Below are positions 1 to 64,000 of a stretch of DNA of 64,000 bases, one piece after another. Source of the DNA: an uncultured Gemmatimonadales bacterium (lineage in GTDB: Bacteria; Gemmatimonadota; Gemmatimonadetes; Gemmatimonadales; GWC2-71-9); contig CAWCFX010000001.1 of the NCBI GenBank assembly GCA_963795085.1, forward strand, positions 672,001 to 736,000, given 5' to 3'. Every line of letters begins with the position of its first letter. Within the stretch, counting starts at the first letter, position 1. The notes below the pieces were generated by a model. It was not told the DNA's origin. It ran no database searches and was given only the letters and a program-made list of their open reading frames with translations. A program made the position numbers and the translations under genes.

Positions 1-1
1 C

Positions 2-1003
2 GTCACGGCCGTGGTGGCTGCCCGGCACGGCGTGGTGCAGGACCAGCCGGGGCGGCTGGAGCGCACCGTCCTCTACACCTCGACCCAGGCCCACTCGTCG
101 GTGACCCGGGCGGCGTGGATCGCGGGGATTCCCCGCGGTAACGTCCGGGCTGTTCCGGTGGACAGCGAATTCAGGATGGATGCCGGCGGGCTGCGCCGCG
201 CGATCGCCGCCGACCGCGCCGCCGGATTGCTGCCCTGCTGCGTGGTGGCGAGCGCCGGGACGACCAACACCGGGTCCGTGGATCCATTACCGGAGATTGC
301 CGGCATTTGCGAGGAGGCCGGCACCTGGTTCCATGTTGACGCCGCGTATGGCGGGTTTGCCGCGCTGACCGACCGGGGGCGGGCTCTCCTCGATGGTATC
401 GAGCGCGCCGATTCGGTGACCCTGGACCCCCACAAGTGGCTGTTCGTCCCCTTCGAGTGCGGCTGCCTGCTCGCCCGCGAGCCGGCCCGCCTCAGCGATG
501 CGTTCCGGATTCTGCCGGAATACCTGCGGGACGTGGAGACCGACGGCGTGGAAGTGAATTTCGCCGACTACGGCGAACAGCTGACCCGCTACAGCCGCGC
601 GTTCAAGGTTTGGCTGCCCATCCAATATTATGGCCTGGGTGCGCTCCGTTCCGCGATCGATACCGGCATCAACCTCGCGGTCCACGCCGAGCGGCGGCTG
701 CGCGAGGACCCCGCGTTCGAGATCCTTTCCCCCGCGAAGCTGGGGATCGTCTGTTTCCGGGCGCATCCTCCGGGCATGGACGACAATGTCGCGCTGGATC
801 GGCTCAATGAGCGCCTCAACCAGGATGTCAACGCGGGGGGCCGCCACTTCATTTCTTCGACCCGGATAAACGGCTGCTTCTCTCTCCGGATTTGCATCCT
901 GGGTTTTCGCACCCTGGAACAGGATGTGGACGATCTGGTTGCTGCTCTGCGTGACGCGGCTGCCCGCCTTCAGGCCGAAAGCGGCCGGCCGGACCTGCCC
1001 TGA
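2..1003 (+). CDS. PLP-dependent group II decarboxylase (aromatic-L-amino-acid/glutamate decarboxylase family), 5'-truncated by window edge
   Basis: Motifs AHSS, AGTTNTGSVD, WFHVDAAYGG and the PLP-lysine motif DPHKW; frame open from window start. Confidence 0.9.
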   Translation, partial: VTAVVAARHGVVQDQPGRLERTVLYTSTQAHSSVTRAAWIAGIPRGNVRAVPVDSEFRMDAGGLRRAIAADRAAGLLPCCVVASAGTTNTGSVDPLPEIAGICEEAGTWFHVDAAYGGFAALTDRGRALLDGIERADSVTLDPHKWLFVPFECGCLLAREPARLSDAFRILPEYLRDVETDGVEVNFADYGEQLTRYSRAFKVWLPIQYYGLGALRSAIDTGINLAVHAERRLREDPAFEILSPAKLGIVCFRAHPPGMDDNVALDRLNERLNQDVNAGGRHFISSTRINGCFSLRICILGFRTLEQDVDDLVAALRDAAARLQAESGRPDLP

Positions 1004-1020
1004 TCGCCCTCCCGGATTTC

Positions 1021-2568
1021 CTAGGGTTGCAGCTCCTGGGCAAGGAAGGCCAGGGTCGTGCAGCTCCCCGGCATCGCCTGCGCGGTGGTCCCCAGGATCT
1101 GGAGGCTGTGGTCCAGGCCCTGGAGCGGGAGGTAAGTCGCCGGCACCCCGGCCAGGTTGAGCGCGGACTTGAGCCAGGAAGAATGGCTCGGCGGCACCAC
1201 CGGGTCGGCGGTGCCGTGGATCAGCAGCGCCAGGGGGTCGCCCGCGCTTGTATGCTGAATCGGGGAAGCCTTGGCTGCCACCGACGGCACATTGGCGGGG
1301 TTCCCACCCAGGAAGTCGATCACCATCGGCAGGCTGGCGGACGGAAAATTACCGGTCTGGCGCAGGTCGGAGGCGCCGGCATAGGCGACGACCGCCTTGA
1401 TCGTGATCATCGCGCCTGAGGTGCCGCAGGGCCCGTCGAGGGACGTGACGTTGGCAGCCAGGCCCATCAACTCGGCGAGATGCCCGCCGGCCGATACCCC
1501 GAGCGCGGCGCCCCGGTTAGGGTCAAGGCTGTAGCTGGAGGCGTTGGACCGGATCCACCGAAGCGCGCACCTGAGGTCCTGGATTGCCGCTGGGAACCGA
1601 TTGGTGTTCCCGGACACGAGGCGGTAATTCACCGAGAGCGCGGTATAGCCCGCCGCCGCAAGCTGCAGAATCTCATTCCGTAGGCTGGATTTGTCTCCCT
1701 TGAACCACCCACCGCCATGCACGAGGATCACCACCGGGTGAACACCGGGGGTCTTGGGCCACGCCACGTCCAGTTTCTGGGGAACACCGCCGGTGGTGGT
1801 GTAGGTGACATCGGTCGCCAGGTTGACACTCCCGGCTGCCGGCACCGCCGGGATCGGGCAGTTGGTGACGACACTGACGGCCTCGGCTGGATTCCGCACC
1901 GTGACCGTGGCCGTCTGGCTCAACGCCACGCCGTTTGCGGTGACGCTCAGGGTCCGGGTACCGGCCACGGTGGCGGAGAACCGTGCGGTTGTTATTCCGG
2001 ACCCATCGGTCGGCGCCGGGGCGGTGATCTGGTTGCCCGTGCCAGTGGCGCTGACGGTGACCGCCGCGTTGACAACAGGCTGGCCCCCGGCATCGCGCAC
2101 GATAACCGTGACAATCGCGACCCCCGAATCCTGGGCGATGGACGACGGGTTGACGGTGATCGTAGATGCGGTCGCGCTGGGCGGGTTGGCGGCTCCACCC
2201 TGGAGCGTAATGGCGGCGGTGTCGGCCTTGCCGCCCGCGGTGGCGGTGATGAGGGCTTGCCCGCTGGTAGCCAGGCTGGTCACCCGGCCGCTACTGTTGA
2301 CGGAAGCCCGCGCCGGGTGCAGCGACTGCCAGGCGACCCCCACGTTTGCGGGTGGGATGGTCTTTCCTGCCTGGTCCTTTACGCTAACGGTCAGGGTCAC
2401 CGAACTGCCCTGTCCGACAATCGTGTCAGCGGCCGGAGTGACCCGGACCGCGCTGACGGTAACGGCCTGGGCAATGACAGAGTGTGGCTCGGATGGTCCG
2501 CTACGGTCAGCGTTTTCACAGCCCAGCGCGGCTAGCGCAAGGCATACTGTGGCAATCTTTGAACCCAT
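1021..2568 (-). CDS. Lipoprotein with Ig-like domains and C-terminal alpha/beta hydrolase (HSL-like esterase)
   Basis: Lipobox ALGC; Big_2/Big_1-like T/V/S-rich segments; HGGGW oxyanion motif, GVSAGG nucleophile, HGTAD. Confidence 0.85.
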   Translation of the reverse strand: MGSKIATVCLALAALGCENADRSGPSEPHSVIAQAVTVSAVRVTPAADTIVGQGSSVTLTVSVKDQAGKTIPPANVGVAWQSLHPARASVNSSGRVTSLATSGQALITATAGGKADTAAITLQGGAANPPSATASTITVNPSSIAQDSGVAIVTVIVRDAGGQPVVNAAVTVSATGTGNQITAPAPTDGSGITTARFSATVAGTRTLSVTANGVALSQTATVTVRNPAEAVSVVTNCPIPAVPAAGSVNLATDVTYTTTGGVPQKLDVAWPKTPGVHPVVILVHGGGWFKGDKSSLRNEILQLAAAGYTALSVNYRLVSGNTNRFPAAIQDLRCALRWIRSNASSYSLDPNRGAALGVSAGGHLAELMGLAANVTSLDGPCGTSGAMITIKAVVAYAGASDLRQTGNFPSASLPMVIDFLGGNPANVPSVAAKASPIQHTSAGDPLALLIHGTADPVVPPSHSSWLKSALNLAGVPATYLPLQGLDHSLQILGTTAQAMPGSCTTLAFLAQELQP

Positions 2569-2802
2569 GTGCTGAAACCTCTATGCTAATGGCTCCCGCC
2601 TCGTGGAGTGCATCGCCCTCCGCGATACGGAATTCCCGGATTTGCAGGCAGGCACAGGCGCGCTTTCCCCGCCCGGCGATAGTGAATTTCCTGCACCAAG
2701 TTGTTCGCATCCAAGTTGATACATGCCGTACGCAGGGGCTGTGGCGGATGACCCGACTGGCCTGGGATCAGGGAACTCCCCATGGGATTGCCTGGCAGGG
2801 TG

Positions 2803-2842
2803 AAAAAGACCGCGCCCGCCGAATGCCGGCGGGCGCGGTTTT
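2803..2842 (-). terminator. Rho-independent terminator for the 2863..3711 gene (possibly bidirectional)
   Basis: GACCGCGCCCGCCG-AATGC-CGGCGGGCGCGGTT stem, A-run on the left and T-run on the right. Confidence 0.8.
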
Positions 2843-2862
2843 GCTACGGTCTGGTCAGCGGA

Positions 2863-3711
2863 TCAGGGGCAGTGCGAAAAGCCCTCGTTGCCGTTGTTGT
2901 AGCTGTCCAGGAGGCTGGAGAGGGCGGTGAGTTGGCCCTTGCTGAGCGTTGAGCCGCCCGGGTTGAGGAAGTAAGCCGTGGCGTCGTCAAGCGCGCTCTG
3001 GATGTGCGCCGGCACCCCCGCCCCGTTGGCCTTGTTCAGCGTGGCGGCAATGAACTGGTGGCCCAGGATGTAATAAACGTTGCCGCCCTTCGGCGCCGTT
3101 TTCAGGACGTTGAGCCAGCTCTGGCCGCTGCCGTAGAAGGTCGCGTTGGGAGAATGGCTCTGGGGCCAGGCGCTGGAGTGGTTCTTCCAGTAGCCCTGGG
3201 TATACGTGCAGCCACCGGGGGGCGGCGGCGGCGGAGGGACAACCGAGTTATAGAACTCCACCAGGACGCCCCGGTCGCCATTGAAGGCCGAGGTGTAGGT
3301 GGTCGTGCCGGTGATCGGCGAACCCCGTACCCCGGTGGGATTCCGGATGGTGTTGATCGTGGCCACGATGGAATCCAGAACAATCCCGGGATCAGCGGTT
3401 TCCGTCGTGGTTACCGAGATGGTCCCGGCCCCCAGGATCTCGGTACTGGCCAACACCGCGCACTCACCTGCCGCGAGGGTGACGGAGGTGACCGGGCCGC
3501 TATTGATGCTGTATTCGAACGTGGCCGCGGTGCCGTGTTTGCAGACCTCGAACTCGCCGGTGTCCACGACACCAGGCGTCCCGCCGCCCACGGCAAACTG
3601 GGGGGTCATACCGCCGCCGGGCGCGGTGGGGTTGGAAACCTCGCTACAGCCGGCGAGGGCTGCGCCTAGAAACAGGATGCATCCTGTTCCCCGAACTGCG
3701 GATCGGAGCAT
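2863..3711 (-). CDS. Hypothetical lipoprotein with poly-Pro linker and C-terminal CTYTQGYWKNH domain
   Basis: ATG 3711 with GAGG upstream; lipobox LAGC. Confidence 0.75.
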   Translation of the reverse strand: MLRSAVRGTGCILFLGAALAGCSEVSNPTAPGGGMTPQFAVGGGTPGVVDTGEFEVCKHGTAATFEYSINSGPVTSVTLAAGECAVLASTEILGAGTISVTTTETADPGIVLDSIVATINTIRNPTGVRGSPITGTTTYTSAFNGDRGVLVEFYNSVVPPPPPPPGGCTYTQGYWKNHSSAWPQSHSPNATFYGSGQSWLNVLKTAPKGGNVYYILGHQFIAATLNKANGAGVPAHIQSALDDATAYFLNPGGSTLSKGQLTALSSLLDSYNNGNEGFSHCP

Positions 3712-3770
3712 ACTTGGCCTCACGGTATCTGGGGTGTTGAAACATCTGGGGTGGACGCCGGGCCATGATC

Positions 3771-3785
3771 GCAAGAGGAATACCG
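3771..3785 (-). promoter_or_regulatory. Candidate sigma54 -24/-12 promoter
   Basis: Minus strand CGGTATTCCTCTTGC = GG-N10-GC with TTGC; IHF-like CAA-N4-TTA (TAACAACAGCTTA) at 3813-3825. Confidence 0.5.
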
Positions 3786-4158
3786 CAGTCGATGGCCGTT
3801 GCCATTTCTAGCTAAGCTGTTGTTATTCAACGATATCCATCTACCAAAACGAGAAACGTGGCCCCGGCTGTTGTGGCGGACCTCTGACAGGTCGGGGCGC
3901 CCGCGCTCCTGCAGTGCGCCCCAGTCGCCTCGCGGTTCTCGCGGTTGTGGATCGAAACGACGGACGCCGGAACCGGTCCTGGCTCCCGGGGGAAAGGCCT
4001 GGTCCGCAACGATGTTGGCGGGTTTTCAGGGGGACCCGTCCCGGCCTCGGTTGTATCGGCTCTCCATGATCGTTACATTGGTGCCGCCATCCCCCTGTCA
4101 TGACCAGGAGTTCCACTCTGTCACACTCCACCCACGTTCGCTCCCGGTGGTGGGTCCG

Positions 4159-6177
4159 GTGAAAGAATCGGAGACGGCTCCGGCGCCGACGCTGCCGGCC
4201 GAACTGGTCCAGATTCTCGTCGAGCTTAGTAACTCCCTCAACAAGCACACCATGTATCCTGCCGGCCATCCCATGCTCGTGGGAGCGGCTGACAATTTCC
4301 TCGGGCTCCTGAACAAGCTGTTTGAAACCCGCGCGGCTCTCGCTCTGGGCGTGTCGCCCAGCCAGCTGATCGCCGGCGGCATTGCCACCGACCCCAGTCA
4401 TATCATCCTGCGTGAACTGGCCGCCCGTCTGCACCGCCGGAATATCGGCGCGATCAAGTTCTACCGGGGGGTTCACCGCGACGAGCTGGTGGAAGCGCTG
4501 CTGTTTCTCTCGGCCGAGGACCGGCTGCAGGAAGGGGAATCGGCGCGGCGCTGGGCCCATATCCGCCTCCACCCGCTCTCCTACAGCGCGCTCGAGTTGA
4601 TTGGCGAGGGCGGCCAGGCCGGCGGCAGCTCCTGGGCCGCCAAGCTGTGGCTGGACCTGAGCCGCGCCGCGCTGGAACGCGCGGACATGGTAGAAGGGGC
4701 CACCGATCCCGCCGGCATGGCCCGCGCGATCGACGCCCGGCAGTGGGATGACCAGTACGGCCAGCGCATCGCGGAGACCCTGACCGACCTGATGGAGGCC
4801 TGCCGGGCCCGGGGCGGGGCCGAAGCCATCGCGCTGCAGAGCCAGATTTCCCGGTTGATTTCCTCCATGTCGCCGGAGACGCTGGAGCGGCTGGTCATGC
4901 TGGAGCGCAACGAGGTAGAACGGCAACGGTTCCTGCTGGAGATCGCCCAGTCCATGGCGGTGGACGCGGTCATGGACCTGGTGCAGGCCGCCTCCCGTGC
5001 CACCGGGCGAAGCATCTCCCCGGCGCTGGTGCAGTTGCTCGAAAAACTGGGCGAGCACAGCCGGCAGGGATCGGAGGCCACCCGGGAACGCGCCGAGTTC
5101 GCCTTTCGCAACCAGGTGCGGGAGTTGATCACCGGGTGGGAGGATTATGAATCCCGGGACCCGGCACCCCGCGATCATCAGCGCACCCTGGCCCACCTTC
5201 ACCTGGCCGGGATGAGTCCGCTGCGCGGTCATTCGTCGACCTACGAATGCGAGCCGGAGCGGATCCTGGCCATGAGTCTCGAGCTGGGCACCGCCAACCA
5301 GTCTACCTACGCGGCTGCCGCCTACCTGATTCACCAGGGTAAGACCGCCAGGCTCAAGGATTACTTCGCGCGCTCTCCGTCGCCTGGCCTGGCTGGGGAG
5401 ATCCTGAACGCGGTGGCCACCCCGGAATCCTTTCGGGCTCTGCTGGGCCGGGACCCGCTCGACATGTCGGGTCTCGAGTTGCTGGTGCCGCTCCTGGCGG
5501 AAGGGGCGATGGGTCCGCTGCTCGACGCCCTCGCGGCGGCGGAACCTCCGGAGCGACGGGACCAGTTGATCCGGATCCTGGTGCCGTTCGGCGAAACGGC
5601 CGGGGCGGAAGCACTCACCCGGCTGGAGGGCGCCGAATGGGCGGCCCAGCGCAACCTGCTCACGCTGATCACCCGGATGCCGGCCCCGCCGCGCGGGTTT
5701 TCTCCGGCCCTGTTCATCGATCACGCGGAGCCGAAAGTGCGGTCCGAGGCACTCCGAATTCTGTTCCGGGGGCCGGCCACCCGGACTCGCGCCATCTGCG
5801 AAGCGCTTTCCGCGAAGGACCCGGGGACCGTACGGCTCGGGGTCTTCGCCGCGGCCGAAGATTGTCCCGTGGCGGCGGTCCCCCTGCTGATCCCGCTGGT
5901 CGAACGGAGCGCCTTCGAGCCCGGTATCAAGGCCACGGCCATCCAGGCGCTGGCCCCGGTTCCCCAACCGCTGGTGCTGGAATGCCTGGTGGGTCTCTGC
6001 CTGATCCGGGGCCGCTGGTTCCGGCGCAGCCGGATCGCGGGGAAGTCGCCCCTGGTGCTGGCGGCGCTGACGGGCCTCAACCGTTACTGGGCCGACCACT
6101 CCAGGGCCCAGGAGCCGCTGGCCCTGGCCGCGGGCCATCCCGACCGCGATATCCGCGCGGCGGCGGAACGAAAATGA
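4159..6177 (+). CDS. HEAT/ARM-like alpha-helical protein (start uncertain; ORF open from 3799)
   Basis: Helical protein with MYPAGHP N-terminal motif and HEAT-like C-terminal repeats; stop overlaps next ATG (ATGA). Confidence 0.7.
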   Translation: MKESETAPAPTLPAELVQILVELSNSLNKHTMYPAGHPMLVGAADNFLGLLNKLFETRAALALGVSPSQLIAGGIATDPSHIILRELAARLHRRNIGAIKFYRGVHRDELVEALLFLSAEDRLQEGESARRWAHIRLHPLSYSALELIGEGGQAGGSSWAAKLWLDLSRAALERADMVEGATDPAGMARAIDARQWDDQYGQRIAETLTDLMEACRARGGAEAIALQSQISRLISSMSPETLERLVMLERNEVERQRFLLEIAQSMAVDAVMDLVQAASRATGRSISPALVQLLEKLGEHSRQGSEATRERAEFAFRNQVRELITGWEDYESRDPAPRDHQRTLAHLHLAGMSPLRGHSSTYECEPERILAMSLELGTANQSTYAAAAYLIHQGKTARLKDYFARSPSPGLAGEILNAVATPESFRALLGRDPLDMSGLELLVPLLAEGAMGPLLDALAAAEPPERRDQLIRILVPFGETAGAEALTRLEGAEWAAQRNLLTLITRMPAPPRGFSPALFIDHAEPKVRSEALRILFRGPATRTRAICEALSAKDPGTVRLGVFAAAEDCPVAAVPLLIPLVERSAFEPGIKATAIQALAPVPQPLVLECLVGLCLIRGRWFRRSRIAGKSPLVLAALTGLNRYWADHSRAQEPLALAAGHPDRDIRAAAERK

Positions 6178-7346
6178 GCGTCCGTCTCGCGGTGCTCTTC
6201 CTCAACTCGTTCGTGCAGACCCTGGCGACGATCCGGCTGTACAGTCCCGGGCATCCCCAGCGGTCCCGGGCGGTGGACGCGTCCTTCGCCCAGTTGGCCA
6301 ACCTGCTGGAGTCAGACCCCTATCCCCGATTCTCCTTCCTCGAGCAGAGCGTCATCTATGGCGACAAGCCGGTGCACGATCTGCCCAAGTGGCCCTGGGC
6401 CCAGCGGCTGGCGGCGGTGGGCGTGCAGCGCATGGAGTTCGACAAGAATATCAGCCGGGAGGACTACGAGGGCTTCCTCGACCACGTCCTCAACCTGCTG
6501 ACGACGACCGACGAGGGATTCCGCGCCAAGGGCCGGCGCACCACGGTCAAGTTCGGGCAGGTGGGGTTCCGCGAGGGCGAAGAAGTCGTGAAGGTCGAGA
6601 AGATCGCGGCCATCAAGAAAGCCTACACGCTCGATGAAGAGGTCGGCGTCGTCCAGTACCTGCAGCAGCGGGTGGCCGAGGGGGGCAAGATTCCAGCCGC
6701 CGAGGTGGAGACGGTGGTGCGGTCGCTGGCGGTGGCCATGCGGGAGGAGGACATCCTGATGGCGCCGCTGCTCGAACTCAAGAACATCGAGGAGTACGCC
6801 TCGGTCCACGCCGTCAATGTCGCGCTGCTGACCATGACCTTCGCCGAATCCATGGGCCTGGCCGAGGCCGACGTCCATGAATTCGGGGTGGCCGGGCTGC
6901 TGCACGACACCGGCATGATCCTGGTCCCGGCGGAGCTGAGCGCCAGGAAATCGCTGACCCCGGAGGAACGCGCCATCATGGAGGGGCATCCGGTGGAAGG
7001 CGCCCGGTTGATTCTCAAGCAGCAGGGCTCCGACCTGGCGGCGGCGGTAGCCTACGAGCACCATGTGCGGCCGGACGGCAACGGCTACCCCCGCTTCGTG
7101 TTTCCCCGCGAGTGCCATTTCGCCAGCAAGATCGTCGGGGTCTGCTCGGCGTACGACGCCCTCCGGATGGCGCGGCCCTACCGTCCCGCCTGGAACATGC
7201 ACCGGGTGCTGGAATACGTGTATGAAGGGGCCGGGACCGTGTTCGACAAGGACGTGGCGTGGCACCTGGTGGGGATGATGCAGCGGCTGGAGAGCCGGAT
7301 CGCGGGGCGGGGAGAGGTCAGGAATCCAGGGGAGCCGGGGGCGTAA
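6174..7346 (+). CDS. HD-GYP domain protein (putative cyclic-dinucleotide phosphodiesterase)
   Basis: ATG 6174 coupled to upstream stop; LLHDTG, HHVRPDGNGYP, YDALRMARPYR, FD motifs. Confidence 0.85.
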   Translation: MSVRLAVLFLNSFVQTLATIRLYSPGHPQRSRAVDASFAQLANLLESDPYPRFSFLEQSVIYGDKPVHDLPKWPWAQRLAAVGVQRMEFDKNISREDYEGFLDHVLNLLTTTDEGFRAKGRRTTVKFGQVGFREGEEVVKVEKIAAIKKAYTLDEEVGVVQYLQQRVAEGGKIPAAEVETVVRSLAVAMREEDILMAPLLELKNIEEYASVHAVNVALLTMTFAESMGLAEADVHEFGVAGLLHDTGMILVPAELSARKSLTPEERAIMEGHPVEGARLILKQQGSDLAAAVAYEHHVRPDGNGYPRFVFPRECHFASKIVGVCSAYDALRMARPYRPAWNMHRVLEYVYEGAGTVFDKDVAWHLVGMMQRLESRIAGRGEVRNPGEPGA

Positions 7347-7391
7347 GCACCGGTTCTATTGCCCCGGGACGGGAACCGGGCCGCCGGCCGT

Positions 7392-8819
7392 TCAATGCTC
7401 GCCGTTCGCGAGCCGTTCCCGGATCCGCCGTGCCGCCTCGATCCCGCTGGCGTTGGTGGGGTCCAGCGCCACCGATTTTTCGTAGTTCCGCAGCGCCGGC
7501 TCCAGCTGCCCGTCCGCCAGGTATGCCTCCCCCAGGCTGTCGTAGGGGTTGGGTCGATCAGGATACTCCTCCACGTTCAACTCGAAGATCGCGATAGCGT
7601 CCTTGACCTGCCGAGCCTGCAGGAGGTCATACCCCAGGGTGTTCAGCAGGAACTCGCTGAACCCAGCCGTAGAGCCGGCCCGTTTGAGTTCGTGGTACCG
7701 GACAATCGCGGCCGGCGCCCCCTGCCGCCGGAGTACATCCGCCATTTCAACGCGTACGCGCCGGGCCGGCGAGTCGTACTGCTCGTACCTGAGCCAGGCG
7801 GCTCCCGGCTGATCCTCGCCGGCCAGGCTCAGGATCGCTCGTTGCAGGGCAAGACCGTTGTCGCTGTTGGCGAAGTACACCAGGCCGGACTTCCGCGAAG
7901 GATCGGCCAGCAGGTACCCCTTGTAGCCGCCGTTGTCCCCCCACTGAAAGAATTCCAGGCCCCGGGCCGTGCGCTGGAGCCCGACGCCAAGACCCCAGGA
8001 TACTCCGGAATCCACGGAGACCTGGGGAACCATCATCGCGGCGACCGTCGCCGCTTTGAGGCCCCGGTGATTCAGGAGCGCGGCCAGGAAGCGGCCGTAG
8101 TCGGGGCCGGTGGTGTGCAGGCTGGCCGCCGCGTTCGCAGTGCCGGGGTGCGCCTTGGGCCGGGGCGAGGCGGCGGCATTGTGGGGCACTGCCACATTGT
8201 CGTCGAACCGGGATTCCCACGTGAGGCTGCTGCGGACCATTCCCAGGGGCGCAAACACCTCCCGCCGGGCCAGGTCGGGCAGGGAGAGCCCGGTAAGTTT
8301 TTCCATGACGAGGCCGAGATAGACGAATCCTTCGCCGGAATAGCTGAACCGGGCGCCAGGCTCGAACTGGATGGTGAGGTTACCGCCCCGGGGCCGCCAG
8401 TTGGGGAATCCGGAGGTGTGGCTCAGGATCATGCGCGCCGTGATCCGCTGATATCGTGAATCGTCGGCGATGTCAGGATAGGGAAGGTACCTGGCGAGGG
8501 GCCGGTCGAGGTCGAGCAGTCCCCGATCCATCAGCCGCAGGGCCGCATAGGCCACCACCTGCTTGGTGAGCGAGGCGGCCTCAAAGACCGTGGCGGTGTC
8601 GGCCGCTACCCGGGTTTCCGCGCTCCGGACGCCAAAGGCGCGGGCGTAGACCAGCCGGCCGTTCTCCACGACGGCGAGGGTCAGCCCCGGCACCCCGGCT
8701 GAATCCATGATGGCGGGAAGCCGGCGCTCGAGTTCGGCCGTTCGTTGAGCAAGGGGAACCTGGCCCTGGAGCGGGCTGGCGGCGAGCAGAACGAGGGGGA
8801 GCCAGTGAATGAGGCGCAT
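7392..8819 (-). CDS. Serine hydrolase (class C beta-lactamase-like) with C-terminal TPR
   Basis: Signal peptide; FEAASLTK (SxxK), LSHTSG, FSYSG; NPYDSLGEAY TPR. Confidence 0.88.
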   Translation of the reverse strand: MRLIHWLPLVLLAASPLQGQVPLAQRTAELERRLPAIMDSAGVPGLTLAVVENGRLVYARAFGVRSAETRVAADTATVFEAASLTKQVVAYAALRLMDRGLLDLDRPLARYLPYPDIADDSRYQRITARMILSHTSGFPNWRPRGGNLTIQFEPGARFSYSGEGFVYLGLVMEKLTGLSLPDLARREVFAPLGMVRSSLTWESRFDDNVAVPHNAAASPRPKAHPGTANAAASLHTTGPDYGRFLAALLNHRGLKAATVAAMMVPQVSVDSGVSWGLGVGLQRTARGLEFFQWGDNGGYKGYLLADPSRKSGLVYFANSDNGLALQRAILSLAGEDQPGAAWLRYEQYDSPARRVRVEMADVLRRQGAPAAIVRYHELKRAGSTAGFSEFLLNTLGYDLLQARQVKDAIAIFELNVEEYPDRPNPYDSLGEAYLADGQLEPALRNYEKSVALDPTNASGIEAARRIRERLANGEH

Positions 8820-8952
8820 TTGTTCGTGATGGGGGCTGGGGAAACGAAGACCTCGCGGTCACTGGAGTAGATACGGAATAGCGCTGGAAAGGTTTGCAGG
8901 CGTTCACGCGGAGGGCGGCAGGACAGGACGGCGATTCGGCCGCGCAGAGACG

Positions 8953-8980
8953 AAAACGCCCCCGCCGGTGGCGGGAGCGT
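8953..8980 (-). terminator. Terminator downstream of tRNA-Pro
   Basis: ACGCCCCCGCC-GGT-GGCGGGAGCGT hairpin followed by TTTT on the minus strand. Confidence 0.65.
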
Positions 8981-8982
8981 AA

Positions 8983-9056
8983 TCGGGACGGCGGGATTTG
9001 AACCCGCGACCCCCTGAACCCCATTCAGGTGCGCTACCGGGCTGCGCTACGTCCCG
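8983..9056 (-). tRNA. tRNA-Pro (anticodon GGG), CCA not encoded
   Basis: CGGGACGTAGCGCAGCCCGGTAGCGCACCTGAATGGGGTTCAGGGGGTCGCGGGTTCAAATCCCGCCGTCCCGA folds as a cloverleaf; anticodon stem CCTGA/TCAGG, loop ATGGGGT; GTTCAAA T-loop. Confidence 0.95.
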
Positions 9057-9064
9057 TGGAACAG

Positions 9065-9134
9065 CAGAGTGCAAAGTACAGAGTGCAAAGTACAGAGTGC
9101 AAAGGACAGAGTGCAGAGTGCAGAGTACAAGGTG
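9065..9134. repeat. Tandem heptamer array (CAGAGTG/CAAAGTA), 10 units, partly 14-bp period
   Basis: cagagtg caaagta cagagtg caaagta cagagtg caaagga cagagtg cagagtg cagagta caaggtg. Confidence 0.9.
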
Positions 9135-9243
9135 CGGGCGCCCTGCCTGACTGCGCTACGGCCCGTCACTCCCCTGGATCCCGCACTGGGCGAGGCGTAA
9201 GGTAGCCGATCCCCGCCCATCCCGGTAGGCCGGGCGTCGGGCC

Positions 9244-9714
9244 CTACCTTCCCCGCTGCCTCATGTCCAGGCTGGTCAGGCCGCCCCCGAAGTAGGCAAT
9301 CATGAGAGCGCCACCCAGCATGGCCAGGTTCTTCATGAACATGGCCTGTTGGACCCCCACTGCCGCGGGGTCCGACAGGGTCCAGAACTGGTGCATGGTG
9401 AACGTCACCGGGACCAGGAACAGCACGATCAGCCAGGCCCCGAGCCGGGTGTGGAATCCCAGCAGGATGCAGAGGCCGCCGGCCAGGGCCACCACACCGG
9501 AGACGGGCACCAGGATCTCCGCCAGGGGCACGCCCTGCTGGGCAGCAAATCCGATGGTGGCCCGGGAAAAATGCCGCAGGCCCGACATGATGAAGATCGC
9601 GGCGAAGAGCGCCCGGGCAAGCGGGATGACGATCCGCCAGTGTTCCCCCACCGGGATGTGCGCCGGCAGTCGAGTGACCCGCCGCTCGACGAGCGGTTCG
9701 GTGTATGAGGTCAT
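9244..9714 (-). CDS. DoxX family membrane protein
   Basis: ARALFAAIFIMSG, LLGFHTRLGA, HQFW, FMKNLAMLGG; RBS GAGGAG. Confidence 0.88.
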   Translation of the reverse strand: MTSYTEPLVERRVTRLPAHIPVGEHWRIVIPLARALFAAIFIMSGLRHFSRATIGFAAQQGVPLAEILVPVSGVVALAGGLCILLGFHTRLGAWLIVLFLVPVTFTMHQFWTLSDPAAVGVQQAMFMKNLAMLGGALMIAYFGGGLTSLDMRQRGR

Positions 9715-9885
9715 GATTTCTCCTCGCTAATCCTCGGGTCCACTATGGGTCCTGGTACTCGTTATAGATGTGACCACCGTCAATGACGTTCCTTAACGCA
9801 TTGTCCCGGCACGGGATGGGTAAGATGTACCTGTTCAGCGTATATTCCGCTGCCCGTCCTTTATCCCAGCCCAGAGCCGGCCTCC

Positions 9886-11193
9886 ATGACTGAGACCTCA
9901 CCGAATCCAGACGCCCTCCTGGTGCGTGAGCTGGGCACCCGCCAGCTGGCCGCCGGCATTTTCAACTATGTCGTCGGGAGCGGCATTTTCGCCCTCCCCG
10001 CCATCGCGATGGGCATGCTGGGACCTGCGGCCCCGGTGGCCTACCTGGCCTGCGCCATCCTGATGGGCATGGTGGTGCTCTGCTTTGCGGAGGCAGGGAG
10101 CCGGGTGGTAGCGTCGGGGGGGCCGTATGCCTACGTCGAGGTGGCGCTGGGCCCGTTCGTCGGCTTCATGGCCGGCGCGCTCAACTATCTCACGCAGATC
10201 GCCGCGACGTCCGCGGTGACGGCCCTGCTCGCCGATTCGGTGGCCCGGCTGGCCGGCATTGAAGGATCGTTCGTCTTTCGCGCCGTGTTTGTGCTCGTCA
10301 CCCTGGCCCTGCTCGCGTGGGTCAACATCCGCGGGGTCCGGACCGGCGCCCGGGTCCTGGAACTGGTGACGGTGGCTAAGCTGGTGCCGCTGGTGGGATT
10401 CGTCCTGATCGGAATGTTTTTCGCCGATGGTGGCAACCTCGGATGGACCGAGACTCCCAGCGTCAAAGGGGTGCTCGGCGCGGCGGGGATCCTGATCTTC
10501 GCCTTCGCCGGCATCGAAGGGGCGCTGGCGCCGAGCGGGGAACTGAAGGACCCAAACCGCACGGTGCCGCGGGCGGCGTTCCTTGCCCTGGGCCTGGTGA
10601 CGGTACTGTATATCGCCATTCACCTGGTGGCCCAGGGGATCCTGGGGCCGGAGCTGGCCGTGGACAAAGTGACCCCGCTCGCCACCGCGGCGGCCCGGTT
10701 CGCCGGTCCGGCGGGGTTCACGATCATGGTGGTGGCCGCGTCCATTTCCATGCTGGGACACACCAGCGGCGCCATCCTGGCCACCCCGCGGATGCTGCTG
10801 GCCTTCGGCCGGGACGGTTTCATTCCCCGCTGGTTTGCCACGGTACATCCCCGCTTTCGCACTCCCCACGTCGCGATCGTGATCCACACCGCCGTGCTGG
10901 CCGTGGTGGCCCTCTCCGGCACCTTTGCCCAGCTGGCCATCCTCGCCAACGTCGCCGTACTGTCGCTCTATTTTCTCTGCGCGATCGCGGCCCTGGTGCT
11001 TCGGCGGCGGGACGTGCGGCAGAGCGGGGCACCGTTCGAAACGCCGGGCGGCCCCCTGGTCCCGATTCTTACCTGCGTTGCCATCACCTGGCTGCTCTGG
11101 GCCACCGTCACCCGCCGCGAATTCGTGGCCCTGGCCGCAGTGCTGGCGATCGCGGTGGTAATGTACGGGGTACGCCGCGCGCGGGGGGCCTGA
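9886..11193 (+). CDS. APC-family amino acid permease
   Basis: VGSGIF, CFAEAGS..GGPYAY, FAFAGIE, HPRFRTP; about 12 TM segments. Confidence 0.9.
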   Translation: MTETSPNPDALLVRELGTRQLAAGIFNYVVGSGIFALPAIAMGMLGPAAPVAYLACAILMGMVVLCFAEAGSRVVASGGPYAYVEVALGPFVGFMAGALNYLTQIAATSAVTALLADSVARLAGIEGSFVFRAVFVLVTLALLAWVNIRGVRTGARVLELVTVAKLVPLVGFVLIGMFFADGGNLGWTETPSVKGVLGAAGILIFAFAGIEGALAPSGELKDPNRTVPRAAFLALGLVTVLYIAIHLVAQGILGPELAVDKVTPLATAAARFAGPAGFTIMVVAASISMLGHTSGAILATPRMLLAFGRDGFIPRWFATVHPRFRTPHVAIVIHTAVLAVVALSGTFAQLAILANVAVLSLYFLCAIAALVLRRRDVRQSGAPFETPGGPLVPILTCVAITWLLWATVTRREFVALAAVLAIAVVMYGVRRARGA

Positions 11194-11196
11194 TCT

Positions 11197-11278
11197 CCGT
11201 TCCCTTCCCTGTCGGGAAGGAGGTTGGGCTTCAAACTACCTAACCCCTACCCCCTTCCCTATTGGGAATGGGGTTTGA
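11197..11278. repeat. Palindromic repeat copies on the left flank of the DUF559 gene, inverted relative to 11728-11964
   Basis: CCTTCCC-TGTC-GGGAAGG and ACCTAACCCCTACCCCCTTCCC-TATT-GGGAATGGGGTTTGA; the reverse complement of the latter matches right-flank unit B. Confidence 0.75.
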
Positions 11279-11281
11279 TCA

Positions 11282-11691
11282 TCATCTGGATTGGGGAAGG
11301 GCACGTGGCTGACAGTCGGGTGATCCGCAGGCTTCTCGAATTGCCGCAACCACGACCTCCAGTCTTTCCAGGACATCCAGGTGCTGAAGTGCACCACCCG
11401 GATGTGCCGTCGGCTTAGCGCGGCATCACGGTCACGATCATAGTCGCCTTGGTTGTCATGAATGTCGCCGTCCAGCTCGATGGCTAGCCGTGTGCTATGA
11501 CAGTAAAAATCCACAATGAACCCGGCGATGACCTGCTGTCGACGAATGTGAAGCCCGCCAAGCTGATTGCGACGGACCGCTTGCCACAGCGTCCGTTCGG
11601 CGGCCGTCATGTTTCGCCGAAGCTCCTTCGCGAGCTCGACCTTCGCGCGGTCCACTCGCTGGCCGATAATGACACGGTTGCTCTCCCGCAT
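11282..11691 (-). pseudogene. DUF559 (Vsr-like) endonuclease with a 1-nt frameshift near 11382 (or assembly error)
   Basis: AKELRRNMTAAERTLW..LGGLHIRRQQVIAGFIVDFYC..LAIELDGDIH..DRDRD. Restoring one A gives the family-typical end RVVHFSNLDVLERLEVVVAAIREAC, stop at 11282. Confidence 0.85.
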
Positions 11692-11727
11692 GCCATAATC
11701 TGATCTGCATGCCAGCAGAAGTCGTCA

Positions 11728-11964
11728 TCCTTTTTCCGCAGAGCCCATGAATACCCCCTTCCCAGCAGGAAGGGGACAGGGGTAGCCAGGTCACGCACCC
11801 TTTGCCCGCGGAGCCTGTCAAAACCCCCTTCCCAGCAGGGAAGGGGGCTGGGGGTTAGGTCCTTCCCTGCAGCGAGGGGACGGGGTAGCAGGCCACGCAT
11901 CTTTCTCCGCAGAGCCTATGAATACCCCCTTCCCAGCAGGGAAGGGGGCAGGGGGTGAGGTCCC
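11728..11964. repeat. Three ~65-70 bp direct repeats (plus one partial), each with a CCCCCTTCCC-AGCA-GGGAAGGGGG hairpin
   Basis: Units start near 11728, 11799 and 11900: CTTT-CCGCAGAGCC-TGAATACCCCCTTCCCAGCAGGGAAGGGGG-GGGGT-AGG. Confidence 0.85.
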
Positions 11965-12082
11965 CGCTTGCGCTCCTCCGAACCACCCTGCACACTCCCA
12001 GGGTGCAACCAAACGGCCGTCTGTTGCGTCTATAGGTTCAGCCGGCTGAGCCGCGCCCGGTTCATTTCCATCAGGATCCGAC

Positions 12083-13477
12083 ATGTCATTTCCCAATCCC
12101 GTCCGCCTGTTGAGGGCGGTTCGCTGGCCGCGTTCCCGGACCAACCGGGCGCTGCTCGTGGTCGGGGCGCTGGCCGTCCCCGGCGTCTGGCTCTTTGCCC
12201 GCAGCCCGGCCGCCTCCGATGCCTCGCTCGTCGCCCGGGTGAAGCACGGGAAGTTCACCCAGACCATCACCTCGAGCGGCGAGCTCCGGGCCCGCGAGTT
12301 CGTCGAGGTCACCGGGCCGGCGAACGCCCAGCAGGCCGGGGCCTACCAAATGAAGATTTCCTCGCTGGTGCCCGAGGGCACACTCGTCAACGCCGGCGAT
12401 GTCGTCGCGGAACTGGACCGGTCCACCCTGGCGAATAAGCTCAACGAGGTCTCCCTCGCGCTTCAGAAGGCCCAGGCCCAGTACGAGCAGGCCATGCTCG
12501 ATTCGACCCTCAATCTCTCTACCGCGCGCGAGAATATCCGCACCATGGAACTGACGCTGGAAGAGAAGCGGATCGCGAAGGAGCAATCGGTGTACGAGGC
12601 GCCCTCGGTGCGGCGGCAGGCGGAGATCGACTACGAGAAGGCCGAGCGGGCGCTGGCCCAGGCCCGCTCCGACTACGTCACCCGGGAGGAGCAGGCCAAG
12701 GCCAAGATGCGGGAGGTCGGCGCCGACCTGGCCCGGCAGCAGGGGCTGCTCAAGGTGGTGCAGGACGTGATGGAGGCCTTCACCATCCGGGCGCCCTCGG
12801 CGGGGATGGTGATCTACGTCAAGGAATGGAATGGCCGCAAGCGGACCTCGGGCTCCCAGGTCAGTTCCTGGGACCCGGATGTCGCCACGCTTCCTGATCT
12901 CTCCCGCATGGAGTCGGTCACCTACGTCAACGAGATTGACGTCCGCCGGATCCAGGCCGGGCAGCCGGTCACCATCACCCTGGATGCCGATCCCGCAAAG
13001 CGGCTGAACGGCACCGTGGCCGCGGTGGCCAACGTGGGCGAGCAGCGGCCCAATACCGACGCCAAGGTCTTCGAGGTGAAGGTCACCATCACCGAGTCCG
13101 ACACCACCCTCCGCCCCGGGATGACCACCGGGAACTCGATTGAGACCTTCACCACCGATGACGTGCTGTTCGTGCCGCTCGAGGCGGTCAACAGCGAGAA
13201 CGGGATTCCCTATGTGTACCGGGTGAACGGCGGCGGCATCGAGAAGCAGGAAGTGGTGACCGGCGCGCTCAACGACGACGAGGTGATCATCGCGCAGGGT
13301 CTCACCCAGGACGACCAGGTCCTGCTCACGCCGCCCGCCGACGGAGGCCGTATGACCATCAAGCGGCTGCCCAATTCTCCGGTTCCTCAGGCGCCCGACA
13401 CCACCGCGCCCCCCGCCGGCGGCGACACCGCGGCCGGTCCCAGGCCGGTGGCGAATACCGGGCAGCGGGCTCCCTGA
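12083..13477 (+). CDS. Efflux periplasmic adaptor subunit (HlyD/MacA-like)
   Basis: N-terminal TM, barrel-sandwich VPEGTLVNAGD, coiled coil, IRAPSAGMV, LRPGMT. Confidence 0.9.
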   Translation: MSFPNPVRLLRAVRWPRSRTNRALLVVGALAVPGVWLFARSPAASDASLVARVKHGKFTQTITSSGELRAREFVEVTGPANAQQAGAYQMKISSLVPEGTLVNAGDVVAELDRSTLANKLNEVSLALQKAQAQYEQAMLDSTLNLSTARENIRTMELTLEEKRIAKEQSVYEAPSVRRQAEIDYEKAERALAQARSDYVTREEQAKAKMREVGADLARQQGLLKVVQDVMEAFTIRAPSAGMVIYVKEWNGRKRTSGSQVSSWDPDVATLPDLSRMESVTYVNEIDVRRIQAGQPVTITLDADPAKRLNGTVAAVANVGEQRPNTDAKVFEVKVTITESDTTLRPGMTTGNSIETFTTDDVLFVPLEAVNSENGIPYVYRVNGGGIEKQEVVTGALNDDEVIIAQGLTQDDQVLLTPPADGGRMTIKRLPNSPVPQAPDTTAPPAGGDTAAGPRPVANTGQRAP

Positions 13478-13496
13478 CCGGGCGCCGAGATCATCC

Positions 13497-14899
13497 ATGA
13501 ACGAGCGATTCAACCGCGAGAATCTCGGCGAACTGCGGGCCATCATCGTCGGGCATGTTCTCTTCAGCATGCGCACGGCGCTGGAGGCCGTGCGGGTCAA
13601 CAAGCTGCGGGCCGGCCTGACTTCGCTGGGATTCTCTTCGGGGTCGCCTCGGTGATCGCCATGCTGGCCATCGGCAAGGGCGCCGAACAAGAGGTGCTGG
13701 AGCAGATGCGCCTGTTGGGATCCAACAACGTGGTGGTCACCCCCCTGGTAGAACAGAAAGAAGGCCCCGCCGCGGAAGAGGACAAGCGGGACGTCAAGAA
13801 GTTCACCCCCGGGCTCACCTACGCCGACGCGCAGTCCATCCTGCGGGTGGTGCCCGGCGTCGAGGCCGCCAGCGCCGAAATCGTGCTCAACACCACGCTG
13901 AGCCGGGAGGGCCGCCGCCGGTCCGGCAAGGTGGTGGGGGTGGATACCTCCTATTTCAGCCTGACTAACCTGGAACTGCAGCGGGGGACCTGGTTCCGGT
14001 CGCTGGAGGTGGAACGCGGGCTGCCGGTGGCGATCATCGGCCAGGGCGTCCGCACTCGTTTCTTCACCACCGAAGACCCCATCGGCAAGCCGCTCAAGGT
14101 GGGTGAGACCTGGGTGACGGTGGTGGGCGTGCTCGCCGACCGCCACGTCGCTGACAACTTCGCCGGGCAGCTCGGCATCCGGGACGCCAACATGGACGTG
14201 TACGTTCCGGTCCGGTCCCTGCTGCTCCGCTACCGGAACCGGGCGCTGGTCACCGCGCAGGACGTCCAGGAAGCCTCCCGCGAGGGCAACTTCGTCTCCA
14301 ACGACGAACAGCCCGAGTCCGAGGAACAGCGTGCCGAGCGAACCAACTATCACCAGCTGGACCGGATCATTGTCCGGGTCAGCGAGTCCACCCTGGTGCC
14401 CGCGGTGGCCACGGTGCTCAGGAAGATGCTGGAGCGCCGCCACAACGCGGTGGTGGACTTCGAGGTCACGGTCCCCGAGCTGCTGCTGCAGCAGGAGCGC
14501 CGCACCAAGACCATTTTCAATATTGTGCTGGGGGCCATCGCCTCCATCTCGCTCATCGTCGGCGGCATCGGCATCATGAACATCATGCTCGCCTCGGTGC
14601 TGGAGCGGATCCGGGAGATCGGCGTCCGCCGGGCGATGGGCGCCACCCAGAAGGACATTCTCTACCAGTTTCTGAGCGAGGCGGTCCTGATCAGCGTGGC
14701 CGGCGGGGTCGCCGGCATCCTGGTCGGTGTCGGGATCAGTGCCGGCATCGAGAAGCTGGCCGGTATCGCGACCATCGTCTCCTTCGTCTCGGTAGGTCTC
14801 GCGTTCGCGGTTTCGATTACGGTGGGGATCGCCTTCGGCATCATGCCCGCCTACCGGGCAAGTCTGCAGGACCCGGTGGTGTGCCTGAGATATGAGTGA
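13497..14899 (+). CDS. MacB/FtsX-type ABC permease, split by a 1-nt frameshift near 13630
   Basis: ATG 13497 gives ..NKLRAGLTSLG then shifts; one extra G restores LTSLGILFGVASVIAMLAIG. C-terminal GGIGIMNIMLASVLERIREIGVRRAMGA. Confidence 0.88.
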
Positions 14900-14954
14900 G
14901 AAGTGCAAAAGTGAGAAGGCGCCGTCAACCCATAGCGATCAGGGCAGGAGGCCG

Positions 14955-16412
14955 GTGAGAACTTCGATTGGGAGAGCTTCCCTCATCGTGGCGGGGCTGG
15001 CGGGCTGGGCGGGGACGCTTGCGGCCCAGCGTGCCGTCACCCTGCCGGAGGCCATTGCGCTGGCCCAGCAGCAGGGACTCCAGGCCCGGGCGGCCAATGC
15101 CTCGCTGGCGGCGGCCCGGCACAACGATGCGGCGTTCAACGCCCGGCTGCTGCCCCAGCTCTCGCTGAGCGGAAACCTGCCCCGCTACAACCGGTCCATC
15201 ATCCCGGTCATCCAGCCGGATGGCAGCACCCAGTTCCGGGCCCTGACCCAGACCACGACCGACCTGGCGCTTACCATGTCGCAGCAGATCCCCGGCACCG
15301 GGGGCACCCTGTTCGTGTCCTCGTCGCTGGAGCGGTTCACGGTCACCGGGCAGCAGGACGTGCGGACCTGGTCTTCCACGCCGGTGCAGATCGGCGTCCG
15401 GCAGGACATCCTGCGCCCCAACACCGCGCGCTGGAACCAGCGCCAGCAGGCTGTCCAGGGCGAACTGGCCGAGCGGCTCTACCTGGAGAGCATGGAGGAG
15501 ATCGCGCTGCAGGCCACCCAGGCCTTTTTTGATGTGTATGCCGCCCGCACCGGCCTGGCCAATGCCGTGACCAACGCGGCCGTCAACGACACCCTGTTCA
15601 CGCTCAACAAGGGGCGCTACGAGGTGGGGAGAATCGGGGAGAACGATCTCCTCCAGAGCGAGCTGGCCCTGCTTCGCGCCCGGGCGGCGGTGCAATCGGC
15701 CCGGCTGGAATACGACCGGGCCACGGCGGCGCTCCGGCTGATCCTGAACCTCCCCCCCGGCACTGACCTCCAGGTGGTGGTGTCGCCCGAGGTCCCGGAG
15801 GTCGCGGCCGATACCGCGAAGGCGGTCGCCGAGGCGATGCTGAATCGCGCGGCGGTCAGCGACGTGGCGCTGCAGGATGTGCAGGCCAGGCGCCGGGTGG
15901 CCGATGCCCGCCTGGCGCAGGGAATCGGAGCGACGGTGCAGGCGAGCTTCGGCCTCAACGCCTCGGCGCCGGAGGCGAGCCTCGCCTACCAGAACCTGCT
16001 CCAGTCGCGGGCCTTTTCGCTCTCGGTCGAGATGCCGCTGTGGCAGTGGGGCGCCCGGTCGCAGTCCGTGCAGGCCGCGCGGTCCGACCAGGAACGGGTC
16101 GAGAGCAACGCCGAGGCCACCCTCCGGCAGACCGCGCACGAGGCGCACTTTGCGGTCCTGGAGCTGGAGCAGGCCAAGATCAACCTGCTGATCACCGCCA
16201 AGGCCGACACGGTCGCCGGCAAGCGATTCGAAGTGGCCTATAACCGCTACGTGATCGGCCGCATCCAGATCGATAACCTCTACCTGGCGCAGTCCGAGAA
16301 GGACCAGGCCCTGCTGCAGTACGTGCAGGCGCTGCGCGGATACTGGCTCGCCTATTACCGGCTGCGCCGCGCCACGCTGTTCGACTTCGCCGCGGGCCAG
16401 CGGATTCACTGA
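14955..16412 (+). CDS. TolC-family outer membrane factor (alternative start 14892)
   Basis: AGGAGG before GTG 14955; signal peptide; LLPQLSLSG, RYEVG, two OEP repeats. Confidence 0.88.
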   Translation: MRTSIGRASLIVAGLAGWAGTLAAQRAVTLPEAIALAQQQGLQARAANASLAAARHNDAAFNARLLPQLSLSGNLPRYNRSIIPVIQPDGSTQFRALTQTTTDLALTMSQQIPGTGGTLFVSSSLERFTVTGQQDVRTWSSTPVQIGVRQDILRPNTARWNQRQQAVQGELAERLYLESMEEIALQATQAFFDVYAARTGLANAVTNAAVNDTLFTLNKGRYEVGRIGENDLLQSELALLRARAAVQSARLEYDRATAALRLILNLPPGTDLQVVVSPEVPEVAADTAKAVAEAMLNRAAVSDVALQDVQARRRVADARLAQGIGATVQASFGLNASAPEASLAYQNLLQSRAFSLSVEMPLWQWGARSQSVQAARSDQERVESNAEATLRQTAHEAHFAVLELEQAKINLLITAKADTVAGKRFEVAYNRYVIGRIQIDNLYLAQSEKDQALLQYVQALRGYWLAYYRLRRATLFDFAAGQRIH

Positions 16413-16475
16413 ACGGCAAGAGGCCAGAGGCCCAGGGACAGGTGGTGAACGGTTCCCGCCGTTCTATATTCGGGG

Positions 16476-18077
16476 GTGACCACCGCCATCCCGTCCGACC
16501 TTAGCAGCGCGCTCGCCGACCGCTATGCCCTGAGCCGGGTGCTGGGCCGGGGGGGGATGGCGACCGTTTACCTCGCGCGCGACCTGAAACACCACCGCGA
16601 GGTCGCCATCAAGGTGTTGTTGCCCATGCTGGCCGCCCAGCTCGGGGTCGAGCGGTTCCTGCAGGAAATCGAGATCGTCGCCCGGCTGACCCATCCCCAT
16701 ATCCTTCCGCTCCACGATTCCGGCGAGGCCCGGGTCCGCGATGGCCTCGATGGCGAGGCCTCCTTCCTCTACTACGTGATGCCCTTCGTGCAGGGCGGAT
16801 CGCTGCGCGACCGGATGGCGGAGCGGCGGCCCATGGTCCTCCCTGATGTCCTGACGGTTCTCCGGCCGGTGGTGGATGCCCTGGGTTACGCGCATCGCAT
16901 CGGCGTCCTGCACCGGGACATCAAGCCCGAGAACATTCTTTTTTCGCAGGGCCACCCGATCGTCGGAGATTTCGGGATCGCCCGCGCCGTCACCACAGCG
17001 GGCGGGACCAACCTGACCCGCACCGGTTTTCCCATCGGGACCCCCGGATACATGAGCCCGGAACAGGCCGCCGGGCTCACCGATCTCGACCAGACCACCG
17101 ATGTCTATAGCCTGGCCGTGGTGACCTACGAACTGCTCACCGGTGAACTGCCGGGGCGCTGGCCCACCGAGGAAGCAGTGCGCCGGGGCCGTTTCGAGGG
17201 GCTCTCTCCGCGCGCCCGCGCGGCCCTCACCGGGGCCGGCCCCGCCGCCGAAGAGGCGCTGGTCCGCGGGCTCTCGGTCCGCCAGGACCAGCGCACGGGC
17301 ACCCCCGCTGCACTGATCGAGGAACTGGCCGGGGCATCGACACGACGCCCCCGCTACAGTCCCGGCCAGGTGCAGGAGATCGTCGGGCGGGCCGCACAGT
17401 TGGAAGCCACCGTCCCTACCCTCGGCGGGGAGATGACACTCGGCGGGGTGGAAGCCCTGGGTGCCGAAGTCGGCATCGCCCCGGACCGGATCCGGGAAGC
17501 CGCCCTGGCCGTGCGCCGGCCCGGCGATGGGTCCGCCCTCGCCACCAGCGCGTCCGAGGCCAACAACCGGTGGCTCAACGGGCCCACCCGCATCGCCCTG
17601 GAACGAGTGGTGGATGGAGAGCTGCCGGAGGCGGAGTATGCCAGCCTGGTGGACGAGATCCGCTATCTGCTCAAGAACGGGGGCCAGGTGAGCCAGCTGG
17701 GCCGGTCTTTTGCCTGGTCGCCCTCCCGAAGCGAGTATCTCAGGCGCGACCTCGAGGTCGTGGTGACGGTGCGGGGCGGCAAGACCCGGATTACCGTGAT
17801 GGAAAACCTGAAGGCGCTGGCGGGGTCGATCTACGGGGGAATCGGCGGCGGGTTGGGCGGCGGCGGGATGGGGCCGATTCTCGGCGTCACCATCGGCGCG
17901 CTGAGCATGAACCCGGTTTTTCTGATCGGTCTGATCCCGGCCTGGTTGGGCGGCGTCTATGCGACCGCTCGCACGGTGTACGGACGACAGTCCCGGAAGC
18001 GGGCGGTCGAGCTTGAGGAACTGGCGGACCGGCTGGCCCAGGTGGCCGGAGACCTGATGGGTCCCCGGACGCGGTAG
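16476..18077 (+). CDS. Hanks-type Ser/Thr protein kinase with C-terminal membrane domain
   Basis: LGRGGMATVY, VAIK, HRDIKPEN, DFGIA, GTPGYMSPEQ, DVYSL; two C-terminal TM helices. Confidence 0.93.
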   Translation: MTTAIPSDLSSALADRYALSRVLGRGGMATVYLARDLKHHREVAIKVLLPMLAAQLGVERFLQEIEIVARLTHPHILPLHDSGEARVRDGLDGEASFLYYVMPFVQGGSLRDRMAERRPMVLPDVLTVLRPVVDALGYAHRIGVLHRDIKPENILFSQGHPIVGDFGIARAVTTAGGTNLTRTGFPIGTPGYMSPEQAAGLTDLDQTTDVYSLAVVTYELLTGELPGRWPTEEAVRRGRFEGLSPRARAALTGAGPAAEEALVRGLSVRQDQRTGTPAALIEELAGASTRRPRYSPGQVQEIVGRAAQLEATVPTLGGEMTLGGVEALGAEVGIAPDRIREAALAVRRPGDGSALATSASEANNRWLNGPTRIALERVVDGELPEAEYASLVDEIRYLLKNGGQVSQLGRSFAWSPSRSEYLRRDLEVVVTVRGGKTRITVMENLKALAGSIYGGIGGGLGGGGMGPILGVTIGALSMNPVFLIGLIPAWLGGVYATARTVYGRQSRKRAVELEELADRLAQVAGDLMGPRTR

Positions 18078-18169
18078 TCCCATCCCTCCTGCCCGGGCAC
18101 AACCCCAGCGGGCTTGGGGACGTCTACCACGAGTCGGGATTTCAGGTCACCGTCTCCTGGAGCCGGGTC

Positions 18170-19192
18170 ATGCCAGGGATTCTTCCGCTTCTCCTCCCGC
18201 TCGCCTTCGGGGCTGCAGCGTTCCAGGCCCCGGTCGTGCGCCCGGTTGTCTCGATTGGATGCGGCGACTGCGGTGGCGCCGCCCAGTTTACCGCCGTGGC
18301 CGATGTGGCCGTGAGCCCCAACGGCACCGTCTGGGTGGCCGATCGAGAGGACCCCCAGGTCCGGATATTCTCTCCGGACGGCCGGCACGTCCGCGGTTTC
18401 GGTCGGCGAGGCAGGGGGCCGGGAGAATATTCCGGAATCGCGAAGATGTTTGTTGGCGGGGATGGAACGGCCGCCATCGTCGACATGGGGTCCTTCCAGC
18501 TGACCCGGGTGGACAGCACCGGCCGGCTGCTCTCCACCACGCCGCTCCACGCATTCCCCCTCGATGCCGGCGCGGCGCCGGGCTCCCTTGCGATCCATCT
18601 CCTGTTCAGCCGCTTCCAGCCGGGGACGAGCCTGGTGCGGCTGGCCGCGCCGGGAAGCGACAGCTTGCGCCCCGTCGCGATCCACCTCGGCACCTTTCCG
18701 CGGCCCCAAGCGCCGGCGGAGATTCACAGCCTGGCCATCGGGCCCGATGGCTCCGTCGCCGTGGGCGATGGCGGAACCGAGTACCGGATCCGCGTCTACC
18801 GGCGGTCAGGTACCCACGACATCGTGCGCGATATCCCCCTGAGCCGGCGGACTCCCCGGGAACAGGCTGCGCTGCTGGCCGGTATGCGGGGCGCCGCGCA
18901 ACTGGGGCGGATGGAAGGCGGCACCGCTCATCCCGCGCCGCCGCCGCTGGAGAAGCCACACTTCGACTGGCGAGGGCTGCGCTACGATCCGCGGGGGAGA
19001 CTCTGGGTGAAAACCGGGCGGGGCACCGACACACGAACGATACTCGACGTCTTTGCCCCGTCGGGAGATTTTCTGGGGGAAGTCCCCGTTCCCGGGAAGG
19101 TGACCGGGTTTGCCTTCGGGGGGAACTACCTGGTCACCGCGGCGGAGGATGCACAGGGGACGCCGCGGGTGACGCTGTGGCGGGTGAAGTAG
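18170..19192 (+). CDS. Secreted NHL-like 6-bladed beta-propeller protein
   Basis: Signal peptide; DVAVSPNGTVWVAD, FGRRGRGPGEY, DVFAPSGDFLG. Confidence 0.8.
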   Translation: MPGILPLLLPLAFGAAAFQAPVVRPVVSIGCGDCGGAAQFTAVADVAVSPNGTVWVADREDPQVRIFSPDGRHVRGFGRRGRGPGEYSGIAKMFVGGDGTAAIVDMGSFQLTRVDSTGRLLSTTPLHAFPLDAGAAPGSLAIHLLFSRFQPGTSLVRLAAPGSDSLRPVAIHLGTFPRPQAPAEIHSLAIGPDGSVAVGDGGTEYRIRVYRRSGTHDIVRDIPLSRRTPREQAALLAGMRGAAQLGRMEGGTAHPAPPPLEKPHFDWRGLRYDPRGRLWVKTGRGTDTRTILDVFAPSGDFLGEVPVPGKVTGFAFGGNYLVTAAEDAQGTPRVTLWRVK

Positions 19193-20300
19193 GGCCTGGC
19201 TGGAGCGGATATCGATCGTCCATCGGGAACCCGCTCCCTTCCATTTCCTTTCTCACCCAGGCACCCACCCGCTGCCGCACGTCGGCCGGCACATCGAGGT
19301 GCCGGTCGGCGCTGCCCCGCACGAACAGCTCGGCGTTGGTCTGGAGCAAGTGGGGGGGATGCATCTCGAAGGCCTCCTGGTGCTCCTGCATGTAGGCAAA
19401 ACTGCATTTCCGGACCACGTCGGCGACCTCCGCCTCGCTGAGCGGGGCCACGCCGAGGAACCCGGCGACCTGGCGCACCGTGGCGGCGAGGTCGCGCTTC
19501 ATGTCTTCGAAGAAGACGAAGAGCACGTTGCGTCCCTCGCGGGACCGGTTCCACCATCCCTTCACATGGTTGGGCCAGCTGCCCCACCACATCATGTCGT
19601 GCCGGCAGTACCACTCCTCGAAGAGCGGGAGGGGCGGCGCCATCGCGCCGGCGTTGGTGTTCACGAAATCGATGCAGCTGGCGAAGCAGGACACCGGGTG
19701 CCGAGCGACATAGATGTACTTCGCCGCCCCGCTCCAGGGACACAGGTCGGCGGGCAGGTGGGTCTTGATGATCCGCGCGGGACGTTCCGTCCCGATGATG
19801 GGGGACTGCTCGACCGGGACGCTCTTGATGGCCTCGATCCAGGGAGAGACGGCGTACATCGCGGTGCCCGATTCCACCAGGTTGCCGCGTCCGCGGAGCA
19901 GCACCTCGTACACCACGTGCTGCATCCAGGTGGTTCCGCACTTCATCTGGGTCACCACGAAGACATCCTCGGCGCGGGCCTGGTAGGTGTCCGCCCGGGC
20001 GAAGCTGGCCGGGCTGCAGCTCCCCATCGGGGCGGCGACACCCCGGTGGATAAAACTGGCCCGGGAGAAGGTGAACTTCGACAGCCGGGCCGACAGCCAG
20101 AGAACCGGGGCCAGCAGCACCGCGTGGAGCTTGAGCCGTCGCTTGAAGGCGGCCCGTCCCCCGGGCGGCAGACCGTAGTAGGCCAGCCCCACCGACTGCT
20201 CGTGTTCCCACTTCAGCACCGTCGAGAGATAGACGAACTGCACGATAAGGAGCGCGAACGCCGCCCCCAGAATGGTGCCGATCCAGCCCAGAATTCCCAT
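19134..20300 (-). CDS. Membrane-anchored PAPS-dependent sulfotransferase
   Basis: DVFVVTQMKCGTTW (5'-PSB-like), IIKTHLP, YVARHPVSCFAS, FFEDMKRD; N-terminal TM. Confidence 0.88.
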   Translation of the reverse strand: MGILGWIGTILGAAFALLIVQFVYLSTVLKWEHEQSVGLAYYGLPPGGRAAFKRRLKLHAVLLAPVLWLSARLSKFTFSRASFIHRGVAAPMGSCSPASFARADTYQARAEDVFVVTQMKCGTTWMQHVVYEVLLRGRGNLVESGTAMYAVSPWIEAIKSVPVEQSPIIGTERPARIIKTHLPADLCPWSGAAKYIYVARHPVSCFASCIDFVNTNAGAMAPPLPLFEEWYCRHDMMWWGSWPNHVKGWWNRSREGRNVLFVFFEDMKRDLAATVRQVAGFLGVAPLSEAEVADVVRKCSFAYMQEHQEAFEMHPPHLLQTNAELFVRGSADRHLDVPADVRQRVGAWVRKEMEGSGFPMDDRYPLQPGPTSPATASPAASPVHPPPR

Positions 20301-20366
20301 GCCTGGCCTCGTCCTGATACGATGGGTAGGTGAGCGCGATCCGGTCCCGCGACCGCCGCCGGAATG

Positions 20367-21593
20367 TTAACGCGAAGCTGGCGGTGGATCGAGTTGGGGG
20401 CGCTCGAAGCTGGCCGGCATTTCCGCGTGGGTCGGCTCGAAGCCCGGGGGTGGGTCGAGGTGGGGCGTTTCAAAGTTGGGTGGTGGCACCTTGAGGACGA
20501 ACCCGGGGAACAGGGTATTGAGAATGGTGTAGATAATGACCCCCCCCAGCAGGTACTCTGGCACGATAAAGCGTTCCCGGAGCAGCTCGGTGCAGACCAG
20601 CGAGAACACCAGCGTCGGGAGCAGGGCGACCCCGATCTTGGCGCCCTCCTGGGGGCGCTCTTTCAGTACGATGCGCCGGTGCAGGGCGACCTCGCCCAGC
20701 CGGAGGGAAATGAACACCACCGTGATCGCGAGGCCGGAGAGGATTGCCCAGCCATCCAGCCCCGCCAGCCGGATCTGCTGGCCGGCCTTGAAGAAATAGA
20801 ACGGGATGAAGACCGAGGCGAACGCCTCCACCGCGCCCAGCATACGGTCGGAGGACATGGCGGGGAGCAGGTCGCGGAACTGGCGGGCCGCCACGCCGGC
20901 GACGAAGGCGCCGACCAGGTAGTACACGCCCAGGTGCCGGGTGACATAGGCGCTGATCATCGCCACCAGGATGAGAAAGGCGAACTCCGACCGGGGCGCG
21001 TAGGGCGAAATGGCCGCGGCGAACCAGCGGAACATCGGCGGCAGCAGCACCATGAGCAGCACCAGCGCCAGCAGGCTCAGGCCGAGTTCCTGGAATGACC
21101 CCGAGCGCAGGGCAATGAACATGACGCCCAGCGCGAACAACTCGGAGCTGATGGCCTTGGCCTTGGTCCAGCGTTTTTCTCCCGGGCTCAGGCCGAACCG
21201 GTCCAGCGAGTCGAGGATGAATCCGGTCGAGGGCGTCACGATCGCCAGGGCGAGCAGGATCGCCGCACGGGGCGAAATAGCGAAGAACCAGACGCCCGCG
21301 CCGGTCGTCAGTGCCAGGGTAATGGCCCAGATGATCAGGTGCTGGCCCAGCACCTTGGCGTCCGGCCGCAGGTCCTCGAGGTCCACCTCCAGTCCCGCGA
21401 ACAGGAACAGTGTGACGATGCCCAGGGTGGAGAGCAGGGCCAGCGTATCGTCATGCTGGAACAGGACCAGCGCGGTGGCGCCGATCCCCAGCAGCAGGCT
21501 GGTGATCGCCGCCGGCAGCCGGTACCGCTGCATGAACCGGGGTACCACGAACAGGACGAAGAAGAGAACCAGGTAGGAAATGTCGTTAGGCAT
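20367..21593 (-). CDS. Cation:proton antiporter (CPA2-like)
   Basis: LGIVTLFLFAGLE, GAFVAG, FIPFYFFKAG; many TM segments. Confidence 0.85.
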   Translation of the reverse strand: MPNDISYLVLFFVLFVVPRFMQRYRLPAAITSLLLGIGATALVLFQHDDTLALLSTLGIVTLFLFAGLEVDLEDLRPDAKVLGQHLIIWAITLALTTGAGVWFFAISPRAAILLALAIVTPSTGFILDSLDRFGLSPGEKRWTKAKAISSELFALGVMFIALRSGSFQELGLSLLALVLLMVLLPPMFRWFAAAISPYAPRSEFAFLILVAMISAYVTRHLGVYYLVGAFVAGVAARQFRDLLPAMSSDRMLGAVEAFASVFIPFYFFKAGQQIRLAGLDGWAILSGLAITVVFISLRLGEVALHRRIVLKERPQEGAKIGVALLPTLVFSLVCTELLRERFIVPEYLLGGVIIYTILNTLFPGFVLKVPPPNFETPHLDPPPGFEPTHAEMPASFERPQLDPPPASR

Positions 21594-21632
21594 GGAGGGA
21601 TTCTAGTCCATGCCCGCAGGGAAGGCCATTGC

Positions 21633-23717
21633 TCAGCGGGTAGTTCGGACCCTGACCGACGCAACGGCGTCTCCCGGCAGAATGCGCTCCACCCCCTCCA
21701 TGCCCCCGATGACCTGCCCGACGACGGTGTACTCGTGGTCGAGTTGCGGGTTGTCCACCAGGTTGATGAACAGCTGCGCATCCCCGGTGTCGCGGCCCCG
21801 GGTGCTGATCCCCAGGGTGCCCCGGGCATGGGTGCGGAACCCCAGTTCGTCCCGCATGAAGCGGTCATCGCCGATGTATTCCGAGGCCCCGGGCCCGCCG
21901 CCCTGGATCACGAAATTGGGTTCCACCCGCTGCCACAGCTTGCCGTCATACCAGCCTTCGCGGGCCCGCCGGACCAGCCGCGCGATGGCCGCCGGTGCTT
22001 CCCGGCTGAACAGCCGCACGAGGAAGGAGCCGCCGCCGCTCTCCGCCGCCATGGTCACTTCGAGTTCGAGGCTGTCGCCGAGAAAGATGTCGGCCAGCGG
22101 CTCCGGTTCGATCGCCAGGGGGACCGGCGCCGCCTCGGCCGGCGCGCCCGTCCACCGGGCCAGCATGGCGGCCGCGGTGTCCGCGACCGTGGTGTCGAAG
22201 TCGCTGAGGTAGGGCTGGAGCCGCGCCGCCACCGCCGGGGTGCCCATCTCGCCGATCCGGGAGAGCAGCGCGAGCCGGGGATCCCGGGCGTTTTCGCTGC
22301 GCCGGCGGCTGACCCGGTCGAACGCGTTGAGTAATGCTTCCACCGCGCGCGGATGCTCCGAACCCGCCAGCGCCTCCGCCGCCGCGAGCAGGACCTGGTT
22401 CCCGTCCGACGAGAGCGCCGCGAGAAAGGTGGTGTCCGCCGCACGCTTCTCCGTGGCGGCCAGGCCGGCGATAGCCGCTTCGCGGACGTTATCGTCAGCG
22501 TCCCGGGCCAGCCGGTAAAGGACGCCGGGGGCGCTCACCAGGGCGGCTGCGCGGGCGGCGAACTCGCGGTTCTGCCATTGGCGAGCGCCGGCAAATCGCG
22601 CCAGCAACGGGGTGGCCCGGGCGGAGTCGATCCGGGCCAGGGATACCAGCGCAAACGCGCTGGCCTGCCAGTCGCGGCTCGAGGTATCGGTTTCGTCCGC
22701 GCGAAAACCCGCGACGGTGGCCAGGACAGATGCCGCGGCCTCGCGGTCCGCGCAGGGCTGTCCCAGGGCGGTTATCGCGACGAGGATAACATAGGGATGC
22801 GGATCTTCCAGCGCGGAAACCAGTGGGGCGCAGTCCGGCGCGGGCGCTCCCGCTCCGGTTCCCGCCCGGGCCGCGGCGACCGCCGCGATCCGTACCATGA
22901 AGCTGGAATCGGCGAACGCCCTGCGCACCAGCGCCGTCCGGGCGGCCGGCGGGAGCCCGGCCGCGCCGGCCATTGCCAGCCGGCGAACCTGCGGGTCGGG
23001 ATCCCGGCTGGCCGCCCGCGTGGTGGCGGAGTCGAGCGCGCCCGCCCGGGCAAGGGTCACCACCGCAAGTCGCCGATGCAGGGTGTCCTTCGAAGACCGT
23101 GCCGCCTCACGCAGGAGTCCGAGCGCCGGCGCCGGGAGATTGCCGAGGACCCGACGTCCCGAGGCCAGCCAGAAGAGCCCGTGAGTCATCCCGTAATCCA
23201 GCGTGCCGTTCGCCCGGGCCACGATCGCCTGGGTCGCCCAGCGGGCCTGCGCGCTGTCCCTGAGTTGGAGACGCCCGATCGCCTCGGCGATGACCCCGGC
23301 AACGCTGTCGTCCGATTCCCGGGCGATGGCCTCGGTGAGCACCCGGAGGGCGACCGGGACATCCAGGTGGGAGGGATCCCCGGCCGCCTGACCGCGCGGC
23401 TGGTCGCGCAGAGTCTGCGCCAGCGCGATGGCCGCCTCGGCGCGGATCGCCGGGAGCGGGTCCACCAGGAGGGGGAACAGCGCGCTCCCCAGGTCGGGCC
23501 GCTGCAGCCGGCCGACCGCGCGCGCCGCCACCCGGCGGATCAGGGTATCCCGGCTTTCCAGTCCTTCCATCAACGGCGCAATGCGATCGCTGCCCTGTCC
23601 GCGGGCGTCTTCGGCAATCAGCAGCCGCTGCAACGTGGCGCGTTGGGCCGCCTGAGCGACCGCCCCGCCAGGCAGAGCGGCGACGAGGGCAAGTGCCAGG
23701 GCAAGAGAACGTTTCAA
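21633..23717 (-). CDS. Secreted HEAT-repeat protein with C-terminal cyclophilin-type PPIase (start TTG 23717 or ATG 23765)
   Basis: Signal peptide; HEAT repeats; WQRVEPNFVIQGG, GRDTGDAQLFIN, LDHEYTVVGQV. Confidence 0.88.
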   Translation of the reverse strand: MKRSLALALALVAALPGGAVAQAAQRATLQRLLIAEDARGQGSDRIAPLMEGLESRDTLIRRVAARAVGRLQRPDLGSALFPLLVDPLPAIRAEAAIALAQTLRDQPRGQAAGDPSHLDVPVALRVLTEAIARESDDSVAGVIAEAIGRLQLRDSAQARWATQAIVARANGTLDYGMTHGLFWLASGRRVLGNLPAPALGLLREAARSSKDTLHRRLAVVTLARAGALDSATTRAASRDPDPQVRRLAMAGAAGLPPAARTALVRRAFADSSFMVRIAAVAAARAGTGAGAPAPDCAPLVSALEDPHPYVILVAITALGQPCADREAAASVLATVAGFRADETDTSSRDWQASAFALVSLARIDSARATPLLARFAGARQWQNREFAARAAALVSAPGVLYRLARDADDNVREAAIAGLAATEKRAADTTFLAALSSDGNQVLLAAAEALAGSEHPRAVEALLNAFDRVSRRRSENARDPRLALLSRIGEMGTPAVAARLQPYLSDFDTTVADTAAAMLARWTGAPAEAAPVPLAIEPEPLADIFLGDSLELEVTMAAESGGGSFLVRLFSREAPAAIARLVRRAREGWYDGKLWQRVEPNFVIQGGGPGASEYIGDDRFMRDELGFRTHARGTLGISTRGRDTGDAQLFINLVDNPQLDHEYTVVGQVIGGMEGVERILPGDAVASVRVRTTR

Positions 23718-23774
23718 GGTCGCTCCGGGACGGGGGTGGTTGCGGAAATCCGGTCGTGTCTGCATTGTAGTGGC

Positions 23775-23915
23775 CACAGGCGGGGTTCCACGCCTAACCT
23801 CTTCGGCTCTCCCCCAGCGGGAGCCCACGGGAGGCAAAGGGGGGCAGACCCTCGGATCGCAGGGCCAAACCTTTGGCGCCGCCGCCGGCGACGCTGCTGG
23901 GGAGCGTGCCGGAGG
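23775..23915 (+). ncRNA. Candidate structured leader RNA (unassigned family)
   Basis: Hand-folded 5' hairpin plus long basal stem enclosing a multiloop; sigma70-like TTGCGG-N17-CATTGT at 23740-23768 just upstream. Confidence 0.55.
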
Positions 23916-23936
23916 CCCGTCCAGAGGATCCTTCCG

Positions 23937-24617
23937 ATGACCACCAACAAAGACTATAAGCGTATCGTGCGCGCCCGCATGGTCCGAACCGGCGAGTCCT
24001 ATACTGCCGCACGGGCGCACCTCCAGGCTCAAGCGGATCCCGCACGGGCCGCCCTTCCCCGGGTCGCGGACCATGCCACCCTTGCCGGGATGAGTGACGC
24101 CGCCATCAAGGCCGGGACCGGCTGTGACTGGCGGAAGTGGGTCGAGGCCCTGGATTACAGGAAGGCCCACGAGTGGTCCCACCGCGAAATCGCCGCGTAC
24201 GTCCGCGAGAAGTTCAGGCTCTCCAGCTGGTGGAGCCAGGGTGTCACCGTGGGTTACGAGCGCATCAAGGGGCTCCGGGCCATCGGCCAGCGCCGCGGCG
24301 GCGACTTCGATGCGAGCAAGAGCAAGACATTCAACGTCGCCCTGAGCCGCTTGTATAACGCGTTTGGCGACAAGCGGAACCGGAACAAGTGGCTCGGTCC
24401 CGTGGAGCTGACGGTGAAGACGGCCATCCGGGGCCGGTCCATGCGGATCACCTGGTCCGACGGCAAGCCGGTGGAGATGTCGTTCGTCGCCAAGGCGCCC
24501 GGCAAAAGCACGGTCACCGTCACCCACCACAGGTTGCCGGATCGCGCCGCGGTGGACCGGGTCCAGGCCGAGTGGGCGGCGAGGCTGGAAGCCCTCGGAG
24601 CACTGCTGTCGCGCTGA
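23937..24617 (+). CDS. Basic hypothetical protein: N-terminal RARMxxTGESY helix, DUF4287-like domain, SRPBCC/START-like C-terminus
   Basis: ATG 23937 with AGAGGA; MTTNKDYKRIVRARMVRTGESYTAARAHL; GTGCDWRKW..SHREIA..WWSQGVTVGYE; VTHHRL..W. Confidence 0.8.
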   Translation: MTTNKDYKRIVRARMVRTGESYTAARAHLQAQADPARAALPRVADHATLAGMSDAAIKAGTGCDWRKWVEALDYRKAHEWSHREIAAYVREKFRLSSWWSQGVTVGYERIKGLRAIGQRRGGDFDASKSKTFNVALSRLYNAFGDKRNRNKWLGPVELTVKTAIRGRSMRITWSDGKPVEMSFVAKAPGKSTVTVTHHRLPDRAAVDRVQAEWAARLEALGALLSR

Positions 24618-24623
24618 AGGCGC

Positions 24624-26177
24624 TCAGTGGGTGCCGGCCGGGGCGGGTTTCCTCGGCATCATCCCGTCCCGGTTGGCCAGGCTGTACACCGTCCAGGCCA
24701 CGATAGTCGCGGCCTGCTGGAGGTCTTCGAGCACCAGCCGCTCGTAGGTATCCACGTGCGAGTGGTGGGAGCGGATCCCGTATTCCAGCGGATCCTGGAT
24801 GAACTGAAACCCAGGAACTCCGGCGGCATCAAAGGAAAGATGATCAGTGCCGCCGGTGGGATGGAGCCGGCTGGCGACGAATCCCACGTCGCGGAAGGGC
24901 AGCAGTAGCTGGTCAAAGACCCGCACGGCTGCTTCGTTATGCTGGCCCCACACGCCGCGGATTCGTCCCGATCCGTTATCGATGTTCAGGTAGGCCGAGA
25001 TTCGCGGCATCTCTGCCCGGTGCCGGCGCACCCACGCCCGGGAGCCGAGCAGGCCCTGTTCCTCGCCGCTCCAGAGGGCGATTCGCACCGTGCGCCGGAG
25101 CGGAAGGTCGAGGGACTTGAGAATACGCATGGCCTCCATCATGGCGAGCGACCCGGCGGCGTTGTCGGTCGCCCCGGTCCCGCTGTACCAGCTGTCGAAA
25201 TGGGCGCCGATCATCACCACCTCGTCCCTGAGGTCGGTGCCGGGGATCTCGCCGATCACGGTGAACTCGCGCTGGTCGGGATTGGTCCACCGGTTCTGCA
25301 CGTTCACCTCCAGCCGGGCGGCGACCCCGCGCTTGGCCAGCCGGTACAGCTGCCCGTACTGCTCGTGGGTCACCATCAGTGCCGGTGTCGGTTCGTAGGC
25401 GCTGTCCCTGGCCACCCGCCCATCGGGGTGGCCGCCGGTGCGGAGCAGGCCGTAGGTCCAGCCGGAGGGGATCAGCAGCATGGCCGGATGTTCCCGGCGG
25501 AGAAACCGGGTCACCGCCTGGTTGCGAGCCTGCGCTTCCCGGAAGCGGGCCTGCTGTTCCGGGTTCGCCTGGTTCCCGCCAGCCGGGGGTTCCGGCCGCT
25601 GGTTGCTCCAGGTGATGAGGGACTCAGCCGCGTGGCGCCGGGGACGGGAATCGAATTCAGGCCCGATCGGGTTCCAGGGCTGGGTCATCACGCAGGAGTT
25701 GCGGAGCTTCCCCGCATACTGGGCCAGGTCCGTGGTGTCCCGGATCTCCAGGAGGACGACGTCACAGGCGACGGTTCCCCGGGTACTGCCGCTCCATCCC
25801 ATGGGCTCGGCCCGCAGCGGTTGTTCAAAGGGGGCCAGGAAACGCCCGTGGTAGCTGACCCGTTCCCAGCCCCGGCCAAAGGTCGAGTCCCACGGCTCCA
25901 GCGCCACGTTCGTCAGGCCCCAGCCGCGGAGTGCGGCCGCCGCCCATTCCTGGGCCCGTCGCATGCCGGAGGAGCCGGTGAGCCGGGGGCCGATGCCGTC
26001 GAGCAGCTGCTGCGCAAGAGTATCCACCCGGCTCCGGGTGAGTCCCTCGTCCCGGATCCGCTGGAGCACCGCGAGGTCCAGCCGCTCCTGTACCACCTGG
26101 GCCGGCAGGGCGGCGGTCCCGGCGGGCAGCGCCAGCATTGCCAATAGCAGGCCGCGCACGACGATTCGAGATACCAT
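24624..26177 (-). CDS. Secreted M28-family metallopeptidase (carboxypeptidase Q-like)
   Basis: IGPRLTGS, GAHFDSW, GATDNAAG, WSGEEQGLLGS, GGTDHLSF, HHSHVDT. Confidence 0.9.
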   Translation of the reverse strand: MVSRIVVRGLLLAMLALPAGTAALPAQVVQERLDLAVLQRIRDEGLTRSRVDTLAQQLLDGIGPRLTGSSGMRRAQEWAAAALRGWGLTNVALEPWDSTFGRGWERVSYHGRFLAPFEQPLRAEPMGWSGSTRGTVACDVVLLEIRDTTDLAQYAGKLRNSCVMTQPWNPIGPEFDSRPRRHAAESLITWSNQRPEPPAGGNQANPEQQARFREAQARNQAVTRFLRREHPAMLLIPSGWTYGLLRTGGHPDGRVARDSAYEPTPALMVTHEQYGQLYRLAKRGVAARLEVNVQNRWTNPDQREFTVIGEIPGTDLRDEVVMIGAHFDSWYSGTGATDNAAGSLAMMEAMRILKSLDLPLRRTVRIALWSGEEQGLLGSRAWVRRHRAEMPRISAYLNIDNGSGRIRGVWGQHNEAAVRVFDQLLLPFRDVGFVASRLHPTGGTDHLSFDAAGVPGFQFIQDPLEYGIRSHHSHVDTYERLVLEDLQQAATIVAWTVYSLANRDGMMPRKPAPAGTH

Positions 26178-26321
26178 GGGGACGCTCCGTGTTGGGTAAG
26201 TGGCACCGGGCTGGCGGTGGTAAGGTAATATCCGGAGTAGGGAAATAAACCCGACCGCCATCCGTGGCATCCAAGCGGTTGACCCGTTGAAGATCATCTT
26301 CTCCTGCGCTGGAGTCGTGTC

Positions 26322-28172
26322 GTGACCCGAAGCGTCCTGCTGGCCCTGCTTTCAAGTGCGATTCCCCTCGCTGTCACGGCTCAGCAGCCTTTCGATCACT
26401 ATGCCGAGGCCGTGGCGCTTCGGTACTCGGCCGGGCAGCCGGTGGTGAGTTATACCCTCCGCATTGACTCCACCGATCTTCGCTCCTGGTCCGTGGCGAT
26501 GACTCTGCGGAACCTGCCTGACACCTTTCACCTGGCCATGGCCGCGCACCCGGAGTATGACGACCGGTTCTATCGTCAGGTCACGGACATCGCGGTCACT
26601 TCCTCGGAAGGAACCGGGTCGGTGGCACGGTCGGACAGTGCAGTGTGGCGAGTGGTGGCGCCCGGAGGAGCCGCGCTGGTCCGCTACCGTATCACCCTGC
26701 CAGCGCCCGCGACGCCTCCCCGCGGGGCCTGGCGGCCCTTTCTGACGCCGACCGGCGGTCTCACCGGCGGTCCCCACGCCTTCATGTACGTACTCGGCGG
26801 AGAACTGGCTCCGGCTCACGTGCGGCTCGATCTGCCTCGTTCGTGGGATGTGGCCACCGGCCTCGAGCCGACAGCGGATCCCCTGGTCTTTCATGCACCA
26901 ACCGTGCACGTCCTGGTGGAATCTCCGCTGCTGGTCGGCCTCTTCAGCGAGTGGCATTTCATGGTGGACGCGGTGCCCCACCGGGTTGTGTACTGGCGGA
27001 GCCCCACCGGGACGCCATTTGACACCGTCGGCTTCGTCGAGGGCATTGAGCGGCTGACCCGCGAGGCAGTCGCTCTTTTCGGGCGCCCGCCGTACCGGGA
27101 GTTCACGTTCCTGTTTCAGGATGACGCCTACGGTGGCCTGGAGCATCCCAACTCGGTCACCCTGGGGGCGGAGAGCCGCCTGCTCGCCCGGGACCCCCTC
27201 GCCACGCTGGACGAAACCAGCCACGAGTTCTTTCATACCTGGAACCTGATGCGCATTCGTCCCGAGGAGTACCGGGACGTCTCCCACCAGACCCAGCCGC
27301 CCACGGCGGGACTCTGGTTCAGCGAGGGACTCACCATGTACTACGCGGACCTGCTGCTGCGGCGGACCGGCCTCCCGGTGCCCGGTACGGACCGGATCGA
27401 GCATCTGCAGGCGCTCATCACCCGGTATCTCGCCTCGCCCGGCAACTATCGCTTCTCGGCGGAGTCGTTGAGCCGGGTGGAATACAATGTGGGGCCGATA
27501 GCCCTGGGCGATTATACGGCCAGCACCCACCTGGTGGGCGAGCTGCTGGGCGGCATGCTCGACCTCGAGGTGAGACGGGCAACCGCCGGCGGCCGCTCCA
27601 TGGACGATGTGATGCGGCTGATGCTGGCGCGGTCCGGCGGCCCCCGCGGGTTTAACGGGAAGGATGTGGAGGATGTGGTGGAGGAGGTCTGCGGCTGCGA
27701 GGTCTCGCCGTTCTTCGCGCAGCACGTGCGCGGGGGCGGATCGCCCATCGATTTCGATCGCTACCTCGCCGCGATCGGCATGCGGGTCGAAGTGAAGTGG
27801 GAGCCCGCGTTAGTGAACGGACTGCCCGAACCCGACCTCCGAATCTGGGCCTGGGAGCCGGAGGGGGAGACCGGTTTGCGGCTGATCGTCGGTCACCCCG
27901 AAACCTCCTGGACCCGCGCCGGGCTGCACAGTGGTGACCGGGTGATCTCGATCGACGGACGTCCGGTGCGGACCTGGCCCGAGTTCCGTGGTGCGCTGAG
28001 GCAGAGCCGGATCGGTGACACGCTCGCCTTCGAGATCCGGGGGGAGCGCGGGCCCCTTACCCGGCTGGTGACCGTCTCCGGTTACCAGCGTCCCGCCGTA
28101 TCCCTCATTCAACTGGCCGAGGCCACCCCGGCCCAAATCGAATTGCGCAGGCGATGGCTCAGTGCCCGCTGA
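26322..28172 (+). CDS. M61 glycyl-aminopeptidase-like metallopeptidase with PDZ domain
   Basis: GGLEHPNS, HEFFHTWN, LWFSEGLTMYY; AGLHSGDRVISIDG PDZ. Confidence 0.9.
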   Translation: MTRSVLLALLSSAIPLAVTAQQPFDHYAEAVALRYSAGQPVVSYTLRIDSTDLRSWSVAMTLRNLPDTFHLAMAAHPEYDDRFYRQVTDIAVTSSEGTGSVARSDSAVWRVVAPGGAALVRYRITLPAPATPPRGAWRPFLTPTGGLTGGPHAFMYVLGGELAPAHVRLDLPRSWDVATGLEPTADPLVFHAPTVHVLVESPLLVGLFSEWHFMVDAVPHRVVYWRSPTGTPFDTVGFVEGIERLTREAVALFGRPPYREFTFLFQDDAYGGLEHPNSVTLGAESRLLARDPLATLDETSHEFFHTWNLMRIRPEEYRDVSHQTQPPTAGLWFSEGLTMYYADLLLRRTGLPVPGTDRIEHLQALITRYLASPGNYRFSAESLSRVEYNVGPIALGDYTASTHLVGELLGGMLDLEVRRATAGGRSMDDVMRLMLARSGGPRGFNGKDVEDVVEEVCGCEVSPFFAQHVRGGGSPIDFDRYLAAIGMRVEVKWEPALVNGLPEPDLRIWAWEPEGETGLRLIVGHPETSWTRAGLHSGDRVISIDGRPVRTWPEFRGALRQSRIGDTLAFEIRGERGPLTRLVTVSGYQRPAVSLIQLAEATPAQIELRRRWLSAR

Positions 28173-28200
28173 GGCCGGCGTTGCCTGGCCCCGTGACGCA

Positions 28201-28234
28201 GCATGCCCCGCTTGCTCAGGCAAGCGGGGCATGT
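28201..28234. terminator. Strong hairpin between convergent genes
   Basis: GCATGCCCCGCTTGC-TCAG-GCAAGCGGGGCATGT. Confidence 0.75.
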
Positions 28235-28257
28235 TGTAGCCATCGCGCGAACCAGGT

Positions 28258-28842
28258 TCAGGTGGCGGGAACCAGGCCGACCTGCATCGAGAACCGGACC
28301 AGTCCCGCCAGGTCCCGGATACCGACCCGCTTCATCACCTGTGCCCGGTGGGTCTCGACGGTCTTCACGGACAAATTGAGACGTTCCGCGATCACCCGGG
28401 TCGATGAGCCAGACGAAAGCAACTGCAGGACCTCCATCTGGCGGTTGGACAGCTTGCGGAGGGGGGCCCGCTCTTCCAGCGCCTCCTGGATGGCCGGCCG
28501 GAGGCGGGCCATGTCGCCGACGCTGATAAAATCGGCGGCCCCCGCCTTCAGGGCCTCAATGGCGGAGGCGTTGCAGTCCCGGGCCACAATCAGGAAGGGA
28601 CTGCCGGGCCGCCGCCGCTGCGCCATGCTGAGCGCTTCCAGGAGCGGCGGTTCGCCCTCCGGCGTGGCGAGAATGACGTGAGGCGCGAAGGCCTCCAGCG
28701 CGCCCTGGTACGCCGCGGCGGAATCCGCCCGGCGCACAACCCAGGGCTCTTCACCTTCTTCCAGGACGCGGAGAACCTCCTCGGCAATCCCGTCACTATT
28801 GGCGAGCAGGACTCTGAGGTCCCGCGAGGCGTCGTTTGGCAT
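28258..28842 (-). CDS. LuxR/NarL-type regulator with degenerate receiver domain
   Basis: LSNRQMEVL..IAERLNLSVKTVETHRAQVMKR HTH; ALKAGAADFI receiver remnant. Confidence 0.88.
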   Translation of the reverse strand: MPNDASRDLRVLLANSDGIAEEVLRVLEEGEEPWVVRRADSAAAYQGALEAFAPHVILATPEGEPPLLEALSMAQRRRPGSPFLIVARDCNASAIEALKAGAADFISVGDMARLRPAIQEALEERAPLRKLSNRQMEVLQLLSSGSSTRVIAERLNLSVKTVETHRAQVMKRVGIRDLAGLVRFSMQVGLVPAT

Positions 28843-28925
28843 GGCTCAACATGGAGCACTGCAGGTCCGGGAACCGTGATGTTGGCTACATTTCGTGGAA
28901 GGTTTTACCCCAAAAAGTGTGATCT

Positions 28926-30251
28926 ATGTTGCGTTGGAGTGGCTTAGGCGCCTGTTTGGCCATGTTGACCGCCGGCTGCGGCGCGGGGCTGACACCGCCC
29001 GGACCAGTCGGGGAGACCCCCTGCTACGTGGCTGGGGAAGCCGGCTTTCGGGATACGGTCACCATCGCCTTCACCGACGTATTGCATCCCGCCCACCAGC
29101 CCGTTCCCCTGAACGACGCCGAACGCCTGCTCTTTCGGCACCAGTACGCCACCTTGATCCGGCTGGACTGCCAGGGCCGGGCCACACCGGATGCGGCCGT
29201 CACCTGGTCGCGCGACTCCACGGGGTACTCCTGGTCGTTCACCCTCGACAGCCTGGCACTGTCCGGTGGGGCGCCGCGTAATGCCGCCGATATGGTGACG
29301 GGATGGGACAGCCGCAGGACCGAAGGGCTCTGGCCCTGGCGCAGGATCCTATCGGTGCGGGCTACCGGACGGTACTCGATTGAGATCCGGCTCGATAGCA
29401 TCTTCGGGACAGTGCCGGAGGTTTTCGCCGACCTTGCCCTGGCCATTCACCACCCCGCGCCGCCCGGCCGCACGCCGCCGCCATCCGGCCGGTTTCGCGA
29501 GTTCCTCCACGCCCGACCCACCACCGGTCCGATCCTGGATCTGATCCTCCTGGTGCCCGCCGATACCCCGGCCCGTTCGCCGGTGCTCCGGTTTCAGGGC
29601 CTTCGGCGCGGACTCGATCCCCGTGATCTCCTGGACCTGCCGGCCGTGGGCGCGCTCCGGCCCGCCGATTTCGTGATCACCCGGGATGCCGATGCCGTGG
29701 CCTATGCCGGTGCTCGCGCCGGGTTCCGGACCATCCCGCTGGCGTGGGACCGGTCCTACCTGCTCGTCTCCCCTCTCGCCCTGGACGCCCTGGACGGTAT
29801 CGAGAGCCCGGACTTCCGGGAGTCGCTTGCCCGGGAGACGCTGCGCGACGAGGCCCGGCCGCCGGCGCCCCCGTTTACGTGGAATAGCCAGGACTGCAGC
29901 ACCCGGCCGCTCCGTCCCATGGGCCGACTGTCCCAGGTTGTTTACCCGCTCGACGATGACGTGGCTCGGCAACTGGCCGAACGGCTGGTCGCTCTCCGCT
30001 TTCCCGCCTACCGGGCGCTAGGCCTGTTGCCCGATCCGTTGGCGGCGTCACTCGCCGCCGGTGAGGCGGCGCTGTACGTGGTCCCCGTGAACCGCACCCC
30101 CGCGGCGGGTTGTCACGGATTCCCGGCATCGCCCGCCGGGTCCAGGGTGATTCCGCTGGTGGATTCCCGGGCCCATGCCATCGTTCGCGACGGCGTCCCT
30201 CCCTTCTATATCGAAGCGGATGGATCGGTGCGATTCCCGGTTGCCCCATGA
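28926..30251 (+). CDS. Lipoprotein resembling a degenerate family-5 solute-binding protein
   Basis: Lipobox TAGC; YATLIRLD..PDAAVTWS..WSFTL resembles the SBP_bac_5 N-terminus; coupled to kinase gene. Confidence 0.6.
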   Translation: MLRWSGLGACLAMLTAGCGAGLTPPGPVGETPCYVAGEAGFRDTVTIAFTDVLHPAHQPVPLNDAERLLFRHQYATLIRLDCQGRATPDAAVTWSRDSTGYSWSFTLDSLALSGGAPRNAADMVTGWDSRRTEGLWPWRRILSVRATGRYSIEIRLDSIFGTVPEVFADLALAIHHPAPPGRTPPPSGRFREFLHARPTTGPILDLILLVPADTPARSPVLRFQGLRRGLDPRDLLDLPAVGALRPADFVITRDADAVAYAGARAGFRTIPLAWDRSYLLVSPLALDALDGIESPDFRESLARETLRDEARPPAPPFTWNSQDCSTRPLRPMGRLSQVVYPLDDDVARQLAERLVALRFPAYRALGLLPDPLAASLAAGEAALYVVPVNRTPAAGCHGFPASPAGSRVIPLVDSRAHAIVRDGVPPFYIEADGSVRFPVAP

Positions 30252-31887
30252 CCTTCCGCACCCGGGTCGCCCTGGCCGTCGCCGTCGGGTCGTTGCTGCC
30301 TCTCGTCCTTCTCGCCGTGGGCGTCCGGCGCGAGATGACCTCCCGGCTGGAACGCCAGGCCGAGCTGGAGGTGCGTCGCCAGGCGGGGGAGATCGGCCGC
30401 CGACTGGCCTCCCAACACTCCGCCACGAGCGAACAACTGCGGCGGCTGGCGATAGCCCTGGCTGACGACAACCGCTTCCGGCTTGCGATCGCCGCCGATC
30501 CGGCCGACGCGTGGATCCGCGATTGGGCCTCCCGGGCGATGGAGCCGGCCGGTCTGGCGGTGCTCGAGCTGCAGGACAGCGCCGGCCGGGTCCTGAGTTC
30601 GGGGCACTTCCGGAACGAGTTCGGGCTGGACCATCGCGGGTTGGTCACGGCGCTGACCACGACCGGCACGCCGCCGGTCCTGATTCGGGCCAGCACACCC
30701 AACGGCCCGGTTGAGGTGCTCGGCGTGGCCCACCGGTTCATGGTCGCCGGCCGGAGCTACCTGCTCCTGGGGGGCCGGGGACTGGATCTTGCGCCGGGGG
30801 GAGACGGATCGGATGTCGCGGCCACTCTGCAGCTTGAAGCGCCACCGCCCGCGCCGACCCCCGCCGTGGTGGCGCGGTTTCCGTTGCGGCTGGTGGCCAG
30901 CGCCGAGCCGCATGCTATCCGCGATGTGGCGGTCGTCCTGACCCGGGACCTTTCATCGCTTGCCGAGCTTCGCCGGGGCGTGGATCGCTGGTTTCTGATC
31001 GCCGCCGCCGTGCTGGTTGCCCTGGCGATCCTGCTCTCGCTCTGGTTGTCCGACCGGGTGACCCGGCCCATCGCCGAACTGGCGGCCCGGACCTCCCACG
31101 TCGATCTGGACCGGCTTGACCAGACTTTTTCGACGGGCCGGGATGATGAGATTGGTGGCCTGGCCAAACTGCTCGATGCCATGACCGCCCGGCTGCGGGC
31201 CAGCGCCGCCCGGCTGCGCGAATCCGAGCGGCGCGCCATCACCGGCGACCTGGCCCGGCAGGTCAATCACGACATAAAGAACGGGCTGGCACCCATCCGG
31301 CATGTGCTGCGGCACCTGGGCCAGGTGGCCCGGGAGCAGCCGGACCGGCTGGCCGCCGTGTACCGGGAACGGCAGGGAACTCTGGATTCGAGCACTGAGT
31401 ACCTGGAGAACCTGAGCCGCAATTATGCCAGGCTGTCGCCTGCCGCCGGGGAGGGGACCGCCGATGTCCGCCAGCTGTTGGCGGAGATGGCAACAGCTCA
31501 TGGGCAGGACGGGGTCGCGGTGCAGGTGCTGGCCGGGCCTGCCAACCTGGAGGCGGGGGCCGATCCGGTTATTCTCAGGCGCATCATGGAGAATCTGTGC
31601 CGGAACGCGGTGGAGGCCGCCCGGGAAACCGGCGGAAGGGTCACTTTGCAGGCCGAGTCCCCTCATGCAGGCTCCCTGCGCCTTACCGTGGAGGATGACG
31701 GTCCGGGCATGACCGAAGCGCAACTCAGCCGGGCCTTCGACGATTTCTACACGACCCGGGCCGGCGGAACCGGCCTGGGGCTCTCCGTGGTCCGGCGGCT
31801 GGTGGCCGACCTCGGCGGTTCGCTCCGGGTGGAAACCGCTCCCGGCCGCGGCAGCCGCTTCATCGTCGAACTGCCGGCGGTGCCGGC

Positions 31888-31891
<4 letters not shown>
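30248..31891 (+). CDS. HAMP-domain sensor histidine kinase
   Basis: ATGA coupling; two TMs; HAMP; H-box NHDIKNGL; NLCRNA, DDGPGM, GTGLGL. Confidence 0.92.
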
Positions 31892-33240
<1,349 letters not shown>

Positions 33241-33243
33241 CAC

Positions 33244-33293
33244 CGGTCCATCGGGACACTCTTCCCAATCTCTCCTCGTGTCCCGGTGGACAC
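33244..33293. promoter_or_regulatory. Tandem palindromic upstream activator sites GTGTCC-N4-GGACAC
   Basis: cgGTCC-atcg-GGACAC (33244-33259) and perfect GTGTCC-cggt-GGACAC (33278-33293), 34 bp apart. Confidence 0.65.
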
Positions 33294-33379
33294 GGACGCC
33301 TCGATCCCGCCGCGAGCATCTAACCCGACACTCCTTACGTCACAATCACTTACCTCGCTCGGCCCCGGGGCGCATTTCG

Positions 33380-33394
33380 TGGCCGTTCGCTTGC
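33380..33394 (+). promoter_or_regulatory. Sigma54 -24/-12 promoter for the TPR lipoprotein gene
   Basis: TGGC-CGTTCGC-TTGC matches TGGC-N7-TTGC; IHF-like CAA-TCAC-TTA at 33343-33352. Confidence 0.7.
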
Positions 33395-33469
33395 CTTTCC
33401 CTGGTGGCGTCACCGCGGCGAGCCCGTTCGCCGCACCATCGCGCCCAAGGCGCCCACCAGGAGGAAAAC

Positions 33470-34483
33470 ATGACCCGCACCGTCATCACCACGCATCGGT
33501 TCCCGCGTACCGCGCTCGCGCTGGGCGCGCTGCTCCTCGCCGCCTGTGGCGAGAAGCCGCCGGCTGGAACCGCTACCGCCGGCGCCGAAACTCCGGCGGC
33601 GACCATCATCAATGCCAGCGTCACCACGCGCGAGCCGGCGCCCCTGCCCACCGCGGCCGGCCCGGTCATGCCGGCGTCATTCGCCGATGCCGAATCGGTG
33701 TATCGCGCCGGAGACTATGCCGCCGCCCGGCGGTTCTTTCAGTCCTATGTCGAGGCCCGGCCCGAGAACCCCTGGGGCCATTACATGCTGGGGCTCTCCG
33801 CGTGGAAGAGCGGGGACCTGCCGCAGGCCGAAGCCGCCTTTGAGCGGGCCATCACCCTGGATTCGACTCAGATCAAGAGCTACCTGAACGGGGCCCGGGT
33901 GCTCCTGGACCTGGGGCGGAACCACGAGGCGCTGGAACGGGCCGAGCAGGCCCGCCGGCTGGATGCTGGAAACGCCGAGACACTCAGACTCATCGCCCGG
34001 GCCCGGCACGCGATGGGGCAGGCCGATGCCGCGATCGAGGCGTATCGCGGGGCCATTCTGCTGGACGACCGCGACGTGTGGGCCATGAACAACCTGGGTG
34101 TCCTGTATCTCGATCGGGGCGAGCCGGACCTGGCGCTGGCACCCCTCGCGAGGGCCGTACAGCTCCGGAACACCGCACCTGTCTTCCAGAACAACCTGGG
34201 CATCGCACTGGAACGCAGCGGCCATGTCGCCGCGGCCCGGTCGGCCTACGAGGCAGCGATCCGCGCCGACAGCAGCTATGCCAAGGCCATCACCAGCCTT
34301 GCCCGGGTGAATGGCCTGGTTGCCGACCCCGCAGACCTCGTGGATCTCGATGAGCTGGCCCAGGTATTTCGGATGCAGGTGGGGATGTGGCGGGATAACG
34401 CCGCCCTGGGGGGTGAACCGGCTCTCGATTCGCTGATCAAGGCGGACACCCTGACCGGAGCCGGTCCCGAGGGGGATCGGTAG
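33470..34483 (+). CDS. TPR-repeat lipoprotein
   Basis: AGGAGG RBS before ATG 33470; lipobox LAAC; about 6 TPRs (AMNNLG, FQNNLG). Confidence 0.88.
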   Translation: MTRTVITTHRFPRTALALGALLLAACGEKPPAGTATAGAETPAATIINASVTTREPAPLPTAAGPVMPASFADAESVYRAGDYAAARRFFQSYVEARPENPWGHYMLGLSAWKSGDLPQAEAAFERAITLDSTQIKSYLNGARVLLDLGRNHEALERAEQARRLDAGNAETLRLIARARHAMGQADAAIEAYRGAILLDDRDVWAMNNLGVLYLDRGEPDLALAPLARAVQLRNTAPVFQNNLGIALERSGHVAAARSAYEAAIRADSSYAKAITSLARVNGLVADPADLVDLDELAQVFRMQVGMWRDNAALGGEPALDSLIKADTLTGAGPEGDR

Positions 34484-34503
34484 GGACTGACAAGCGACAG
34501 CAC

Positions 34504-34533
34504 GAAGCCCCGGCGAGCCGCCGGGGCTTTTCT
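34504..34533 (+). terminator. Rho-independent terminator
   Basis: AAGCCCCGGCG-AGC-CGCCGGGGCTT followed by TTCT. Confidence 0.8.
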
Positions 34534-34574
34534 GCCACCAATCCACCTCACATCGACCCCCGGACCCCTCAAGC

Positions 34575-34970
34575 TCACTTCGTCTTCTTCACGATCCCTT
34601 CCAGCACCTCTTTCGCCAGGCCCTTGTCCCACACCACCATGTCCTCGCTGGCGACGACCTCGACCCGGGTACCTTCACCTTCGGTGCGGAGGGTGACCTG
34701 GATGTTCTTGTCACCGCGCTTTCCGTTCAGTTGCCGTTCCTCGCTGCTGCCCGTCTGCTCGCTGGTGATTTTCTCCTCGCTGATGCCCATTTCCCGGAAG
34801 GTCTGCTGCGCGGCCGCCATGGCCCGGTCGATGGGGGTCGCCACCAGGGATTCGGCGCCCCGGTCGGACAGATAGATGCCGGCACCCAGGCCGGCCCCCG
34901 CAGCGGCGAGGCAACCACCGGTGGTCGTGACAACCAGCGCCAGCAGGACAGTTCTCAGGTGTCGGGACAT
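34575..34970 (-). CDS. Small lipoprotein, DUF3568-like
   Basis: GGAGGAG RBS; TGGC lipobox then LAAAGAGLGAG. Confidence 0.7.
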   Translation of the reverse strand: MSRHLRTVLLALVVTTTGGCLAAAGAGLGAGIYLSDRGAESLVATPIDRAMAAAQQTFREMGISEEKITSEQTGSSEERQLNGKRGDKNIQVTLRTEGEGTRVEVVASEDMVVWDKGLAKEVLEGIVKKTK

Positions 34971-35059
34971 ATCGGCTCCTCCACGGTCAGGTCCATGGCA
35001 AAACGCTCCCGACACGGTGGCGCTCCGGCCACCTGGCAGCCGTGACCTGTCTCACGAGT

Positions 35060-36814
35060 CTACTGCAGTACCGGCAGGACGATGCGGGAAGGGCGCCGGC
35101 GATCGTGGTAGATCGAAATCCGGGCGGACTGCGTGTTGTCGGAGAACACTTCCGAGTCGCCGCTGTGGAGGTTCCGCGAGAACCACGGATAGAAGGTCGT
35201 GGAAACCTGGATTCGGATCCGGTGACCCCGTCGGAACAAGTTGCCGGTCAGCATGTTGTCCAACGTCAATCGGTAGATACGCCCGGGGACCAGTGGTGCC
35301 GGTTCCATGGTTTGGGTGCGAGAGCTGGCCCGGATCACGTCCAGGCCCGGGTGCATGAGGTTCCACGCAGTGCCGTCCGGCGCAACATCCTGGACCCTGA
35401 CCCAGAGGTCGGTATCCCGCCCGTCGACGGCCAGGTAGATCTCCGCCGATATGGCGCCAACTACCCTGAGTTCCTGGTCCAGTGGCGGAGTCTCGAAGGT
35501 CAGGACATCCTCCCGACCCGCCAGCGCCCGGTAGTCGTGGGCCCCCGGGGATTCGGCATGGGGATCGATGACCGGGGCTGCGGGATCCGACTCGAAGACA
35601 CTGAACTCCTCCTCCTCCGGGTTGCGGGCCGGCAGGAGGCGTCCCAGGGCGGAACTGGTATCCCGGCCCGCGAGGTACAACGGATGCGGTTGGATGCCCG
35701 GCAGGGGCCAGCGGTCCGACTCGATCCAGCGATTCTCGCCCATGACGTATACCCGGACCCGGGGCTCGGTCCTGACCCCGTTGTCCAGCCCTTTGAGGTG
35801 ATGGTCCATCCACCGGAGCACCAGCTCGTCGTAGTCCCGGGCAGCCTGGTCGCCCACCTCACGCTCTCCCACCGCAGTCCGGCCTACGGCATCGACCCCA
35901 TGGGACCAGGGGCCCAGCACCAGGCTGGCCCTGGGCGCCCGTCCCGCGCGGGCGGCAAGGAGGCCTCGAAAGTTGCGGATCGCGCCCGATGGCCCGTAGG
36001 CCTCATCATGCCAGCCGGACAGATTCAGCACCGCGGCCTGGGTGCGCCGGTACTTGCCGGTAAGATCGGCCCAGTTCCACCACGGGTCGGCGGCCGGATG
36101 ATTGAGCCATTCGTAGTACCAGGGCGCCACCTGCTTGAGAGCGGGCAAGCCGCGGAGCGGAAGGTATCCGTGCAGCCGGTCTTTGACCGCCTGCCACTCG
36201 GCGGCGGCAGCCTGGTAGGTTTGCGGACCGGGCAAGCCGTTCCGGACCCGGATGTCGGGCGCGATGTTGAACCAGATCCACCCGATCCAGGAGAGATCCC
36301 AGACGCCGCCGGAGGTGAAAAACGTCCGCGGGGTGGCGAAGGTCATGGCCGGCGCCATGGCGCGGAGGTGAGGTGGGCTTTCTACCGCGGCGAGCCATTG
36401 GACGGCACCGGGGTAGGACAGGCCAAAGGTACCCACCTGGCCGTTGGACCAGGGCCGGGCCGCGGCCCATTCAATGGTGTCATAACCGTCGCGACCCTCC
36501 TGGTGGTAAGCGTTGAATTCGCCGCCCGACCCATAGCGGCCGCGGACGTCCTGGACGAGGACGGCGTACCCGCGATCCACCGCTTTCCGGAAGATGGTAT
36601 ACTCTTCGACCGCTGAGCGGCGCCCGTACGGCGTCCGGTAGACCAGGACCGGCCAGGGACCCTCTCCCGGTGGGCGGAGCAGATCGGCCTTGAGGATCAC
36701 GCTGTCTCGCATGGGAATGGCAAGATCGCGATCCGTGACCAGCGGCGCGGAATCCTGGGCCCGGAGCACGCCCGAGATTGCCGCAACGAGAGGAAACCAG
36801 CGAAGGAGGCGCAT
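35060..36814 (-). CDS. CocE/NonD (peptidase S15) family hydrolase
   Basis: IPMRD, RTPYG, QDVRGRYGSGG, DGYDTIEW, GLSYPG. Confidence 0.92.
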   Translation of the reverse strand: MRLLRWFPLVAAISGVLRAQDSAPLVTDRDLAIPMRDSVILKADLLRPPGEGPWPVLVYRTPYGRRSAVEEYTIFRKAVDRGYAVLVQDVRGRYGSGGEFNAYHQEGRDGYDTIEWAAARPWSNGQVGTFGLSYPGAVQWLAAVESPPHLRAMAPAMTFATPRTFFTSGGVWDLSWIGWIWFNIAPDIRVRNGLPGPQTYQAAAAEWQAVKDRLHGYLPLRGLPALKQVAPWYYEWLNHPAADPWWNWADLTGKYRRTQAAVLNLSGWHDEAYGPSGAIRNFRGLLAARAGRAPRASLVLGPWSHGVDAVGRTAVGEREVGDQAARDYDELVLRWMDHHLKGLDNGVRTEPRVRVYVMGENRWIESDRWPLPGIQPHPLYLAGRDTSSALGRLLPARNPEEEEFSVFESDPAAPVIDPHAESPGAHDYRALAGREDVLTFETPPLDQELRVVGAISAEIYLAVDGRDTDLWVRVQDVAPDGTAWNLMHPGLDVIRASSRTQTMEPAPLVPGRIYRLTLDNMLTGNLFRRGHRIRIQVSTTFYPWFSRNLHSGDSEVFSDNTQSARISIYHDRRRPSRIVLPVLQ

Positions 36815-36838
36815 GCCGATAATATGCACCGGGTCCCC

Positions 36839-37642
36839 ATGACGTCCGCAACCGTGGCCCTGCTGGGAGTGGCGTACGACCAGGCGTCTTCGTTTCAGCG
36901 GGGGGCGGCTGCCGGGCCGGCGGCGATCCGGGCTGCGCTGCACTCCGGGAGCACCAACCTATGGTCGGAATCGCTCCTCGATCTGGGACGCCCGGGCGTG
37001 CTGATCGACGCCGGCGACATCACTCCCGCCCGGGCGGCGGCCCGGGACGAGATCCAAAGCGCGGTGGCCGCCGTCCTGGAGCGCGGACAGGCTCCGCTTA
37101 TCCTGGGAGGAGACCATTCGATCACCTATCCGGCGGTGCGGGCGTTCCGCGGCCGGGCGCCTTTCGCGCTTCTCCACTTCGATGCTCACCCCGATCTCTA
37201 TCCTGACTACATGGGCGACCGCTATTCGCATGCCTCGCCATTTGCCCGGCTAATGGAGGAGGGACTCGCGGCCGAGCTGGTGCAGGTGGGAGTGCGGACG
37301 ATGAACGGCATCCAGGCCGAGCAGGCGGCGCGGTTCGGGGCGCAGGAAATCGGGCCCGACCAATGGGCGGCCGGCTGGCGGTTCAGCTCCGCGCTACCGG
37401 TCTATCTGTCAATCGACCTGGATGTTCTGGACCCCGCCTTCGCGCCCGGCGTGGCTCATCCCGAGCCGGGCGGTTGCTCCACCCGGCAGCTGCTCTCCAC
37501 GCTGCAGGCCATCCCGAATCGGGTCATCGGAGCGGATATCGTCGAATTGAACCCCGCGAACGATCCTGCCGGGCTGACCGCGAGGGTCGCCGCGAAACTG
37601 GTCAAGGAAGTTGCCGCGATGATGCTACGGGTGACGGTCTGA
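36839..37642 (+). CDS. speB: Agmatinase (arginase/ureohydrolase family)
   Basis: GGDHSI, DAHPD, SHASPF, SIDLDVLDPAFAPGV, DIVELNP. Confidence 0.8.
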   Translation: MTSATVALLGVAYDQASSFQRGAAAGPAAIRAALHSGSTNLWSESLLDLGRPGVLIDAGDITPARAAARDEIQSAVAAVLERGQAPLILGGDHSITYPAVRAFRGRAPFALLHFDAHPDLYPDYMGDRYSHASPFARLMEEGLAAELVQVGVRTMNGIQAEQAARFGAQEIGPDQWAAGWRFSSALPVYLSIDLDVLDPAFAPGVAHPEPGGCSTRQLLSTLQAIPNRVIGADIVELNPANDPAGLTARVAAKLVKEVAAMMLRVTV

Positions 37643-37643
37643 T

Positions 37644-39530
37644 TCAGCGGACTCGGAGGAGGGCCAGGTCGGTCCGGGAGACGGAGAGGGGCTGACCTTC
37701 GGGAGCGGTGTAGGCAATCTGGGTGGGGCCGCTGACCTCGACTTCCAGGTAACGGGCATCGAGTTCTTCCAGCATCAGCGTGGAAACCCCTCCGCCGGCC
37801 GATACATGGGCATCCACGAGCACGCTCGCCGGAAAGAACCGGCGCAGGTCCCACATGGGGTCCTGGATGGCCGGGCTGGCGCCCGGCAGTTCGTCGGCGT
37901 ACCAGGAAAGCAGCCATTCGCCCACCACCTGGTTGGGGGAGCGGCGCTGCCCGGTCAGGTCGTTGGAGATCTGGGTGAAGGTCCGCCGCGCCGGCAACGA
38001 GGAAAAACGCTCCAGCACCGCGGCCTGCGGCTGTCCGGATTCCACCGCCCGGGCGATCAGGCTGCTGACCATGCGGCAGGCCATCGGGTAGTCGATCGCA
38101 CCGGCGACGGACCGGGGGCGGGCCGGGACGTCCGCCAGCCCGCACATGGAAAACAGGCGGGCCCCCTTGGCGGTCATCAGATGCGGAGAATTCCCCAGGT
38201 TGCTCGTGAAGGGCCGGGGCGCTCCCTGCATCGTCCACAGGTGCCGCATGACATCGGCGTAGCCTTCGACGGTCCATTCCTTTCGCCGGGCCGACTGGTC
38301 CGGGCTGCGCTGAAACCAGAAGTCGGCCAGGTGCGCGGTCTCGTGGGCCGCGGTGCTGAGCATGCGTGCTTCCCGGGCCGCCGTAGGGCGGAACAGCGCG
38401 GTGCCATCGAGCCAGATGAAGTCGTTGCGCGCGGGGCGGTTGCCGCACAAGTGCCCGGTTTCCCAGGATGGATACGCGAAGCCGCGGGCGTTGGCCGCGC
38501 TGGAGTCGGTGACCAGCACCGGGATACGGCTGGAACGGTGCCAGCCGGGAAGCGCCTCCGTGAAAAACGGGGTGACCATTGTTTCGTACTCGTCCAGGAA
38601 GGCCAGGAGGCGTTCCTTGACCGCCGGGTTTCGGCGAGCCCGTACCAGGGTAGGCGCGTCGACGAAGACCATCAGGTGGGCCGAGCTGCCGACGGCCTTC
38701 CAGTATTCGGGCCTGCGGCCCGGCCCGTGCAGCCCCAGGAAGCGGCCGTTCTTGGCCCGGGCGGTGGCCAGGAGCAGCGAATCACCGATGACGGGCGAGG
38801 CCGAACATGGAGTGGCCCCGGGCAGCACCGAATCCCAGGGTGCCCGCTCGAGGTAATTGACCGCCGGCAGGTAGGAAAGCTCGTACTGTTCAGGGTCCGG
38901 CCGCTCCACCAGGCGGGAGGGCCGCTTGGGGAGGGACCGCGGGCCCGCCACCTGACGGCCAAGGAGCCGGTGTTCCGGCTGAATCGTCACCTGGGCGCGG
39001 ACCGTGTCGGTTTTCCGGGCCAGACGGTCGTCCTGTTCCCACGAAAACGGCATCGCGACATAAAGGCCGGTATCGGCGACCTCGACCGCGCAGCCGCGCG
39101 CGACGGCGTCGGTTGCAAGGACGTGCTCGCCCGGTGCGAGCGAAACCCGGAAGGGCACGGCCGCCGCCGGCAAGACCACCTGAGTCCGTTGCCGGCCCCG
39201 GCGAAGCTCGACGTCAAAGGAGACTCCGGACCGGAGGCAGGGCGTAAAGAGGGCCGACGGCAGTTCCACGGCAAGGCTGGTGTCGCTGGCCTGCCGAGTG
39301 GGGGCCCGGAAGCCTCCCACCCGCACCTGGATGCCCGCGAGGTCCACCCCCGAAAAGCGAAGAACCTGACCCGGCGCGAGCACCGAATCCATGGGCGTGA
39401 CGCGCAGGCTCACCGGTCCGACCAGCCCCTCGTCCGCCCGGCATGCGAGCAGCACGAACACCGCAAGGGCCAGAACGATCAGGCCTCGCGCCGTGCTGAG
39501 GTTGACATGGGCGGGTGTTGCGGGCCGCAT
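37644..39530 (-). CDS. Hypothetical lipoprotein, possible zinc metallopeptidase
   Basis: Lipobox LLAC; TAAHETAH (HExxH) followed by WTVEGYA. Confidence 0.65.
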   Translation of the reverse strand: MRPATPAHVNLSTARGLIVLALAVFVLLACRADEGLVGPVSLRVTPMDSVLAPGQVLRFSGVDLAGIQVRVGGFRAPTRQASDTSLAVELPSALFTPCLRSGVSFDVELRRGRQRTQVVLPAAAVPFRVSLAPGEHVLATDAVARGCAVEVADTGLYVAMPFSWEQDDRLARKTDTVRAQVTIQPEHRLLGRQVAGPRSLPKRPSRLVERPDPEQYELSYLPAVNYLERAPWDSVLPGATPCSASPVIGDSLLLATARAKNGRFLGLHGPGRRPEYWKAVGSSAHLMVFVDAPTLVRARRNPAVKERLLAFLDEYETMVTPFFTEALPGWHRSSRIPVLVTDSSAANARGFAYPSWETGHLCGNRPARNDFIWLDGTALFRPTAAREARMLSTAAHETAHLADFWFQRSPDQSARRKEWTVEGYADVMRHLWTMQGAPRPFTSNLGNSPHLMTAKGARLFSMCGLADVPARPRSVAGAIDYPMACRMVSSLIARAVESGQPQAAVLERFSSLPARRTFTQISNDLTGQRRSPNQVVGEWLLSWYADELPGASPAIQDPMWDLRRFFPASVLVDAHVSAGGGVSTLMLEELDARYLEVEVSGPTQIAYTAPEGQPLSVSRTDLALLRVR

Positions 39531-39576
39531 GGGCCTTCCCTCCGGCTGGAAACTAGTGACTACCCGTAGGTATAGA

Positions 39577-39592
39577 TGCAAAAGCAGGACCT
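39577..39592 (-). promoter_or_regulatory. Weak candidate sigma54 promoter
   Basis: Minus strand AGGTCCTGCTTTTGCA = GG-N10-GC. Confidence 0.35.
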
Positions 39593-39657
39593 GCGGTTAC
39601 TGCCCCCTGGAGCGGGCCGCCCCGGCCTCCCCGGCCAGGATTGTCTGCTCCGCCGGA

Positions 39658-40080
39658 CTACCAGCCGTCCGGAAAGGTGACATCGATGGCCATCGCGATC
39701 GCGACCAACTCGCGTGCCGCCCCGGCATAGGGAAGCAGCGATCCCATGCTCCCTTTCGAAAGGCGAAGTTTCCCGCTCATTACCGCAGTCAGCGGAGCCA
39801 TCGTCCCCCCGAGCAGTTCGCGCCATACCGGGGCAGTTCCGGTCAGGACGTAGCGGGCGTTTTCCCGGTCCAGGGGAGTGGCCGCCCGGGCCTGGCGACA
39901 CTCTCCGTGCCAAAGGTCGAGGTAGACCGCCCGCTCGTCGGCGGTGCTCGAGCCATCCCGGGCCATGACCAGGGCGACACCTCCCTCCCATGTACTCGCT
40001 GCGGCCCGGTACGCCTGGCTCTGGTTCAGCCGGGTGCACCATTGGTTGGCCCATTCCGCGGAAAATGCTTCGCTTGCCAT
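39658..40080 (-). CDS. SCP2 sterol/lipid-binding domain protein
   Basis: FSAEW..LN..Y..AA..WEG; LDLWHGEC; AVMSGKLRLSKG. Confidence 0.82.
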   Translation of the reverse strand: MASEAFSAEWANQWCTRLNQSQAYRAAASTWEGGVALVMARDGSSTADERAVYLDLWHGECRQARAATPLDRENARYVLTGTAPVWRELLGGTMAPLTAVMSGKLRLSKGSMGSLLPYAGAARELVAIAMAIDVTFPDGW

Positions 40081-40370
40081 GATCCTAGTCAGGGTATGTT
40101 GACCGTGAATGGTGACTTACAATTTTTGTCCAGTGAGTCAGTGTCCACCTGACCTGTTGGTCAATCGGCGCAAGGAGCCCGGTACCAGGGGCTGCTTTCG
40201 CCGTCTATTCCCAAGAACGTGATGCACATCACTGCCCACCCCCACGAGCGAAGGACATCTTGCCCATCCTACGGGACCCGACGATCGCGGTCCCGGTCAA
40301 GCGGTTCTGGCCTATTGCCGAGTGTGGTAGGGTTGCCGTACCGCATCAAACCTGTCAGGGAGGTTATCGG

Positions 40371-41045
40371 ATGTTTTCTCATCGCTCTCACTCCGGCCGG
40401 GTCGCGCTCGCTGGTTTAGTTGCGGCCTTCAGCGTTGTCGGCTGTGCCCGGGTCACCCCGGACCAGTTGCAGACCGAGTTGACCACCATTCGTTCGGAAA
40501 TCGCCTCCGGAGACAGCGCGTTGAGCGGGCGTATCACCGCGACGGATCAGCGGGTGAATGCCATGCAGACCCGGCTCGACTCCCTGGAGCGCGACCTGCA
40601 GGCTCTGCGCAGCGAGTTTAACGCCAGCATCCAGCGAATGGAAACCGCCGTGCGGTTCAATGTACCCGTACACTTCGATTTTGACGATGCGACCCTTCGC
40701 GAAGCCGACCGGCCGATGCTGGACCGCTTTGCCCAGATCACCCAGAAGTACTTCACCGACGCGACCATCACCATCGAAGGCTTCACCGACCCGGCTGGCG
40801 ATGCCAGCTACAACCTGGCCCTCGGCATGGACCGGGCCGAGGCCGTGCGTGACTATCTCGCCTCGGCGAGCGGTCTGACCGGCGACCGGGTCAAGGCCGT
40901 GAGCTATGGCGAGGCGCGGAACCGGCAGGTTGTTCCGGGGGCGCAGGGCCCCGGCCAGGCCGGGATGGAGAACCGCCGGGTGGCCCTGGTCATCGACTAT
41001 GCGGGCACCGGCACCACCCCGACCACCACCGCCAGCGCAAACTAG
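40371..41045 (+). CDS. OmpA/Pal-family lipoprotein with coiled-coil N-terminus
   Basis: GGAGG RBS; lipobox VVGC; VHFDFD, IEGFTD, YNLALG..RA, VSYGE, NRRV. Confidence 0.9.
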   Translation: MFSHRSHSGRVALAGLVAAFSVVGCARVTPDQLQTELTTIRSEIASGDSALSGRITATDQRVNAMQTRLDSLERDLQALRSEFNASIQRMETAVRFNVPVHFDFDDATLREADRPMLDRFAQITQKYFTDATITIEGFTDPAGDASYNLALGMDRAEAVRDYLASASGLTGDRVKAVSYGEARNRQVVPGAQGPGQAGMENRRVALVIDYAGTGTTPTTTASAN

Positions 41046-41063
41046 CCGCCCCGCGGTTCCTCC

Positions 41064-41097
41064 AGAAAGCGCCGGGTTCTCCCGGCGCTTTTTGTTT
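41064..41097 (+). terminator. Rho-independent terminator
   Basis: AAAGCGCCGGG-TTCT-CCCGGCGCTTT followed by TTGTTT. Confidence 0.85.
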
Positions 41098-41114
41098 GCC
41101 GTTACCTTGGGGCC

Positions 41115-42230
<1,116 letters not shown>

Positions 42231-42242
42231 CCCCGGACGGTC

Positions 42243-43529
42243 ATGCCGGACCCGGCCCACCCACCCTCATTCGGCGAAGCATTCCGCTTCTGGCTCCGGC
42301 TGGGGTTCATCAGCTTCGGCGGGCCGGCCGGCCAGATCGCGATCATGCACCGCGAGCTGGTGGACGAGCGGCAGTGGATTTCGGAGCCTCGGTTCCTGCA
42401 CGCGCTCAATTTCTGCATGTTCCTCCCCGGCCCCGAGGCCTGCCAGCTGGCCATTTACATCGGGTGGCTGTTCCACGGGACCCGGGGCGGCATCACCGCC
42501 GGAGTTCTGTTCGTGCTTCCGTCGGTCGTCATTCTCTGGGGGCTGAGCCTCCTCTATGCATCGCTCGCCGGCCTGGGCTGGGTGGTGGCGGTATTCTACG
42601 GGCTCAAAGCAGCCGTCGTTGCGATCGTGGCCCATGCCATGGTGCGCATCGGACGGCGCGCGCTCCGGAACCTGCCCCTTGCCCTGATCGCGGTCCTCGC
42701 CTTTGTCGCGCTCTATTTCCTGAACCTCCCGTTTCCCCTCGTCATCCTGGCCGCGGGGGTGGTTGGTTTCGCGGGTGGCACCATTCGTCCTGATGCCTTT
42801 GCGCCGACGGGCGGCGACGGGCACCCGTCTCCCTACACGTTTCGCGACTTGGCCGGGCCAGCGCCGACGGGTCGGTCAATCCGGGTGGCACTGGTCTGCC
42901 TTTTCCTCTGGTGGCTGCCGGTCCTGGCTGCGGTCTTATGGCTCGGCAGCGGCAGCGTGCTGGTGGGCGAGGCGCTGTTCTTCAGCAAGGCGGCGATGGT
43001 GACCTTTGGCGGGGCCTACGCCGTCCTCCCCTACGTTGCCCAGCACGCGGTAGAACGGGCCGGCTGGCTCTCCGCCCCGGAGATGGTGGATGGGCTGGGG
43101 CTCGCCGAAACTACCCCGGGGCCGCTGATCATGGTGGTGCTGTTTGTGGGGTTCATGGCGGGATGGCATCACCCAGAGCCGCTCTCGCCACTGGGCATGG
43201 CCACCGCGGGAGCGCTGTTGACCACCTGGGTCACGTTCGTTCCCTGCTTCATGTGGATCTTCCTCGGAGCTCCCTACGTGGAGCGGCTCTACGGCAACCG
43301 GAAGCTGGGGAGCATACTCGCGGCTATCACGGCGGCGGTCGTAGGGGTCATCGCCAACCTGTCGGTGTGGTTCGCCGGGCATGTGGTGTTTCCGGCCGGC
43401 CGGCTGGACCCCTTCGCGCTGGGGCTCGGCATCATCGTCCTGGCGGGCCTGTTGCGTTGGAAATGGAAGGTGGTGCCGGTGGTAGGAGGCGCGGCACTGG
43501 CCGGGTGGGGGTACTGGCTGATCAGGTAA
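42243..43529 (+). CDS. chrA: Chromate efflux transporter (CHR family, long-chain)
   Basis: SFGGPAGQIA, LPGPEA, TFGGAYAVL, ETTPGPL. Confidence 0.92.
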   Translation: MPDPAHPPSFGEAFRFWLRLGFISFGGPAGQIAIMHRELVDERQWISEPRFLHALNFCMFLPGPEACQLAIYIGWLFHGTRGGITAGVLFVLPSVVILWGLSLLYASLAGLGWVVAVFYGLKAAVVAIVAHAMVRIGRRALRNLPLALIAVLAFVALYFLNLPFPLVILAAGVVGFAGGTIRPDAFAPTGGDGHPSPYTFRDLAGPAPTGRSIRVALVCLFLWWLPVLAAVLWLGSGSVLVGEALFFSKAAMVTFGGAYAVLPYVAQHAVERAGWLSAPEMVDGLGLAETTPGPLIMVVLFVGFMAGWHHPEPLSPLGMATAGALLTTWVTFVPCFMWIFLGAPYVERLYGNRKLGSILAAITAAVVGVIANLSVWFAGHVVFPAGRLDPFALGLGIIVLAGLLRWKWKVVPVVGGAALAGWGYWLIR

Positions 43530-43589
43530 AGGGGCCTCACCGGTATCACGAAGGGAACGAAGAAATGATTGTCCCTCCGGGGGGCCTGC

Positions 43590-43841
43590 CTACTGCGCTG
43601 GCTTGTAGATCCGGAGCCGGGGGTTGCCGCCCAACCCGACGAAAGTCAGGCCGAGGGTGGCCAGATCGTCCGGGGTCAGGCTGCTCAGGGTCTCCTGGTC
43701 CAGAAAGCCGCTTCGCCGGGCGCATGGCTCACAGATCCCGTGGGACACCCCGGATCCTTCCGGGCTCCCTTCGAGAGTCTCGCCACACCAGGCGCAGCGC
43801 AAAAGCAACGGCATCAACAACCTCGTCCCCGCCGAGGCCAC
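43590..43841 (-). CDS. Small putative zinc-binding protein
   Basis: CAWC..SHGICEPC motif in an 83-aa ORF. Confidence 0.6.
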   Translation of the reverse strand: MASAGTRLLMPLLLRCAWCGETLEGSPEGSGVSHGICEPCARRSGFLDQETLSSLTPDDLATLGLTFVGLGGNPRLRIYKPAQ

Positions 43842-43948
43842 GGTTATTCCCCCCTATGGGGGATCGCCGAATCCCCGGGGCGGGTGACCTCGGGAACCGG
43901 GGTGCGAAGGGGCATTTCGCATGCCATTCCGGGCGGGGCCTCGACGCG

Positions 43949-45013
43949 TCAGGGGGTCGGCAGGGTGGGCCACTGCTGGGTAACGCAATGAATGGCGCCC
44001 AGGCCCCAGACCAGGTCGGTGCAATCGATCCCAACCACGCGGCGTCCCGGGAAGAGGTCCTGTAACGCCTGCCGGGCGACTTCGTCCCCCGGGGAGCGGT
44101 AGGTGGGAAGGAGGACCACCTTGTTGGCGATGTAGAAGTTGGCGTAACTGGCGGGGAGGCGCTGGTCTCCCTGGTAAAGCGGGTTCGGCATCGGCAACGT
44201 CACCACCCGGAGCGGCCGGCCGTTCTGGTCCTTCATGGACGACAACCGCTGGAGATTCTCCTGCAGCGGGGCGTAGTTGGCATCGGTCGGGTCCGGTTCC
44301 ACGACGGTGACGACGGTGCGGGCATCGGTAAAGCGGGACAGGTCGTCCACATGTCCGTCGGTGTCATCTCCTTCGATACCGTCCCCCAGCCACAGAATGT
44401 GGCGTACTCCCAGGTAGTCCTTCAAGTACTGTTCGATCTGCCCGCGGGACAGGTCCGGGTTGCGGTTGGGATTGAGCAGGCACGCCTCGGTCGTGAGCAG
44501 GGTGCCCGCACCGTTGAGGTCGATCGACCCTCCCTCCATGATGATCCCCGGATGAAAGACCGGGATCCCGAACTCGGCGCCGATCCGGCTGGGAATCACG
44601 TCGTCGAGATCATAGGGCGGATACTTGTTCCCCCAGGCATTGTATCCCCAGTCCACGATCGCCTCTTCGGCCTTCTCCTCCCCCCGGCGCTGGACGAAGA
44701 TGGGCCCGTGGTCCCGGCACCAGGCGTCGTTTGTGGGGTTATGGTGAAAGAAAACCCGGTCCTTCGGGATCTCCGGGTGCTGGAGGAAGCTCCGTGCCGC
44801 AGCCTCCTCTTCGGGGCCGGCCACGTTGATGTGGACTTCCTCGTGGGGCGCCAGGTGACGGACCATTTCACCGAAAATGGCGGGCACCGGACCAAAGCGG
44901 CCCGGCCAGCTGGCTTCCTTGTGGGGCCATGAGAGCCAGGTACCCCGGTGAGGCGCCCATTCAGCCGGCATGCTGAAGCCGGCTGGGCGCTTCGCATCGG
45001 CTTGGCCGGTCAT
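43949..45013 (-). CDS. aguA: Agmatine deiminase family protein
   Basis: MPAEW, WCRDHGP, EGGSID, DTDGHVD, ASYANF, GAIHCVTQQ. Confidence 0.93.
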   Translation of the reverse strand: MTGQADAKRPAGFSMPAEWAPHRGTWLSWPHKEASWPGRFGPVPAIFGEMVRHLAPHEEVHINVAGPEEEAAARSFLQHPEIPKDRVFFHHNPTNDAWCRDHGPIFVQRRGEEKAEEAIVDWGYNAWGNKYPPYDLDDVIPSRIGAEFGIPVFHPGIIMEGGSIDLNGAGTLLTTEACLLNPNRNPDLSRGQIEQYLKDYLGVRHILWLGDGIEGDDTDGHVDDLSRFTDARTVVTVVEPDPTDANYAPLQENLQRLSSMKDQNGRPLRVVTLPMPNPLYQGDQRLPASYANFYIANKVVLLPTYRSPGDEVARQALQDLFPGRRVVGIDCTDLVWGLGAIHCVTQQWPTLPTP

Positions 45014-45041
45014 TGCCGATTGCCGATCAAAGATTGCCGAT
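45013..45041. repeat. GATTGCC heptamer array (left flank of four-helix-bundle pseudogene)
   Basis: ttgccga ttgccga tcaaaga ttgccga. Confidence 0.75.
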
Positions 45042-45439
45042 CTGCCTGCGGTGCGCTCTCGGCGGTCCGATGGCTGGCCACGAAGATCGAAATCAGCTCC
45101 TCAGTCTCATCCCGAAGGTCTAGCACCATTCTTCTGTTCTATCCTCGATTGTGCTTTGAGCAGGTCACGCCAGAACTGGGTTTCGTCGCACTCCTCGATG
45201 ACAATACCCGGCGACTAACTCCTTCCTGGAGCGGGCACGGCAGGTTGACCGATAATTAGCCGCAACACTCGTTCTACTACGGAGCAACTGGTCGCGGATC
45301 ACCCGAACGGCGGAACTATATGCTGATGTTTCGGAAAAGTGAGGACGTCGAGGGCAAGCTGTTTGGTCCTGTCTCTGAGCAGGCGGCGTTTTTCGGCAGA
45401 AGTGAGACCCGGGAGGAGGCTGACTTCATCCCGATCCAT
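45030..45439 (-). pseudogene. Four-helix-bundle (23S rRNA IVS/Avd-like) protein pseudogene with at least 3 frameshifts
   Basis: Successive frames give LRDRTKQLALDVL / IRDQLLRSRTSVAANYRSTCRARSRKE / GIVIEECDETQFWRDLL / LRDETEELISIF. Confidence 0.85.
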
Positions 45440-45528
45440 CATCAAGAGGCGCCAGTACCTCCAGGTGATAACTGCCTGGTCAACAAGCTAAAGTCTTACC
45501 ACCACTTTACGAAAATACGCATCTTTCC

Positions 45529-45566
<38 letters not shown>

Positions 45567-46445
45567 CTAATCGTCCAGATACCTCTTCGTCAGGTCCCCG
45601 TAGGCATCCACCCGCCGGTCCCGGAGAAATGGCCAATGGGTCCGGGCGGTGTCGATCAGGCCCAGGTCGCACTCCACGACCAGGGTTTCCTCCCCCTCGC
45701 CGGCCCGGGCCAGCACGGTCCCGTAGGGATCCGCGACAAAGCTGTTGCCCCAGAACTCGATGCCGCCGGCCGGGTCGCCTTCGTGGCCCACCCGGTTGAC
45801 GGCCACCACGAAGACGCCATTGGCGATCGCATGGCTTCGCTGCATCGTTTCCCAGGCGTTCTGCTGGGCCGCGCCATATTGGCTCTTCTCGGCCGGTAGC
45901 CACCCGATGGCCGTGGGATAAAAGAGCACGTGGGCGCCGTGCATCGCGGTGAGCCGGGCACCCTCGGGATACCACTGGTCCCAGCACACCAGGGTCCCGA
46001 TGGGGCCGTGGCGGGTGTTCCAGCTGCGGAAGCCGAGGTCGCCGGGCGTGAAATAGAACTTCTCGTAGAAGAGCGGATCGTCGGGGATGTGCATCTTCCG
46101 GTATTTGCCGGCCACTGTCCCGTCGGCTTCGATCATGGCCGCGGTGTTGTGGTACAGGCCTTCGGCCCGCTTTTCGAAGAGGGACGCCACGATCACCACG
46201 TTGAGCTCCCGGGCCACTTTGCCCAGCGCCTCGGTACTGGGACCGGGGATCGGCTCGGCCAACTGGAAAAAATCGTGGTTCTCGCTCTGGCAGAAATACT
46301 GGGTGCGAAACAGCTCCTGCAGGCAGATCACCTGGGCGCCCCGTGCGGCCGCATCGCGAACTCCGGCCACGGCGCGGGCGAAATTGTCGGCGGGATCGGT
46401 GGAGCACCGCATCTGGACCAGGCCGACCGTGAGAGTCTTGCTCAT
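45567..46445 (-). CDS. aguB: N-carbamoylputrescine amidohydrolase-like carbon-nitrogen hydrolase
   Basis: CLQELF, YRKMHIPDDP, EKFYFTPGD, VCWDQWYPE; next to aguA. Confidence 0.88.
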   Translation of the reverse strand: MSKTLTVGLVQMRCSTDPADNFARAVAGVRDAAARGAQVICLQELFRTQYFCQSENHDFFQLAEPIPGPSTEALGKVARELNVVIVASLFEKRAEGLYHNTAAMIEADGTVAGKYRKMHIPDDPLFYEKFYFTPGDLGFRSWNTRHGPIGTLVCWDQWYPEGARLTAMHGAHVLFYPTAIGWLPAEKSQYGAAQQNAWETMQRSHAIANGVFVVAVNRVGHEGDPAGGIEFWGNSFVADPYGTVLARAGEGEETLVVECDLGLIDTARTHWPFLRDRRVDAYGDLTKRYLDD

Positions 46446-46550
46446 GGAGGCAAGATAACGGCCAGTGGGTCAGTGGGTCAGGGGTCAGTGCCTGAGGCGC
46501 CATGGGCCGGACCGGGGCTGGTTGGCGCCGATGTCCCGGTACCATTATCC

Positions 46551-46622
46551 TGTCCCACTGTCCCACTGTCCCACTGTCCCACTGTCCCACTGTCCCACTG
46601 TCCCACTGTCCCACTGTCCCAC
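46551..46622. repeat. Perfect octamer tandem repeat (TGTCCCAC)9
   Basis: Nine exact copies; a related CAGTGGGT array lies at 46463-46490. Confidence 0.97.
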
Positions 46623-46645
46623 TTCTCCGTGACCTCTCAGCGACT

Positions 46646-47728
46646 TTGACCCGATCCCTTTCCGTCACCTTCGCGCTGGCTCTGCTGACTACTGGCTCCG
46701 CGGCCGCCCAGTCAGTAGACTGGCGCACCCGGGCCACGTTTTACGCCGACAATACCGAGTTCTTTACCCCCTTCCGTACCGGCGAGACCATTCTCGGCGC
46801 CCAGTTCCAGACCTGGCTCGATCTCGGCGTAAGCCCGCGGACCCGGGTGCGTGCGGGGGTCTTTGGGGACCTCCGCTACGGCAGCGAGGAGTTCCTGGAC
46901 CCGGTCAAGCCGATCATCAGTTTCCGGTACGAGACGCCAGCCACCCTGGGTGTACTGGGGACCCTCGAAACCGGAAACCGTCACGGGTACCTGGAGCCGC
47001 TGGAAGTGTCCACCCTGGAATTCACCCGGCCGATTGAATACGGTGGCCAACTTCTTCAGCGGCGGCGCCACTGGGACATGGATCTCTTTCTGGACTGGCG
47101 GGGGCTCAACACCCCGAGCAGCCGGGAGACCTTCAACTACGGGCTGGTCCTGCGAGGGCGGCCGGCTTCGTTTCTTACACTCGAGTACCAGTTCCATGGA
47201 CTGCACCGCGGCGGCCAGCTGTACGACGCCGGGGCGCCGGTGACCAACAATACTGTCAGCGCGATCGGCGCCAGGCTGCACCATGACCTGGGCCGGATGG
47301 GGCCAGGTTCGCTGGCGGCCTTCTACCTCGCGAGCCAGGGCCATATCGACCCCAACGGGCCCGCGGGGCGCCCCGACCGGGGGCACGGCACCTGGCTCCG
47401 TGCATCGGTGATGCCGCTGGGATACATCGAGGTGTTTGGCCTGTACTGGCTGGGTCGCGATTATCACACCGACGAGGGCGACGCCAATTACAACTCGGCC
47501 GGAGCGGACCCGGCCTTCTACCGGTCCCGTCGGCGCTACGCCGAACTGGGCGCCATACGGCGAACCCGGATAGACGGGAAGGTCGAACTCGACGCCGAGT
47601 TCCGGCTCCACCGGGTGGACGACGAGGTGAGCCAGGCCCTGTTCGACAGCAAGTGGGAATACTCCTACCGGCTGGTGGTGCGGGTGCCGCTGGACCTTTC
47701 GTTGCGCGCCAGCCGGGAGCGGCCCTAG
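46646..47728 (+). CDS. Hypothetical secreted protein, probable outer-membrane beta-barrel (start TTG 46646; ORF open from 46502)
   Basis: Signal peptide ending AAAQ; alternating-pattern beta strands rich in aromatic residues. Confidence 0.65.
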   Translation: MTRSLSVTFALALLTTGSAAAQSVDWRTRATFYADNTEFFTPFRTGETILGAQFQTWLDLGVSPRTRVRAGVFGDLRYGSEEFLDPVKPIISFRYETPATLGVLGTLETGNRHGYLEPLEVSTLEFTRPIEYGGQLLQRRRHWDMDLFLDWRGLNTPSSRETFNYGLVLRGRPASFLTLEYQFHGLHRGGQLYDAGAPVTNNTVSAIGARLHHDLGRMGPGSLAAFYLASQGHIDPNGPAGRPDRGHGTWLRASVMPLGYIEVFGLYWLGRDYHTDEGDANYNSAGADPAFYRSRRRYAELGAIRRTRIDGKVELDAEFRLHRVDDEVSQALFDSKWEYSYRLVVRVPLDLSLRASRERP

Positions 47729-47820
47729 CCGGAAACCGCGGCTGTCACGAGGCGTCCTGTTATCTTCCGGCTTCCCCGGGTCCTGCCCGCGTCCCCTTAC
47801 ATCACGACGAGGAGTCTACG

Positions 47821-49794
47821 ATGGTTCTCGGCCTGCTCATGGTGCTGCTGCAACAGCAACCGGCGACTCCGACCCGGCCTGCCTCCGGCATTTCGCGGGT
47901 TGAAATCACTCCAGCGGCCACCGAGGTGCAGGTCGGCCAGGCGCTGCAGTTGCGCGCCCGCGCACTGGATTCCACCGGGGTCGAGGTCCCGGGGGCTCGG
48001 TTCTTCTGGAACGCATCCGGCGAGGGCACCGTGGATTCCACCGGACTGGTCCAGGGCGCGTTCCGGGGCCCGCTCCAGGTGAGCGTCATGGCCACCGTGC
48101 GCGGCAAGAGCGGGCGGCTGGTCGAAACCGTCGACCTCCGGGTGGTGCCGCAGCCGGCATCCCGGGTTGTCATTACCCCGGCGCCCGCCCGGGTGCTGGC
48201 GGGAACCCGCCTCAGTCTCACGGGGGCGTCCTACAGTCCCCAGAACGATGTTCGTGGCGACGTGATCACGTTCACCTCCAGCAATCCGCGGATCGCAACG
48301 ATCACGTCCGACGGGCGGCTGAGCGCGGTGGCGCCGGGCCAGGTAACGATTACGGCCAAGGCCGGCGCCGCCACCCATGCCCATACCATCCAGGTGGTGC
48401 CGAACCCGGTGACCCGGATGGCGGTAGAACCGCAGAACTCCACCGCGCTCACCGGCGACGTGGTCCGCTTCGCCGTGAACGCCAGCACGGCCGGGGGCCG
48501 GCCAGTCAGCGGCTTCCCGGTCCGCTGGGCCGTGGCCGGGGGCGGCGGGGTGGCGCAGATCGACGAGCAGGGGACCTTCGTGGCGGAACTGCCGGGCATC
48601 TATACGGTGACCGCCTCGCTGGGCTCGACCTCCACCGATGCGGTGGTGCGGGTCGCACCCCGGCGGGTGACCCGGGGCGTGGAGGTGGTGGGCCGGGTGC
48701 CGATCGAGCACTCGAGCGCCGAGGTCTGGGCGCACCCAGGCGGTACCTGTGTGTACCTCTCCACGATATCGGACCGGGTCTACGCCATCGACGTGACCAC
48801 GACCGGCCAGCCTCGCATCGTTGACTCCATGATGGCCAATGCCCGGCTGGTCAACGATGTGATGACGACCGAAGACGGTCGCTTCGGCGTCTTCTCCCGT
48901 GAAGGCGCCTCCGACCGGAAGAACGGCATCGTCATCTTCGATGCGTCCGACCCCTGCCACCCCAAGCCGATCTCCTCCTTTACGGAGACGGTCTCCGGCG
49001 GGGTGCACTCGAGCTTCGTCTACCAGGGCCACGTGTACCTTACCGACGACGCCACCGGCTCGCTTCGGGTCATCGACATCCAGAATCCCCATGAGCCGCG
49101 GGAAGTCGGCCGGTGGCAGACCGAACAGACCGAGATCGGCCGTTACGTGCACGACGTGGACGTAAAGGACGGGCTGGCCTACCTCTCCTACTGGAACGAT
49201 GGGCTGGTGATCCTGGACGTGGGGAACGGCGTGAAGGGAGGCAGCCCCGCCAACCCGGTGTTCGTCTCCCAGATCAAGTACAACCTGGACGAGGTGTATG
49301 CCCGGGTCGACCAGATCTTCGGGCTGGGCGCCCGGGGCACTCACACCGCCTGGCGGCACAAGAACTACGTGTTCGTGGGCGACGAGGTCTACGCCGCGAG
49401 GAATTACAAAGGCATCCAGGACGGCAACAACCTGACCTTCGGGCGGCTCCACGTGTTCGACGTGTCGGACATCGCGCACCCGCGGCCGGTGGCCTGGTAC
49501 GAGCCGACCGATGGCGGCGTACACAACGTCTGGGTGGAGGGCGACACGCTCTACATGGGCGCCTACCAGGGCGGGGCCCGGATGCTGGATATCTCGGGCG
49601 AGCTGCGAGGCGACCTGCTGCGGCAGGGCCGCGAAATCTCCTGGATCTCGACGGCCGACTCCCTGGGCCAGCGTCCCCGCGCGACCTTTTCATGGGGTGC
49701 GGTGGTCAAGAACGGGAACATCTATGTCCCCGACATCAACTCCGGCCTCTGGATCCTGCGGCTGGAGCCGAAGGAGGAGCGGCTCACGCCGTGA
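47821..49794 (+). CDS. Secreted protein with Ig-like (Big_2) domains and LVIVD-repeat propeller
   Basis: GAGGAG RBS; FTSSNPRIATI Ig motif; LRVIDI, YWNDGLVILDV, LHVFDVSD repeats. Confidence 0.85.
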   Translation: MVLGLLMVLLQQQPATPTRPASGISRVEITPAATEVQVGQALQLRARALDSTGVEVPGARFFWNASGEGTVDSTGLVQGAFRGPLQVSVMATVRGKSGRLVETVDLRVVPQPASRVVITPAPARVLAGTRLSLTGASYSPQNDVRGDVITFTSSNPRIATITSDGRLSAVAPGQVTITAKAGAATHAHTIQVVPNPVTRMAVEPQNSTALTGDVVRFAVNASTAGGRPVSGFPVRWAVAGGGGVAQIDEQGTFVAELPGIYTVTASLGSTSTDAVVRVAPRRVTRGVEVVGRVPIEHSSAEVWAHPGGTCVYLSTISDRVYAIDVTTTGQPRIVDSMMANARLVNDVMTTEDGRFGVFSREGASDRKNGIVIFDASDPCHPKPISSFTETVSGGVHSSFVYQGHVYLTDDATGSLRVIDIQNPHEPREVGRWQTEQTEIGRYVHDVDVKDGLAYLSYWNDGLVILDVGNGVKGGSPANPVFVSQIKYNLDEVYARVDQIFGLGARGTHTAWRHKNYVFVGDEVYAARNYKGIQDGNNLTFGRLHVFDVSDIAHPRPVAWYEPTDGGVHNVWVEGDTLYMGAYQGGARMLDISGELRGDLLRQGREISWISTADSLGQRPRATFSWGAVVKNGNIYVPDINSGLWILRLEPKEERLTP

Positions 49795-49823
49795 GGAAGT
49801 AAACGAGTCCCGGACTCCGCGCC

Positions 49824-51761
49824 TTACGTCTTTCGGGGAGCCTTGCGGCGGCAGGTCACGGTCGCCGCGCCCTCGCGCATGGGCCAGCGCGGTGTCACGG
49901 AGTCGCCCTGCCGGGTGGTATCGAAACCCCGTTCCGACTTGGACACCGTGGTGATCTCGAATCGCCACGGTTCCGTCGCGGGTGACAGGTCCAGGGGAAG
50001 CGCCTGGGCGAGCGAGATCTCCGGGGCGAAGAACGCACCGGGAAACGCCGCGGTGTCCCACCGGTAGCCAAGCGAGAATGACCCGTCCCGCCTGAACTGG
50101 TACTCCTTTTCGTAACGCAATGGTGCCAAGTCGCCGGACTGGAGCCGGATAGTCACCGCGCCCCGGCCGGCCTTCACCTGGTGGCTCATCGCGCGCGCCG
50201 CGCCCGACCAGAGCGGGGTGAACTCGCCCTCCGTGTACTGGTCCTGCCGCAGGTCCGCGGCGAGCACCCGGTCCACGAAGAGCGCGCGATCCTCCCGGTC
50301 CATGGGCGGAAGCCGGTCGAGGCGGCCGGCGCCTTCGATATCATGGATGCTGGGCGTGCCGCCCTCGTCCTGGTGGCCTCCGTCCCCGGGACGGCGGAAG
50401 TGGTAGGACTCCCGCCGCCGGGTCAGCATGTTGGCGTAATTCAGCCGGTCCCGAAAGACGGTAAACTCCTCCATGACGCCGCCCCGCCCGGGCGCGATGA
50501 TGGCCGAATAGGCCGGCCCGTGAACCCAGATCTCCTCGAACCCGTCCCCATCGATATCCAGCAGTTCCCACCCCAGCGTATCCGATTGCCGGAGAAACTC
50601 CTCGGCGGCGGCGAGTTCCCGCCAGATCGCGTCCCGGAGGTGGGGCAGGTAGAGTCCGCCGAAGACGCCATGCCAGTACGCGTCGTTGCACTGTGCCCGC
50701 CCGATGGCGCGGCGCGCCTCCGGTGGATTGTGGCGCTCGCCGCACAGGCGGCTCAGCGCCTGCATCTTCTTGTGCATCCGGTTGGACTCCGAATACTTCA
50801 CGAAGAAGTTCCGCCAGTGCGCGCCCCGGATCATGGCCCCATCCGGCCCGGCGAGCCGGTCGGCGCCAAGCTCCCGCTCCAGTTGTTCGAAGCGGAGACC
50901 TGCCTCGGCGGGCAATGACCAGCCTTCCATTTCCCGGTAGGACGCGGTGGGGAGGTAGGCGAGCCCACCGCTGGGCACCGCCGCCCGGGCCGCGGCCAGG
51001 GTGCTCATCTGGACTTCACCGGACTCGATCAGTGCCATCATGGTGTCGAGGAACCGGGTCAGCCAGCCCTGGCCATAGACCCAGTCCTGGGTCCCCGGCC
51101 AGCCTCCGAATTTTTCGCCGTCATCCGCCAGGACTGCCAGCCGATGGCCTGCTTCCCGGAGTTCCCTGAGGTAGCTCGCCGTCTCGCCCGGCGGCCGGAA
51201 GGGAATCAGGTACCGAAGCCGTTCATCGATGGGGAAGAGCCCCACGGTCTTCCCGTCGCTCTCGGTCTGCAGGTGGGTGTGGAGCTGGTCCCGCCGGAAT
51301 CCGGTGGCGAGGAAATGCCGGTCGTCCACCAGCGCGTAATCCACGCCGGCCACGGCCAGGTCGGCGGCCAGCTCCGGTTCCCAGACGCGCTCGGTGAGCC
51401 ACAGCCCGGTGGCGGCCACCCCGAAACGGCGGGATAACGCCTCCTTCATCCATTCGACCTGCTCCACCCGGTCCCGCCGGGGAAGCGAAGCGAGCACCGG
51501 CTCGTACAGCCCCGCCAGCAGCAACTCCAGTTTGCCGTCGGCCGCCAGCCGGCCCACCTTGTCGAGGTAGGCCGGGTCGTGGTGTTCGAGCCATTCCAGC
51601 AGGGGCCCGGAGATGTGCAGGACGAGGGGGAAGAAATCACGCTCCGCCACCCGGTCCAGGAAGGGGAGGTACACATCCCGCACGTGATCCTCGAACACCT
51701 GGTCGAAGTTGCCGACCGGCTGGTGCAGGTGGAGGCCGAACGCGAAGCGAATGGGGTCCAT
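49824..51761 (-). CDS. GH57 4-alpha-glucanotransferase/amylase (DUF1926-type)
   Basis: HLHQP, GLWLTERVW, DDGEKFGGWP, QCNDAYWHGVFGGLYLPHLR. Confidence 0.9.
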   Translation of the reverse strand: MDPIRFAFGLHLHQPVGNFDQVFEDHVRDVYLPFLDRVAERDFFPLVLHISGPLLEWLEHHDPAYLDKVGRLAADGKLELLLAGLYEPVLASLPRRDRVEQVEWMKEALSRRFGVAATGLWLTERVWEPELAADLAVAGVDYALVDDRHFLATGFRRDQLHTHLQTESDGKTVGLFPIDERLRYLIPFRPPGETASYLRELREAGHRLAVLADDGEKFGGWPGTQDWVYGQGWLTRFLDTMMALIESGEVQMSTLAAARAAVPSGGLAYLPTASYREMEGWSLPAEAGLRFEQLERELGADRLAGPDGAMIRGAHWRNFFVKYSESNRMHKKMQALSRLCGERHNPPEARRAIGRAQCNDAYWHGVFGGLYLPHLRDAIWRELAAAEEFLRQSDTLGWELLDIDGDGFEEIWVHGPAYSAIIAPGRGGVMEEFTVFRDRLNYANMLTRRRESYHFRRPGDGGHQDEGGTPSIHDIEGAGRLDRLPPMDREDRALFVDRVLAADLRQDQYTEGEFTPLWSGAARAMSHQVKAGRGAVTIRLQSGDLAPLRYEKEYQFRRDGSFSLGYRWDTAAFPGAFFAPEISLAQALPLDLSPATEPWRFEITTVSKSERGFDTTRQGDSVTPRWPMREGAATVTCRRKAPRKT

Positions 51762-51781
51762 GGGCGACTGCCGGTTGACGA

Positions 51782-53767
51782 TTACGGATGACCAGTGGTT
51801 GCGGGATTCTCGAAGCCCAGGCGTTCCGCGAGGGCTGCCAGCTCGGCGCTCGGAACCCGGCTGGCGGCCAGGCGCTCTCCAAACCGGGTCTGCGCATCGA
51901 AGGGGATGGCGAGTTCCAGCACCGAAAGCAACTCGAGGGCGCGGAAGACGGGGCTGGTTCCCCGGGTCTCCATGGCACCGATGGCGCTCACCAGGGCCCG
52001 CCGGACTGCGGCCGGGAGGTCGGTGTCGCCACTGGCGAGCGCCTGCCGCTGGTCATCGGTCAGGACCTCCTCCACCAGCTGCCGGCGGCGCGCCTGGCCC
52101 GCCAGCTGCCGGTGGCGGTCCCACAAATCGGTCGCGTTGAGCCGCCAGGCCAGGGGGGACGCCATCGCGTTCTCTGCCAAGGTAACCTCGATTTCGGTTT
52201 CCAGCAGTCCGACCCGGAACCGGTGTTCCCGGCTGGTGCGGCGATGGCGGAGTTCGATGTCCCAGGCGCCTTCGCCTGCCCTCGAGACGACTGCTGTGAA
52301 CGCTCTAGCCTGGCCCAGGGCGGGGTCGAGGCTCAGCGACCCGAGGAGCGCCAGGCCGGCCGCGTGGCGAATCTCCGGGGCGATGGCGGGCTTGGCGCGG
52401 GCCAGATAGATCTGCCGGCCATCTCCCTCCCGGGGATCATTGCTGCGCGCTTCCGCCAGCCGCCGGAGAAACTCCGCCTCGATCCGGGTGCCGTCCGGCC
52501 CGGCCAGTTCAATGGCGCGCGCGGCATACTTGAGCACCTGGACCGGTTCGATGCCGGCCAGGTCATCGAAGAACCATGCGCACGACGTGTAGACGAGCAA
52601 CGCGTGCCGCTCCAGTTCCATCAGTTCCCGGCCCCGCGGGCTCGCCCCCGCGTCCTCACCCCCGGGGTCGTACCGGTTCCGGGTCTCCCAGATATCGTCG
52701 AACAGTGCGGCCCCCTCCCGCTCGTAGATGGCGTGAATCTCTCCCGCGAGCCAATCCAGCGAGGACCGCAGCACACTGCGCCAGAGCTGGCGGGTGGGCA
52801 GGTGGGGAGCGATGCGGCAGCCGCATTCTGACCGCCAGCGCTCCACGCCGTGGGCGCAGCTCCAGCTGCTGGGCGCGTTCAGAGTCACCGGGTGGATGGC
52901 CGGGTGGCGGGCCAGCACGGTTGCAAAGTTTTCGGGAGCGGGGGAGCGCAGCTCATGAATGACCCGGGCCAGCGCCATCTCCCCGAACGTGTGGTGGTGG
53001 CCGTAGGTCTCGCCATCGGTGGCGATCGCGACGATGCCCGGCGCGTCCCCGAGCCGCGAGATCCAGCGCCGGGCGTCGCGAATCAGTTCCCCGAACGCCA
53101 CCCCGTGTGACAGATCCCCGTCGTAGAAAAACAGCGCGATCTCCCGGCCCCCGGGGGTGCGGTAGAGCCCGGGGAGGCCATGGGGAGGCAGGGGCTGGGC
53201 CTGGTGGGGCGCCAGGACGGTGAACCGGATGCCCTGTTCGGCCAGTACGTCGAGCGTCTCCTCATCCACCGCGGTTTCCGGCAGCCACATGCCCTCGGGC
53301 TCCCTCCCGAACCGGCGGGTGAAGTCGCGAATGCCCCAGCGTACTTCGGTCACCTTGTCCCGCCGGGTGCTGAGCGGAAGAATGGCGTGATGGTAGGGGT
53401 GGGCGATGGCGTTGCCATGGCCCAGGCGGGCGATGCTTTCCCGGTCTGCCTCGAGGATCGCCTGGTAGGTATCCGGTGCCTCTCTCTCCAGCCAGGTGAA
53501 GAGGGTGGGACCGAAGTTGAAGCTGCTCCAGGCCAGCGTGTTGATGATCTCGGCGATCCTGCCGGTGGGTCCCGGCAGCCGGGCCGCCGTGACCGCGCGG
53601 TACGATTCGGTCTCGATCCGCTGGTTCCAGTCGTGATAGGGCGCCGCGGTCGGCTCGGCCTCGATCTCTTCCAGCCAGGGATTCTCGCGGGGCGGCTGAT
53701 AGTAGTGGCCGTGGATGACCACTGCCGGCGCGGGGGGCGGGGTGGCGGGATCGCGGGTGCGAGTCAC
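51782..53767 (-). CDS. GH57-family protein, DUF3536 type
   Basis: IHGHYYQPPRENPW, GMWLPETAVD, ATDGETYGHH, SWSCAHGVERW, YTSCAWFFDD; start GTG 53767. Confidence 0.88.
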   Translation of the reverse strand: MTRTRDPATPPPAPAVVIHGHYYQPPRENPWLEEIEAEPTAAPYHDWNQRIETESYRAVTAARLPGPTGRIAEIINTLAWSSFNFGPTLFTWLEREAPDTYQAILEADRESIARLGHGNAIAHPYHHAILPLSTRRDKVTEVRWGIRDFTRRFGREPEGMWLPETAVDEETLDVLAEQGIRFTVLAPHQAQPLPPHGLPGLYRTPGGREIALFFYDGDLSHGVAFGELIRDARRWISRLGDAPGIVAIATDGETYGHHHTFGEMALARVIHELRSPAPENFATVLARHPAIHPVTLNAPSSWSCAHGVERWRSECGCRIAPHLPTRQLWRSVLRSSLDWLAGEIHAIYEREGAALFDDIWETRNRYDPGGEDAGASPRGRELMELERHALLVYTSCAWFFDDLAGIEPVQVLKYAARAIELAGPDGTRIEAEFLRRLAEARSNDPREGDGRQIYLARAKPAIAPEIRHAAGLALLGSLSLDPALGQARAFTAVVSRAGEGAWDIELRHRRTSREHRFRVGLLETEIEVTLAENAMASPLAWRLNATDLWDRHRQLAGQARRRQLVEEVLTDDQRQALASGDTDLPAAVRRALVSAIGAMETRGTSPVFRALELLSVLELAIPFDAQTRFGERLAASRVPSAELAALAERLGFENPATTGHP

Positions 53768-53774
53768 CTGGTGC

Positions 53775-55352
53775 TCATCCCAATGCCGCCGCAACCGCCG
53801 GCAGGATGTCCGGAAATAATCCATCGCGGCCGCCCAGCTGCTCCGCCAGGCGGGAGGCGGGTCCGATGAACTCAGGCGCCGCCAGCCCCGCCACCAGTCC
53901 CTCGGCGGCATCGCAGTGCTCGCGGAAGCGCCGCTCCGCGTAATCGGCCGCCGCCCCGGTGGTGATGATGAACGGCCAGTCGGACGATTGGGCCAGCAGT
54001 AGTTCCCGCGCGGCCTGGGCCAGGACGTAATGGCTGCGCGGCTCGGCCAGCGCCGGCCTGGCCACCCGCCAGAACGCCTCGTCCAGGGCGGCCATCCGTT
54101 CCCAGATCCACTCGGTCGCCGGGTTTTGCCACATGCTGAAGTCGCCGTTGGCGCCCCAGGAGCCCTCCGATAATTCGATCGCCTCCGCGGCGGGATTCTG
54201 GTCCAGGTGACGAGCGGCGGTGGCGGGCCGGACGTTGCGGGTGCGGCCCAGCACTTCGAAGAGCGCGCCGAGAAATTCCGGACCTTCGAACCACCAGTGC
54301 CCGAACAGCTCGGTGTCGAACGGCGCCACGATGCCGCCACCCGGCTTACCGCGTTGCCTCGCCGTATCCTGCAGCAGGGAGGCGAAGTGGCGGGCATGGT
54401 GCCGGGCCCGGGAGCGGGCCGATTCCGGCCGATAGGGGAGCTTCTGGCCGAGGTCGCTGCCCGGACTGCTCACCCGCCACAGGCGGAGTCCTTCCGGCCA
54501 GCGAATCTTGTGGAACTCGAGGTAGTGCTCATCCCCCGGATAGCCCTCGTAGCGGCTCCACACCTGGCGGGAGGTCACCGGGTCGCGGAGCAGCGCGGTG
54601 GCGGGCCCGACCCGGTAGGCGTGGTAGGGAGAATGTTCCCGGGGCCGGGTCGGCGGCCTGGGCACGGTGGTCCGGGTTTCACCGGCGGCATAGACATCGG
54701 CCGGATCGCCGGCGGCAGCTACATGAGCGTCGCTCCAGAAGTACTCGAACCCGGCGCGGCTCACGCGGGTTTCGATGCCGGGGCGGTAAGCGCACTCGGG
54801 CACCCAGCAGCCGCGCGCCCGCAGGCCGAAGAGCCGCTGGTGCTCGGAGAACCCCAGCCTCAGCTGCAGGTCAACGCTTTCCCGCCTGTGGAGCAGCGGG
54901 AGCAGGCCGTGGGTGGCCGCGGAGCCGGACAGTTCGATCCGGCCGTCCCGGGCCAGCCGGGCGAAGGCCCCGACCAGGTTGCCGTGCACCGACCGAAAGA
55001 GAGCCCGCAGCCTGGTGAGGCGGCGGGCCCAGAAGACGGCGATCCCGGCCAGTTGCTGGTCGCCGGTTGCGGCCAGGGTGCGGGGAGCCTCGGCCGCGGC
55101 CTGGAGCCGATGGTCGAAGTAACTCTCAAGGAGGGCGGGAAACCCGGGGTCCGCCAGCTGGTTCGCGAGGACCGGGGTGAAGCCCAGCGTCAGGGGCGCC
55201 GGAATGTCCTCGTTTTCCAGCCGCAGCAGCACCTCCAGCAGGGGCAGATAGCTGTCGATGGCGGCTTCGGCCAGCCAGTCGCTGCCGTGGGGCCAGCGGC
55301 CGTGATGGAGGACGTAGGGGAGGTGGCTGTGCAGGACGAGGACTACGTCCAT
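53775..55352 (-). CDS. GH57 1,4-alpha-glucan branching enzyme (DUF1957 type)
   Basis: LHSHLPYV, WVPECAY, PFDTELFGHWWFEG, ELLLAQSSDWPF. Confidence 0.9.
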   Translation of the reverse strand: MDVVLVLHSHLPYVLHHGRWPHGSDWLAEAAIDSYLPLLEVLLRLENEDIPAPLTLGFTPVLANQLADPGFPALLESYFDHRLQAAAEAPRTLAATGDQQLAGIAVFWARRLTRLRALFRSVHGNLVGAFARLARDGRIELSGSAATHGLLPLLHRRESVDLQLRLGFSEHQRLFGLRARGCWVPECAYRPGIETRVSRAGFEYFWSDAHVAAAGDPADVYAAGETRTTVPRPPTRPREHSPYHAYRVGPATALLRDPVTSRQVWSRYEGYPGDEHYLEFHKIRWPEGLRLWRVSSPGSDLGQKLPYRPESARSRARHHARHFASLLQDTARQRGKPGGGIVAPFDTELFGHWWFEGPEFLGALFEVLGRTRNVRPATAARHLDQNPAAEAIELSEGSWGANGDFSMWQNPATEWIWERMAALDEAFWRVARPALAEPRSHYVLAQAARELLLAQSSDWPFIITTGAAADYAERRFREHCDAAEGLVAGLAAPEFIGPASRLAEQLGGRDGLFPDILPAVAAALG

Positions 55353-55356
55353 GCGT

Positions 55357-56841
55357 TCAGAATGCGCTGTGCGGCGGATCCGCCAGGACCCGCTGGTATA
55401 CCTCAGTGTACTTCTCGCCGGAGCGGGCCCAGCTGAAGTCGCGCGACATGGCTTCGACCATGAGACGCTTCCACACCTCGCCGTCGTGGTAATAGTCCAT
55501 CACGGCCCGGGCGATCCGCAGCAGGTCTTCCGAGGAATACTCGTCAAAGAGAAAACCGGTGACCCCGTCTTCTACGGTATCGGCGATCCCGCCGACCCGC
55601 CGGGCCAGCGGGATCGCGCCGTAGCGCTGGGCCCGCATCTGGGCCAGGCCGCACGGCTCGTAAAGCGAGGGCATGAGGTACATGTCGGCGCCCGCCATCA
55701 GCCGGTGCTCGATCCGTTCGGTAAACCCGAGGTGCACGGCGATCCGGTCGGGCCAGCGGGACGCGTAATGCTTGAGCATCGCTTCGTATTTGGGCTCGCC
55801 GGTGCCGAGGAAGATGAACTGCGCCTCCAGCATGAAGAGCGTGTATTCGCCGACGATCAGCTCCAGCCCTTTCTGGGATGTCATCCGGGCGGTCATGACG
55901 AACAGCGGCATCCGGGAGCGCTGGGGCAGCCCGAAGGTCCGCTGCAGCGCCGCCTTGCACCGTTTCTTCCCCTTGAGGTCCTCCGGTGAGTAGCGGGCGG
56001 TGATGACCTTGTCGGTCGCCGGGTTCCACTCCTCGAAATCGATTCCGTTCACGATCCCCGAGAACCGGTTGCGGAGCGAGATGAACACGTCGTGCAGGCC
56101 GAAACCGCCTTTCACGGTCTTGAGCTCGTGCGCGTGGGTGGGGCTTACGGTGACGGTCGCGTCCGAGAAGACCAGCGCCCCCTTGAGGAGGTTGGTCTGG
56201 CCGTGCCATTCCAGGTACTGCCAGGTAAACAGCTCCCAGGGCAGACCGATCTGCGGCATGACGTCCGCCCCGTAGTAGCCCTGGAAGCCGGCGTTGTGCA
56301 CCGAGAATACCGTGCGGAACCCGCGGTGGAAGGTGCTGCTGGCGAACTGGGTGCGGAGATAGACCGGTGCCAGCGCGGCGTGCCAGTCATGGGCATGCAG
56401 GATGGAGGGCGAACGGGCGATCCGGGGCAGCAGCTCCAGCGCGGCCATGCAGAAAAAGGCCCAGCGCTGGGGGTTGTCGCCGTAGTCGGAACCACCCTCG
56501 CCATAGAGGCCCGCGCGGTCGAAGTACTCGTGCTCGATGCAGTAGATCTTCGGCTTGCTGGGCTCCACCGGGAGGCGGTAGAGGCGGCCCTCTTCGGTCC
56601 GGGGTCCGACCTGCACGGCAAACGGCTGGCCCACCCGTTCCAGCTGGCCGGCGACTTCCCGCACCGAGCGGTGCAGTGGCATGATGACCGCGACCGGAAT
56701 GCCCTGGGCCGCCTGGTACTCGGCCAGCCCCATGACCGCCTCCGCCAGGCCGCCGGTGCGGGCCAGGGAATCATACTCCGCGGCGAGATGCACCACCCCC
56801 ACGGGAGTGCCGTCGATGGTGCCCAGCGGATTTACAGCCAT
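55357..56841 (-). CDS. glgA: Glycogen/starch synthase (GT5)
   Basis: GGAGG RBS; RTGGLA, HAHDWHA, HNAGFQG, QKGLEL, MPSLYEPCGLAQ. Confidence 0.92.
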   Translation of the reverse strand: MAVNPLGTIDGTPVGVVHLAAEYDSLARTGGLAEAVMGLAEYQAAQGIPVAVIMPLHRSVREVAGQLERVGQPFAVQVGPRTEEGRLYRLPVEPSKPKIYCIEHEYFDRAGLYGEGGSDYGDNPQRWAFFCMAALELLPRIARSPSILHAHDWHAALAPVYLRTQFASSTFHRGFRTVFSVHNAGFQGYYGADVMPQIGLPWELFTWQYLEWHGQTNLLKGALVFSDATVTVSPTHAHELKTVKGGFGLHDVFISLRNRFSGIVNGIDFEEWNPATDKVITARYSPEDLKGKKRCKAALQRTFGLPQRSRMPLFVMTARMTSQKGLELIVGEYTLFMLEAQFIFLGTGEPKYEAMLKHYASRWPDRIAVHLGFTERIEHRLMAGADMYLMPSLYEPCGLAQMRAQRYGAIPLARRVGGIADTVEDGVTGFLFDEYSSEDLLRIARAVMDYYHDGEVWKRLMVEAMSRDFSWARSGEKYTEVYQRVLADPPHSAF

Positions 56842-56855
56842 AGAGGTGCCGCCTG

Positions 56856-59018
56856 TCAGTACGTGTCGATCGGTGGATCGTCCGGCGTCTGGTAGCCTCG
56901 AATCGCGGGGACGTAATAGTCCCGGGCGTAGTCGCCGACCATGCGGCGGGCCGTGAACAGGTTGCCGGCCACCCGAATCGCATTGCGCATCCGTTCGAGC
57001 CAGCCGGTGGGAATGCCCCGCTCGTCGCGGTCGTAGTACAGCGGGATCACCTGCTTCTCCAGCAGGGTATACAGATGTTCGGCGTCGGACTCGTCGGCCT
57101 CCTCGTCGGCGCCGCCCTGGGGGATGGCCCAGCCGTTGGTCCCGTCGTAGCCCTCGGCCCACCAGCCGTCCAGGGTGCTGATCTGGGGGACGCCGTTGAG
57201 GGCCGCTTTCATGCCGCTGGTTCCGCTGGCCTCCAGGGGCACCCGGGGCAGGTTGAGCCAGACATCCACGCCCTGCACCAGCACGTGGGAGACGTGCATT
57301 TCGTAGTCCTCGATGAACGCCACCCGACCCTCAAACTGGGGATCCCGGGTGAATTTGTACACCCGCTGGAGCAATTCCTTGCCGGGCTGGTCGGCCGGGT
57401 GGGCCTTGCCCGCGAACACGATCTGGACCGGGCGCCAGGGGTTCACCAGGAGCCGGCGCAGCCGCTCCGCATCGCGGAACATGAGGTCGGCCCGCTTATA
57501 GGTGGCGAACCGGCGGGCGAATCCGATGGTGAGGGCGTGGTGATCGAGCAGGGTGCCGGCCCCCACCACGTGGGCCGCTTCCTTCCACTGGGTGGCCCAG
57601 CGGTTGCGGGCGTCCTCCCGCATGGCGCGGAGCAGGGTGGACTTGAGTCGCATGTGGGTGAACCACAGTTCCTCGTCGTCCAGCGTCAGCACCTGGTCCC
57701 AGAAGCCCGCCTCGGTCGCCCGCGCGTCCCAGCCCGGCCCCAGGTGGCGGTCCATCAGCATCAGGGCGGGCTTGGCCATCCAGGTGCCGACGTGTACCCC
57801 GTTGGTGATGTGCCCGATGGGGACCTTCGAGGTCGCCCGCCCGGGCCAGAGATCCTTCCACAGGTCGCGGGAGACATCGCCGTGCACCTTGGAGACGCCG
57901 TTGATGCCCCGGGAGAGCCGCATCGCGAGCGCGGTCATGTGGAACTCCTCCGGGCCTTCCGACGGGTGCCTGCCGAGAATAAAGAACTGCTCCCGCGTGA
58001 TGCCCATCTCGGTCCAGAACTCGCCCACGCACTTGGCCACCTGGTCCACCGGGAAGTGGTCGTGCCCCGCCGGTACCGGGGTATGGGTGGTGAAGATACT
58101 GGCCTCGCGGACCCGGGCCACCGCCTCCTTGAAGGAGAGTCCTTCCGCCGCGTACTCGCGCAGCCGCTCGACGCCCATGAACGCCGCATGGCCCTCGTTG
58201 GCATGCCACGCGGCGGGATGGATCCCGGCGGCCCGGAGCGCCCGCACCCCGGCCACGCCCAGAATCCATTCCTGCTTGAGGCGGAGGTCGGCGCCCACTC
58301 CGTAAAGCTTGGTGGAAAGCTCCCGGTCCTGGGGGTCGTTTTCTTCCAGGTCGGTGTCCAGCAGGTAGAGCGGCACCCGCCCGACCAGCATCTTCCAGGC
58401 TCCGACATGCACCGTCCGGCCGAAACAGGTCACCGTGGTCAGCCAGGGCTCGCTCTGGGGCCCGTACACGGGGACCAGCGGGGTCACCGGGAAGTCGAAC
58501 TGCTCGTCCCGGTCCTCCTGCCAGCCGTCGAGTCCTAGGTGCTGGTCGAAGTAGCCGCGGGTGTACATCAGGCCGACGCCGGTGAGCGGCACGCCCAGGT
58601 CGCTGGAGGCCTTGCAGTGGTCGCCAGCCAGGATACCCAGGCCGCCGGAATAGATCGGGACCGAGTTGTGCAACCCGAACTCGGCGCAGAAATAGGCGAT
58701 CGTCTTCCGATCGGGGGCGGGATAGTTGAGATGGAACCAGGTCTGGTCGGCGGAGGCTTCGGCCGCCATCCACTCGTTCAGCGCGTCGAGCCGGCGCAGG
58801 AACTCCGGGTCCTGCGACAGGGTGGCCAGGCGGCCCGGATCCACCCGCCGGAGCAAGTCGATCGGGTTGTGGCGGGTCAGGTGCCAGAGCGGCTCGTCAA
58901 TGGAACGAAACAGGGCGCGAGCATCAAGATTCCAGCTCCAGGCGAGATTGGTGGCCAGCGCGGCCAATCCTTCCAGACGGGGAGGGAGAAACGGGATCTT
59001 GCTGCGAAGTGGATTCAT
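56856..59018 (-). CDS. glgP: Alpha-glucan (glycogen) phosphorylase
   Basis: YSGGLGILAGD, NEGHA, FARRFATYKR, EASGTSGMK. Confidence 0.95.
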   Translation of the reverse strand: MNPLRSKIPFLPPRLEGLAALATNLAWSWNLDARALFRSIDEPLWHLTRHNPIDLLRRVDPGRLATLSQDPEFLRRLDALNEWMAAEASADQTWFHLNYPAPDRKTIAYFCAEFGLHNSVPIYSGGLGILAGDHCKASSDLGVPLTGVGLMYTRGYFDQHLGLDGWQEDRDEQFDFPVTPLVPVYGPQSEPWLTTVTCFGRTVHVGAWKMLVGRVPLYLLDTDLEENDPQDRELSTKLYGVGADLRLKQEWILGVAGVRALRAAGIHPAAWHANEGHAAFMGVERLREYAAEGLSFKEAVARVREASIFTTHTPVPAGHDHFPVDQVAKCVGEFWTEMGITREQFFILGRHPSEGPEEFHMTALAMRLSRGINGVSKVHGDVSRDLWKDLWPGRATSKVPIGHITNGVHVGTWMAKPALMLMDRHLGPGWDARATEAGFWDQVLTLDDEELWFTHMRLKSTLLRAMREDARNRWATQWKEAAHVVGAGTLLDHHALTIGFARRFATYKRADLMFRDAERLRRLLVNPWRPVQIVFAGKAHPADQPGKELLQRVYKFTRDPQFEGRVAFIEDYEMHVSHVLVQGVDVWLNLPRVPLEASGTSGMKAALNGVPQISTLDGWWAEGYDGTNGWAIPQGGADEEADESDAEHLYTLLEKQVIPLYYDRDERGIPTGWLERMRNAIRVAGNLFTARRMVGDYARDYYVPAIRGYQTPDDPPIDTY

Positions 59019-59164
59019 GGCCCCTGGCTGAAACGGCGTGAAGTGGCGGGTGCGCAGTGAGTCGTGAGTAATGAGCAGAGAGCGGTCAGCAGGAAGCCAT
59101 GAGAGGCCCGTCCGGCCAGGCGCGGCGGGACGCTGTTCCCGCCTCCGGCTTCCCGCTCACTTTA

Positions 59165-60841
<1,677 letters not shown>

Positions 60842-60955
60842 GGCGCCGAAGATAATCCCGCGCTCTGGTCCGGAGAAGGCGCGATCACCGGGTCTGTAAC
60901 CCCCCTGCCCCCGCGACCGTTGGTTTCCGTCTCAATCCACCACGGTGTATCTCGC

Positions 60956-61368
60956 ATGAATCTCACCATCCGGGTCAACGGCCGACCCCGGGTCATCGGA
61001 TGTTACCCCCGAGAGGCCGCTCCTCTGGGGCGAGCCGGGGTAGACCGGGTGGTGCGCGCAGCGGATTGTGGGCCTGGTGATTAGCCCGCGGGGGATGGAA
61101 GCCCAGGTCGAAGGCTCCATCGTGTTGGGCTGGGGGCGATGCTCACACGGGAGGTCACGGTGGAGGGTGGTCGGTTGGTGCAGGGGAATTTCGGCGACGG
61201 TCCGCTGCTCACCATGCGGGAGACGTCCCGCTTGGAAACCCACATCGTCTCCCGTACCGCGCCGCTGGGGGGAGGGGCGAGCCGGCCCTGCCGCCGGTGG
61301 CACCGGCGGTGGCGAACGCCGTCTTCGCGGCCAGCGGACGAAGAATTCGAACGTTGCCGATCACCTGA
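60956..61368 (+). pseudogene. Collapsed iorA/iorB-like (xanthine dehydrogenase family) remnant
   Basis: MNLTIRVNG..DVTPERPLLW (2Fe-2S subunit start) joined to [53 protein letters not shown] (molybdopterin subunit end), with frameshifts. Confidence 0.8.
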
Positions 61369-61393
61369 GCGGACCTTGACCGGCATGGATACG

Positions 61394-61426
61394 TCAAAGG
61401 GGCACGCCAGCGGGCGTGCCCCTTGA
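61394..61426. terminator. Hairpin terminator downstream of the SWIB gene
   Basis: AAGGGGCACGCC-AGCG-GGCGTGCCCCTT. Confidence 0.75.
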
Positions 61427-61447
61427 TGTGACGTACCGCGTGCGATC

Positions 61448-61804
61448 CTACTTCACGTGCTTGTTCACCAGCTTGGTCATGTCGAACATGGACACCTTCG
61501 ACTTGCCGCCGAAGACCGCCTTGAGGTTCTCGTCGGCGTTGATCATGCGGCGCTCGCGGGAATCCTGGAGGCCTTTCCGCTTGATGTACTGCCACAGCTT
61601 CTTGGTGAGCTCGGTGCGGGGCAGCGGGGTGCTGCCGACCACCGGGGCGAGCAGGGCGTCCGGCTGCACCGGCCTCATGAAGGCCGCATTGGGTTTCCGC
61701 TTGCTCTTGGTCTTGGTGGCCTTCTTGGCCGCCTTGCGGCGGACCGGCTTCTTGGCGGACTTCTTGGCGGACTTCTTCGCGGCTTTCTTCTTTTTCGCGG
61801 CCAT
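61448..61804 (-). CDS. SWIB/MDM2-domain protein with Lys/Ala-rich histone-H1-like N-terminus
   Basis: MAAKKKKAAKKSAKK..; KPNAAFM..PRTELTKKLWQYIK..LQD..MINAD..VSMFDMTK. Confidence 0.92.
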   Translation of the reverse strand: MAAKKKKAAKKSAKKSAKKPVRRKAAKKATKTKSKRKPNAAFMRPVQPDALLAPVVGSTPLPRTELTKKLWQYIKRKGLQDSRERRMINADENLKAVFGGKSKVSMFDMTKLVNKHVK

Positions 61805-62117
61805 CGTTTTCTCCCTTGGTGAAGTGGCTGAAGAGCGGCTTTCCCTCTGGGACAACGGTCCTTCGCGACACCAAAGTACAACATTGTCCCCGGCGCGCCA
61901 ATAGCGAACCGCCCCGTTTCCCCTCTGAGAAGCGACCTTTTTCCCTCTTGGGGTGAGCCGGCTGTTCCGGAAAACGGGCCTGTCTCCCTCGGAAAACCAC
62001 TGTTTTTCCCTCTGGACAGAACCTCGGTTGACCGAACCCGCCGCCCGCCCGCCCTCTCGCGGGAACCCCGAAAATGGTATGTTTCTCCCCGTACCCCGCT
62101 CGACCCGAGGTGACCCT

Positions 62118-62681
62118 ATGAAAACCGAATTGGTGCTGGCGTTCGTCGCCGGTGCGCTGGCCCTGACTCCTCCCCTCGCCGCACAGGACAGCATTCCGCT
62201 GGCCGTCGGCACCAGGGCCCCCGACGTTGCGCTGGTGGGCGCCACCCGGGACGGCGTGCTGCCCGACTCGGTTCGCCTCAGCGACTTCCGCGACCAGACC
62301 GTGGTCATCGCCTTCTTCTACCGGGCCAGGAGCGGCGGCTGAACCGTCCAGATGAACGCGTACCGTGATCAGTACGCGACGCTGTTTAACGGTGGCCAGA
62401 AGGTCACCCTGCTGGCGGTGAGCGTGGATTCGGCCGGCGTCCTCGCCCAGTGGGCCCTGGAAAGCGGGTACCCCTTCCGCTTCCTGAGCGATCCCGAGGG
62501 GATCGCCGGGCGGGCCTTCGGGGCCTGGCACGCAGGGCGCCGGGTGGACAACCGCTCCCTCTTCGTGATCGGGCCCGACGGCGTCATTCAGCACCGGCAG
62601 ATCCCCTTCCGGGAGATCGATCCCGCCGCGTACCGCGAACTGGAAGCCGCCGTGGACCGGATCGCGGGAACCACCGACTAA
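62118..62681 (+). CDS. Secreted peroxiredoxin-like (AhpC/TSA, BCP-like) selenoprotein; TGA 62340-62342 read as Sec
   Basis: Two in-frame ORF halves join as FFYRARSGG-U-TVQM at the peroxidatic Cys position; GAGG RBS; signal peptide; downstream hairpin. Confidence 0.85.
62357..62378 (+). promoter_or_regulatory. Candidate bacterial SECIS element
   Basis: CGCGTAC-CGTGATCA-GTACGCG, 7-bp perfect stem starting 14 nt after the UGA, G at loop position 2. Confidence 0.65.
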
Positions 62682-62696
62682 CGGAGGACACTTCGG

Positions 62697-63254
62697 GTGC
62701 AACAGGTCAAAGGCAGCGTGCTCAAGTCGCGGCTGGGGTTCGTCCGGGAGCACTTCGGCGAGGCCGGGGTCGCCCGGGTGGTCGCCAGCCTGCCGGAGGA
62801 GGACCAGAAAGCGCTGAACATGGTTCTCACGGTCAAGTGGTATCCTTTCGAGCTGGGAAAGCGGCTCGATAACGCCATCGTCCAGGTGCTGGGTGGCGGC
62901 CTCCCCGCGTTCTTCGAGCGGCTCGGCGAGGCGTCCGCGGACAAGAACCTGGCCACTCTCCACCACGGGTTCCTCACCCAGGGGAAACCGCACCAGTTCC
63001 TGGCCAAGGCGCCCGCCATCTACGCGCTCTACTATGAAACCGGCCGCCGGGAGTACCAGCAGACCGGGCCCAGCGAAGGCGTGCTTACCACCTATGACGC
63101 GGAAACGTTCAGCACCGCCGATTGCCTGACGGTGATCGGGTGGTATCGGCGGGCCCTCCAGATGTGCGGGGCCGCCGCGGTGGACGTCGTGGAAGAGGAA
63201 TGCCGGGCCCGGGGCGGCGCGGTCTGCCGCTACCGGGTGCGCTGGAGCGGATGA
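62697..63254 (+). CDS. TIGR02265/DUF2378-like (V4R-related) protein
   Basis: VKGSVL, WYP, G..A..NL, IYALYYETG, EECRARGGAVCRYRVRW. Confidence 0.7.
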   Translation: MQQVKGSVLKSRLGFVREHFGEAGVARVVASLPEEDQKALNMVLTVKWYPFELGKRLDNAIVQVLGGGLPAFFERLGEASADKNLATLHHGFLTQGKPHQFLAKAPAIYALYYETGRREYQQTGPSEGVLTTYDAETFSTADCLTVIGWYRRALQMCGAAAVDVVEEECRARGGAVCRYRVRWSG

Positions 63255-64000
63255 GCCATCACCCTCGCCAGCTCGGCGAGGGTTGGCTCGATCTCGATAG
63301 GGGCGCTGGCCGGACCGGCCGGGAGCGGGTCCTTGAGCAAGTGCCCGGTGAGTACCGCCACCACCCGGGCGGCGGGCGACACGATCCCCTTCGCCACCAG
63401 CTTCCGCACCCCGGCCACGGCGGCCGCGCTGGCCGCCTCGCACCCCGCCCCCGCGCCATCCACCACCCGCTTCGCCGCCAGGATCTCGTCGTCGGTCACC
63501 CGCGCCACCACGCCCTCGGTTTCCCGAATCGCCTGGACTCCGAGCTCGAAGGAAGCCGGGTCCCCGATACGGATCGCGGTTGCCACCGTCTCGGCACGCA
63601 CCCGGTGCCGACGGGCGAATCCCTCCTGGAAACTCCGGTAGAAGGGGTCGGCGCCGGCCGCCTGCACCGCGGCCAGCCGGGGCGTGCGGGTGATCAGCCC
63701 CCGGGCCCGCGCCTGCCGTAGCGCCATCCCGAACGCCGAAGTGTTGCCGAGGTTCCCCGCGGGAAACACGATCCAGTCGGGGGCCTCCCATCCCAACTGT
63801 TCCAGCAGCTCGAAGACGATGGTCTGCTGCCCTGAGAGGCGCAGCGGGTTGACCGAGTTGAGCAGATACACACCCAGGGAGGCCTCGGCCTCCCGGACCA
63901 GCCGCAGGCAGGCATCAAAATCCCCCCGGACCTGCACCACCGTCGCTCCCGACGCCAGGGCCTGGCCGAGTTTGCTCACCGCTACCTGGCCGGCCGGTAC
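63230..64000 (-). CDS. thrC: Threonine synthase, 5'-truncated by window edge
   Basis: SKLGQAL, GDFDAC, LLNSVNPLR, PAGNLGN, ETVATAIRIGDP, CEAASAA, LTGHLLKD. Confidence 0.9.
   Translation of the reverse strand, partial: VPAGQVAVSKLGQALASGATVVQVRGDFDACLRLVREAEASLGVYLLNSVNPLRLSGQQTIVFELLEQLGWEAPDWIVFPAGNLGNTSAFGMALRQARARGLITRTPRLAAVQAAGADPFYRSFQEGFARRHRVRAETVATAIRIGDPASFELGVQAIRETEGVVARVTDDEILAAKRVVDGAGAGCEAASAAAVAGVRKLVAKGIVSPAARVVAVLTGHLLKDPLPAGPASAPIEIEPTLAELARVMAHPLQRTR

Follow-up and report, generated by a model that had tools for sequence, protein, structure and literature searches.

Several bacterial mRNA leaders are bound by the protein that they encode. In E. coli, ribosomal proteins S15 and L20 and threonyl-tRNA synthetase each bind the leader of their own mRNA, where the RNA mimics the protein's normal target. 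The leader analyzed here resembles these in being structured and pseudoknotted over the ribosome-binding site (theirs are often pseudoknotted), and a basic protein segment can be proposed as binder and repressor. However, each of those leaders belongs to one gene family, whereas this one precedes genes for enzymes or ligand-binding folds that have no known role involving RNA, and the putative binder is a detachable 33-residue tag that recurs with the leader on unrelated genes. Short basic helical peptides on a flexible tether beside a specific structured RNA are also familiar from the arginine-rich-motif pairs, including phage lambda N–boxB, HIV Tat–TAR, and HIV Rev–RRE. The RNAs of those pairs, which serve antitermination or export, are single small hairpins or internal loops, unlike the double pseudoknot of about 155 nt described here, which includes the Shine–Dalgarno (SD) sequence of the peptide's own mRNA; a search of the PDB with the peptide profile revealed no sequence relation (0 matches). 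Translational riboswitches such as SAM-II, preQ1-II, and preQ1-III bury the SD in a pseudoknotted aptamer, and this leader shares with them an SD within a conserved helix, pseudoknots, an invariant core, and the lack of a terminator. It differs in that Rfam has no match over the leader even at E ≤ 1, and in that what its downstream genes have in common is a peptide and not a pathway.

The yjdF motif is reported as an orphan riboswitch candidate bound to a single gene family (PMC4793209). It is a close parallel, as within Gemmatimonadota our leader is a conserved structure found almost exclusively before one gene of unknown function; outside the Gemmatimonadota class, by contrast, the RNA moves to other genes that have only the N-terminal peptide in common. 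In the literature outside subscription journals, the portions of text available contained nothing joining DUF4287 or carbon–nitrogen hydrolases to a riboswitch, nor the peptide's sequence words. For RNA motifs and riboswitch candidates of Gemmatimonadetes, the same portions comprised general discovery papers only, none of which named the phylum.

The locus and the fold of its leader

The window is a stretch of 64,000 nt from the genome of an uncultured Gemmatimonadales bacterium, and all coordinates below refer to it. Positions 23775–23930 of the plus strand form a conserved 5' leader of about 155 nt for the gene at 23937–24617. The first-pass annotation had claimed a sigma70-like promoter at 23740–23768 (+), with a −35 box TTGCGG (23740–45), a 17-nt spacer, and a −10 box CATTGT (23763–68). 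The −10 box overlaps the ATG (23765–63) of a divergent minus-strand gene. The promoter elements can be read from the sequence, and the same arrangement (TTGNNN-N16-19-NANNNT at a fixed distance 5' of the RNA) recurs in 124 of 129 related loci, while shuffled sequences gave a mean of 8 and a maximum of 15. The spacer is 17 nt in 92/123 loci, and the end of the −10 box lies 59–66 nt before the core of the RNA in 122/123. A strict consensus promoter scan called 0 sites at the locus, and a terminator scan found no intrinsic terminator-like site. The leader and the gene are predicted to form one mRNA, transcribed from its own sigma70-like promoter with a predicted start about 7 nt past the −10 box, which would be 3–5 nt ahead of P1. 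Flanks 5' of the promoter are unrelated among relatives, and no conserved neighboring gene was seen.

Comparison with relatives shows the leader to be a conserved double pseudoknot, in which a 5' domain (P1, P2/P2a, P3, and the core) docks on a 3' domain (P4–P5–P6). Seven helices and an invariant core of 24 nt make up its architecture, together with two pseudoknots, the long-range pairings PK1 and PK2 that join the 5' and 3' halves; all elements lie on the plus strand. The hairpin AGGCG/CGCCU (23778–23795, loop GGGUUCCA), part of an earlier hand-drawn fold, was recovered as P1 (86.3% of cells paired). From the P1 loop, GUUCC (23785–89) pairs with GGAUC (23854–58) to form PK1 (23785–23858), for which 97.7% of cells pair across 95 sequences; four of its five pairs form in the window, and the consensus is GAUCC/GGAUC. 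P2 (23798–23834; CCUC 23798–801 with GAGG 23831–34; 100% of cells) encloses the P2a hairpin, GGCUCUC 23805–11 with GGGAGCC 23819–25 around the loop CCCCAGC 23812–18 (95.5% of cells), which shows compensatory changes at 7/7 pairs and is the source of most of the top covariation scores. The 5' domain is completed by the near-invariant core CAAAGGGGGGCAGACCCUCGGAUC (23835–23858; also given as CAAAGGGGGG), which has invariant columns and includes both P3 and the PK1 acceptor. P3 (GGGGG 23839–43 with CCCUC 23849–53) pairs in 100% of cells and shows wobble-only changes.

In the 3' domain, P4 (23870–23927) joins the anti-SD CCUUUGG (23870–76) to CCAGAGG (23921–27), in a register that for the window is read from the sequence. 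It pairs in 95.8% of cells and has compensatory changes at 6/6 pairs, for example CUCUUGGG/CCCAAGAG in one relative (L007) and CUUCG/CGAAG in many others. P5 (23881–23916; GCCGC 23881–85 with GGAGGC 23911–16) has compensatory changes at 5/5 pairs, four of five of which form in the window, and encloses P6 (GCU 23893–95 with AGC 23903–05; changes at 3/3 pairs), a hairpin with the loop GCUGGGG (23896–902). A local hairpin CGCC/GGCG was considered in place of P5 and set aside, as only 50% of cells pair. PK2 (23812–23902) is a 7-bp kissing interaction of the P2a loop CCCCAGC with the P6 loop GCUGGGG, for which 99.5% of cells pair and compensatory changes occur at 4/7 pairs. Tabulated loop pairs include CCCCGGC/GCCGGGG in 8 sequences and CCCCGAC/GUCGGGG, CCCCACG/CGUGGGG, and CUCCGGC/CCGGAGG in one each. 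By eye, a candidate P0 (5' CACGGGC with GCCCGUG before the SD) can be drawn in some sequences and is absent in others.

The earlier fold had placed a long "basal helix" where PK2 lies. The complementarity of CCCCAGC (23812–18) and GCUGGGG (23896–902) on which it drew is real and covaries, but it is a loop–loop kissing of two hairpins and not a basal helix. The four other helices of that drawing, TCTTCGGC/GCCGGAGG, CAAAGG/CCTTTG, CCCT/AGGG, and CGCCG/CGGCG, pair in 51.2% of cells among the 95 relatives, which does not exceed the shuffled or slid controls, and were abandoned. Nor does the structure end before the ribosome-binding site, as had been thought, for CCAGAGG (23921–27) is itself the 3' strand of P4. 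The SD AGAGGA (23923–28), 9–16 nt before the ATG, overlaps this strand. With the SD forming a strand of P4, the ribosome-binding site is hidden in the folded leader; the structure reaches into the region where translation of the gene starts, with the SD as an expression platform coupled to a covarying helix.

Support for the leader comes from comparison with relatives. Over the non-redundant set of 95 relatives, 96.3% of cells pair, compared with 41–55% when partners are slid, and compensatory changes occur at 28 of 47 pairs, bearing out the proposal of a conserved covarying structure 5' of homologues. Cells changed on both sides number 310, versus 65 in shuffles, and 0 of 500 shuffles attain the observed pairing or covariation values. 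The covariance model was built without PK1 and PK2, so both pseudoknots paired without being imposed, and a MAFFT-only alignment of 44 sequences gave the same picture (91.9% paired; 25/47 pairs). G–U pairs are common (91/95 sequences at one P3 pair, for example), and this makes the structure specific to RNA of the sense strand. The expectation that folding energy would be better than that of shuffles was disappointed, as the single-sequence z-score against dinucleotide shuffles was −0.42 on the plus strand and −0.86 on the minus strand. Folding energy of a single sequence is uninformative in 73% G+C sequence with a pseudoknotted fold, and by this measure alone the window sequence is unremarkable.

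That the leader belongs to no known RNA family held up against Rfam 15. A search of the whole window returned only a tRNA at 8983–9056; at E ≤ 10, positions 23600–24100 matched two snoRNA models at 10–12 bits, far under gathering; and the leaders of variants and plasmid loci had no match at E ≤ 0.1 or E ≤ 1. The class is absent from Rfam 15 despite occurring both in soil Gemmatimonadota and in the well-studied genera Rhizobium, Sinorhizobium, and Streptomyces. The genome from which the window comes gave a second covariance-model match (21.9 bits, E 0.012), which falls within a 375-aa ORF and was discounted as spurious.

The protein and its N-terminal peptide

Codons 1–33 (23937–24035, +) encode the basic N-terminal peptide MTTNKDYKRIVRARMVRTGESYTAARAHLQAQA, modeled as a helical hairpin. 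In the AlphaFold2 model (pLDDT 88.7), helices at residues 3–18 and 22–33 are followed by a disordered stretch at 34–42. The remainder of the 226-aa protein (24036–24617, +; stop codon 24615–17) consists of a variable linker, a helical DUF4287-like domain at about 46–110, and an AHSA1/SRPBCC fold at about 124–225. The first-pass annotation's basic N-terminal helix before a likely ligand-binding fold thus reappears in the model as a helical hairpin, linker, helical domain, and AHSA1/SRPBCC fold. Its label of a DUF4287/SRPBCC-like gene fared unevenly. The AHSA1/SRPBCC part stands by structural match, as the model matches the Aha1/SRPBCC structures 2m89, 3q63, 4fpw, and 6v04 (E 6e-5 to 1e-3; TM (target) 0.55–0.66 for the single-domain chains), and we assign the predicted C-terminal domain to this fold. 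Pfam AHSA1 (PF08327) has no match on the window protein itself; it is precomputed on the homologues P0002, P0020, and P0091. Pfam DUF4287 (PF14117) matches residues 56–98 below threshold, with 14.7 bits and E 0.032 at a gathering cut-off of 27 bits, so the window protein is a distant DUF4287 relative and no scored member. A paralogue (L194, in genome G083) reaches 27.3 bits (3.7e-6) for DUF4287 and 6.7e-4 for AHSA1.

The peptide consensus is MxxxKDFKRLVRARMxKTGESYTxAR, and M1, K8, R12, R14, M15, G19, E20, and A25 are invariant in an alignment of 95 sequences. Synonymous codons vary within it (K5 is AAA in 40 and AAG in 36; D6, L10, T18, and E20 vary as well), and it is retained with different codons in a locus of 53% G+C. 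The peptide is under selection at the protein level. A peptide profile found 3623 cluster representatives at E ≤ 0.001. Searched against the PDB, it gave 0 matches at E ≤ 10 and thus no independent mark of RNA-binding; in the ESM Atlas, residues 1–34 reached a best score of 0.76 and no family. A homologue search with residues 1–40 against longer proteins found none at E ≤ 0.001, the region being too short for the database size. The 37 longer peptide-carrying proteins were mostly without a Pfam family. Apparent new architectures with DnaJ, 2-Hacid_dh_C, and Glyco_hydro_31 look, on reading, like chimeric or frameshifted metagenome calls, and the sole apparently genuine further architecture among the 37 is a Clp_N/UVR protein (P0259).

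Joint occurrence of leader and peptide

Among 401 genomes of the phylum, the core pattern occurs once per genome in 49, with 0 control matches, and the gene adjoins the core in all 49. A homologue starts 98–123 nt 3' of the core at 155 of 161 motif loci; of the other six, five run into a contig end and the sixth (L060) is a truncated chimera. A search of genome contigs with the window protein alone gave one related locus. Homologues that lack the peptide had no RNA upstream in 9/9 cases with filters off, and three of them (G170, G337, and G185) are 54–59% identical over the aligned part, which is the range of RNA-bearing orthologues.

The converse was seen with a profile of the peptide only, which found 59 places in 57/401 genomes, 49 of them the canonical gene and ten others. 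The RNA or a variant lies directly upstream in eight of these ten non-canonical genes; G320, with a partial peptide, has none, and G043 was left out. Model scores at the eight are 84.9 bits (G268), 55.0 (G408), 37.8 (G254, 3' half only), 32.6 (G058b), 30.8 (G083b), 20.9 (G385), 20.5 (G329), and 15.3 (G350). Four non-canonical genes encode BtrH_N + DUF4872 proteins (L201 by Pfam; L239, L241, and L242 judged by eye from translations), and a further one encodes a 126-aa proline-rich membrane protein. In the sets examined, neither part was kept without the other, save in the decayed remnants G254 and L060, and four broken genes (G401, G364, G188, and G354) still have an intact RNA. Within the canonical class, the peptide columns are no more coupled to the RNA columns than is the rest of the protein; peptide and RNA core are both nearly invariant.

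Unrelated peptide-carrying genes, namely BtrH_N/DUF4872, membrane protein, and carbon–nitrogen hydrolase genes, are preceded by the RNA or by variants in which both pseudoknots persist. In variants, PK1 is replaced by CGGUCU/GGACCG, GGUCC/GGGCC, CCCC/GGGG, GCCUC/GAGGU, or UCCUU/AAGGA, and PK2 by CCCUGGC/GCCAGGG, CUCACGC/GCGUGAG, CCUGCGC/GCGCAGG, CCUACGC/GCGUAGG, or CCUUGGC/GCCAAGG, with CCCACGC/GCGUGGG and CCCGCGU/ACGCGGG added by a 7-mer test. The carbon–nitrogen hydrolase version occurs in Rhizobium, Sinorhizobium, Microvirga, and Streptomyces. A tblastn search of plasmids with the peptide returned 34 records, with the match at residue 1 of carbon–nitrogen hydrolases or hypothetical proteins. 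Eleven plasmid loci were taken, and the covariance model matches seven of them at 43.6–79.1 bits. An exact 7-mer 20–23 nt before the core has its complement 58–72 nt after it in 9/11 (0.42 expected); unanchored, the test gave 10/11 versus 3.0 expected, a high background. The motif GRGGNMAAGG lies 87–105 nt before the start codon in 10/11 of these loci from other phyla, and one (L248) has the shorter GGCCAAGG. The actinobacterial loci L250, L251, and L253 were undetected by the model and owe their assignment solely to the core motif and complementary 7-mers; the actinobacterial leader class reads GAGGNCAAGG.

On this comparative evidence, promoter, leader, and peptide are a unit that recurs before unrelated proteins in Gemmatimonadota, Alphaproteobacteria, and Actinomycetota. 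The RNA is tied to the 33-residue basic helical hairpin and not to the DUF4287/AHSA1 body, and gain, loss, and transplantation affect the two jointly. These patterns suggest a portable RNA–peptide control unit, previously undescribed, in at least three bacterial phyla. A partner that is a short peptide at the start of a protein, and not a gene family or pathway, is unusual for a cis-regulatory RNA.

Possible roles of the unit

The reading that we prefer, at a probability of roughly 45%, is translational autoregulation, in which the peptide would bind its own leader and lock the ribosome-binding site. Of the two readings in the first-pass annotation, this binding by the N-terminal helix is the one that the joint movement of RNA and peptide supports, strongly though indirectly. 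On its flexible linker, and possibly already while emerging from the ribosome, the peptide may bind the leader of its own mRNA; binding would stabilize the leader fold and stop further initiation, giving negative translational feedback. If so, the two would be a compact, transferable RNA–peptide recognition pair with built-in translational control, which would bear on how regulation evolves by cassette exchange and might offer a small orthogonal part for synthetic biology. A need of unrelated enzymes for the same feedback, however, has no evident reason. Leader and peptide-coding region are also contiguous, so that replacement or transplantation of the 5' end moves both; their co-occurrence is partly a consequence of adjacency, and co-inheritance alone is no proof of interaction. 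More tentatively, promoter, double-pseudoknot leader, and N-terminal hairpin may be a self-contained, horizontally shuffled cassette that could be grafted onto any ORF, its nascent tag closing the ribosome-binding site of its own message. Unrelated proteins would then be under the same co-translational, per-message feedback, a modular regulation not described in bacteria.

The leader could instead be an orphan riboswitch or respond to some general signal, be it an ion, an alarmone, temperature, or the ribosome itself, with a ligand on the invariant core stabilizing the kissing fold and closing P4 over the SD, and with the peptide having a separate common role in targeting, turnover, or DNA binding. 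The architecture is like that of a translational riboswitch (invariant core, pseudoknots, SD in a conserved helix), there is no intrinsic terminator and one copy per genome, and in most sequences the anti-SD could pair with CAAAGG of the invariant core, which would free the SD. However, this alternative pairing shows no covariation, for a P4 pair is C–G in place of U–A in 14/95 sequences and the core A is invariant. The reading is weakened because the regulated proteins (DUF4287/AHSA1, BtrH_N/DUF4872, carbon–nitrogen hydrolase, membrane, and hypothetical) have no evident common pathway and share only the peptide, and it leaves unexplained both the same peptide on every regulated gene and the absence of the RNA at peptide-less homologues. 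We consider it rather unlikely. An RNA thermometer, as a simple weak hairpin that masks the SD and needs no tertiary structure, does not fit a leader of about 155 nt that has seven helices, both pseudoknots, and the invariant 24-nt core. RNA and peptide might also be handles for a third, trans-acting partner, such as a chaperone or protease, an RNase or helicase, or the 30S subunit, or the RNA might be a scaffold or localization element in a stable RNP with the finished protein, with no feedback switch. The portability of the module across unrelated proteins and phyla fits this, and helices made of SD-like and anti-SD-like words (CCUC/GAGG, GGGGG/CUCCC, CCUUUG/CAAAGG) could engage the ribosome, but we regard it as improbable given that the SD inside P4 points to control of initiation, that no conserved neighboring gene was seen and sequences 5' of the promoter are unrelated, and that no candidate partner was found.

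The remaining explanations need no functional interaction between the two parts. A constitutive structural 5' UTR, serving mRNA stability or a low translation rate, could hitch-hike with the adjacent tag on cassette recombination; both parts are adjacent on the DNA, and the broken genes have kept their RNA intact. We think this quite improbable, since selection on the two parts is strong, separate, and purifying across three phyla, with the fold kept through compensatory changes, pseudoknots included, and the peptide kept at the protein level, and since the sets examined contain neither a lone RNA nor a lone peptide beyond the two remnants. Chance complementarity in G+C-rich DNA, or an N-terminal coding extension, might be argued from the z-score of −0.42 and from an open frame through the leader in a G+C-rich genome. 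Both are refuted by covariation far over controls and by indels that are not multiples of three; all distances between 98 and 112 nt occur from core to start, which leaves no fixed reading frame.

Autoregulation through the peptide can be tested in tractable hosts that naturally carry the module. For the window's own locus, the sequencing-run index lists no RNA-seq run; four soil-metagenome DNA runs, all from one study, contain small shares of it.

Fold and promoter of the leader RNA

Taken singly, the window sequence gave little sign of a structured RNA. Folded alone, the leader (23775–23930, + strand) had an energy no better than that of dinucleotide shuffles (z −0.42 and −0.86), and by this comparison, set beforehand as a refuting test, the single sequence fails. 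A consensus scan at the leader returned neither promoter nor terminator. Rfam 15, searched over 23600–24100 at E ≤ 10, assigned no family to it, and the first-pass annotation had left the RNA unmatched; the sole match above gathering in the window was a tRNA gene (8983–9056, − strand, 64.5 bits).

Relatives provided the structure. For nine of the closest ones in related genomes, the roughly 160 nt before the gene aligned nearly base for base with the window, compensatory changes included, despite a protein identity of only 50–60%. Of 401 genomes from the phylum, 49 contain a 26-nt core pattern (up to two mismatches allowed), each of them exactly once, while the reversed pattern, used as a control, had no match there; a metagenome scan with the core pattern added at least 120 stretches. 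A homologue of the DUF4287/AHSA1-like gene starts 98–123 nt past the core at 155 of the 161 core-bearing loci, a total that includes a few duplicates of one place. Five of the other six end at a contig edge, and in the sixth (L060) a truncated leader motif runs into the 3′ portion of a LysR-type gene, perhaps through chimeric assembly. Since the core-to-start distance takes every value modulo 3, the leader is not coding.

From 144 unique leader sequences, we prepared non-redundant sets and searched them for covarying columns. The strongest pairs mark two hairpins, P2a and the small P6, together with the long-range helix P5 and a contact joining the P2a and P6 loops. The resulting model reads, 5′ to 3′, P1; P2 around P2a; the invariant P3 segment (CAAAGGGGGG...CUCCC); GGAUC, the partner of the P1 loop in pseudoknot PK1; a variable spacer; and a 3′ domain in which P4 encloses P5 and P5 encloses P6, whose loop kisses that of P2a (pseudoknot PK2). 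With 44 sequences of less than 80% identity aligned by MAFFT, 91.9% of cells were paired and both sides had changed at 25 of 47 pairs, measures reached by none of 500 shuffles. When 95 sequences below 88% identity were aligned to a covariance model that contains only the nested helices, an alignment fitted to those helices, 96.3% of cells were paired, as against 41–55% with partners slid; compensatory changes occurred at 28 of 47 pairs, and 310 cells were altered on both sides compared with 65 in shuffles. PK1 and PK2, which lie outside the model, were still paired in 97.7% and 99.5% of cells. The PK2 loops vary jointly, with CCCCAGC/GCUGGGG becoming CCCCGGC/GCCGGGG in eight sequences and CCCCGAC/GUCGGGG, CCCCACG/CGUGGGG, and CUCCGGC/CCGGAGG once each. 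In P4, an anti-SD pairs with the Shine–Dalgarno (SD) region, and each of the six pairs shows compensatory changes, for example CUCUUGGG/CCCAAGAG in locus L007 and CUUCG/CGAAG in many sequences. The many G-U pairs assign the structure to the sense transcript.

Parts of the fold drawn by hand in the first-pass annotation survive in this model, namely its P1 hairpin and its CCCCAGC/GCUGGGG complementarity, which covaries as the kissing of the P2a and P6 loops. The other four helices drawn there did no better than controls, pairing in 51.2% of cells. Among them, the CCTTTG/CAAAGG helix gives way to pairing of CCTTTG with the SD; it could form as an alternative state in most sequences, without covariation. 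SD-like and anti-SD-like words make up three helices (CCUC/GAGG, GGGGG/CUCCC, and CCUUUG/CAAAGG), and CAAAGG is common to the real SD and the invariant core; the anti-SD of the ribosome itself might compete for these helices.

The promoter is likewise conserved. TTGNNN-N16-19-NANNNT was present in 124 of 129 upstream regions, compared with about eight in shuffles, with the consensus CTTG(C/A)C, a 17-nt spacer (92/123), and CAtnnT. In 122 of 123 loci, 59–66 nt separate the end of the −10 box from the core, and flanks upstream of the −35 box are unrelated among loci. TTGCGG-17-CATTGT, already proposed as the promoter in the window, fits this consensus and would start the transcript near 23775, a few bases before P1.

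Association of the leader with the N-terminal peptide

The gene behind the leader (23937–24617, + strand) encodes 226 aa and belongs to a large family (5555 relatives at E ≤ 0.001 among 6893 candidates); its identity to the closest relatives in related genomes is only 50–60%. An AlphaFold2 model from 61 homologues (pLDDT 88.7) predicts a helical hairpin (helices 3–18 and 22–33), a disordered linker (34–42), a helical domain (46–110), and an alpha/beta domain (124–225); Foldseek matches the last to Aha1/AHSA1/SRPBCC structures, including CalU16 and DynU16. The window protein falls below the Pfam threshold for DUF4287, and paralogue L194 is just over it.

Comparison across genomes ties the leader strictly to the N-terminal hairpin and not to the protein body. 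A protein search of the same 401 genomes found a match in 74, and the gene adjoins the RNA pattern in all 49 pattern-bearing genomes. Upstream of nine homologues that start after the hairpin (G170, G337, G185, G065, G287, G285, G244, G259, and G008), the model, run with filters off, found no RNA. Over the aligned part, identity for the first three is 54–59%, a level that RNA-bearing orthologues also show, and G185 may keep a decayed peptide remnant. In G268, where the homologue is full-length but diverged (44% identity), the RNA scores 84.9 bits.

A profile of the peptide only (alignment A5, 33 positions) found 59 places in 57 of the 401 genomes. Nine of the ten places beyond the 49 canonical genes were compared, the tenth being a weak match in G043. 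The RNA or a variant lay directly upstream at eight of the nine; there was none upstream in G320, where only peptide residues 2–21 matched. Four of the eight genes encode 429–445-aa BtrH_N + DUF4872 proteins, as assigned by Pfam on L201 and by eye from the translations of L239, L241, and L242. Another encodes a proline-rich protein of 126 aa that has a hydrophobic helix; there is also a paralogue, and a decayed remnant (G254) in which just the 3′ half of the RNA is left. The variants score low against the model (15–55 bits) because their loops differ, and they retain the leader architecture, with PK2 as CCCUGGC/GCCAGGG, CUCACGC/GCGUGAG, CCUUGGC/GCCAAGG, CCUGCGC/GCGCAGG, or CCUACGC/GCGUAGG and PK1 as CGGUCU/GGACCG, GGUCC/GGGCC, CCCC/GGGG, GCCUC/GAGGU, or UCCUU/AAGGA. 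For the window's P1 and for P2a in L240, we used the model alignment in place of the automatic parse. None of the main conclusions rests on the unpublished genomes G018 (L003, one row in alignments A1 and A4) or G083 (L023, a row in A2 and A4, and paralogue L194, with partial RNA and the Pfam scores).

Intact or half leaders also precede broken genes. Leaders are kept before a frameshift in the peptide region (L205, G401), a split gene (L209, G364), an internal deletion (L206, G188), and an in-frame TGA (G354:C3); in L243 (G254), the remnant MPTDK-stop accompanies the RNA 3′ half. In the window's own genome, a second weak model match (L165, G000:C6:76418-76580; 21.9 bits, E 0.012) falls within an ORF of 375 aa, and we regard it as chance.

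The association extends to plasmids from other phyla. With tblastn, the 33-residue peptide matched 34 records (Sinorhizobium 12, Rhizobium 11, Streptomyces 4, Phyllobacterium 2, Curtobacterium 2, and Nonomuraea, Microvirga, and Frondihabitans 1 each); where genes are annotated, the peptide aligns from residue 1 of either a hypothetical protein or a "carbon-nitrogen hydrolase family protein." Among the 11 of 34 records compared, the model matched just before the start codon at seven loci: Microvirga (79.1 bits), R. etli (57.8), R. ruizarguesonis (57.0), two Streptomyces (54.9 and 50.8), S. meliloti (48.5), and Nonomuraea (43.6, 5′ half only). One further Streptomyces locus scored 10.9 bits, and at three actinobacterial plasmid loci the model detected no leader. 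The core GRGGNMAAGG lies 87–105 nt before the start in 10 of the 11 loci, with a shorter core, GGCCAAGG, in L248; nine have an exact 7-mer 20–23 nt before the core with its complement 58–72 nt after, against 0.42 expected. Rfam returned nothing over variant and plasmid leaders. In L249 (S. meliloti RU11/001 plasmid pSmeRU11c, 29906–29992), ATA replaces the start codon, the kissing pair has one G-U, and an annotated gene is absent; it is probably a decaying copy of the module. Peptide profile matches numbered 3623 cluster representatives at E ≤ 0.001 and 715 at E ≤ 1e-10. At least one more architecture looks genuine: P0259, with 335 aa, three Clp_N repeats, and a UVR motif behind the same N-terminal peptide.

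Possible autoregulation by the peptide

Structured cis-regulatory leaders and autoregulation by a gene product are known kinds of control. Here, the covariation places the SD inside helix P4 of a double-pseudoknotted leader, and the N-terminal hairpin would bind that leader and stabilise a closed state, a negative feedback on initiation that may act in cis, since the tag leaves the ribosome first. Against peptide binding we count that the leader and peptide-coding parts are adjacent on the DNA, that no peptide–RNA coupling signal appeared within the canonical class, and that no structural precedent for the peptide was found. A riboswitch would explain the invariant core well, but it leaves the shared peptide unexplained, and we consider it less likely than autoregulation by the peptide.

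Codons 1–20 (23937–24000), surveyed with 80 homologues, point to selection on the peptide at the protein level. Several conserved residues are encoded by more than one synonymous codon (K5, AAA 40 and AAG 36; also D6, L10, T18, and E20), and the peptide is retained with different codons in a locus of 53% G+C. Some preferences are unusual for a G+C-rich genome, including GTT at V11 (38/80), CGC at R12 and R14, and GAA at E20 (54/80), whereas the comparison residue E108 is GAG in 69/80; synonymous variation is lowered at R12, R14, and G19. These preferences may reflect mild RNA-level constraint or start-region accessibility.

The RNA class is new to Rfam 15, and the parts of the literature searched yielded no published description of it. 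We know of no precedent for a leader that accompanies a transplantable N-terminal peptide on unrelated genes in three phyla.

Genes around the leader

The leader sits in the 171-nt gap between divergent start codons. The divergent gene (21633–23765, − strand) encodes a 710-aa HEAT-repeat protein with an apparent signal peptide and a C-terminal cyclophilin-type isomerase domain. Downstream, a convergent M28-family peptidase gene (24624–26297, − strand) ends 6 nt past the stop codon of the leader-bearing gene, and a consensus scan found no terminator-like site between the two. The ATG of the HEAT-repeat gene (23765–63) falls within the −10 box of the leader promoter, and the two divergent genes may share or compete for promoter space.

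Follow-up and report, generated by a model that had tools for sequence, protein, structure and literature searches.

Results

The gene and its reading frame

The window, by which we mean the whole stretch of 64,000 nucleotides that was analysed, corresponds to C1:672001-736000 of the source assembly of an uncultured Gemmatimonadales bacterium (G000; 3.9 Mb in 6 contigs). On its plus strand, two open reading frames at 61953..62342 and 62352..62681 lie in the same frame, with a single TGA (62340-62342) between them. With the TGA taken as selenocysteine (Sec, U), translation from the ATG at 62118 gives 187 residues, of which U is residue 75, and ends at the TAA at 62679-62681. The original prediction, which started from two same-frame frames split by one TGA and a read-through product of 187 residues, was thus accurate in its coordinates. 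The features to which we refer below are the following.

61448..61810, minus strand: divergent upstream gene for a SWIB/MDM2-domain protein (Pfam PF02201, E = 1.5e-25)
62107..62112, plus strand: Shine-Dalgarno-like GAGGTG, 5 nt 5' of the ATG at 62118, read from the sequence
62118..62681, plus strand: whole gene, for a 187-residue pre-protein with the predicted Sec75, then TAA (Pfam AhpC-TSA, E = 3e-23)
62118..62183, plus strand: putative signal peptide, residues 1-22 (MKTELVLAFVAGALALTPPLAA), likely cleaved before Gln23, by inspection
62319..62321, plus strand: codon TAC of Tyr68, in the place of Pro in PxxxT/SxxC, by alignment to Bcp and AhpE
62331..62333, plus strand: codon of Ser72, the T/S of T/SxxU and Thr in most orthologues, from alignments
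62340..62342, plus strand: TGA, predicted Sec75 and peroxidatic residue; same column in 36/41 relatives, TGC in Cys forms
62357..62378, plus strand: predicted SECIS hairpin, stem 62357-62363 with 62372-62378, loop CGUGAUCA at 62364-62371, from a comparison of 35 sequences
62553..62555, plus strand: codon of Arg146, the active-site Arg of peroxiredoxins, aligned with the Arg of Bcp and AhpE
62697..63254, plus strand: downstream DUF2378 gene, 15 nt past the stop (Pfam PF09536, E = 1.2e-5)

In the public databases, the gene is present only as C-terminal pieces of 106-112 residues, which are named 'peroxiredoxin' or 'redoxin domain-containing protein'. These calls would suit a broken gene, a pseudogene in two halves whose TGA is a true stop created by mutation or by a sequencing error, as would the ordinary use of TGA as a stop in this genome, where it closes 32 of the 61 long frames of the window. 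However, the codon is unchanged in independent sequence. The original prediction had turned on whether TGC or TGT would be read here, and a 151-nt metagenome contig (run X3) matched 62213-62363, including the TGA, with zero differences, reaching only 21 nt past the codon, short of the 31 letters required for bridging; the metagenome contigs span the gene only in pieces, and no RNA run was listed as containing the stretch.

Conservation of the TGA codon in the order and the phylum

The broken gene is also difficult to reconcile with the relatives. In a protein search in which stops were read through, the best match contained one TGA, at 44-75% identity, in 36 of the 41 genomes of the same order, which belong to three families (35 of 40 without G018, an unpublished genome). 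When 40 loci were cut out and aligned, the TGA fell in one column in 36 of them and TGC stood there in the other four, namely G010, G037, a distant match in G039 and a paralogue in the genome under study. As for the remaining relatives, G005 had an N-terminal piece at a contig end and G028 a distant paralogue only. Homologues therefore carry TGA at this column, or TGC in the other relatives that have an orthologue, which is the alternation between selenocysteine and cysteine that had been anticipated.

A similar picture was obtained from 151 genomes drawn evenly from the phylum, with E <= 1e-35 as the threshold for an orthologue. An orthologue was present in 115 of them, as a Sec form in 93 and as Cys forms only in 22, and the TGA occurred in 96 of the 122 matches and was absent from 26. 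Families f8 to f12, with 22 genomes in the sample, yielded no orthologue to this query. The databases supplied a further 84 forms with Cys at the Sec column. Because the same-column TGA recurs in independent assemblies throughout the order and the phylum, and because conservation at the protein level extends over both halves, with residues that never vary before and after the codon, we regard a pseudogene as extremely improbable, to the point of being negligible.

Selenocysteine machinery

The genome was searched for selA, selB, selC and selD, as had been proposed with the original prediction, and it has all four. The scores were 431.6 bits for selA, 313.9 bits for selB (cut-off 242) and 384.9 bits for selD, which has one in-frame TGA of its own, in the motif GAGU-ACK; the tRNA-Sec (selC) has the anticodon tca. 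Among the relatives, selA was found in 39 of 41, including 36 of the 36 genomes with the TGA form. The two relatives in which selA was not detected provide a natural control, since G037 (~100% complete) has the Cys form and G028 (~95% complete) has no orthologue. The machinery, the homologues and the independent sequence were the three points on which the original prediction could have failed, and all of them favour the selenoprotein reading.

A conserved hairpin downstream of the TGA

The predicted SECIS hairpin begins 15 nt 3' of the UGA and consists of a stem of 6-7 bp and an 8-nt loop with G at loop positions 2 and 4. CGCGTAC at 62357-62363 pairs with GTACGCG at 62372-62378, and the loop CGTGATCA occupies 62364-62371; the 7-bp hairpin that had been proposed at 62357-62378 thus agrees with the sequence base for base. 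The same stretch codes for part of the peptide N-AYRDQYA. We compared it in 35 Sec-form orthologues that were picked by protein similarity alone, and the same TGA and the same hairpin were present in 35 of 35. Twenty consecutive bases (GCGTACCGTGATCAGTACGC) were identical in all of them, including the third positions of GCG-TAC-CGT-GAT-CAG-TAC, and in the long high-GC3 frames of the window CGT makes up 6.4% of the Arg codons and GAT 32.5% of the Asp codons.

Six pairs of the stem were invariant in the 35 sequences and the seventh, the closing pair, covaried (CG 24, GC 8, AU 1, UA 1, unpaired 1). This pair joins two third-codon positions and was altered on both sides in 10 of the 35. In the full structure that was tested, with both helices, 84% of cells paired, against 9-43% when the partners were slid. 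A wider protein-based sample contained two loop variants, CGTGAC and CGGGAC, both of them synonymous and with the stem unchanged. In the Cys forms, where CGG or CGC and GAC are the codons used for the same or a similar peptide, the hairpin does not form; one Cys form (L184) retains a 5-bp remnant.

An exact scan of species genomes for the 20-mer returned at least 120 stretches, and in 80 of the 80 that were fetched a TGA lay 18 nt upstream together with the same active-site motif. Nearly all carriers among the matches listed were titled Gemmatimonadales, Longimicrobiales or Gemmatimonadota, the exceptions among them being one Phycisphaerae, one Acidobacteria and one described merely as an uncultured bacterium; a record titled Gemmatimonas phototrophica (L081) is among those with the TGA form. 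In the 80 fetched loci, which are a biased set, the closing pair was GC in 22, CG in 20, TA in 12 and unpaired in 26 (A.A in 18). Because it is so often unpaired there, the core of the element is the 6-bp stem.

Folding of a single sequence was far less telling. In a shuffle test of the 61-nt hairpin sequence of this gene the fold energy was unremarkable (z = -0.78), and the case against chance thus rests on the comparison across orthologues. A search of Rfam with 62000-62800 at E <= 10 returned no matching family; the two matches obtained were to lncRNA families of vertebrates and are attributed to chance. We sought a loop motif common to the SECIS elements of this genome's selD and of a second peroxiredoxin candidate and found none that was convincing. 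The minimum-energy fold also contained a lower stem, 62349-62354 with 62380-62384, which was dropped because only 62% of its cells paired in the 35 orthologues and no two-sided change was seen.

The bacterial SECIS is described, in excerpts of two papers, as a stem-loop that follows closely on the UGA and whose small apical loop contains G (PMC1088965, PMC9312934), and the hairpin fits this description in its position and in its small loop with G. On comparative grounds it is a SECIS element, which has been kept beyond the need for coding.

This conservation bears on the possibility that the UGA is passed without selenocysteine, by near-cognate read-through with Trp or Cys, or that it terminates translation and a C-terminal half is made separately from the ATG at 62352. 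Two database proteins do have W at the column, presumably by the gene caller's code, and the second ATG does exist. However, a covarying hairpin with frozen synonymous sites would have no role in plain read-through, and the TGA form was met only where selA was found. The ATG at 62352, which is the start used for the database fragment, lacks a Shine-Dalgarno-like ribosome-binding site, and neither half alone would be a thioredoxin fold, for the modelled elements span the TGA. We consider passage without selenocysteine, or a separate half, very improbable. The TGA almost certainly encodes selenocysteine, and the two fragments would be the parts of one enzyme.

Predicted fold, active site and export

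The read-through protein matched AhpC-TSA (PF00578) at 82.6 bits against a cut-off of 26, and it also matched Redoxin. The closest solved structures by sequence were Aeropyrum pernix Bcp and M. tuberculosis AhpE (E ~3e-10), in which the S/T-x-x-C motif aligns with Ser72-Gly-Gly-Sec75. All 44 aligned sequences share Arg146 (R123 in mature numbering). The mature part was modelled with AlphaFold2 at a pLDDT of 95.3, and the top fold matches of the model were AhpE, a 1-Cys enzyme (TM 0.82-0.90, 27% identity), and Sulfolobus Bcp4. The modelled strands and helices extend from mature residue 16 to 160 and thus across the TGA at mature residue 52. The proposal of a peroxiredoxin fold with an SxxU active site was borne out: the fold is of the AhpE/BCP kind of 1-Cys enzymes, in which the Ser/Thr and Arg of the catalytic set are conserved. 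We infer that the product is a 1-Sec peroxiredoxin of this type, for which peroxidase activity is predicted.

The mature protein had been described as free of cysteine, which is true here and for each of the 116 Sec forms examined; the four Cys forms contain a single cysteine. Such a protein is without a resolving residue and could not recycle itself. By inspection, the N-terminus (MKTELVLAFVAGALALTPPLAA-QDS) begins with charged residues, continues with a hydrophobic core and closes with small residues; it contains neither a twin-arginine motif nor a lipobox, and the orthologues and Cys homologues have a similar N-terminus that ends in ..A-x-A-Q. It looks like a Sec-type signal peptide, and the protein is probably exported.

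Loss of the active-site proline in the Sec forms

On one point, the original prediction needs to be corrected. It had placed Arg in the position of the motif Pro, and alignment to solved peroxiredoxins puts the Pro at Tyr68 rather than at Arg69. According to reviews, as excerpted, this Pro is conserved in peroxiredoxins, those with Sec included (PMC3322552, PMC13188914), and the present protein, with Tyr seven residues before the peroxidatic residue, departs from that rule. To count the position, we used 143 rows (133 distinct), after removal of the unpublished L040, of the partial loci L033, L038 and L050, and of database proteins of <=150 residues; the two database proteins with W at the Sec column were scored as Sec forms, on the assumption that TGA had been called as Trp. 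Pro stood seven residues before the Cys in 81 of 81 distinct Cys forms. At the same position, the 52 distinct Sec forms had F in 24, Y in 23, P in three, S in one and I in one. The three Sec forms that keep the Pro are among those closest to Cys relatives, and one of them (L046) is 80% identical to Cys forms.

How often this coupling arose is less certain. A quick PMSF tree gave 11 changes between Sec and Cys and 10 between Pro and non-Pro, of which well-supported branches force just 3. In an independent-pairs test on that tree, with three pairs, 2.9 went the same way and 0 the opposite way (p = 0.25). The coupling is striking by counts and non-significant in the tree test, in which repeated evolution is no more than suggested.

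An active site without the conserved Pro could differ in its chemistry. It is conceivable that the product, though an exported selenoprotein, serves as a redox relay, as a sensor or as a reductase of other oxidised envelope targets instead of as a peroxidase, with the loss of Pro marking the change. The Tyr or Phe in 47 of the 52 distinct Sec forms would agree with such a change, and a precedent exists in the Caulobacter envelope protein PrxL, which is reported in an excerpt to be peroxiredoxin-like without detectable peroxidase activity (PMC3322552). On the other hand, the Thr/Ser, the Sec and the Arg are kept, the nearest folds are those of active peroxidases, and close Cys forms, up to 80% identical, retain the full PxxxTxxC. 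A function other than that of a peroxidase therefore seems unlikely to us, with a small chance of being correct.

Gene neighbourhood and the likely reductant

No redox partner was found near the gene in the window, where its neighbours are the SWIB protein, the DUF2378 gene, thrC/thrB, an ABC-F ATPase and PntAB. The DUF2378 gene is a neighbour within the same genus only. The relatives were more informative. In G034, an operon of two genes meets the gene tail to tail: one codes for a membrane protein of the CcdA type (DsbD_TM, E = 2e-45), the other for an exported thioredoxin that is TlpA-like and carries the motif WCPLC (Redoxin, E = 9e-22). There is one TlpA-like gene per relative (39 of 41 at E <= 1e-20). 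Among the 36 Sec-form genomes, 15, including the unpublished G018, have it in tail-to-tail orientation no more than 150 nt from the Sec gene. It is within 714 nt in one more Sec-form genome and within 1.8 kb in another, and 17 of 36 relatives accordingly have the CcdA-TlpA-like operon less than 2 kb away from the Sec gene (16 of 35 without the unpublished genome). WCxxC was invariant in 28 TlpA-like sequences, and the CcdA-type gene precedes the TlpA-like gene in 26 of 30 loci.

The genome under study is one of 11 other genomes in which the TlpA-like gene directly precedes an exported Cys paralogue of the peroxiredoxin. Here the two genes overlap by 4 bases (G000:C3:318980-320067, with the TlpA-like gene at 319567-320067), downstream of ispG and on another contig than the Sec gene, and the Cys paralogue is 41% identical to the Sec form in the genome search and 38% in tblastn. 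The CcdA-type gene does not precede the TlpA-like gene in this genome, whose sole DsbD_TM match is a more distant CcdA next to a Fur-family gene on contig 6. Gene neighbourhood points to the product of the CcdA-TlpA-like operon as the likely reductant of the Sec peroxiredoxin.

Discussion

The decoding of selenocysteine and its SECIS element are shown by the comparison of genomes, as are the fold of the protein and its catalytic residues. We think it very probable that the locus is one gene for an exported Sec peroxiredoxin, in which the TGA is decoded as Sec. In such a scheme, SelB and Sec-tRNA(Sec) would bind the hairpin 15 nt past the UGA, Sec would be put in at codon 75 and translation would continue to residue 187. 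The pre-protein would leave the cytoplasm by the Sec translocon and shed its signal peptide of ~22 residues. In the envelope, the selenolate of Sec75, placed by Ser72 and Arg146, would reduce H2O2 or organic hydroperoxides and become a selenenic acid. Recycling would most likely be performed by the exported TlpA-like thioredoxin through its WCxxC, with electrons passed across the membrane via CcdA, a route that would parallel the ScsB-TlpA-PprX pathway of Caulobacter.

Selenoproteins of the Prx family (PF00578 / COG1225, TxxU) have been known since 2001, when PrxU of Eubacterium acidaminophilum became the first member shown, according to excerpts of the literature (PMC1088965, PMC2398784, PMC13188914). 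TxxU peroxiredoxins are reported, likewise in excerpts, to be abundant in marine metagenomes, with 43 sequences from the Sargasso Sea and 253 from GOS (PMC1088965, PMC2398784). The present protein resembles them in its AhpC/TSA fold, in Sec at the peroxidatic position of T/SxxU, in a SECIS 3' of the UGA and in having common Cys homologues. Judged by these features, the gene is a further member of this established family, with all of its features except the Pro. The idea of a hidden selenoprotein accordingly holds in the sense that annotation pipelines have missed it, but not in the sense of a new kind of selenoprotein.

The differences from the known members are nevertheless clear. Among the NCBIfam models all matches were sub-threshold, and the PrxU equivalog (NF040737) scored 58.2 bits against a cut-off of 270; unlike PrxU, this protein has a putative signal peptide, and its mature part is without cysteine. 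The motif PxxxTxxU, which part of a 2026 review of Sec peroxiredoxins calls highly conserved (PMC13188914), is not complete here because the Pro is missing. That review contains 0 occurrences of Gemmatimonadota. We found no description of this Gemmatimonadota clade in the full-text literature; the supplementary tables of large surveys, which lay outside the scope of that search, may list it. New here are the link between Sec and a missing Pro in the active site, and the conservation of CcdA-TlpA-like genes as neighbours.

Compared with AhpE (PDB 1xxu, 1xvw, 4x0x) and with Bcp of A. pernix and Sulfolobus, the protein is likewise a one-residue enzyme without a resolving Cys, and its Arg and Thr/Ser align with theirs. 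However, those enzymes use Cys, retain the Pro and are cytoplasmic. In its location, it would be closer to PprX of Caulobacter crescentus, whose ScsB-TlpA-PprX system is presented in an excerpt as the first envelope peroxide-reduction pathway described (PMC3322552). Like PprX, it is of the BCP/PrxQ type and probably exported, and genes for a TlpA-like protein and for a transporter of the DsbD/CcdA superfamily adjoin it in many relatives. Unlike this protein, PprX is based on Cys and has a resolving Cys, and its electron donor is ScsB rather than CcdA. The likeness to PprX is one of gene neighbourhood, and in this genome the genes are non-adjacent. The CcdA-TlpA-like neighbours would supply a specific candidate reductant, and this pathway of peroxide reduction in the envelope would be the second, after that of PprX.

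The public pipelines have split this gene in well over a hundred species, and with the PrxU score under its cut-off no curated model would lead a pipeline to read this TGA as Sec. As a result, the envelope antioxidant equipment of a common soil phylum and its demand for selenium are under-counted. The Sec peroxiredoxin has been kept across a class of soil bacteria.

We tentatively suggest a broader picture, which we rate as possible and somewhat more likely to fail than to hold as a whole: a selenium-dependent reduction of peroxides in the envelope of Gemmatimonadota, with electrons passing from CcdA to the TlpA-like protein and on to a Cys-free Sec peroxiredoxin, in which the use of Sec co-evolved with the loss of the Pro, a residue that is otherwise regarded as universal in peroxiredoxins. 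If this is true, nature has performed an experiment in which Sec alters the requirements of a peroxiredoxin active site. Many Sec forms of the family have close Cys relatives, with identities that reach ~80%, and a second residue of the active site changes together with the Sec or Cys; the long-standing question of what Sec buys over Cys could therefore be tested by a swap of two residues.

Selenocysteine codons, probable and candidate, and the bases that follow them

Base conservation between the UGA and the SECIS hairpin of the exported selenocysteine (Sec) peroxiredoxin gene was followed in 35 orthologues, which are Sec forms (TGA at the peroxidatic column) found by protein search.

Window 62343-62356, + strand: spacer, UGA to hairpin

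The Gln codon of the ..Q-M.. pair in this spacer is CAA in 31 of the 35, compared to only 11% of the Gln codons in the window, and 'TGAAC' at the UGA and spacer is invariant. The codon preference and the invariant string suggest that the bases of the spacer are under constraint, as are those of the hairpin. The selD of the source genome (G000) is a selenoprotein gene in its own right.

G000:C4:64282-65202 (locus L010): selD, TGA read within the motif ..GAGU-ACK..

A GC-rich 8-bp hairpin starts a few bases 3' of the selD TGA; its shape differs from that of the peroxiredoxin SECIS in the same genome.

A further candidate selenoprotein, besides the Sec peroxiredoxin, is encoded in G000 outside the window.

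G000:C1:918729-919946 (L206:1230-2444), + strand: candidate selenoprotein gene, in-frame TGA at the place of a Cys

The protein of 405 residues is a peroxiredoxin domain fused to a short-chain dehydrogenase domain, has no signal peptide and contains the canonical peroxiredoxin motif as FYPGNDTPGU, where U is the TGA in place of Cys. In the genome search of the relatives (41 genomes of the same order), weak matches to the region, each with one TGA, occurred in many of them. A simple fold gave no clear SECIS hairpin at this TGA.

Sec and Cys forms of the peroxiredoxin

In the phylum sample (151 genomes), G109 has its Cys and Sec forms in tandem, the two overlapping by a few bases (G109:C19:42101-43206). 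G077 and G161 also have both forms, a single copy apiece; in G135, G160 and G163 there are two Sec forms each.

G062:C111 (L184): Cys form, TGC, Pro at -7

This Cys form keeps GCG TAC CGG GAC CAG TAC, which folds to a 5-bp hairpin remnant; an exchange of Sec and Cys seems to have taken place here recently. G000 also has a Cys paralogue in an operon downstream of ispG.

G000:C3:318980-320067 (L207:887-1992), - strand: TlpA-like and Cys peroxiredoxin operon

The genes, which overlap by 4 bases, encode an exported-type TlpA-like thioredoxin (167 aa, WCDVC) and an exported-type 1-Cys peroxiredoxin (201 aa) with a complete PxxxTxxC. The CcdA-type gene that sits between ispG and the TlpA-like gene in most relatives is absent here.

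Upstream motifs and records with titles from outside the phylum

Window 61840-62013, + strand: TTYCCCTCT cluster between the SWIB-domain gene and the peroxiredoxin gene

All four TTYCCCTCT copies in the 64-kb window (0.65 expected) fall in this gap, with looser copies at 61810 and 61983. The cluster also occurs in both relatives with SWIB upstream (three copies in L017, one in L019); it may mark a regulator site, or else belong to the intergenic repeats of G000. The exact hairpin and TGA were also found in two records titled Phycisphaerae (L090, 1.6-kb contig) and Acidobacteria (L092, 43-kb contig), which could be mis-binned contigs or the result of gene transfer.
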